Below, one piece after another: positions 1-64,000 of a stretch of DNA of 64,000 bases; position 1 is the first letter of the stretch, and each line of letters begins with the position of its first letter. The notes under the pieces were generated by a model. That model made no database searches. It was not told the DNA's origin and saw nothing but the letters and a program-made list of their open reading frames with translations. This DNA is from Macrostomum lignano (Eukaryota), in the NCBI GenBank assembly GCA_002269645.1, contig NIVC01003977.1, positions 2,880-66,879 on the forward strand, read 5' to 3'. The translations under genes were made by a program, and so were the position numbers.

Positions 1-497
1 GCAGACACAAATAGACAGACAGACAGTCAGACAGACAGACAGTTTAGAACAACAGTTTAGATTTAAATGAAAAACGCTGCATGCAGTCAATAATAACACG
101 GATTTTCAACCGCAATAACAGAGCGGGACCAATAAGACAAAACAGCGTCTATCATACAAAAAGTGAGCGAGCGTTCTATTTGTCACCGCGGTGCAGGAAT
201 CAGCGCACACAAAAACTGTTCGCATTTCGGAGAAGTGAAATACAGTCATAAGCACAGGGGTCAGTAGTTGAGCCGGGATGAAAAACCGTAACAAACGACA
301 AGTGCAAAAACAGTGCAAAATACAAAAATTGACTCAGATTAGCAGGGAGGTTTGCTGAAAAGTGCTATGAAAATTGAAACTCCGGCACAATAAATGTCAT
401 GAATTAAATTCAACACGAGCGGCAAGGCTCAAGGGCTCAGCTGGTTGGTTCTACTCCAGCACTCCAGTGGGCACAGCTAAATTTACTTTTCATAGCT

Positions 498-1066
498 GAG
501 GGAGACCTAATGAGACAGATGAGGGAGATCTAATGCGATTAGATGAGAGAGATCTAATGAGATTAGATGATAGAGACGTAATGAGACAGGTGAAGGACAC
601 CTAATGAGACAGGTGAGGGAGACCTAATGAGACCGTTGAGGGAGACCTAATGAGACAGGTGAGAGAGCCCTAATGAGACAGGTGAGAGCGACCTAATGAG
701 ACAGGTGAGAGCGACCTAATGAGACAGGTGAGAGAGACCTAATGTTACAGGTGAGAGAGACCTAATGTTACAGGTGAGAGAGACCTAATGTTACAGGTGA
801 GAGAGACCTAATGTTACAGGTGAGAGAGACCTAATGAGACAGGTGAGAGAGACCTAATGTTACAGGTGAGAGAGACCTAATGTTACAGGTGAGAGAGACC
901 TAATGAGACAGGTGACAGAGCCCTAATGAGACAGGTGAGAGACCTAATGAGACAGGTGAGAGAGACCTAATGAGACAGGTGAGAGAGACCTAATGAGACA
1001 GGTGAGAGACCTAATGAGACAGGTGAGAGACCTAATGAGACAGGTGAGAGACCTAATGAGACAGAT
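498..1066. repeat. ~21-bp minisatellite (GAGAGACCTAATGAGACAGGT)n
   Basis: Directly visible tandem array with variant units (ATGTTACAGG vs ATGAGACAGG). Confidence 0.95.
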
Positions 1067-1710
1067 AAGGGAGGCAACTACACCGAACCAGGTTGAGCAA
1101 GCCAAGAAAGTAATTAACTAGATAACAATAATACTAGATGATTTTTTTTAAAAACTATGAAAAAATTAACAGAATTTGATAATGAAAAAAGCTTTGGAAA
1201 AGGGCCGCAGAAAAGACTCTATATTGCAGATTTGTATTCATAAAAAATCAAAAAGAGAACTCAAAAAAAACTATTTTTTGCAACGAATACAAGTAACAGA
1301 TCGAGCAAGTATAATAATACAATTCGTATGATATAAAAACAAAAGGAAGAATTCATGCTTAGGTAATTAAGCAAATAAATCAATCAAAATCTGAGCTGAT
1401 TATTTTAGTTTTGTCACCTGCACTTTTCTTGAGCGTCGATTTGACGATTGTAAAAAAAGCACCTAATAGGTAGTAATTTATATATAGCTAATAAAAAACT
1501 GACTTAGCACAGTGCGCTACTAACAGTAGCAGGGAAAAAGTTTACGATAAACGAATATAAATAGATGTACATGGCGCGCGCAAAATAACACCACGCTTGT
1601 TTAATTAGTAATAGGCGAGACGACTTCGGCGGTTGACTAAATAAATAAACGAGAATACAAATGATAAGTAAAAAGAGCGCTATATATAGCATGCTTGCCA
1701 TGGCTCAGCC

Positions 1711-2090
1711 AAGGACAACTAGGACAATCTGGACTGATAGCTTCTCAAAATATTCAAAGACAACTAAGTAAGACAATCCTGGACTGATAGCTTCTCCTCA
1801 AAGATTAAATTCAAGGACAACTAAGTAGACAATCCTGGACTGATAGCTTCTCCTCAAAGATTAAATTCAAGGACAACTAAGTAAGACAATCCTGGACTGA
1901 AAGCTTCTCCTCCAAGATTAAATTCAAGGACAACTAAGTAAGACAATCCTGGACTGAAAGCTTCTCCTCCAAGATTAAATTCAAGGACAACTAAGTAAGA
2001 CAATCCTGGACTGAAAGCTTCTCCTCAAAGATTAAATTCAAGGACAACTAAGTAGACAATCTGGACTGATAGCTTCTCAAAAATTAAATT
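1711..2090. repeat. ~57-bp tandem repeat (CAAGGACAACTAAGTAAGACAATCCTGGACTG...AAGATTAAATT), about 7 copies
   Basis: Directly visible tandem copies. Confidence 0.92.
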
Positions 2091-2806
2091 AAAGGACGAC
2101 TTAAGTAGGGAGGACAGGAAACTTTATTTCTTAGAAAACTCACTACTCCAAGACTTTTAAATGGAGCACTTGTACTTTTATTAATATACAAGACGTCTAG
2201 ACAAATATTTAGCAGAAATTTTCACAGGTTTCCCGACCCTGAGTATTTTTTAAGTCAGAAGGGGGCTATATCCGAAGCCCAGATCTCCAGCTCACTCTGA
2301 CTCAACAGCGCCAATAGATGAAGAATATCAATAGATTATTATTACAAAACTTGAAACACGATACAAAAAAGCAGAGCAAATTGAACTAACAAAGAAACAC
2401 AAGAATTGCAGAAGAAAAAGCACAACAAACTAGAAATAAACTGCAATAAAAGTTGAGAACTGAAAAATGGTATTATAAAAGCAGAAACCGGATCGCTGGG
2501 GATGGGATGGAGCTAATCATAAAGCAAGTTATGCTGTTCTAGACCAGATTAGAATTATATTGTATTAATAACTATAAACGCAAAACAAAAATCAATGCAT
2601 ATAAATATGCTTTATATACAGTCATCAAAACTTAGGTACTTTTTGGACAACCGATAAGACGCTGAAATCATCGAAATCAACTCAAGAATATAAAAAGAGT
2701 TTCTGAATCAAAACTAAACAAACGATTGAAACTGAAAATACACCAATAATACATCCTGACTTTTTATTCCAGCTTTATTTAGTTTAAAGGCAATCTTTCT
2801 CTTCAA

Positions 2807-3108
2807 GAGGGGTTGCAGCCTAGTGGTTAGAGTGTCTGACTCATGACCAAAGGTCGGGGGTTCGATTCCGATCCCACTGGAACAATTTGTGTCCCTGAGC
2901 AAGACAACTCTGCATTGCTTCAGTTCACCCAGCTGTAAAATGGGTGCCAGCATTAGCTGGGGTAACTGAGGGTGTGTGGCGACCCCCAGTCCTTGGACTG
3001 GACAGCCGTACGCAGCCTTCAGATGCGCCGTGCAATAGCTGCGGCTGAGCTTTCGGCTGCTCATCTAGCCGAATTGGGGCAGGTGTAGTTAATTATGAAT
3101 TATTATTA
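2807..3108 (+). mobile_element. tRNA-derived SINE with CORE/MIR-like central domain (family A, copy 1)
   Basis: A-box-like TAGTGGTTAGAG, B-box GGTTCGATTCC, core GTCCCTGAGCAAGAC...CAGCTGTAAAATGGG and (ATT)n tail. 10-bp TSD TTCTCTTCAA at 2797-2806 and 3109-3118. Homologous to the copies at 7055 and 56.2 kb. Confidence 0.9.
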
Positions 3109-3519
3109 TTCTCTTCAAAGATACTGGCAATTTGTCCTCTAATCTTCCCTAAGCTGTTTGTCAGTTTGTCGCGCCTCTCCCAGACCTTTGACGCGCACAC
3201 ATCTCGATCTACAACACCTGAGCCTCACAGGCGCAGGCACAGATACTATAAACACTAGACAGGCCACTCCAGCCAATCCTCACAACACGACAGTTTACTC
3301 CACTTTCTGCTTAGTAGTAGTAAAAACATTTTAGCGTTATTTATATTTTTTTAAAATAAAAAAACAGATGAATGCAATGCAGCAATTGTATTGATTTTTT
3401 GCAAAAAGAAACTTATAATTATACTTTCCACAATTCAAAGCAACATTGTGAATGCTTTAGATTGCATAGAAGGCTATATTATTGCAGTCTACTATTGTAT
3501 ATTTAGCAAATACGAGCTA

Positions 3520-4797
3520 TATCATATACTCCATAATCCATATTCGTGAAGCAAAATAGAAAGATTTCTCATCTTAATCAGCTCATCTGTTTGTGAAACT
3601 CGCAGCGTGCTGTCGAAGAACAGGGTCGCCAGTCGCCCTTGTTCAGAGGCAGCATTCAGAACGGCCCAACAGATGAAAAAAACTGGCGAATGCGCCACTT
3701 CAAGGTCCAGGGATGTATCCGATGGAGCCAATCCTCAGTGGTTTCGTAACAGGCAGCCGATAAGCAGCAGGACTTTTGTGGTGCAGCTGCAATGAGCTGC
3801 TGATGAGATGACATCCTTTGACCAGAGCACCCCTGACTGCGAGCGCCCTGCCGCCCAGTCGACCGCTGGAAGCTGCGCTAGCCACGCCTCCACAGTCCAT
3901 GGATGCACGACTGCGCTGCACTTGCCTTGACCATCGAGAGTTGCCGCTGCAGCCGCTTGATTTGCCTGTCGCTTTCGGGATTGCCGCTGCAGCCGCTTGA
4001 TTTGCCTGTCGCTTTCGGGATTGCCGCTGCAGCCGCTTGATTTGCCTGTCGCTTTCGGGATTGCCGCTGCAGCCGCTTGATTTGCCTGTCGCTTTCGGGA
4101 TTGCCGCTGCAGCCGCTTGATTCGCCTGTCACTTTCGGGATTGCCGCTGCAGCCGCTTGATTCGCCTGTCACTTTCGGGATCGTTGCTGCAGCCGCTTGA
4201 TTCGCCTGTCACTTTCGGGATCGTTGCTGCAGCCGCTTGATCTTTGCCTCTAGCGCTTGGAACCCGCGAATCGGCTGCAGAGGTGAGAGCTTTCAGCCGC
4301 AACAGCTGTTCTCGGCGCAGAATCTGGTAGCCGAAGGTTGCTCTGCCACAGCACTGGCAGCAGGCAAGTCGCAGGCTCGGCTGCAGATAGATTGCTAATT
4401 GGCCCCAGCACTGGAGGTACATGTCGTCTGCCTCTTCATCGTTTATCAGTCCTTTGCACAGAGGGTAGCTGGTCTATTTGAACGAGCCGAGGCAGCATCA
4501 ACTCTTGGTGTGGGATTGCGTCCCAGCGAAAACAGATGTCTTGCACATCCGTGGCACTTTGTAAGGCAGCAGTAGGCCTCGTCCATAAAGTGCAAGCTGA
4601 ACACACGGAGGCCCCGTGATTTAATTGTTTATAAAGATCAATATCCACGCTCCTGTAGTAGCTGCTGCCAGCGCTTCGCCAGTGTCATCTTTTGGTAATT
4701 TATGCATTCGCAACGGATTTTTCTTTCTCGGATGTTAATAGCACTAGTACAAAGCTCGTGCAAGTGGGAGCACAGCAGTGGTTCGAATCAAAACATT
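3520..4797 (-). pseudogene. Decayed THAP-domain / P-element(THAP9)-like transposase relic
   Basis: Frameshifted pieces in the expected order: THAP-like HCCAPTC...RMHKLPKDD/LAKRWQQ...RVFSLHF (4.8-4.55 kb), then SLQLHHKSPAAYRL...IPG and RLATLFFDS (3.8-3.6 kb). These resemble the P-element transposase N-terminus and first catalytic Asp. Stops, frameshifts and a 40-bp array interrupt it; no TIRs found. Confidence 0.6.
3941..4242. repeat. 40-bp tandem repeat (GCCGCTGCAGCCGCTTGATTTGCCTGTCGCTTTCGGGATT), about 7 copies, inside the transposase relic
   Basis: Directly visible. Confidence 0.95.
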
Positions 4798-5307
4798 TCT
4801 CGAGTACAAGATTAGATAGAAAAGCTAGTATGCACTCGAACTTTCTTTAACTCTGACTCTTGTCCTGTTCATCTATATAAGCTTGTATTTAAGCACGATT
4901 CGCCACCCCCAAATTTTCTAACCCACAACCTCTCAACCCCCACCCCACCCCTAACCCAGGCTAGCTATGTGCAGTCCTTTATTTTCTATCCCACCACCAG
5001 TAGGCCTAAATTATCGATCCACTCACCCTGCCTTATACGAAACTGATATTAACCCTATTCCAGACTACCCCCCTTCCTCCACTTTGAAAGATAGCGGCAT
5101 TGCACACTGTCTGTCGCGTCTTAATGTACACCATTACTGCACAAAACAAGTTAGTTGTTTATGGCGTTAGCAAAACGATGTCTTAAAAACAGTCACTCGA
5201 TTTGTCTAATTTAGCAAATAATACTGTTGCTTCCTTTCATTGCTACTAAGCAGAAAGTAGAATAAAAAACTTGCCCAGAAAATTAGCCTGAGTGGCCTAT
5301 CTAGTGT

Positions 5308-7038
5308 TTATAGTATCTGTGGGCGCAGGTAGCCGCCTTCTGCCTGGCCGCCGTCTGGGAAGCCGTCAATCAGCTGGGAGCCCAGCGGTTGCAGCTCATG
5401 GCCGGAGCCGCCAAGCGCCCCACTGCCGAACGAGGAGCCCAGGCCTCCGCCGCCGCCGCACCGGCTGGACGAGCTGAGGCAGGACTCGCTGCCTTCGTCC
5501 GCTTCACCCACTGACGATAGCGAAGCCTGCGCCGGCTGATGCTGCAGCTCCTCGGATTCGGCAACTGCGGCGTCGGCGGAGGCCAGCAGTTCGCCGGAGT
5601 CCGGGCAGCGCAGTCGATGGGCCCGGACCTCGCCAATCAGCTGACTGCGCCGGCTAATCAAGTGCGACACCGTGGACTCCAGCTGGGCATTGTCGGACTC
5701 CAGGCCGCGTACAGCCTCAGTGAGGCATTCGATGCGATCTTGGCGCTTCTTGCGGCACTTGGCTGCGGCCACTCGATTGCGCTCGCGGCGCTTCTCCCGG
5801 CGCTGCAACTCCTCCGGCTGGCTCTGGCGGAGAAGGGCAGGCGGACAGGCCAATGCGCGACACAAAGCACAAACATTTCAAACAAAATGCTAACCGTTTT
5901 TTCAGGACATTAGGTGGGTGCACACGGGGAACCAGCGTGGTAGCGCCATCATGGAGGCGCTTAGCCTGGCAAGGAGGCGCCATCGTGGGGGCGCCAGCAA
6001 CAGCAGTAAGTACTCTACCCTCTCCAGCCATTCATTCAGTAAGCACCCTACCCTCTCCAGCCATTCATTCAGTAAGCACCCTACCCTCTCCAGCCATTCA
6101 TTCAGCAAACACCCTACCCTCTCCAGCCATTCATTCAGCAAGCACCCTACCCTCTCCAGCTACTTTTTCAGCAAGCACCCTATCCTCAAAAGATCATTAA
6201 TTCAGTAAGCGCAGCTACCCTTTCTAATAATTAATTCAGCAAGCGATGCTCTCCAATGCTTTATGACGCTGCCCCAACCCAACCAATTAGGGATCAGGCT
6301 ATCCTAAGCAACTACAAAGTAAAATTAAAGCAATATAACCTAACCAACCTTAGCCGTTTTACTCCAAAATTTCCGACCTCCGCCAGTGCCGGTGGCCGCG
6401 CCGCTTCGCTGCTTCTTCGACGACCGACTTTTTGTTAAAGCTCCGCTGGTGCCGCCATCAACAGCTGCTAGCAGATTCGAATCTCCATCATCGCCAGTGT
6501 CATCAATCTCGTCTTCATCGTTATCGTCTTGATCAACATCTTCGTTGAAATGGGCGCCTAAAGGCTCTGACTGGACGGTAGGCGGCGGCGGAGGCTGCTG
6601 CTGATGGTGCTGCAGCAGGGGCTCGGTGAGCGGCAGCTGTAGCTGTTGCACATAGTGCTCTTGCGGATGCTGGAAATGATGCTGATGATGCTGATGATGC
6701 AAATGATGAGGCATATCAGCATAGCCTTGGCCGCCTAACAATGGGCCATTGGAAAGTACAATTGGCTTCAGTATGAGCCCCGGCTCAAGCGACTGCTGGT
6801 GCGGCTGGTGATGATGCGGCTGCTGCACCGGATGCTGCTGGTAGCAGCTAGCCGCCGATAAGTAGGCTCCGCCGCTGCTGCCGCCGCTGGCGTCGATGCA
6901 AAAATTTGCCGAATTGTATCCCGCATTAATATTGGTTGTCATGACAACGATTCCGCCGCTGCCGACGCCGGAACTGGGAACTGCTGCGGAGCCGCTGATT
7001 TCAGTTGGGCTTCGGGCAGCAGAGTCGGAGTAGATGAC
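5308..7038 (-). CDS. bZIP transcription factor, Fos/ATF3/JDP2-like (5' end uncertain)
   Basis: Exon 7038-6349 (acceptor TTTCAG; first in-frame ATG at 6942; donor AAG|GTTGGT) is spliced in phase 0 to exon 5823-5308. Basic region EKRRERNRVAAAKCRKKR, five heptad leucines, then HxxxC as in the Fos/ATF3 group. His/Gln-rich and acidic N-terminal region. Confidence 0.88.
6005..6245. repeat. 33-bp intronic tandem repeat (AGCACCCTACCCTCTCCAGCCATTCATTCAGYA)
   Basis: Visible tandem copies in the bZIP intron. Confidence 0.9.
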
Positions 7039-7054
7039 CTGAAATTCGAATAGT

Positions 7055-7366
7055 TGTAGCCTAGTGGTCAGAGCGTCGGACTTACGACTTGAATGTCGAG
7101 GGTTCGATTCCTGATCCCACTCGGAACAATTTGTGTCCTTGAGCAAGACACTCAACTCTGCATTGCTTCAGTCCACCTAGCTGTAAAAAGGGTGCCAGCA
7201 TTAGCTGGGGTAATTGAGGGTGTGTGCCCCCCCCTCCCCAGTCCTTGGACTGAACAGCCATACGCAGCCTTCAGATGCACCGTGCAATAGCTGGCTGAGC
7301 TGTCGATTGCACAAATGGCCGATAGGGCAGGTATAATCAATCATTATCATTATTATTATTATCATT
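7055..7366 (+). mobile_element. tRNA-derived CORE-like SINE (family A, copy 2)
   Basis: Same head, core and tail as 2807-3108. 7-bp TSD GAATAGT at 7048-7054 and 7367-7373. Confidence 0.9.
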
Positions 7367-7891
7367 GAATAGTACATTGATGCCCAATGGAAACTAAATT
7401 CTTGTAGGTCTGGTGTTTAGCATACATTTTTATACACTTATTTCATACTAATATGCCATTAACTAAAATTTACAGATAGGCTTACCAATTTGGGATATTT
7501 TTAAAAAATAATTTTTTTTTATTACAGAAATATAGACCTTCCCTATCCACATTGAGTAATTTGATGAGCATAATGCTTAATGATGTGTTTATTATCATAG
7601 AAAAGACAATATTTCTAATATATTGTAGATTATAAAATTCTAATTTAATAGACAAAGTGACCAAAGATCAGATGACATTTTATACAATTTCCATGGGCAT
7701 GATTATTAGATAACACAATTATTTATTTTGCCATACATGTAGGCTATAACCATTAATATAGATGACTAGAGATAGGGTAACATCTGTATATATATATATT
7801 TAAATACATTAGAAAAAATGATATAGAAAAAGAAAAAAGTAGCTATAAATATAGGTTAGGCCTATCTTGTTAAAAAATGTGTTATTACTTC

Positions 7892-8107
7892 AGCAAGCCT
7901 AGGCCTAGAGTCTAATATAAAACAACATAGGTTTATTAGCTTTTGTTAGAATATATTTGTCAAAGCAAGCCTAGGCCTAGAGTCTAATATAAAACAACAT
8001 AGGTTTATTAGCTTTTGTTAGAATATATTTGTCAAAGCAAGCCTAGGCCTAGAGTCTAATATAAAACAACATAGGTTTACTAGCTTTTGTTAGAATATAT
8101 TTGTCAA
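7892..8107. repeat. 72-bp tandem repeat x3
   Basis: AGCAAGCCTAGGCCTAGAGTC...TTTGTCAA starts at 7892, 7964 and 8036. Confidence 0.92.
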
Positions 8108-8689
8108 AATATAGGAGGTTCTAAAATATAGACATCTTAGGCCTATCCCATGGACAGTTTAATTAGACTATTTATAATAAAATACATAGGCTAAACAATC
8201 AATTTTTGAGGGACTAATAAAAAACTATTACACTTTAAATATTATATACAATAAACACCCTTGAAATACCCAAAAAAATATAAAATTAAATACTTTTTAT
8301 CAGAATAAAGGGAATGACCAATAAATGCATATACCTTAGTCTAAATCTTACCTGGTAGTAACCTAGGCTATAGCTATAAGCTGTAGAGCCCTATTGCAAC
8401 AAAGGGTCAAATCATGTCAGATAGTTCTTTAGGTGTCCCAAACAAAGCTAGCCTAGCTTTCTTTGGTATAGACACTTGAATCTTTACATGCTAGCATGCC
8501 AATCAGCTTTTTAGTTACGAGTATACTAGACTATTATCATCACAAAAACTCTTTGCTTGCAATAAGGCTATAAAGATAAAATTTGATTCTTATTTTAGGA
8601 TAAAACTAGCAATCCAGCCCATTTGGGGAGTGCAAAAAAGAAAATGAAAATATGGCTAAAATACTAAAGAATAAACCCATGCTCCTAAT

Positions 8690-10220
8690 AAGCCTTGATA
8701 TCTCAGAAATTCCCCCAGCTACAAGCCTTGACATCTAAGAAACTCTTCCAATAAGCCTTGATCTCAACAATTCCCTCTGTAAGCCTTGACAACCCAGCAA
8801 TTCCCTTGTAAGACTGGACCTCCCAGCAATTCCCCTATAAGCCTTGACATCCCAGCCATTCCCTCCCATAAGCCTTGACATCTTAGTGATTCCCCCCATA
8901 AGCCTTAACATCTCAGCGATTCCCCCAGTAGTCTCAGCAATTCCCCAGTAACCTTTGACATCTTAGAAAGTTCCCCACTAAGCCTTGAAGTCTTAGCGAT
9001 TTCCTCACTAAGCCTCGATATCCCAGAACTTCCTCCCATAAGCCTTGACATCCTAGCAATTCCCCCAGCTACAAGCCTTGACATCTTAGAAACTCTCCCA
9101 GTAAGCCTTGACATCTCAACAATTCCCCCCATAAGCCTTGACATCTTAGCAATTTCCCACTAAGCCTTGACATCTTAGCAATTCTCCCAGCTGCAAGCCA
9201 TGACATCTTAGAAACTCTCCCAGTAAGAATTGACATCTTAACAATCCCCCTATAAGTCTTGACATCCCACCATTTTCCCTGTAAGCCTTGACATCCTAGC
9301 AATTCCCCCCATAAGCCTTGATATCCTAGCAATTCCCCCTATAAGCCTTGACATCCTAGCAATTCCCCCCATAAGCCTTGACATCTCAGCAATTCTCCTA
9401 GCTGCAAGCCTTGACATTTCAGCAATTCCCCCAGCTTGAGGCAATTCTCCCCATAAGTCTTGACATTTTAGCAATTTACGCACTAAGCCTTGACAGCCAA
9501 GCAACTTCTCTTTAGCCTCAATGTCTCAGCAATTCCCCTAGCTGTAAGCCTTGAAAATGACAACTTAGCAATGCTCCCAGTGGGGGCTATAGCCCAGTGG
9601 TCTAGTGCAAGCTCTGGTGTGCCAGCAACCCAGGCTGGATTCTAAGTGTAGTCACATTAATTTGGGGCTGAATTGGAATCTTGGCTTGGCTCTGCTTGTG
9701 CAATTAATGGCCTTGAGAGCCAACCCCCCCCCCCCAAGATGCAATGAAGTGTATATGCCTAATGATAAAATAAAGTTAGGGCCATTGTACACTCCTGTGT
9801 GAATGTGTGCCTGCGTATATATCAGCGCGCTTGTATGCCTGCTCAGGGGAGTCGGCGGAATGGGCAGTAATGCCTCTTGCTGGTTGTGTGCCTATGTCGC
9901 TTAAAGTGCGCCAGGGTGCACACAACCTCCCTGCCTCTAATAAATAATAATATGCTCCTAGTAAGCTTTGACATCTCAACAATCCCATCATAAGCCTTGA
10001 CATCTTAGCAACTGCCCCTGAAAGCCTTGAAAATGACATCTTAGCAATGCTTCCAGTAAGCCTTGACATCTTAACAATCCTCCCATAAACCTTGACATCT
10101 TAACAACTGCCCCTGTAAGCCTTGACATCCCAGCCATTCTCCCCATAAGCCTTGACATCCTAGCAATTCCCCCCATAAGCCTTGACATCTTAGCAATTCT
10201 CCCAGTAGTCTCAGCAATTC
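8690..10220. repeat. Degenerate ~30-bp minisatellite (TAAGCCTTGACATCTTAGCAATTCCCCCA)n, split by an insertion at 9582-9951
   Basis: Visible array on both sides of a unique insert. Confidence 0.92.
9582..9951 (+). mobile_element. Putative second tRNA-derived SINE (family B) inserted in the minisatellite
   Basis: Starts GGGGGCTATAGCCCAGTGG (tRNA-like 5' end and A box) with a degenerate B box. Ends in an AATAAATAATAAT tail and is flanked by ATGCTCC(C/T)AGT. The 3' motif GAGTCRGCGGAATGGGCAG...TGGTTGTG recurs at ~38.18 kb. Confidence 0.6.
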
Positions 10221-12733
10221 CGTCTGTTTGCACCTAGGCTAGCTTTCATTGATATATGCTTGTATATGCATTGTAGCACTTACAATTTAACACTCATATC
10301 ATATCAGTTAGAGTAAAACTCATGATGTAATTTATTTCTCAGTCAGTCAGTGTCAGTCACCATTAAAGTTAGCAATTCAATTGCACAATATCAATCAAGT
10401 CTTGTACTATATGCTTCCATATTGTGTATTTCAGACTGGCACAATTCAAGCCAGTGTGAATATTCAGCCAGTAAACAACAAAAAATAAAAAGCCTGATAT
10501 GATGCAATCTATTTCAGAATCAGAATTCAACCAGTCAGTTTTTTCTCTAGCATTTTTACAATGATTTTCAAGTCAAAATAGCTGTTTGACCTTTGCAAAA
10601 AGAATGTTTTTCGAATATTTAATCCTTTAGCATTGAGAAATCTCTTAGCCACAACCGTTTTTTCTGATTTTCTGATCAGGAAAAATTTCTGATTGAATGG
10701 TGCAAGTTTGGTGGAAATCAGTTGAGCCATTTTTCTATTTAGATATATAGATTTCTATTATCAATTGCACAGACAGACAGACAGAGACAGTTCAGATTTA
10801 AATACATAGATATATAGATATTTAAAATCAAATAAAAAAGGCCTTTTAATGTCATAATTGATCCTTTATTTTGCTAATCCTCTTTGAACTCCTATTGTGG
10901 TCATTTTTATAGAAAGTAACCTACTGAAATTTGAAAAAGTGTTGGTATACTAGTGCACATAGGCTCATATCTATTGCAAAAAGAGGGCTAGCTTTCTTTG
11001 GTATACTAGCATTTTTCTAATGCTTTAGCATTTAGTTTGGTACAAGATTTACTTAGAACTGCCTAGTACAATTTGAACTTTTGCTAGGCCTGTAAAAAAG
11101 TAACCCATAAAATTTTTAAACATTTATAAATGTCATGTTTATAGGCCTTATTATTACTATTAGAATAAATTCTAAAAATCAATACCATAGATACATGTTA
11201 AGAATCTAGAAAAATGAATCAAGGGTCTTATAGCAACAATAACAAAATGCATTGTCAGTCAGTTAACAGACAATGTCACAAGGCTTGTTTTAGGCTAAGG
11301 TGCAAACCTATAGTTTGGAAGATGACATATAGGCCTATTAGGATTTCCTAGTATACAATAAGGGTACTTGCCATTTTTTTTAGGATATATTAGCATATAT
11401 GATATAGTAGAAACCTTTAGCAAGCACTTAGTGAAACAGTTTCAATGACACATTTTTTAGACCCAGCATAAAAATAAGATTTTGCACTTTTTCCCTTGCT
11501 AACTAGGCATGGCTATACTAATATATCTTATAATCTAAACTATGAGTATAGTGCAAATGGTTTTTTTGGGGCCATATAGGGCCCTAAGGGTTTTTTGCCC
11601 CTTGAAAATTGTATTGGCAACAGGATTTTTGGTATCAGAGGCCAATCTGGCAACTTCATTTTCTTGTGCCAGTTGCCAATTTCAAAAAAAGATTTTGTAA
11701 ATGTATAAAGTACCATATAAATCAATAGGCCCTATGCTAGAATTTTTTGCTTGTTATTGTTTGCAGCATAGATAGCAATCTTAGAATTGAGAACAAATTT
11801 CTGCTTTTCAAATATAGCCTTGGAAATATCCATCCTCAAGAATTTGGCTAGTTGCCAATAGGCAACCAAAAATAGGCCTAGCCATTGGCAACTGGATTTT
11901 GAGCCCCAAGGGCAAGTTGGCAATTGGATTTCCAATCTTAAAAAAAAACCTAGGGTGCAAATATAAGCTACGAGTACATTGCTAACAGTGTCTAAGGCAT
12001 TAGCATCATCCAATAGGCAATTGACAAAACACTGAGTATATACCTACCCTTACTAATAAAGGCCTCATACCTACAACATTAATAGCAGCACTTTTTGTAT
12101 AATGTACACTACCAACTATAGGCAATACATTAATACAACTTAGCTTAGATGAAATGGCCTATTAGATAAAGTTGCCAATGGAGAGATAATATATGGCTTG
12201 CAAGACTACAAGTGCACATTAGCATATAAGTGTTTATGGCATTATTGCACACACAAAACGTGCTTCTATCATATTGTCATATCAACTAGCCAATAGTACA
12301 ACTCAATAAAAGACAAGTATTATAATGCATGCTGACCAATTGATAAGCATCCATAATTAGTCTATGACTATGGTAATTTGTCCAGTACAAATGGATAGGC
12401 CCCCCTAAAAAGAGTTGAGGGGCTGTTGAAAAAGCTGAGCTACAAAACTGTCTCAGTATGTCTTCATTCAATACTATGATTAATTTGTTTCAATTCCCAA
12501 CTTTTTATTCCTTGTATTACTGGCTTGACTAAATAAAAAATTGCTAACCTACTAAATGTTATACCGGGTACAATGTTTGACCTATCGTCATTTTTTCATT
12601 GTATGAAGCTGGCTTTTGCTTGGAATAGATAGGCCTATCACAAATCAAAACTGTCCAGCAATAAGTTTTTATAGGCCTATTTGTATTTTTTTATTCTTTA
12701 CTTGAAAGTATTCTAAATAATAAACCTATGGAA

Positions 12734-13012
12734 CCTGATTGCAGCGCATGGGCATTTTGGCGGACGGCGTCCGGCGCGGATCTAATACGGCGCGGCGCGG
12801 CGCGTACGGCGCGCGGCGATTAGTACGGCGCGGCGCGGTACTAATTAGATGCCGAGGCATTTAGGCTTGATAAGACAGTCATAGTTACTCCTGCCGTTTA
12901 CCCAAAACTGCGTTAATTTTGCTTTAGAGTTTCTTTCATAGGTAAGTCATTTCACAGCGTGGCGCAGGTTGTGTAGGCGTCTGGCGTACTTAAGCCATGC
13001 GCTGCAATAGGG
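12734..13012. mobile_element. MITE, 279 bp, 18-bp imperfect TIR, 8-bp TSD
   Basis: Left end CCTGATTGCAGCGCATGG; right end reverse-complement CCCTATTGCAGCGCATGG (16/18). TSD CTATGGAA at 12726-12733 and 13013-13020. Internal CGGCG repeats. Confidence 0.8.
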
Positions 13013-14694
13013 CTATGGAATGAAAGCCAACTACTATTATATCTTAATGTCATTAGATTAAACATGAGAATTCAATGTTTGACATTTTGTATTGAAGTTG
13101 CTATTCTGACTGCCTTATGTTTTGAGCCCACGGAGGTACTGGAGATAGACATTGAGGGGGATCACTACAGAATCATTATTATAGTTGACAATGGCTTATT
13201 AGTTGAAGAAGATGAATTGGCTCTATATAGCAAAGTAGATAGACTGTCAGACATCTTGCCTAGGCCTAGCTCATTTGCCTTTCACTTGCAATTAGTTTAG
13301 TAACTAAAAAAAGTTTGCATAAGTTTCAAATGTTACTTTGCTATTTGTATATTAATTTTAAGGTGCATTATTGCATAGGCCTATTGATTGCAAGTTGCCT
13401 ATGGCAGAAATTCTCATTATCTTGTCTCACTTGTTGGCTAGACCATATAATATTAACATAGGCTTAACTATAATAGTTTGCTAGGACAAGATAGGCCAGT
13501 CTGATGACTAGGCCTAGCTTTATTTTTTGTGCAATAGGGATATTATAGCTATACATAGATAGGCCTATATAGCATATTTTGACTTTTAAAATTGCATCTT
13601 TAAATTGGATTGGACCTTGTTTGCAATTCTGCATCTTAGCATCCTGCCCTGCCCTATGCTTTCACTGTATTGAGCATTGCACTTGAATTGCTACCAGATT
13701 ATAACACTCCTATGCCATGCCACTAGGCTTACCATTTGCATTGCATTGCCATTGGGTCGACTCGACCTAGAGCTAGAGAAAGGGACTCCTGGCCCCTGGG
13801 TGGGTCCGCTGCCCACCTATATCTTTAAGTAGGCTTAAAGACCTATGGTAGGCCTAGGCCCTAGGGCCTAGCCGTCTAGGCCTGACTATTTATGGCTACG
13901 ATTCTATGAATGAAATTTTAAAGCTAGCTAAATTATTGCCAAATGCAGATGAACGCTTATAATAATAGGCACTAGGCTTAGGCTAGCTAGGGACTAGGCC
14001 AGGTAGGCCTATTATGGCCAATAGTATAGCCTGCTCTACTACTGGTATAGCCAATAGGCCCTAGGCCTATGTTATTCTTATAAATAATAGTTATAATACA
14101 CGAATCTTTAAATTCTTAGGTATAGGCCTAGTCAAATTTAGAGTCAAATGTAGCTCGAACACAACATAGGCCGTAGCTTTAGTTTAAGATAGGACTTAAG
14201 CTAAGAAATCTGAACTTTTTTAACTTCAACAAAATCCACATAACCTCGTCATACCTACGACATATATACGGATCCATAAATTTAAAAATGTTACAATGGG
14301 TAAAGTAAAGGTGGGTGGGGCCGTGGGTGGGGGTGGGTATATGATAATGTGCGCGTGCCCAATGGGACTTGGAATGGGAGTGGTCGGCTATTTACCACTG
14401 TTACCCCTGGCCCTGACTTTGGATAGAAAATTACTTTATGATTGTTGAGCGAGCGACGTACGCAACCGACCAGCCAGGTGGTTCCTTAGGTTCCCGTCTC
14501 CTCCATGACCGCACAGTCTTGCTGTCTTTCTTCTTTTAGAGCGGAAAAAATCGATAGTACTATCAATGTTACGAGCGTTCTATTAAAAATAATTTAGCTG
14601 TATTGTCAAATTGAATCTAAACGATTAATACGACCGTTTTAGCCAGATCGTTTAGTATTACTGTATTAGAATTAGATTTCCAACCAGCTGTAAC

Positions 14695-14891
14695 CAGGGG
14701 CGTAGCCAGGAATTTCCTTCAGGGGGGGGGGATACACCAAGGTGAATTTTCTACGGGGGGATACACCAAGGTAAAAGTGCTATGACAGAGTCACATGGTA
14801 GCATGTATAGCAACAAAGGGCAACAAAAAAGTTTTGGTCAGGCTCTTCGGGGGGGGGATACATCCCCCTATCCCCCCTCCCTACGCCCCTG
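14695..14891. mobile_element. hAT-like MITE, 197 bp
   Basis: TIR CAGGGGCGTAG / CTACGCCCCTG. Perfect 8-bp TSD GCTGTAAC at 14687-14694 and 14892-14899; a CAGGG start and 8-bp TSD are typical of hAT. Confidence 0.85.
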
Positions 14892-14974
14892 GCTGTAACC
14901 ACTGAAACAAGAATGGGAAGTTTGCCTGTGCCTGTAGCAAGTACTTGTAGCATGGCTAGAATCTTAATTTTGGT

Positions 14975-15117
14975 CAAGGGGGGTCGACTAGAGGGAGCAT
15001 TGGGGTCAAATAATTAAGGTGTTAAGCCCCCCTCAGGAATATCTCTTGGAAATAAATATCTCAGGAGTATCAGGAATTTAAGCCCCCCTCGCCCCCCGCC
15101 CTGGGACTCCGCCACTG
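14975..15117. mobile_element. Truncated hAT-like MITE fragment (right end only)
   Basis: Ends CCCCCC...CTCCGCCACTG (reverse-complement CAGTGGCGGAG, a hAT-MITE-like terminus). No matching left TIR or TSD found. Confidence 0.35.
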
Positions 15118-15729
15118 TAAACAAGGAAATCTCATCAATGTAGATTTTGAAAACAGTGCTGCTCAAACTATATTGAGCAAGCTAATGATAAGCGCACCTG
15201 AAATTCGACTTTATTTTCCGTAATTTTGTTACTTGTCTTCATATATTTTACAGAAATATGAAAATATAAAAAGCAGACTGACTGATATAATTCACAATTG
15301 AAAATAAAATACAAGAAAAAAGTATATCTGAAGGGGTGCATGCACAAAAGAGAACAAAGTGGGACATTGTACAACATACTACTTACACACAATTTGCGCG
15401 ATCCTTTGTTCCCAATTAATTGTGCCTATGCGCTGCACATGCTATAGACTGACCTAGCTGTCAATGCGGAAAATCTCAAATAAATGCAAAAACAGATATT
15501 ACACGACTCGATGATCTTGTTTAAAGTTTTCGTTGCTCCCAGTTAAATTCAGAATGCTGGGCACTGCACTACACACTCACTATAGCTTAATTGTATCTTA
15601 ACGAATAGTTGCCATCGAAGATTTAGATCTCAACAACTTATTGAGTTAATTAGTTGTTCATCCTAAAATGAAAGTTTCGGGTACCTCCTATCCAGCTCTA
15701 AGGCTGGATGATTAAATTTCGATCAATAA

Positions 15730-18700
15730 TTAAATTTCAAAGTACAGTTCGGAATCGCTGAACTGCAAGCCAACGCTGCCAGCTGAAACTCCTCTCTGCT
15801 CTCCAATGATGGCACCTCTGCCTCGGCCTCCGCGACCGCCCTGGCCTCGTCGACCGCCCTCCTGAGTGGACTCAACGTCTGCAACAGCTCGAGCTGAGGG
15901 GGCGACGCCTGCGCCGCCGAGTGTGGCGAGTTGGACCACGCCCGAGGTGGCGGCAGAGCACTGGCGCGAGGTCTGCGACGAGGTTGTTGGCGTGGTGTCC
16001 TCGCTACGCGGCCGGACCTGCATCCGGGGCCTGTTGAGTTTATGTTTCATGGTAACCAGTACTATCACCAGGATGAATCCGATGAGCAGGAGGCCGCCCA
16101 CCACCGAGCCGATGACCACTTCCATCAATGGGAAACTGCTTTCATTGCTTTCTCCAGTGTAGTACCTGTGTTGGGAAGTAAATTGTTTACACTAATAAAT
16201 AATCTGCCGAGCTCGTTGAGTTCACCAATTTCAACTCCTTAAGTCACTTATTTGAACACCCTGAGTCACTCATTTGAACTCCTCGAGTCACTGATTTGAA
16301 CTCCCTGAGTCAGAGTCACTGATTTGAACTCCCCGAGTCACTCATTTGAGCTCCCTGAGACACTCATTTGAGCTCCCTGAGTCACTCACTCATTTGAGCT
16401 CTGAGTCACTCATTTGAACTCCCTGAGTCACTGATTTTAACTCCCTGAGTCACTGATTTAAACTCCCTGAGTCACTGATTTGAACTCCCCGAGTCACTGA
16501 TTTGAACTCCCTGAGTCAGAGTCACTGATTTGAACTCCCCGAGTCACTCATTTGAACTCCCTGAGTCATTCACTCATTTGAGCTCCCTGAGTCACTCATT
16601 TGAACTCCCCGAGTCACTGGCTTTAACTCCCTGAGTCACTGATTTGAACTCGCCGAGTCATTGATTTGAACTGCCCGAGTCACTGATTTGAATTCCCTGA
16701 GTCACTCATTCGAGCTGCCTGAGTCACTCATTTGAACTCCTCGAGTCACTCATTTGAACTCCCTGAGTCAGTCACTGATTTGAACTCCCCGAGTCACTGG
16801 TTTGAACTCCCTGAGTCACTCATTTGATCTCCCTGAGTCACTCATTTGAGCTCCCTAAGTCACTCATTTGAGCTCCCTGAGTCACTCATTTGAGCTCCCT
16901 GAGTCACTCATTTGAGCTCCCTGAGTCACTCTTTTGAGCTCCTTGAGTCACTCATTTGAATTCCTGAGTCAATGAATCAAGGTCGCTACGGAAGTTAGCA
17001 TTTCTTATCGCTAAATAGCTTCTACTCACTCAACAGACGTGGCAGAATACTCAACTCCGTCGACTGTCACAACGAACGCACCGGAATTAACCTTCGTCTT
17101 AATCAGATTTAGTTTGCTGCTTGCATCCACTGAGGGAAAGATGATATTCAAGTTTTATTTTCATATTTTTGACAGCTGTCGTGTTTTTAATATACTACTT
17201 ATAGTAGTCAGTATAGTGCAACTCACTGCTTGGATCGGAATTCTCCCAATTTGCGATGACAGATCCGGGCTTCACCTCTATGACCGATATCTGATAGATT
17301 GAAATGCGAAACGCTTCCGCCAACGCCTTCTGCAGTGAGACTTTGAAATCCTTAATCAGAGCCTTGTCTACGAGCTGATAATAGTCCATCTTTTCAAACT
17401 TAATCGTGAATTTCACGGTTGGATCTGTGGAGAAAGTTCAGTTGTAGTTTGATTTGTATAATATAATAATGCTATCTAAAGCAGAACTTAGGGCTATATT
17501 GTGTTGAAAATTATAATAGAGAATAGTATTTTTGGCATAATTATTCCAGCAAAAAATCTTGATAATGCAGCTAAAATACATGTATTAAGCTTGTTTAAAA
17601 AGTTAGAACTCATACGGCTCGTACGACTTGAAAATGTGCACATGATAGAGGTTAAACCAAGACCAAGCTAAAAATGACTAAATAGGAGCGTATATCGACT
17701 GAATTGAGCGCAGAGTTAGCACGTCAGACATCGGCTACTGCAATGTTATACTTTTGTTATAATAATGCTCTGTTACTCTGCATGTGTTATAGTACTCTCG
17801 AGTTCAAACAAAAATGTTACAGTTCTACATCTATCTGATCTTGCAAATTGACTCTCACATTTTTCTTGCAAAGGTGTCGTCAGCTGCTGGCTCTTCTTCA
17901 TGGGATGAATCGAAACAGTCCTGAATTGAGCCTGAATTACTGATGCAGTTAGGAAAATAGTTGCTCGCCTATAGCGCCTAGCCAGCAATCTCATTTAAAT
18001 TTACAAAGAATTGCTTGTGAAAAAAGCTCAAAAGCTATTTTTCGTAAAGCGCAGAAGCTTTCCACGAAAGGAAAATGGATTTGAAAATAGAACCAGGCCA
18101 TTCGATTGCTTACTTGGAGTGGTTTCCATGGAAGACGGGGGAACTGTGGAGGCCGTTGTTGAAATGCTATTTTTAGCGCCACCGGTAGTAGAAGCAGAGC
18201 CCGCACCTGTGCTGGGAATTCTATCAATGGTAGTAGTGTCGCTGTCGCTTTTGCTTATGCCGATTTCTATTGTGCCTGACGAGGCTGTTTCAGCGATGCT
18301 GACTGTGCTGCCGACAGCTCCCTGCTGCCACGGAAATCCGGACAGAAGATCCAACACGGAGGACTGTCGCGGACAGACTAGACTGATGTGAACGCAGATA
18401 AGTTGGACACCGTCGCCAAATTCAACCTGAGCAGGTCTGGACTTAAAAGAGTCCGATAAGCAGGTGACTTGGAAGCCGTTACGCGTCACTGCATAAGAGG
18501 CGTCACTGGCATCGGGCTCTGCTGGGCACGCAACCGACAGGCACTCTGTCCAGCTCCTGTTCTGGCTTTGTATTTGTAGACTGCGCCAATTACCAGTTAG
18601 GTTGCACAATTCAGTATCCCTTGGCAGAACAGCGCTGCAATTTGAATCAGAAATGACACCGCAGCTACCAACGGACTTGTGCGAATGGTCCGGTCTTGAA

Positions 18701-20155
18701 GCGGAGCTTGATTCTGCGTCAGCCGAGCAAAACATTGAATTCGACTGCGATGGCCCCGAAGTTGGACAGCTCCACGAGAACCAACAACCGGCGCGACGGC
18801 CCCAAGAAAATCGATCGGCAAGGGAATAGTTGACGGTGTACCATCCCGAATCCTCAAGAAGCGCCAGGGTGCCCTCTCCAGACAGGAAACGCCAGTTGAA
18901 ACGGGCTGATGAGAGAACAGACGGAAACATAAAAACCGGATGCCACGCGCCAGAATTTGTCCCTGGCGCCAGCGGCACGCCGATACTACAGTTGAAATGC
19001 CGCTCAGCAAAGCTCTGGACTGACGCAGTTCGCACGAATGAGATGCCATTCTGCCTGACAAGTATGTCACGCTCTTGCAGAGTCTCCCAAGTGCCCAGCT
19101 CAGAAGGCGACGACTTCATCAATCTTTGAAATTCGGTCATCAGATTTCGAGAAAATCCCAGCATTCGAACTAATCCGGCCAAAATCTGTTGCAAAAGTCG
19201 GCCAGACCGAGAGGCCAGCTCAGAGTCAATCAGTCGAGGACACACGCGCAGAAGTCCCGCCACTGGCCGCCGGACCATCCATTGTTGCGAGCACTCTGTC
19301 CCTGTTATATCTCGAGCCTGCCAATAGTGAAGATGCAAACTTGATTACCGGATCAAGCCGACTCAGAATGTAAAGAATTGGATGCTGAAGACACAATAAC
19401 CAAGCCAACTCACAGATTCCGCACTGCAGAAGCTGCTCTGTTGGGTAGCAACAAAGAGAATGAAATTTGCGCCTGCTTCACCACCCGAACCAGCTGGATT
19501 AATAATCACTTTTGAGCTGTTGTAGACGGCAATTTCCGAGAGATATTCCTGAGGTATCTGTTGACCGATGTCGATAATGATCATTAAACTTCGGAACGAA
19601 AATACTTTGTCCATATTTAGTAACAAATTCAAGATCAGGTACACAAATGACCTACAGTTATGCATTAGCTCACTTACACGAAAAGTGTCGTCTGCTGAGC
19701 AGACCTCGCCTGTACTCATGTAGGTCTCATTTAACAGGCTGCACCTGTTACTTTCCATCCATTGTGAACAATAGGAGCGAGATCTGTTTAGCCGTATTGC
19801 TTGTCCAGGATTTAAATCGATTACTGAAATTATCGATCGATACTGATTGGCTCGGTGGGCTCCAAGTTATCAAAGGAATTCAATAAATCAATGGCCTGAG
19901 TTACAAACCTCTCAGCAAAGCTTCAAGCCGGCTTGCTGCCACTCGGACGGTTTCCCTGAGCAGGTAATCCTGCTCACTACTAAGCCCAGCATTGTCGAAG
20001 ACTTTCTGAATGCTCAGCTGAGGCCAGTTGGCATCCGTCAGAGGCTTCGCCCATCGCACGCAGCAGCACAGGCACAGCAGTAGCAGTTGCAGAGCCACAC
20101 ATCGCGACACCGGCAGCAGTGGCAGCAGCGACGGTGTCGACAGCCTGACGGCCAT
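15730..20155 (-). CDS. Leishmanolysin/invadolysin (peptidase M8)-like type I membrane protein, predicted catalytically inactive, with S/T stalk, SEA-like domain and TM helix; 824 aa
   Basis: Seven exons, all GT-AG and phase-compatible: 20155-19909, 19823-19678, 19557-19414, 19317-18114, 17424-17227, 17129-17030, 16165-15730 (2475 nt). Signal peptide MAVRL...LLLLCLCCC. M8 motifs IPQEYL, ANFILFV, RRPVAG..VCP, LGFS, RHFNC and TLALLEDSGWYTVNYSLADRFSWGRRAGC. SEA-like EVKPGSVI; TM VVIGSVVGGLLLIGFILVIVLV. Confidence 0.85.
16240..16975. repeat. 22-bp intronic minisatellite (GAGTCACTCATTTGAACTCCCT)n
   Basis: Visible array in the last intron of the M8-like gene. Confidence 0.95.
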
Positions 20156-21535
20156 TCAAGGCGGAATTTGCAGCCTCGACATTCGGTGCGTCCTCTTGTG
20201 TCACGCTTCTCCGGAAGCTCCCCGACTCGTCGGTATTAATTATGTCTGCTTCTTCTGCCAAGAAAGTTTGCCCAACGGTGTCTTCTGTAGATTGTCGGGT
20301 ATAATTGTAAGGCTTACAATAAAAAAGACTTGCGAGCGCCGCCAGGAAGAGGGGGCACCCCCGGCCCAATGTCAGCTTGTTAACGTGCGCGAGGCGACCC
20401 CATGGTTGTCATAACGCAACCAAAACAGAATGAGAATGTCCAACTGGGCCTGTACACCTGGGCCGGGGCAGCCCCCGCTCACCAGGGTTACTCAGTCAAC
20501 AAACTCATCTAGATGCTCAGCAAGTGCGCGACAATCTCTCTCCAGCGCGAACCACCCCTTCTTTTCCTCTCTTCTCTTCTTACCTGCCCGGGCGCACGGG
20601 AAGCACCCACTTGGCATTGGGTGTACAGAGAACGAACTTTACGTTGACTGCTCTGCTTTCAGTGTACTTAAAAATTGCCTGCTTTTTATCTTGCTGAGTG
20701 CATTTCTAGATAGCCTTCTCCTACCTAAGCAAAAACCTCTACGCTTTGGGACAGAATTTGCTTCCAGTGGGGTTGGCTCTCCGGAGTTCTGTATTGTCTT
20801 TCGTCTAAATACTTAGTTATGCAAGCAATTCTTGAACTCAGACTCCAAGTTTTCGCTTTACGTGTATATTTGCTTTCGTACGAGCGTACTCCGCAGCTGT
20901 ACTCAGTGTTTACTCAATTATAGATTTTAAACAGCTGAATAAAGTTTTAACCTGTACAGGTTTCTGCTAATAAAGGCTTAGAAATGAACAATATACACTG
21001 TAATGCTGTATATAGTCTCAGAAAAACCAACCGAAGAGAATAACTTGGTACTTCATACCTGCATTATGCTTCAAATACGTGTGTTTAGGAGCACTTGAAC
21101 ACTCTATGTACCAAAAGAGTCAAATCTAAAGCAAATTAATTCAAATTATGTCAAACAATTTCATGAATATGAATTTCATTTTGATTCCACACAGATGATA
21201 TAATCATGCGTAGCGCGGCTAATTGAAAATTACTATAGAGGCCGATATTAGTTGTTAGAATTATTACATGTACATGTACAGTGACTTCAAACAAAATAAA
21301 TTATCAAATTTTTCAACTATAGCTAGTCGCTTATGTACTGGTAATCTCTACTGGTATACATGTACATATGTAATTATTAGCTATCGTACATGCACATGAC
21401 ATCCAAGGTCCTTGACGACATCATCGGTGACATGCATGCAGTAATTATGTATAAAAATTTCTGCCATTAACAAAAGACTGCGCAGTAACAAAATGTTACA
21501 GCTGCATGCGGATGCGACTACATATGTTATATGTA

Positions 21536-23353
21536 TGTAACGCGCGGTATTTGGCAGTGTGAAAAAATCAACGAAAGCCCCGTGGGGCAGTGATGGCTAT
21601 ATTTATGCGAGTCAACGATGTACATAAAGAGAGCGAACGTACATTAAAATTCTTCAGCAAAATATTTGTCAATACGATACCAGTTCAATGACTGCCAATA
21701 AGGCAAGGAATAAAACCATTACATTTCTCTCCCCCACGAAACAAGAAAAAAACCGGAGGGAATTAAAACAGTAAACACGTCAGCAATATGAATCGTAAAA
21801 TTGAAACGCAGAACCTTTTAAAAAGCATGCATTCACGGTCTCTGACAGTCCATCACTCTCAGATCACTAAGTGCTCACACCAAAGAAGTCCGGAGGCCGT
21901 CGCTCCCGCTCTGGGTACCGCCGCTCGGCCTGGCTGGGCTCCGGTGCGAACTGGTGGGTCAGCGGCTGCTGGCGGAGCTGGACAGAGTCGGGCTGGGCTG
22001 CGAACCGCCTGCGCAGCCGGTTCACGTGCACCCAGCGGACCGGCCGGCTGCCGAAGGCGCGGCGGATGCACACCGAGTGGCCGCGCTGCTCAAGCACCGT
22101 CCAGCCCGCGGCTCCCAGTAGGGCGCCAGCTTCGAGCGCCGCGTCTCGATGCTGAGCAGCACCTCGGCGCCTTGCGGGAACTGCGGCAGGTCCGTAGCCT
22201 TCTTGTCGTGAGCCGCCTTCTGCTGCTGCCCGGCGGCTACCAGGTTCTCCTCGACGAACTCGCGGATCCGGGCCAGCCGCCGCTCCAGCTGTGCCGAGTA
22301 GGTGCCGATGTCGAACTGCCGCTCGCTGCTCTGAAACTGCGGCGGGAGCTGCGGGTCGCGGCCGGTCATCACCGTCATCGGCGCCACCTTGGTTGAGCTG
22401 TGGACCCTGGAGTTGTAGGACAGGACCACCAGCGGCAGCTGCTCCTCCCAGCTGGACTCGGTCTCGGCGAACAGCCTCAGCAGTTGCAGCAGAGACTTGT
22501 TGCCGCGCTTCAGTCCATTTCCCTGCGGATGATACGGTGTGGTGCGCGTCTTTCTGATGCCCAGAGCTCGCAGCGTCTCCTGGAACAGCTCGCTCTCGAA
22601 GTTCACGCCCTGGTCCGAGTGGATGATGGACGGGACTCCGAGCAGGGAGAAGACCTTCACTGCAGCGTCCGCAATGGTCTTGGCGGTCTGATCTGGCATC
22701 GGCACGGCGGTCAGGAACTTGGAGAACTGGTCCTGCATCACCAGTAGGTAGCTGTTGCCTCGGTCTGATGTCGGCACCTTCAGCACATCGATCGCCACCG
22801 TCTGCCAGGGCTTGCCGATCGGCATCTCACCGAGTGGGGCTGCGGGCCGGTGCTGCGCCTTTTTCAGCTGGCAGGTCTGGCACTCCTGGCAGAAACTCAC
22901 CACGTCGCTCTGCACCCCAGGCCAGTACGCGGTCTGCTTCAGCGTGTTGGCCATTTTCTCCGGTCCGAAGTGGCCGCCGATGCCCTCGTGAAAGTCAGTG
23001 AGGAACTGGCGCCGCAGCGACTCCGGAATCACAGGCACCTTCCTCGGTCCCGCAGCGTCGTTGAAGGCGCAACAGAGAAGGCCGTCTTAAATCCGCAACT
23101 TCCGCCAGATGCGTTTGCGGTTGCCGCATCTCTCGGTTGGACACCTGCGGTTGCCGCATCTCTCGGTTGGACACCTGCGGCTGCAGCTCTGTTGCCGAGG
23201 CTCCAAGCGTCTCGCAATGGCCCTCGTGCATCTTCGACAGGCCGACCGCCTCCACGTTGTCGACGCCCTTTGTGTACTTGATGGTGAAGGTGATTTCCAA
23301 TTCCAATAATATTGGCAATAACTGCCAATAAGGCAAGGAATAAAACCATTACA
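21536..23353 (-). mobile_element. Internally deleted Gypsy LTR retrotransposon (RNase H end + integrase, PPT, 3' LTR, 5' LTR stub)
   Basis: Integrase ORF 23038-22022 (HHCC zinc finger; TVAID, IHSDQG and YHPQGNG motifs; catalytic E apparently lost) continues by frameshift to 21867. RNase H-end motif FTIKYTKGVDNVEA. PPT GGGGGAGAGAAA (21735-21724) directly precedes TGTAATGG at 21723. An identical 33-bp LTR start lies at 23353-23321. Candidate LTR end at 21536 with 4-bp TSD TGTA. Confidence 0.85.
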
Positions 23354-25379
23354 TGTATGTACTTTACATGCTTTCATATATTCTTAAAGGATTCTATTGA
23401 AGGGAATATGCACTTATAATTTGCTGATTTAGCTATATATTCAAAAGAGGAACTGCGTATACTCAAAAAAGGTATATGCACATGTACATGTACATGTTAT
23501 TTAGTAGGAGCTTTTCAGGCGCTTTTTTATTTAAAACCCTTTAATTCTGCAGATGGAGTTAACACCCGAGCTCAAATCCCCCAAAATTTCCAAAATATGT
23601 ACGTACATGTATGCAAGTGGAAGGAATATAATTACAAATTAGACACACTGTAGAAATAATTGTAAATTTATACAAGCATGCAACCTCTTATGATAAAGCT
23701 AAGCTCGTATTCTTTTTAAACGAATACATTAAGGTCAGTTAATATATGTACACGGGAGACACGGGCACTCGTACATACTACAGTACATCTGCTTTTGCAT
23801 GTAGAATCCTACATGCTATTTGCTTTTAAGTTTCCCCCAATAATTTCAGATTTTTAGTCACTAATGTCGCCGTTAAGAGACATCTTTTTAGGTACTTGTG
23901 CGAAAGTTTGATTAAATTTCAATTTTAGCTTCTGACTTCGGTTTATAACTCCGCAAAAATCGTTGCCATAGAACTATTTAGTTTCATAACGAAACACAAA
24001 ATTTAGCGTCGTAAATCAAAATATTTCTCTTAAAGTAAGAACGAACTTATTAACGAATCTAAACATACCTATTAGGGCTTATTAATGCTTAATTTATATT
24101 ATACTATCGGTTTTTTAGCCAGAAATTATTTGGTATACAAGTTGACAATGAACCCATTTTCGTTTGAATTATTAAACTATGGCTGGGTTAATTTCATGTG
24201 TAAAAATAGACACACAAGAAGCATTAGTTTGTCTAGCATTTATTGACACGGTATTACAAGCCCTTTTTTGTTAATCATTCATTTAAGACACTTGCTGCGA
24301 TTACTGTGAACAATTTTTCAAGTCGTAGAATACCGGCAGAGAAATTCCTCATCCACGGGAAAAGGGGTAGGTGACTTACTTACTATTTCGTTTAAAATAT
24401 ATATAATACATTGTACAAATTCACTTGCATTTTTATTAAAATACAGGAATTTATCATCTGTATGCAGAGACCTAATACAGTTTCGCTTGATATAACACGT
24501 ACCTTACTCCTGACATACTTGATGGGTAATCTGTGACCAGGCCCCATTACATTAGCTCTATTTCGATTTAAACATAGTGAGCTGCAGAAAATATTTTTCA
24601 AAATTTAAACAATTGCGTTGTTTACTCGTTTTCCCTAACTTTTTCAACTAGTTTAATTTAATTCACACCCAATCTAAAAATCTTTGCACAAAAACCTGTA
24701 ATTTAATATCCAGTCCAGATGGTCCCAGACACATTAGCTTTCATTAAGTTAGTCGATGCTTTTGTAAAATTTTTAGTTATTGGTATAAAAACTATAAGCA
24801 CGTTTCAATAAAAGCTGCTAGTTACCCTAAATAACTTAAAACAAAAAATTTAGTACAAAATAATTAGTACTAAAAATAACAATTTTATAATGTTTTCAAG
24901 TCAGGTTGAATCAGGCTTCAAACAAAAAACAACTTTGCCTTTTGCTAAAGATAATTTTTAGTTGACAGCTATAAATTGTAGCCAATTGTGTCCTCAGACT
25001 TACAAAAGATTATAGTCGATAATTGGTGCTTTGAGTTCCTATTCAGTTTTAAAAGTCACATCATGTTGTACAATAGGTCCAAACAGAAAAAAATACCATA
25101 TAATTTTTAACAGGAGCAGATTCGGGTGACTGCTCGATCGAATTACTTATGAATATAAAAGCAATAAAAATGCTGAAGAATAAAGAAAGCATTCAATGAT
25201 ATAAACTACTAAATAGATTATGAAACTTGCAAATCTGCACATTTCTTTTGGTGGCTGTTTTATGTATCGAAGCATATTTTGCAAACCATAGGAGTTTCAC
25301 CATAGACAAACTGAGTTAATAAACATCCGCTTAAAACTACGAGCTACACTAAAGGAAAAAGAGAATTAGCTGAATTTCA

Positions 25380-25900
25380 CCGGAACTTTGACCTAAGAAC
25401 CTCGTGAATTATTGTAGCCTCAGAAGAAACGCATCAGGAATGATTCCGGAAGGTTTTGATATTCACAAAACTACTTAAATTGTGAAACGGTAGTGCAGAA
25501 GGTGAATTTAGTGCTAATACTCGTATCGCAGTTTTCTGTGCTGAGGAACTTGCAATTTGGAAATGCCATCGGAGACCGGCAAGCAAGCAAAGTTCCAGAT
25601 AAATTTCAGCTGTCCCTGTCTCTGTAGTTCATTTCTCCAAGCCTGGATTCTTCTCTACCGGATTTGTCTATGGTAAAACCCCATTCAGCGCTTTGCGTAA
25701 TCCGTTAAAAAAAACAGCTGTATATTCTGTTCATGAGTGCAGGGTTCCGCCCGTAGCACTGTTCGGTTCGGTTTATCCAATGGGGCGCTCGCAGCGATGC
25801 CATTGGCCAGTGCAGCAGCAGTTGCCGTTCATAAATAGTTGCCCATCTCACAGTGGCCTCCCCAAGTCTCCCTGCCCCAACTCAAGCTGCGTGCACTTCT
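25380..25900 (-). pseudogene. Possible decayed pogo/Tigger-like (CENP-B-type HTH) transposase fragment
   Basis: Broken frames give RTVL...AEWGFTIDK. A 32-nt stretch (25660-25691, reverse-complement) is 30/32 identical to 55876-55907. The family assignment is inferred from a short motif only. Confidence 0.3.
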
Positions 25901-27005
25901 CGAACTCAACTCGCTTGTCTGTCATCATCTTGGCCGAAGAAGCAGCTGAGAGTCAGTCTCCAAGCACTCTTGAGCACTCTTAGCTTTGAGAGTAGCCGGA
26001 TCCGACTTTTGCCAGCATCCGTTCTACAGCTCCATCCGAGAAACCTTGTCGTTTCTTTCTCGAACTTTGGTATAGTTCGGGAGACTTGCAGCCCAGAATC
26101 CAGGCACCCCGGGGCGCTCAGTTTGACTCGAATCGGGAAGCCCAGATGTGGTTGTCAAGCCAGTACAACTCGCAGCCAAATCAAGATGCTCAACGAAGGA
26201 AGCCGAGGTAATAAATAATAAAAAACTTGTGGAAGCTGGTTTTCCTACTGGATACGCAGGATCGGCTGAGTCTTAGCAACTTTGATAACTCAATAAATTT
26301 AAGCTGCTGAGGCAACGCCATCCTTATCGATTTGAGCTCCCTTGTCGGCTAAGATATCGCGACCGATTTTCCAGCAATTTGTACTTTCTGATCGCCTGGA
26401 ATCAGCTGACTAACCAATTCACACCTTCCTTCCTTCATCTCGTCCTGCCAACCCCCCCCCCATGGAAGCTGCCACCCCGCCATTCCCAAGCACGCTCGAC
26501 TGCCTCCTCTGCTGCTGCTGCCGCAGCCGCCGCAGGCTGGCCGGACAGCCGCAGCGGCCTCCGCTGGCCCACCGGGCGACTGCGGCTGCAGCAGCTGCGG
26601 CTCCGCTGCCGTGCCAGCGTCTGGGCCAGCACCGGTGCCAATACCTGTGCCAAAACCTGCGCCAGCAACTATGCCGTCAGTCAGTTTGAATTGGCGCCAG
26701 CAGCGGACCAGGTATCGAACCGTTTGGTTCCAAATTCCAATGGCCGCAGAGATCGGCTCTCCATAGAGCAGACCTGCCATAGTTACAAGTCAATTATTAG
26801 CTTATCTAAAAATTAGCGTTGTAATTGCCCGGCTGTCAAGGACTGCTATTGAGTACAGAATTTGACTGGAAACTGTCACAATAAAATCTGGAGAGATGTT
26901 TTCTATAAACTAACCTCTCTAAGCTGATGGCACTTACATTATTTTGCATCCTTGTTCCGAAGAGGGAGACTGACAATTGGACTGCTGCAGTTTGACTGCC
27001 GAAGA

Positions 27006-27431
27006 TTTAGGTTTAGGTTTAGGTTTAGGTTTAGGTTAGGGTTTAGATTCAGGTTTAGGTTAGGGTTTAGGTTTATGGTTTAGGTTTAGGTTAGGGTATA
27101 GGTTTAGGTTTAGGTTAGGGTATAGGTTTAGGTTTAGGTTAGGGTTTAGGTTTAGGTTAGGGTTTAGGTTTAGGTTAGGGTTTAGGTTTAGGTTAGGGTT
27201 TAGGTTTAGGTTAGGGTATAGGTTTAGGTTTGAGTTTAGTTTTAGGTTAGGGTTTAGGTTTAGGTTTAGGTTAGGGTTTAGGTTTAGGTTAGGGTTTAGG
27301 TTTAGGTTAGGGTATAGGTTTAGGTTTGAGTTTAGTTTTAGGTTAGGGTTTAGGTTTAGGTTTAGGTTAGGGTTTAGGTTTAGGTTTGAGTTTAGGTTTG
27401 GGTTTAGGTTTGGGTTTAGGTTTAGGTTAGG
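27006..27431 (+). repeat. Interstitial telomere-like array (TTAGGG / TTTAGG mix)
   Basis: Directly visible. Bracketed by inverted 11-mers TTGACTGCCGA (26992-27002) and TCGGCAGTCAA (27432-27442). Confidence 0.95.
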
Positions 27432-29003
27432 TCGGCAGTCAATTATGGGTAGATCCTTCTGAAGATGGTAAATTAGTACATGATTAAAAAATCGGCCTCA
27501 AAAAGATTTCCCGGAAATTCCAAGTTGCTGAGTCTTTTCCTTCTACTGTGACTATAAAAAGAAGTCCTGGACAGCTCCGTGTGATAACTTAATTGTCGTG
27601 CATTGTGTGAATATTTGTGCAATTTGTGCACCCACAGAGAGGGCGGCTGAAACAGTTATAAAAATCCGTATAATAGCTGGTCTCTGTATATACCGAATAT
27701 GTGGCTCATTGATAATGGAGATCAATGACACAATGATGCCCATCAGTTTATTAAGATATCTGCAAGTATATTAAATGCTTTCAATTCAAGCTTCAATCAA
27801 TGTACATCAGAATACTTTCAAGTACATTGGGATGCCCTCAATGTACATTGAATGCCTTAAAGCACTGGAACTATAATACACTCATACCCCTGCACTGCAG
27901 TTGGCTATTTATTGGAGTTATGGATTATATAAATAACTCGCATACACAGGCAAATATTTTCTGTTTCGCTTCAATCCCGCTTTATTTTTTGTGCATAAAA
28001 AGCCAGTTTTTTCATTTATAGCAATGCATGAAATCCCTATTTATGCACCGTTGCCGCGGTGAAGTCAGCCAGCCCGCATGCGGCTTATTTTTGTTGAAGA
28101 ATCTTTCAAAAGCAAAAAGCAGAAGCAGAAAGCAAAAAGCTTTCCTACAGAGCCAAATGCGAGTATTAAGTCCCAAGGTATTATCCCATGCCATTAATCC
28201 CGCATTTCAGAGCTCACTAACAAGTTGAACAATTCCAAAGCTCATCCGACGCAGTACAGGTGAAGTCGTAAATTCGAATCTAACTTGCCCCCCCCCTCCA
28301 TGTGGACTTCCTACTTACTAACTATTCGAACTAGCTTCTTCTTCTATCGAGTTAAAAATATTTCTATTTATAGCTTTCATCTCGGGGAAACACTGTGTGC
28401 CCCATCTTGTTCGGCCTTCAATCTGTATAGAAGTGTGCAGACCTGACTGTAAGCCTAATTTAAACATGTATTCGACTACCCTTTGAAGTGACTTCTTAAG
28501 AGTCCTTTTGATCTCTCTCTGTCGTAGCTGTGTAGACTTTTTTGTGGTTTAGAACTGGCTAAGGAGGTCTTGAGTTATGCTATGGCGTGAGGATCTTGCC
28601 GAGTTCCTCTTTCCCTTGGCTCTACGCTCGTATAAATGCTTGGTTATTACTAACTACTATTGTTAGGTATTGACACAATGACCGCTAAACGGAAATGCAT
28701 TGGATAGGATTTTTAACTTCTGCATACCAAAGATATAATATACGAGCTAATAACGATAATTGGGTTGGGATCTTGTATTATCCTGTCAATATTTTCTTAG
28801 GCTTAATAAAATTTGCAGCTATGGACTTTTGAAATTCAAGATTTCCCTAAATATTCAACTGTTTTGCACTATAAGTTTTCGCCACTTAGCGCGCCTGCTA
28901 TCTTCGCCTAAATTGATGTTGTTCCACCAGCGCTTGTAGCCTGCTCTCTGTCAGTGCTTTATTTGAAAGCAAAAACTGCAGTAAAATTAAAATTAAAATG
29001 TAA

Positions 29004-39822
<10,819 letters not shown>

Positions 39823-40899
39823 TTTAGAACAGAGCTTAGCCAGCAGCTGTTTGCATGCAGATACTCAACTCAACTTTCACCTTTTTATGTCGTTCTCTAA
39901 CTTTCCTTCTTTAGTAGATTCACAATGGTGTTTGAACCAGTGTGTGTTTGCGTGTTTTGATTAACTTGAGTCCAGCACAATTACCTACATAATAATGGAC
40001 TCGCATCTGGCACTTTTTGAACGATATAAGATTTATCATGCATTTTCTCCTTTCATCAGATCTGACTTTGCACTGCTCGTCGGAGTTTGTTTCTTTTACT
40101 GCTTCTCTTCTGCTTTCAACCGATCGACCAAGGCTGAGCGCAGACCTGCCTGTCCAGAGATCGATGCCCGGGGTCTGCGCTTATTCACTCTGTTGTAAAC
40201 TTTTAACTGCGATTAGTGCAGAAATTATAAGCATTGCCGATTGCTTGGGATGGATACTAAGGTGTACTGACTGCCTGCCAGACTGTCAGACACCACAGGC
40301 GGGCAGACTTTCCCTATTTTCCTGACTTTCCCTAACACAAGAAGATACTTTTCAATTGACAATCCTATGCAATTTCTCTTCAACAGAATTTCAGACGCAC
40401 CTGCTTGCGTTTGAATCAGAAAGCTGTTTAGTCGCTAAAAACATTCCTTCTGTTTTCTGGATTTTTAGTGAAAACAAAAAGTTTTTCTGTTTTACTCTCT
40501 GTTCGCACTACTGATATTAGTAGAGTTGTAAGTAACATTTTACTGCCGCATGGATTTGCTGTGAGATTTAATTCGATTGTTTTTCTCAAAACAAAGCACC
40601 TTCACCTGTCACCAGCAGCTTAGTGCACCAGGAAAGCATGTCAGTTTGTCAATTCTTCTCTTGTCAGGAATTAATTTGTTAATTACAAATTTGTTGTTGT
40701 TTGCGTACATAATATACAAGCTATTGGTGCGGGTTGCCAACTGAATATGAATATACTTATTATTAATAGCACTGTAATCAACTATTGTAACTCCTACATA
40801 TTTTTAATTTTGTCTTAACTGTATTTTTCAATTCGAAGCTCTTCAGTCTGCTTCAAATAAATTTTCATAAATTTTCACTTACCGCAAAATACACATCAT

Positions 40900-42352
40900 A
40901 AGAGTTGCCATTACCTGAAGCTACGGGTCCCAAGAGTTGCCATTGCCTGAAGCTACGGGTCCCAAGAGTTGCCATTGCCTGAATCTACGGGTCACAAGAT
41001 TTGCCATTACCTGAAGCTACGGGTCCCAAGAGTTGCCATTACCTGAAGCTACGGGTCCCAAGAGTTGCCATTGCCTGAAGCTACGGGTCCCAAGAGTTGC
41101 CATTGCCTGAAGCTACGGGTCCCAAGAGTTGCCATTGCCTGAATCTACGGGTCCCAAGAGTTGCCATTACCTGAAGCTACTGGCCCCAAGAGTTGCCATT
41201 ACCTGAAGCTACGGATCCCAAGAGTTGCCATTACCTGAAGCTACGGGTCCCAAGAGTTGCCATTACCTGAAGCTACGGATCCCAAGAGTTGCCATTACCT
41301 GAAGCTACGGGTCCCAAGAGTTGCCATTACCTGAAGCTACGGATCCCAAGAGTTGCCATTACCTGAAGCTACGGGTCCCAAGAGTTGCCATTACCTGAAG
41401 CTACGGATCCCAAGAGTTGCCATTACCTGAAGCTACGGGTCCCAAGAGTTGCCATTGCCTGAAGCTACGGGTCCCAAGAGTTGCCATTACCTGAAGCTAC
41501 GGGTCCCAAGAGTTGCCATTACCTGAAGCTACGGGTCCCAAGAGTTGCCATTACCTAAAGCTACGGGTCCCAAGAGTTGCCATTACCTGAAGCTACGGGT
41601 CCCAAGAGTTGCCATTACCTGAAGCTACGGATCCCAAGAGTTGCCATTGCCTGAAGCTACGGGTCCCAAGAGTTGCCATTGCCTGAAGCTACGGGTCCCA
41701 AGAGTTGCCATTGCCTGAATCTACGGGTCCCAAGAGTTGCCATTACCTGAAGCTACTGGCCCCAAGAGTTGCCATTACCTGAAGCTACGGGTCCCAAGAG
41801 TTGCCATTACCTGAAGCTACGGATCCCAAGAGTTGCCATTACCTGAAGCTACGGGTCCCAAGAGTTGCCATTACCTGAAGCTACGGGTCCCAAGAGTTGC
41901 CATTACCTGAAGCTACTGGCCCCAAGAGTTGCCATTACCTGAAGCTACGGGTCCCAAGAGTTGCCATTACCTGAAGCTACGGATCCCAAGAGTTGCCATT
42001 ACCTGAAGCTACGGGTCCCAAGAGTTGCCATTACCTGAAGCTACGGGTCCCAAGAGTTGCCATTACCTGAAGCTACGGGTCCCAAGAGTTGCCATTACCT
42101 GAAGCTACGGATCCCAAGAGTTGCCATTACCTGAAGCTACGGGTCCCAAGAGTTGCCATTACCTGAAGCTACGGGTCCCAAGAGTTGCCATTACCTGAAG
42201 CTACGGATCCCAAGAGTTGCCATTACCTGAAGCTACGGGTCCCAAGAGTTGCCATTACCTGAGGCTACGGGTCCCAAGAGTTGCCATTACCTGAGGCTAC
42301 GGATCCCAAGAGTTGCCATTGCCTGAAGCTACGGATCCCAAGAGTTGCCACT
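40900..42352. repeat. Homogeneous ~32-bp minisatellite (AGAGTTGCCATTACCTGAAGCTACGGGTCCCA)n
   Basis: Visible array of about 1.45 kb. Confidence 0.97.
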
Positions 42353-43180
42353 TTTCACATCTTTCCGCAGAAGCAGCAGATAGTGACACAAGTGTTGATA
42401 GAAGTCATATCTTATACAAAATCTAAAGCACTTTGCCACACAACTCCATACAGACTTCTTAAAGCAGAAAGAAACCACACAGGAACGGCTGCAAGTGCTC
42501 AGTCGCTCAATGACAGACAGAACGTGATCAAGCTCGCGTGCCAGTCTCTCCAGCAGTCAGCCCATTGTCCATGAAGGGGCAAAGCGAACGCCTCTTTCTC
42601 CCCAGTGCATTGGGAGCCGTGCTGAGGTGCCCGACAAGAGAGCAGAGGAGAGGGCGCGAAGGCCGGGAGAGTCTAGCAGTGGATGAGGAGAATCTCAATC
42701 TTGCCGCCGCCTCCTAATTGGGGCGAGCCAGTCTTCATTAGCGCCGTGCCTTCGTCTCTCTTCGACACCCCCCGTTCCACTCGGGCTCCTTCACCTTCTC
42801 CGACTCACTCTGCCGCTTCTGCTGCCCGGTCTTCGCTTCGAGCTTCGGGCGGCGGGCGGGCGGCGAGGCTCGAGTGGCTCGGGCTTCACGTCCGGATTCG
42901 AGCGAGTTGCTGAGAAGGGCAGTTTACGAGCTAGAATAGAAAAAAGTTTCTGTTCAACCTTTGACTAAATAAGTGCCTGTTCGGTAGAGCGGATGGGGGA
43001 AGCCGGGAGGATCATACGGGGGGATTTATTTCTGCGAGAAATTATTGGGAAGCGGATGAGGGTGCGAGACTTCGTTCACGTTTGGAATTTTGGGACTTTC
43101 GTCCCCGAAGCCGCGGATTGAGGGGAACTGCCAGAAAAATGTTAAGATAGAATGATTGACGAATATGAGGAGAGCCGGGG

Positions 43181-43995
<815 letters not shown>

Positions 43996-44190
43996 TGGAT
44001 GGGATCTACTTTGAAGTTGCAGTACTCACAATATGAAAAAAGCATTCTGTGAGTCATGAAGAGTACTGGCAGTTTGATCAATCCATCCTCTCTCACCCAT
44101 TCGCCACTAGGAAGCAGTCGAGCCAATGACAATCCCTCTGCAGTCCTCTCTTCTCCATAAGCCGGAGTCCTCGAGGCCATTCTTTTGAAA

Positions 44191-44436
44191 ATGTTAAGAG
44201 CAGACGCGAACGGAGACGCAACTTCAAACCGTTGTCAAGGCAACGCGATGGATTTGCAGGAGATGGATTTTGAAGCGCCGCTGGCGGAGCCAGAGATGTC
44301 GCCAACGCGTTGCCAGCAGCAGCAGCAGCAGCCCACTGATGAAGTTTTAATTTACCAAGCCAAGTTTCGCATAGAGGACGCGCTGAGCGATCTCAATCGG
44401 ACCAGCTCGCTCAAGATGGAGGCGGCCGGTCATAAG
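44191..44436 (+). CDS. Putative first coding exon of the SLC9B-like gene
   Basis: ATG at 44191, GC-rich codon-like sequence (MLRADANG...MEAAGHK) and donor AAG|GTTTGT in phase 0, which matches the phase-0 acceptor at 47674. The link is inferred, with no homology support. Confidence 0.45.
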
Positions 44437-44789
44437 GTTTGTTCACAAGGTCGTCATTTCTATTGGTATGGGCTATGGACTATAATATGATGCAGCCAGC
44501 TCAGACTCTGTCTCTAGGCGGACAGGCTGATGAAACTCGAAGTCGCTTTGTCCTCCCCCGTCCTTTCTTTCTTGAGCTCACGTCTTCTTTCATCAATTTG
44601 AGCTGGAAGAGTGCCTCCTGTCTCAGTGGCTGTTTACGCCTAATGAGCTGCTCACAGCTGAGCCCCACTGCTCAGGGATGGCGGCAAAGTAGATTCCATC
44701 TTCTCTGAGTTGTTTGTCTCACTATAGATGAATTGAGTTTGTAATGACTGAATTGGTAATTGGGTTTGTTGGCTGTGAGATCTAGACTC

Positions 44790-45020
44790 AAGGTGATGAG
44801 AGTCAGTGGGTGATGAGAGTCAGTGGGTGATGAGAGTCAGTGGGTGATGAGAGTCAGTGGGTGATGAGAGTCAGTGGGTGATGAGAGTCAGTGGGTGATG
44901 AGAGTCAGTGGGTGATGAGAGTCAGTGGTGATGAGAGTCAGTGGGTGATGAGAGTCAGTGGGTGATGAGAGTCAGTGGGTGATGAGAGTCAGTGGGTGAT
45001 GAGAGTCAGTGGGTGATGAG
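44790..45020. repeat. 17-bp minisatellite (GGGTGATGAGAGTCAGT)n
   Basis: Visible array. Confidence 0.95.
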
Positions 45021-46184
45021 ATTATGGCAGGTCGCAGCTCCCACCCTGCATTTCTACCCCAGCTCGGGGCTTCCAGCCAATCAAAGCAGGGTAAACTGAA
45101 GCTGAATTTCCCACTCGCTCACAGTCACTTCCTCGAGAATTAACCCACTAAAGGCGACCAACTCTGCCAAAGTTTTTATTCTCACCGAGTTCGCTTCATT
45201 GATTTCAAAGACTGGTCAACCCGATCAAGAGCGGGTCCGGCCTGCCTGCTTTGGCATCGCATTTCGTATTCTCACCGCGAGCTTGGCATCTGGGTGCTCG
45301 TTTGCTGTCCGAGATGTCCCTCTCAGATGAAGAGCAGCACCCATCGATCCATCTGTTGGTCAGGTTTCGCGGGCTGATTGTTGTTGGGGTAATTCAAACA
45401 GCATCTTCCCTGCCATCTCTGGCTCCACGTGATCTGCCAAGGAGACCGTGAAGCAGTATCGAGCAACCTTTCCAACAATGGGTCATAAATTCAGTTTGAT
45501 GCAGATTATGACATCGAAAAGAATTGCGATGCAGAAAAGGTTTCCATTTGTCAGTAGACTTTCATCGGCAATGATCTCATTTTGATTGAAGCAATTATTA
45601 TAGATCTGTCTTGTAGTCTCTGGTGAGGGGCAGTCCTGGCTAGCGAAACGGACACTTCCCTGATTTTTATGTGCGCCTTAGTGAGCTATCAGCCGTTAGC
45701 CCTTTAGAGAGAAGAGTTGGCGTGCCAGACCCTGGTTCAAGGTCTCCTTGGACCTACCCATAGGGTTAGACTTGAACTGGTAGACACAGACAGCAGGTCA
45801 CGGTGAGTGGGCGGCGCGCTCTATCCCAAGCCCAAGGCGGCTCACAGCCACAGACGCCGAGTAATTCGATCTGATGGCGCTGAAAATTCTCCCCATCTCT
45901 CCGGGCATTTCGAATGCAGGATTAGAGTGGCCCGCGATGCTGCTGTACTCGGTGCATGCAGGCGCTCTTCCAGTCCAATTATTGTTCCGATGGCGACGCT
46001 ATTATATTCCGGGGCAGTTTTCTCACCTATTAAGATTGAGGGTCACGGCTCCCCCAGGGACACAGGACATGCGGGTCCACTGGGATCGGTTCACAAACTA
46101 TTGAAATTTTGCAGTATAGCTCGTAGAAGCCCATAGTTCACAAACTTGACTACAGAAACTGGAAACTTGGTAATTCACGCTCTC

Positions 46185-46825
46185 ACTCCCTCTCTGCCTC
46201 TCTCCCTATCCCACTAACTCTCACTTCTCCCTCTTCCTCTCCCTCTACCACTCCTCACTTTCCCTCTCCTTCTCTTCCTCTCTCTCACTCCCTCTCTGAC
46301 TCTTACTCCCTCTCATTCTTATTTTCCCTCTCCCTCTCGTTCTCCCTCTCACTCTCCCGCTACCTTTCACTCCTCCCTCTCTCTCACCCTCACTTCCCCC
46401 TTCACTCTCCCTCTCCCTCTTCATCTCCCTCCATCTCTCCCTCTCACTCTCCTTTTCACTCTCCTCACTCTCCCTCTCCCTCTCCCTCTACCTCTCCCTC
46501 TCACTCTCCTTCTCACTCTCCTTCTCACTCTCTTCACTCTCCCTCTCCCTCTCCCTCTACCTCTCCCTCTCCCTCTCACTCTCCTTCTCACTCTCCCTCT
46601 CCCTCTTCATCTCCCTCTACCTCTCCCTCTCCCTCTCACTCTCCTCACTCTCCCTCTCCCTCTACCTCTCTCTTTCACTCTCCTTCTCCCTCTCCCTCTT
46701 CCTCTTCATCTCCCTCTACCTCTCCCTTTCACTCTCCTTCTCACTCTCCCTCTCCCTCTTCATTTCCCTCAACCTCTCACTCTCAATCTCCTCACTCTCC
46801 CTCTACTCTCCCTCTCACTCTCATT
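46185..46825. repeat. CT-rich polypyrimidine low-complexity tract
   Basis: About 640 bp of CTCCCT/CTCTCA-type repeats. Confidence 0.93.
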
Positions 46826-47673
46826 CCAATTCTCGCTGTCAGACGGCCTGTGTTTGGCAGCCCCCATATTTCCGCAGCATTTCCACGGAAAGCCCATCGG
46901 ACTTGAAGCGCCAGCAGCCACAGAGTTCGCATTCATCAGCCGCCTGCCTGCCTATAGCGCCGGATCGAAACAGGCGGCCATCTTTTAATTCTCTCACATC
47001 GACCGATTCCAGAATTGGGAGCCGCAGGGACGCAGACAGAGCGGGGGATTAGGCTTAAGCCCGGCAGCAGATGGGGACACCCAAGCCAATCTGTCATTGC
47101 CTCCAGCTAGCATTCCCCGATTGCATGGTAAATTGGGAGTTCACAACTCTTCTAGTCTGGGGGGGGGCAGAAGTTATTGTGGTGCGCTGCGGCCGTTGCG
47201 GCGGCTCTGAGGCGCGTCGGCGTGCGCAAAGATTGCGTTCGCGCGCCAAACTGCAGATAATTGCTGCCGATGCTGTTGGACTTTTCTTTTGCTCCTCCTT
47301 CTCATCCTCCTCATCCTCCTCTCTCTTCTGGGCAGCTGCGGGTTGATTGATCTGGCGTCTGAGAAAATAAATTGCTTTTTCGAGCCGCATCGGCTTTTCA
47401 TTGAGCCTCTGGCCGGGCTCGGCGACAAGCGAGTCACCAACGCGGCCTGGACCCTTCAAGTTAGTGCGGGAGGTGCAGCTCTGTTGACTCGGCCTGTCGG
47501 TTGACGCCGGTGCCCCACGGATCCCGCACCCTGTGGCGCTGCTATCATTTTTTTCTTACTGAACAGATTTCGACTGCGTATTTCATTCTTTTTGTTGTTC
47601 ACAACTCATCGGGAGTCGAACCCCCTTCTGCTCATGGAAACTCAGCGAGATTCGAACCCCCTCCCGCCCGCAG

Positions 47674-55393
<7,720 letters not shown>

Positions 55394-55779
55394 ATCAGCG
55401 GCGCTCGCTCCCTGATCGTAGCGTGCAGCTACGCGGTCTGCCCATAGGAAACAGCAAAGCAAATTTTATCAGAAAATGAAAATGTTCAGTTATGAAGCTC
55501 GGCACACGGAGTGGCAGTATAGTGTCCTTAACTACAATAAAAGACCATTGCCCATCTAATGGTCAAGTAACATTCGTATAATTCAAAGATTATACTGTAT
55601 ATCAAAACAACAGACAGATAGACAGACTTCATCAAGGATTTTCCTTTGCACAATGCGTTATTGAGATAGGAGTTTTTTAGCTCCTATTTTCAGAACTGCT
55701 CATAAATTGACACTGTGTCCCTTCTGAACTTCCCAATTGCAAATGAAGCAAGTTTGTTTGGAAAAGGTTTGAAAAAAGT

Positions 55780-56185
55780 ATTATTATCGGAGATCGGCAA
55801 AGGTCAACGTACGAGCGTACATGCCACACTTGGGTTTTCTAAATGGATTTAGCAGAGATTTAGCTGTTTTGCACAGCGCTGAATGGGGTTTGGCCATAGA
55901 CAAATCCTGCTTGCCGATGTCTGCTGGCATTCCATGAAAATATAGATTGATAGAATTTAATGGCTTGAAAAACTGAAAACTTCCTATCTCGCCATTGTCC
56001 ATGATCAAGATCTTTGGCCTGATATTTTGGAAGTAATTTTAACACGATGAAAAAGTTTTGCGAATGGAAGCTATGATTATGGTTTTATAAGTAATCGGTC
56101 GGCATCCTACGATACAGGAATCCGTGACAATTTTGTCAAGTCTGCCTCACAAAAATATCTTCTAAGCTTTTTCACACAAGGTCAT
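55780..56185 (+). pseudogene. Possible decayed pogo/Tigger-like transposase fragment related to 25.4-25.9 kb
   Basis: Broken frames give DLAVLHSAEWGLAIDK...YDYGFISNR...IRDNFVKSA. 30/32-nt match to 25660-25691 (reverse-complement). Confidence 0.3.
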
Positions 56186-56243
56186 TGCCATGGATACCCC
56201 GTGTAGAGTCCACGTTACCAAGGTCTTTATTCATTGTAAAGGT

Positions 56244-56570
56244 AATAATAATAATAATATTACTAATAATAATAATTGATTACACCTACCCTAATGGTCA
56301 GATGTGCAACCGACAGCTCAGCCGCAGCTATTGCGCGGCGCATCTGAAGGTTGCGCTGCGTAGGCTGTTCAGTCCAAGGACTGGGGGGTCGCCACACACC
56401 CTCAATTACCCCAGCTAATCCTGGCACCCATTTTACAGCTGGGTGAACTGAAGCAATGCAGAGTTAAGTGTCTTGCTCAAGGACACAAATTGTTCCGATT
56501 GGGTCGAGAATCGAACCCCCGACCTTTCAGTCGTGCGTCCGACGCTCTGACCACTAGGCTAAAACCCCTC
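56244..56570 (-). mobile_element. tRNA-derived CORE-like SINE (family A, copy 3)
   Basis: Reverse-complement of the same head (GCCTAGTGGTCAGAGCG...GGTTCGATTC), core (GTGTCCTTGAGCAAGACACTTAAC...CAGCTGTAAAATGGG) and (ATT)n tail. Confidence 0.9.
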
Positions 56571-57846
56571 AGGTGAAAGCCATAAAAATAGCTACGGAAA
56601 ATTGATAGAAAACTGTGTGGTTCCATGTGAATCATGGTTGTGAAAGTAGTTCTTTTTCGCCGTGTTCTTTTGAATGAAATGCATTCACCTCCCAACCACT
56701 TCTGAACTGCTTTCGTGCTTCTTTTGCCCGAAAGATCCAATTTTTTTGTTTTCAGTTGCCATAAAATTATTTTCTGCAAACCAATTCAACTAATTTTATC
56801 AGTTTTCATAAATTCTTTTCTCACACTGCAGAGAGTCACGCACCAGTTACGAGCCTGAACTCATTCGAAATTAAACAATTTTGATTTACAATTCAATTCT
56901 TGAAATTGCAATACAAGGACGTAAAGATGGATTCATTGTGTCTTTTATGTGGTGCAGGGGATTCTCAGTATTCTGCCAAAGAAACACAAGCAGAACGGAT
57001 TGCTAATCTACTCAACACATTATATTGATTAAAGGACAGAATGAATTGCTAATCTACTCCACGGACTAACTTGATTAAAGTAAAGAATGGATTGCTAATC
57101 TACTCCACAGACTAACTTGATTAAGGGATAGAGTGGATTGCTAATCTAGTCTAGAATAAAAATTATTGGAATGGACAAAATGGAGTCTTTAAATAAAAAA
57201 TCTTACAAACTACAAAGTTTGCATTTGCAAAGGGATAAAACTTTGGCTGTAATTATTTAGCACAGGAGCTTTCAAAAAAAGCTTGTACAGCACTTCTTGT
57301 CTATTATGATGGTCAGAGGTTAATAATGGAAAAATAAAACTTGAGAATAATTTGTCCAAAAACTGATGTTAAAAACTGCAAAGACTGATAAAAACACAAC
57401 CCCGGAGATTCGGCAGGAAGTCAGTCTGAAAAATGGAAGTTAAAAAGTTTCATTTCAAACAAACTGTGAACTGGGAAAGCAGTTATCGCAGTCGAGTAAA
57501 CAACTGGAATAAAATGGAAGAATGACATTCGTTATGCTCATAAAATACCTCAAAAATATTAACAACAAAAACAATAAATTTCATTGATAAAACAAGAAAA
57601 GGCTTTGGTTTGTTCCTGACAAAAATTAGTTAAATAACAATAATATATTTTGTTAAACACTGCAATTATCAAATATTCATTCAGCAAGAGCTCATTCATG
57701 AGTATGAATATATCTCTTAGAAAGCGTGCAGAAGTTTTAAAGCAAAATTGAAATGAAAATTGAAGATTTATAGATGTAAAATAAATTTGTTTGACAATGG
57801 CGCTTCAACTTTAATGACAATTGTTTGAAAACTCGAATTTCGCTGT

Positions 57847-58862
57847 TCTGACCAAACACATTGTGGCCTGACCAAACACATTGTGGCCTGACCAAACACA
57901 TTATGGCCTGACCAAACACATTGTGGCCTGACCAAACACATTGTGGCCTGACCAAACACATTATGGCCTGACCAAACACATTGTGGCCTGACCAAACACA
58001 TTGTGGCCTGACCAAACACATTGTGGCCTGACCAAACACATTGTGGCCTGACCAAACACATTGTGGCCTGACCAAACACATTGTGGCCTGACCAAACACA
58101 TTGTGGCCTGACCAAACACATTGTGGCCTGACCAAACACATTGTGGCCTGACCAAACACATTGTGGCCTGACCAAACACATTGTGGCCTGACGAAACACA
58201 TTATGGCCTGACCAAACACATTATGGCATGACCAAACACATTGTGGCCTGACAAAACACATTGTGGCCTGACAAAACACATTGTGGCCTGACCAAACACA
58301 TTATGGCCTGACCAAACACATTGTGGCCTGACCAAACACATTGTGGCCTGACCAAACACATTGTGGCCTGACCAAACACATTATGGCCTGACCAAACACA
58401 TTGTGGCCTCACCAAACACATTATGGCCTGACTAAACACATTATGGCCTGACCAAACACATTGTGGCCTGACCAAACATATTATGGCCTGACCAAACACA
58501 TTGTGGCCTCACCAAACACATTATGGCCTGACTAAACACATTATGGCCTGACCAAACACATTGTGGCCTGACCAAACACATTGTGGCCTCACCAAACACA
58601 TTATGGCCTGACTAAACACATTATGGCCTGACCAAACACATTGTGGCCTGACCAAACACATTATGGCCTGACCAAACACATTGTGGCATCACCAAACACA
58701 TTATGGCCTGACTAAACACATTATGGCCTGACCAAACACATTGTGGCCTGACCAAACACATATGGCCTGACCAAACACATTATGGCCTGACCAAACACAT
58801 TATGGCCTGACCAAACACATTATGGCCTGACCAAACACATTATGGCCTGACCAAACACATTG
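57847..58862. repeat. 20-bp minisatellite (TGACCAAACACATTGTGGCC)n
   Basis: Visible 1-kb array. Confidence 0.97.
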
Positions 58863-59031
58863 TGCTGATAGGAAATAAGTAAATGGTCAAGTTAAGATTA
58901 ATGCTGCTGAGGACAAGCAAAATTGAGCCTTCAAAGAAACTGCCATAGCTATGAAGTGCTTACATACTCTTGCTCACTACAAGCAGTCCCAGAGCAAATC
59001 TCAGTGCCCCACCAGCCTCAACCAGTATTTT

Positions 59032-60476
59032 TCAGATGTCCCTCTTAAAGCCCTTCAAGTCAACGTCGGTGCTCATCAGGCGCTCCAAGTCGTCCAGGGC
59101 CGCCTCCTGGCGCGACTTCACGTCGCTGTCGCTGCCGCCGCCGCCGCCGCCTCCGCCGTCTACAGCGTCTACGCCCCTCGAGTCTCGCGGCTTTGGAGCC
59201 GGCGGCTTTGGAGCCGGCGGCTTCACCGGCTGAGCGACAGGGGATTTCTGGCGCGGCGGCCGACTTGGCGGCTGCTGCGCCTGCGGCGGCTGTTGCGGCG
59301 GAGGAGGCTGACTTGGCGGCTGCTGCGTGTGCGGCGGCTGTTGCGGCGGAGGAGGCCGACTTGGTTGGCTTGGCTGCTGGCTGGGCGCCGGCTGTGTGGG
59401 CTGGTACTGCCCAAAGCCCATCTGTGTTGACGGGCAGTTGAGAGAGAAAATCAATTTTTTGGCTTGTCAAGGTTAATAACACCTAAGGTAGTTTTGCAGC
59501 TTGCCTATCGCGCAGTGTTCTGCTTCCACCCTTTTCCCGATCTTCTAAAACTTTCTCGTTCCTTCAGCGATCTGCCACTCCCTTCCAGTGGCTTCAGCGA
59601 TCTGCCACTCCCTTCCAGTGGCTTCAGCGATCTGCCACTCCCTTCCAGTGGCTTCACGATCTGCCACTCCCTTCCAGTGGCTTCAGCGATCTGCCACTCC
59701 CCTCCAGTGGCTTCAGCGATCTGCCACTCCCTTCCAGTGGCTTCAGCGATCTGCCACTCCCTTCCAGTGGCTTCACGATCTGCCACTCCCTTCCAGTGGC
59801 TTCAGCGATCTGCCACTCCCCTCCAGTGGCTTCAGCGATCTGCCATTCCCTTCCAGTGGCTTCAGCGATCTGCCACTCCCTTCCAGTGGCTTCAGCGATC
59901 TGCCATTCCCTTCCAGTGGCTTCAGCAATCTGCCATTCCCTTCCAGTGGCTTCAGCGATCTGCCATTCCCTTCCAGTGGCTTCAGCGATCTGCCACTCAC
60001 TTCCAGTGGCTTCAGCGATCTGCCACCTGACATCAATTACCTCAACCCTCTATTATATATTATTTGAACTTAGTCTAGTTCCTAAATACTTCTGAATTAG
60101 ATTTCAGACCAGACATTACCGGAGGCTGCAGCTGCTCATAGCTCTGCTGATAGTAGTATGAACTGCCCTGGGCTGGGTAGCCTTGTTGCATGCCGTAGCC
60201 AAAGCCGTAGCCGCCGCCGACCCCGGTGTACGCCGCTGTGGGCGCGAGGCCGTACATTGGCGGCATGGACTGCTGCTGGTTGACTGTGGCGTCAATCTGA
60301 GGCTGGTTCTGCTGCATGAATTGCTGCTGCTGCTGCTGATATTGCTGCTGCTGGAATTGCTGCTGTTCGGGGGAAAGAGCAGTATAGCCGCCCATCGGAT
60401 TAGGCGCTGGGTTGCCCTGGAGAGCGAAACCGTAGGGTGGAGGCGGCGGCTGCTGCTGCTGATTAGGGTGGCTCAT
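59032..60476 (-). CDS. Uncharacterised Q/P/G/Y-rich low-complexity protein (248 aa as annotated; 3' end uncertain)
   Basis: Exon 60476-60120 (ATG; donor CCG|GTAATG) is spliced in phase 0 to exon 59421-59032 (acceptor ACACAG). GC-rich codon usage; no recognisable domain. Confidence 0.7.
59565..60025. repeat. 30-bp intronic minisatellite (CTTCAGCGATCTGCCACTCCCTTCCAGTGG)n
   Basis: Visible. Units contain a GCCACT/AGTGGC inverted pair. Confidence 0.95.
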
Positions 60477-62282
60477 TTTTTCAGCTTGTGTTGTGTCGAT
60501 AAAAAATAATCATGCAAAACAGTTGATTTGATTTTACTCCAGGCTTAAAATAAATATAATTAACTTTAACTTTGACTTTGAGTAAATCATATTCAAATAA
60601 AAGCTATAGTGACTTTAGCTAATGAAATAAAAAGTTATGAACTGTTCAATTATTAATCGATAAAATTTAGGCATAGCCTTCATTATACATAAAAAACTAA
60701 CAGTCAAATCGATCTCTAAAATATATTTTTTATTATAGTCTAGACTTTTAACCTCGCATTGTGAGTTTCAAAGGTACAATAATGTCATGATATAAAGCAT
60801 TTTTTATGAATGGATGGACTTGGAATATGATTCTGTCACGATTATATTTAATTAGCTTAAGCTTGAAAGTACTCATTTGAAGCAAAAATAGAAAATAGAA
60901 TAAAAAATAAGAATCTCCAGAATGTTCAAATGGAAAGTTATTCCTCAAAACATTCTTTCAACTGGTTTTTTAATAATCATAGACGTACTGCGTAGGATAG
61001 GAAAGAGCTAGGCCAGTGAGTTAATTTTTCAAGTCAACTTTTGGTAAGAAAGTGCAATACATTCTACCTACTACAGTGGTCCTTGACATTCTGTCCTAAG
61101 ACTGCTGGCACCAAAACTTTATAAGAAGTTTTTTAGCCCAGAACCATCGTGAATTAATTTTCAGAATCAAATTATTTTTCTAATTGCTTAATGTATTGAA
61201 ATTGTTTTGAAATATATTGAAATAAAAAATGAAATCTCCTAGTCAATTTTTAAATAAAAATGTATATATAGTCATAGTTAAAGACCCTAAATTATTGTTG
61301 AACAGCATCACATAAAACGTGCCAAGAACTATTAATTATGTAACTATTAATTATGTAATTATATATAATTATGTAAATGACTAATATAGTAAGTCCATCA
61401 ATTCAATGAATGATTGAAGGATAACTTTAACGGACAAAAAAGATTATTTTGAGAAGAAAATAAAACTGACAAGTGACGCCTGTAAAATAGTAAAACAAAG
61501 CACATGCATTACAAAGTTTTGATTGCATTTGTATTCAACTTATAGTCACCGAAATGTTGTAAAAGAGTTATTATATTTTTTTATTAAAATTTAAATGTCG
61601 ATAACTGACGTAATGATTTCTGAGAAATTTCACGAACTATATTCTAAAAGCTGAAGGCTAAAAGTTTTCCTTAGTATTTAAAATTTTATTTATTTCATTT
61701 ACCTAAAGTATCTTTTAAGTTTATAAACAACAAGTAAACTAGTAACTAGTAAACTGCGTGTAAATTTATATTTGTCGATGTCGAGTTTGAATAAGTGCTC
61801 TTGCTAAAAATATATATTCATGTACAATTAACGTTGTACTAGAACTATATACATGTACATGTTATAGATACTATGTACATTGTATGTATATTGACATTCA
61901 TAGGCGTGAATATTTTTTGCCTGCATAATTATTTATGCCTTATAGGAAACATTCAAAATTTCATGTACAGATTTTTCAACCGTCTCTTACTTCTTGTGAG
62001 TCGTGACGTACATGTACGGCCATTGAATCAACTTGTATTGCATTGTGGGCTCCTTAAATTACATGTATTTATAAATTTTAATCCCGATAATCGTTGTGCA
62101 TAATGATGACGGACTTTCAGTACTGATGTGATGGCACATACATGTATAAAGCTCCTTCCCCTGTACTGTTCTTACTACTGCCACAAAATGGATTTTTCTT
62201 CTTCTCTATTTCTTGTATCTTCTCTGTTCTGTAATTCCTTCCCTCTTTGTCATCTTCTCTTTTTTATCCTTTGTTTCCACTA

Positions 62283-64000
62283 TGTGATGCTCTGCTGGCA
62301 ACTCTAGTGCTTGATGAATAACGAAGCTCGTATCTTGCTTTGCTTGTTTATTTGGCTTTAGGACCACATTAATGCTAGCGGGGCTTGTAACAAGATTATG
62401 AAACTAGGACACTTATATATTAGGAAGGGATGAGGGAGGCGGCATTTGGGCGCAGCGGCCATAGACTATTGCACGAGCGTATGTCATGTCTCCCTCCAGA
62501 AGGAAAGAGTTGAACTATGTCTCCGAACAATGTAAACTTTATGTTAGGAACTCAACAGATAACTAATTCAAATCCAGCGTGTCAGGTTTCATTTTGGTTA
62601 CTCGTAATGTGTAGCTAATGCGTTTTTTTAGCAGTCATGAGGAGTAGCGGTCTGGTTGGCGACGCATCCGGGTGCTACGGCGAATTCCACCTGCTTCTTG
62701 TTCTTGCGCGCCTTGGGTCGAATTGTCGCTGGGGTTCCCTGCCTCCGTGTTTGCGGGATCTCCTGCCATTGATTCTTCATCGTCGTGTGGCAGTGGAGCA
62801 AGTTGGTTGTCGCTTGCCAAACGCAGTTCGCTCCCGTCCAACACGAAGGCCGTGTTGCGGCCTCGGTTCATCACGTATTCGACAGTGGAGGGTGGAACAT
62901 CCAAAGTTGGCTGATCCAGAACGCGCTCGCCTTGGTTGAACGTGGAGACTACAGGAGCGCGTAGTTGGCGTCCGAAAACAATCTCAGCTGGCGTCTTGCC
63001 CCTACACGTGGATGAGTTTCGGTGATGAAACAGCAATCGCTGTAGATAGGGAACAAATTCAGCGTGGGTGGTTCGTTCGTTCCAGGCCCGCAGAGCTCGT
63101 TTGACTGTCTGGACTGCTCGCTCAGCCGATCCATTGGCCTGGGGATAATAAGTTGGGGATTCCATCTTCTTTATGCCATTTTGGTGCAGCCAGCTTCTCA
63201 GTGAATCGCTGACGAACTCCGGAGCATTGTCCGAAACTAAAAGTTCAGGCACACCAAAGCGTGTGAAAACATTTCTGAGGCATTTAATGATCTGATCTGT
63301 GGATCGATCTTTACAGGGAAAGGCCTCGATCCAACCAGAGTGAGAGTCGACTGCTATCAGGATGTTTCCAACATTCTTTACGTACGCCCAGTCAACGTGA
63401 AGCTTTTGAAACGGGTATTCAGTCGATGGCCAGGTGTCTCTGGTCTTCCCCAATCTGGGCCGCAGCCTGTTGCATACATCACACTGGCTGACAAATCGCT
63501 CGATGTCAGCGCGCATTCCAGGCCACCAGCAGGACAAGCTCATGAAGTTGAGTGTCGCCAGAGACCCAGAGTGAGTGTCATGCGCTGCACGAAAAGCTTC
63601 TTTCCGCAGTCTTGGCGGAATGTAGACCTGGCGACCCTTGAACAGTAAGCCGTCCTCGATAGTTAGGCATTGCGATACGGCCTGGAATGGTTTCTCAGCC
63701 TGAGAACAGCCAGCCCAGTTTCCCGAGCGAATTCGGTGCATCACTTTTTTTATGAGCTCATCCAACTCTAGCTCTGCGGCAACCCGGTTCTTGGAATGAC
63801 AGACGGCTCGAAGGCAACGCAATCAATGGCTTCGCAGACTTCCGTCGAATCGTTAGATGAGTCAGTGAAGCGTAGGCGAAAAGCGCATCGGCATGTGGAA
63901 TTCTTCTCTCCTGGTATATAGCGTATGGTGTAGTCAAGGTGCATCATCGCGAGTGCCCATCTGCTAATGCGAGCGGAGGTGTTCAGCGGCACCCGCGAGA
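62283..64000 (-). mobile_element. Gypsy LTR retrotransposon 3' part (RNase H end, integrase, putative 3' LTR), running off the window
   Basis: RNase H-end RWALAMMHLDYTIRYIPG (63992-63768) is frameshifted into integrase ORF 63822-62635 (H..H..C..C; LHVDW, VSDNAPEF and YPQANGSAER, so the DDE triad is intact). A purine tract GGAGGGAGA at ~62.49 kb and a TATA-containing ~200-bp segment ending in CA at 62283 are a tentative LTR. Confidence 0.9.

Follow-up and report, generated by a model that had tools for sequence, protein, structure and literature searches.

The gene lying on the minus strand between positions 20155 and 15730 of the window (the whole 64,000-nucleotide stretch of Macrostomum lignano contig NIVC01003977.1 analysed here) encodes a type I membrane glycoprotein belonging to the CIROP/LMLN2 branch of the M8 metzincins, which has kept the body plan of this branch and has lost the elements needed for both catalysis and latency, i.e. 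the HExxH motif, the third histidine, the Met-turn methionine and the Cys-switch propeptide. We consider it most likely (with a probability of roughly 0.6) that the gene is maintained as a pseudoprotease, the ectodomain of which would bind an extracellular partner while its cytoplasmic tail couples to intracellular scaffolds. The novelty of the gene is limited to the dead active site within the CIROP/LMLN2 family, the architecture itself being already known.

The gene comprises seven exons, all with AG/GT boundaries, and their splicing results in an ORF of 2475 nt coding for 824 amino acids; thus, splice boundaries and translation both confirm the seven clean exons and the uninterrupted frame reported in the initial annotation. 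Exon 1 (19909..20155) contains the start codon (20155-20153), directly preceded by an in-frame TGA stop, and an N-terminal hydrophobic signal sequence (aa 1-36) without a Cys-switch propeptide. An upstream extension of the ORF bearing such a propeptide was rejected in light of this stop and of the N-terminus being already a signal peptide. Exon 2 (19678..19823), which is the same in the GenBank model, encodes the N-terminal part of the M8 domain and exon 3 (19414..19557) the "IPQEYL..." segment; use of an alternative acceptor 9 nt downstream in the latter, at 19548, would result in a product of 821 amino acids. The 1204-nt exon 4 (18114..19317) encompasses the core of the M8 domain, its cysteine-rich C-terminal part and a Ser/Thr-rich stalk (18114-18318). 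The first half of a juxtamembrane alpha/beta domain, with a "KPGSV" hairpin, is encoded by exon 5 (17227..17424) and the second half by exon 6 (17030..17129), while exon 7 (15730..16165) supplies the end of this domain, the TM helix (16048-16119), the cytoplasmic tail and the stop codon (15732-15730). Intron 6 harbors a non-coding minisatellite with a 22-nt unit in about 33 copies (16228..16971). The GenBank annotation of the gene, BOX15_Mlig009836g3 (PAA49098.1), is an RNA-seq-based model, as the gene models of this assembly were derived from RNA-seq transcript assembly (PMC5730564), and carries an additional, optional 81-nt in-frame exon (17939-17859, minus strand; 27 aa) between exons 4 and 5; with this exon the window translates exactly to the 851 residues of PAA49098.1. 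Both GenBank and UniProt already list the gene under the automatic name "leishmanolysin-like peptidase". Literature searches with Mlig009836, with leishmanolysin and Macrostomum, and with leishmanolysin and pseudoprotease found nothing, nor was the Mlig009836 identifier found in the supplements of published M. lignano expression studies. Tandem paralogs within the window were considered and rejected, as tblastn detected only one copy.

Membership in the M8 family, asserted previously from motifs, was checked with the Pfam Peptidase_M8 profile (PF01457), which matches residues 155-405 with 38.5 bits (E = 8e-10), well above the cut-off of 21 bits. The Leishmania GP63 (1LML) was likewise matched with an E-value of 2.8e-6, and when 1.84 billion representatives were searched exhaustively with the GenBank product of the gene as query, 927 relatives were recovered at E<=1e-3. 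Alignments with 7, 17 and 149 relatives consistently place A226-G227-L-V-R230 at the positions of the H-E-x-x-H motif (AGLVRMLGFS, 19150..19179, where the family has HExxHxLGFS), A303 at the position of the third zinc-binding histidine (in NSGAWHPV, 18934..18957, where the family has SHW) and L314 at that of the Met-turn methionine (in SVLS, 18910..18921, where the family has S-I/L-M). The corresponding two histidines, glutamate and third histidine are present in 145-147 of the 150 aligned sequences and the Met-turn methionine in 142 of the 150. The same alignments show that the motifs RHFNC, TLALLEDSGWY and WGRRAGC are retained, so that the initial description of a protein with all zinc ligands and the catalytic glutamate replaced, a GAWHPV third-ligand segment, a SVLS Met-turn and preserved structural motifs holds in each of these particulars. 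That description had named an HExxH supplied by an overlooked exon as a possible refutation, but a six-frame scan of the locus between 15000 and 21000 found no HExxH; moreover, a missed exon could not restore the active site since exon 4 alone contains the dead motif, with conserved M8 motifs on either side of it, and this candidate was rejected. None of the five M. lignano sequences contains the Cys-switch propeptide motif for latency (C-x-H/F/Y-D). Given the loss of the histidines and glutamate of HExxH, the third histidine and the Met-turn methionine, the protein is predicted to be incapable of catalytic zinc binding and of peptide-bond hydrolysis.

The initial annotation had further viewed the protein as invadolysin/leishmanolysin-like; this stands as regards the M8 fold, but its nearest relatives are CIROP proteins rather than LMLN. 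The best matches in the exhaustive search are CIROP or CIROP-like proteins, and with custom HMMs the M8 domain scores 187 bits against CIROP versus 68 bits against LMLN/invadolysin, with the C-terminal region scoring a further 53 bits on the CIROP model. In a neighbor-joining tree 197 of 200 bootstraps place the protein within the CIROP clade, albeit on a long branch about twice the length of those of its relatives; its identity to any relative is just 20-30% and the C-terminal half of its M8 domain aligns poorly. The sequence thus assigns the gene to the CIROP/LMLN2 family, and not closest to invadolysin/leishmanolysin proper. This also means that the suggestion of an architecture unlike that of any described protein is not borne out, for it is the standard one of an already described family: signal peptide, propeptide, metzincin catalytic domain and C-terminal TM domain (bioRxiv 10.1101/2024.10.13.618030; PMC9816872). 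HExxHxxGF and SHW are retained in each of the 37 full-length CIROP-family members compared, and the C-x-[HFY]-D propeptide motif in most of them, with only the M. lignano copies having a dead site. Our searches revealed no orthologue in any other species. Two profile searches bearing on a possible intact CIROP paralogue in M. lignano or in other flatworms yielded 23 and 15 matches with poor recall, the query family itself not being recovered.

The locus studied here is one of three near-identical M. lignano copies of Mlig009836 (g1, g2 and g3), namely g3, and the ORF is intact in two of the three. Between two genomic copies we observed 7 non-synonymous and 10 synonymous differences, corresponding to a dN/dS of 0.23 (binomial P=0.0028), a value that is drawn from just 17 substitutions separating very recent copies and that differs from the ratio near 1 which had been proposed, together with a lack of expression, as the mark of a decaying pseudogene. 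Copy g1 is shifted out of frame by 1 nt at codon 216, whereas g3 contains a compensated frameshift patch (18878..18904) that is peculiar to it, in which the loss of 2 nt and of 1 nt by comparison with g1 and g2 has rewritten 9 residues, with the frame being regained 26 nt after the first indel; the patch fits the family profile less well (68 versus 82 bits). These two lesions possibly reflect some relaxation or else assembly error. The foremost alternative, less likely in our estimation, is that the gene is bound for pseudogenization, i.e. a post-catalysis copy under relaxed constraint that serves no function itself, its ORFs being still intact because the duplicates are young. This would be in keeping with the long branch and low identity, the absence of the propeptide and of the two cysteines (a conserved disulfide pair) that follow the motif in the rest of the family, the damage seen in g1 and g3, and the failure to find an orthologue elsewhere. 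However, persistence without selection is improbable for an 824-residue ORF that is spread over 7-8 exons and whose splice sites are all intact, given the long divergence time, and the low dN/dS, the restoration of the frame in g3, the retention of 18 cysteines (an even number) in the M8 fold along with the structural motifs, a juxtamembrane domain that still scores about 90 bits on the family profile, and the derivation of the gene models from transcripts all speak against it; furthermore, the indels in g1 and g3 may themselves be long-read assembly errors. In particular, the intact ORF, the dN/dS of 0.23 and the transcript-derived annotation argue against the gene being a decaying pseudogene, which it does not resemble.

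Maintenance as a pseudoprotease is favored by the preserved ORF, the transcription of the gene and the prevalence of synonymous sites among the differences between copies. Residues 513-580 form a cysteine-free linker with 43% Ser/Thr, for which the earlier term "mucin stalk" is correct in composition but generous, since the segment is short and lacks tandem repeats. As had been proposed, a single TM helix (aa 696-719; Kyte-Doolittle hydropathy 2.96) is followed by a cytoplasmic tail. The tail has 105 residues, is rich in Arg and Gly and ends in YFEI. The product is probably a surface protein that binds rather than cuts: the former substrate cleft of the ectodomain might hold an extracellular partner without cutting it, and the tail could link this binding to intracellular scaffolds, by analogy to the dead metzincins ADAM22/23, which act as receptors. 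The full-length AlphaFold2 model, computed with a 16-sequence alignment, has a pLDDT of 40.6, too poor to show whether the cleft is preserved. A role as receptor, adhesion protein or decoy, as envisaged in the initial annotation, is something that we infer. A more specific version, which we regard as improbable, is that the dead gene is the sole CIROP-family gene of M. lignano, a catalysis-less orthologue kept as a ciliary or cell-surface receptor.

The juxtamembrane domain of about 110 residues scores 90.6 bits on a domain HMM that also matches 38 other family proteins, and is modeled with a pLDDT of 87 as a beta-alpha-beta-beta-alpha-beta fold. The beta2-beta3 hairpin of this model displays a Gly-Ser turn, "KPG-SVIANW", and about 10 of 23 family sequences have G-S-[VI]-x-[VF] at the hairpin, including "GSVVV". 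This hairpin resembles the G/SVVV site at which SEA domains, that of MUC1 among them, undergo autoproteolysis. The earlier designation of this region as SEA-like may hold at the level of fold class only, as Pfam SEA (PF01390) yields no match at E<=10, whether for the isolated domain, for the entire protein or for the 23 family members. PDB searches with the sequence of the C-terminal domain revealed no SEA relationship, and neither did those with its family profile, which returned only chance-level matches to DEK/BRX1. Foldseek searches with the model produced weak matches (best E = 2.6e-3), the best being EpCAM/Trop2 with a TM of 0.55-0.58 and the ectodomain of IA-2 with a TM of about 0.5, with classical SEA structures not figuring among the top 50. 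SEA-type and related domains, such as the C-domain of EpCAM/Trop2 and the IA-2 ectodomain, appear to share with the M. lignano domain the membrane-adjacent position, the beta-alpha-beta-beta-alpha-beta topology and the Gly-Ser beta-hairpin, although the M. lignano domain differs from them in an extra C-terminal strand. The location of the turn exactly at the hairpin of a confident model, and a fold class akin to that of the juxtamembrane domains of the shed proteins EpCAM/Trop2 and IA-2 (ectodomain), would accommodate a shed decoy or regulator, released through SEA-type self-cleavage or by another protease, whose dead ectodomain would tie up the substrates or inhibitors of active M8/MMP enzymes; the absence of Pfam SEA matches and the weakness of the structural ones count against this, and we deem it very doubtful. 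That the protein remains a hydrolase through a non-canonical site is barely credible, its only encouragement being that a histidine occurs two residues past the former third ligand (AWH) and that arginine takes the place of the second histidine. Against this, replacements affect all five of the catalytic and structural positions with a conservation of at least 95% among 150 relatives, and an E-to-G change at the same glutamate is alone enough to abolish the activity of the flatworm M8 enzyme SmCI-1, an invadolysin of Schistosoma mansoni (PMC9928134).

CIROP is a recently recognized human heterotaxy gene (bioRxiv 10.1101/2024.10.13.618030; PMC9816872), and a naturally dead, apparently maintained member of its family would constitute a natural experiment. 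If the M. lignano protein is functional, it must work without proteolysis, and knowing its partners could give a lead to the binding target of the CIROP ectodomain. Were it in addition the sole CIROP gene of this flatworm, this would suggest an ancestral protease-independent binding or scaffolding role for CIROP proteins, and bear on the role that CIROP plays, downstream of MMP21, on the cilia of the left-right organizer, where the vertebrate protein acts (bioRxiv 10.1101/2024.10.13.618030). As M. lignano is tractable by transgenesis and RNAi (PMC5730564), the function of the gene can be tested. With the architecture known, the gene already in the databases and the evidence for function modest, the interest of the finding is a specialist one.

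CIROP (ciliated left-right organizer metallopeptidase, formerly LMLN2), the M8 metzincin whose name the closest relatives bear, has in common with the M. lignano protein the signal peptide, M8 domain, Ser/Thr linker, juxtamembrane domain of about 110 residues, single TM helix and tail. The two differ in that the latter lacks HExxH, the third histidine, the Met-turn methionine and the Cys-switch propeptide, and in the tail, which is short in CIROP and long and Arg/Gly-rich in M. lignano; metallopeptidase activity, ciliary localization and a role in left-right patterning are known only for vertebrate CIROP (bioRxiv 10.1101/2024.10.13.618030; PMC9816872). GP63 and invadolysin (LMLN) share the M8 fold and the motifs RP.AG, HFNC, TLAL.EDSGWY and WG..GC, but are more distant than CIROP and have an intact active site, and the aligned LMLN sequences are devoid of the juxtamembrane domain as well as of the TM helix and tail. 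Residues of HExxH have also been lost in the M8-like Amphimedon XP_019855035.1, P0107 and Mesotaenium P0036, the last having lost only the glutamate; as these fall outside the CIROP clade, the losses are independent. Among membrane-anchored metzincin pseudoproteases, the known case of which is ADAM22/23, the M. lignano protein would be an example from M8. ADAM22 is a catalytically inactive metzincin-type membrane receptor that binds both a ligand and cytoplasmic scaffolds (PMC5906670), and with ADAM23 and ADAM11 it offers an analogy of function only: all are type I membrane proteins with a metalloprotease-like domain without catalytic residues, but they belong to M12B rather than M8 and possess other accessory domains, homology being claimed solely for the metzincin core.

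In a three-frame translation of the reverse complement of 15600-20400, open segments form a minus-strand chain, in which seven exons with canonical AG/GT boundaries (20155-19909, 19823-19678, 19557-19414, 19317-18114, 17424-17227, 17129-17030 and 16165-15730, all on the minus strand) splice into an ORF of 2475 nt encoding 824 aa. An alternative acceptor of exon 3 at 19548, 9 nt downstream, gives a product shorter by three residues. The presence of a TGA directly 5' of the ATG, together with the hydrophobic signal sequence at the N-terminus, rules out any further coding sequence upstream. A tblastn search of the window with the product shows a single copy of the gene. The existing annotation, BOX15_Mlig009836g3 (PAA49098.1, 851 aa, assembly Mlig_3_7), comprises these seven exons and an 81-nt in-frame exon at 17859-17939, and the window translation that includes the latter matches the GenBank protein exactly. 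Flanked by AG/GT sites, this exon is included in the RNA-seq-based GenBank model and missing from the seven-exon UniProt model of a sister copy from an older assembly (A0A1I8IE51), and may be a cassette exon of the stalk that is subject to alternative splicing. The GenBank models of this assembly were made from RNA-seq transcript assemblies (StringTie/TACO, TransDecoder), with a common gene-id prefix denoting transcripts that share at least 95% identity (PMC5730564); both the transcription of the gene and its splicing pattern therefore have indirect experimental support.

The product matches Pfam Peptidase_M8 with 38.5 bits against a curated threshold of 21, GP63 (1LML) being the sole solved relative matched. 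Alignments with relatives bear out the claim of the initial annotation that all zinc ligands are replaced: the active-site motif (19179-19150, minus strand) reads AGLVRMLGFS as against H-E-x-x-H-x-L-G-F-S, the third zinc ligand segment (within 18957-18934, minus strand) G-A-W as against S-H-W, and the Met-turn (within 18921-18910, minus strand) S-V-L as against S-I/L-M. The dead motif sits inside one long exon, flanked by conserved M8 motifs, and HExxH is absent from every frame of 15000-21000, which rules out a missed exon supplying it. When 1.84 billion representatives were searched exhaustively with phmmer, 927 relatives were recovered; among the best 150 of these the H, E, H and H are kept in 145-147 and the Met-turn Met in 142, and only three others have a zinc ligand or the catalytic Glu replaced. 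In experiments, an M8 enzyme of Schistosoma lost its activity when the equivalent Glu was changed to Gly (PMC9928134).

The best non-self matches (E 1e-32 to 1e-20) carry the name 'ciliated left-right organizer metallopeptidase(-like)' or 'leishmanolysin-like peptidase 2' and belong to a nemertean, molluscs, a spider, amphioxus, sea urchins, a tunicate and cats, in addition to which there are unnamed annelid and brachiopod proteins. Using HMMs built from sequences bearing the CIROP and LMLN names, the M8 domain scored 187 bits with the former versus 68 with the latter, and the CIROP HMM also matched the C-terminal region (53 bits). A profile of the juxtamembrane domain, which is present in 38 other family proteins, scored 90.6 bits. 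In a neighbour-joining tree (423 columns) the flatworm protein groups with the CIROP clade to the exclusion of LMLN in 197/200 bootstraps, albeit on a branch about twice the length of the others. Judged by these sequence comparisons, it is a member of the CIROP/LMLN2 branch and not an invadolysin; the original invadolysin/leishmanolysin-like label was correct as to M8 homology and one branch off. CIROP is a metzincin in which a signal peptide and propeptide precede the catalytic domain and a TM domain lies at the C-terminus; in vertebrates it is found on left-right organizer cilia and functions downstream of MMP21, and mutations in it occur in heterotaxy (bioRxiv 10.1101/2024.10.13.618030; PMC9816872). 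The relatives have their parts arranged as in the flatworm protein, namely signal peptide, M8 domain, S/T-rich linker, a domain of ~110 aa, TM helix and tail, so the architecture that the initial annotation had taken to be undescribed was already described, and of its overall interpretation the pseudoprotease is retained and the new architecture is not.

These relatives differ in having a C-x-H-D propeptide between the signal peptide and the M8 domain and a short tail. HExxHxxGF and SHW are kept in 37 of the 38 non-M. lignano proteins compared that have the juxtamembrane domain (the exception is a 250-aa fragment), most of which also have a Cys-switch-type motif, whereas all three motifs are absent from all five M. 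lignano sequences. Two cysteines conserved after the active-site motif are also missing from the flatworm protein, in which the Cys-rich C-terminal half of the M8 domain aligns poorly. Thus, a transcribed CIROP-family protein with one TM anchor has neither catalytic-zinc coordination, nor a general base, nor a latency propeptide. What is new is a naturally dead member of a known family in a tractable flatworm, a finding that would gain weight if this were the animal's only CIROP gene and functional. Natural loss of HExxH residues is also seen in a sponge (Amphimedon XP_019855035.1), an unnamed eukaryotic and an algal (Mesotaenium) M8 homologue, which read QE..R, KQ..T and HG..H; all three lie outside the CIROP clade and are therefore independent events, M8 pseudoenzymes having arisen several times.

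A confident AlphaFold2 model of aa 576-689 (in the numbering of the 824-aa product), computed from an alignment of 22 family sequences (pLDDT 87, pTM 0.79), predicts a beta-alpha-alpha-beta-beta-alpha-beta-beta topology with P-G-S-V at the beta2-beta3 hairpin. Foldseek against the PDB gave only modest matches (best E 2.6e-3), with the membrane-proximal C-domains of EpCAM and Trop2 at the top (TM 0.55-0.58), followed by nucleotidyl cyclase-type domains (GGDEF, guanylyl cyclase), the ectodomains of SorCS2 and IA-2 (the latter with TM ~0.5) and a chain of the dystrophin-glycoprotein complex. A G-S-[VI]-x-[VF] hairpin recurs in ~10/23 family members, as GSVVV in one, and resembles the SEA self-cleavage site. 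Sequence methods, including Pfam SEA and PDB sequence and profile searches, found no SEA relationship; hence, of the 'SEA-like' designation the fold class survives, and from the model we conclude that this is a juxtamembrane alpha/beta domain of SEA-like fold class conserved across the CIROP family, with no SEA-family assignment implied. No Pfam model appears to be dedicated to it: 6/23 family juxtamembrane domains weakly match PF23398 (FAZ1 conserved domain; best E 3.3e-4), while a Receptor_IA-2 match is seen in one (E 0.059).

The preceding stalk (aa 513-580) is short, non-repetitive and devoid of Cys, with 43% Ser/Thr. Beyond the TM helix (aa 696-719) the cytoplasmic tail spans 105 aa with 28% Gly+Arg, an RGG-like run and a C-terminal YFEI. 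Part of the Arg/Gly-rich run, GGRRGQGGRGGRGRG, is encoded by two copies of an 18-nt direct repeat in exon 7 (15825-15860). Many CIROP-family proteins likewise end in PDZ-ligand-like tripeptides with a hydrophobic last residue (SSV, VHI, VLV, FVI, TYI, FPV, TSV, REV), an observation offered as a lead only. Intron 6 carries a 22-nt minisatellite (16228-16971; consensus ATTTGAACTCCCTGAGTCACTC, ~33 copies, 82% matches), whose length varies by ~183 alignment columns among the genomic copies of the gene. Elsewhere in the window are two minus-strand Integrase_H2C2 + rve ORFs, remnants of LTR-retrotransposon integrases (22022-23038 and 62635-63822), the first ~1.9 kb upstream of the start codon and shared with sister copy g2 up to 22155 at least. 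The neighbouring bZIP transcription factor exon (5308-5865, minus), protein kinase fragment (32231-33118, plus) and Na+/H+ exchanger fragment (54419-55393, plus) show no evident functional connection with the M8 gene.

The assembly contains three copies of the gene, 97-99% identical including introns and flanks, which fits the known duplications of the sequenced line (PMC5730564). All have the dead motif, and catalytic loss is therefore older than their duplication. The g2 ORF is intact (825 aa), while that of g1 is broken by a 1-nt deletion at codon 216, equivalent to 19208 in the window; the GenBank model of g1 is shortened to 622 aa, beginning at MLGFS. Relative to both, g3, the copy in the window, has a 2-nt deletion and, 26 nt further on, a 1-nt deletion (18878-18904), a compensated frameshift that alters nine residues in the segment from the Met-turn position to TLALLEDSGWY before the frame is restored. 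The g2 reading, which retains a conserved Asp, fits the CIROP family profile better (81.8 versus 68.2 bits), implying that the g3 patch is either genuinely derived or an artefact of the long-read assembly. No orthologue at 50-90% identity was found in the protein collections searched. Comparison of g3 with g2 outside the patch gives 7 non-synonymous and 10 synonymous changes (dN 0.0038, dS 0.0168, dN/dS 0.23; P = 0.0028 for so few non-synonymous changes under neutrality), which argues for purifying selection on the coding sequence, albeit from 17 events in two copies over a short time scale. Relaxed decay of a redundant copy, with which the broken g1 might be reconciled and against which this ratio speaks, is a minority reading, though one of some substance. 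That the ectodomain is shed as a decoy is improbable, and residual non-canonical catalysis by so altered a site is scarcely credible. We favor, with a probability of about 0.6, a gene maintained as a pseudoprotease, whose ectodomain would engage a partner outside the cell by way of the former cleft and whose tail would link this binding to the cytoplasm, by analogy to ADAM22, a metzincin receptor without catalytic activity (PMC5906670).
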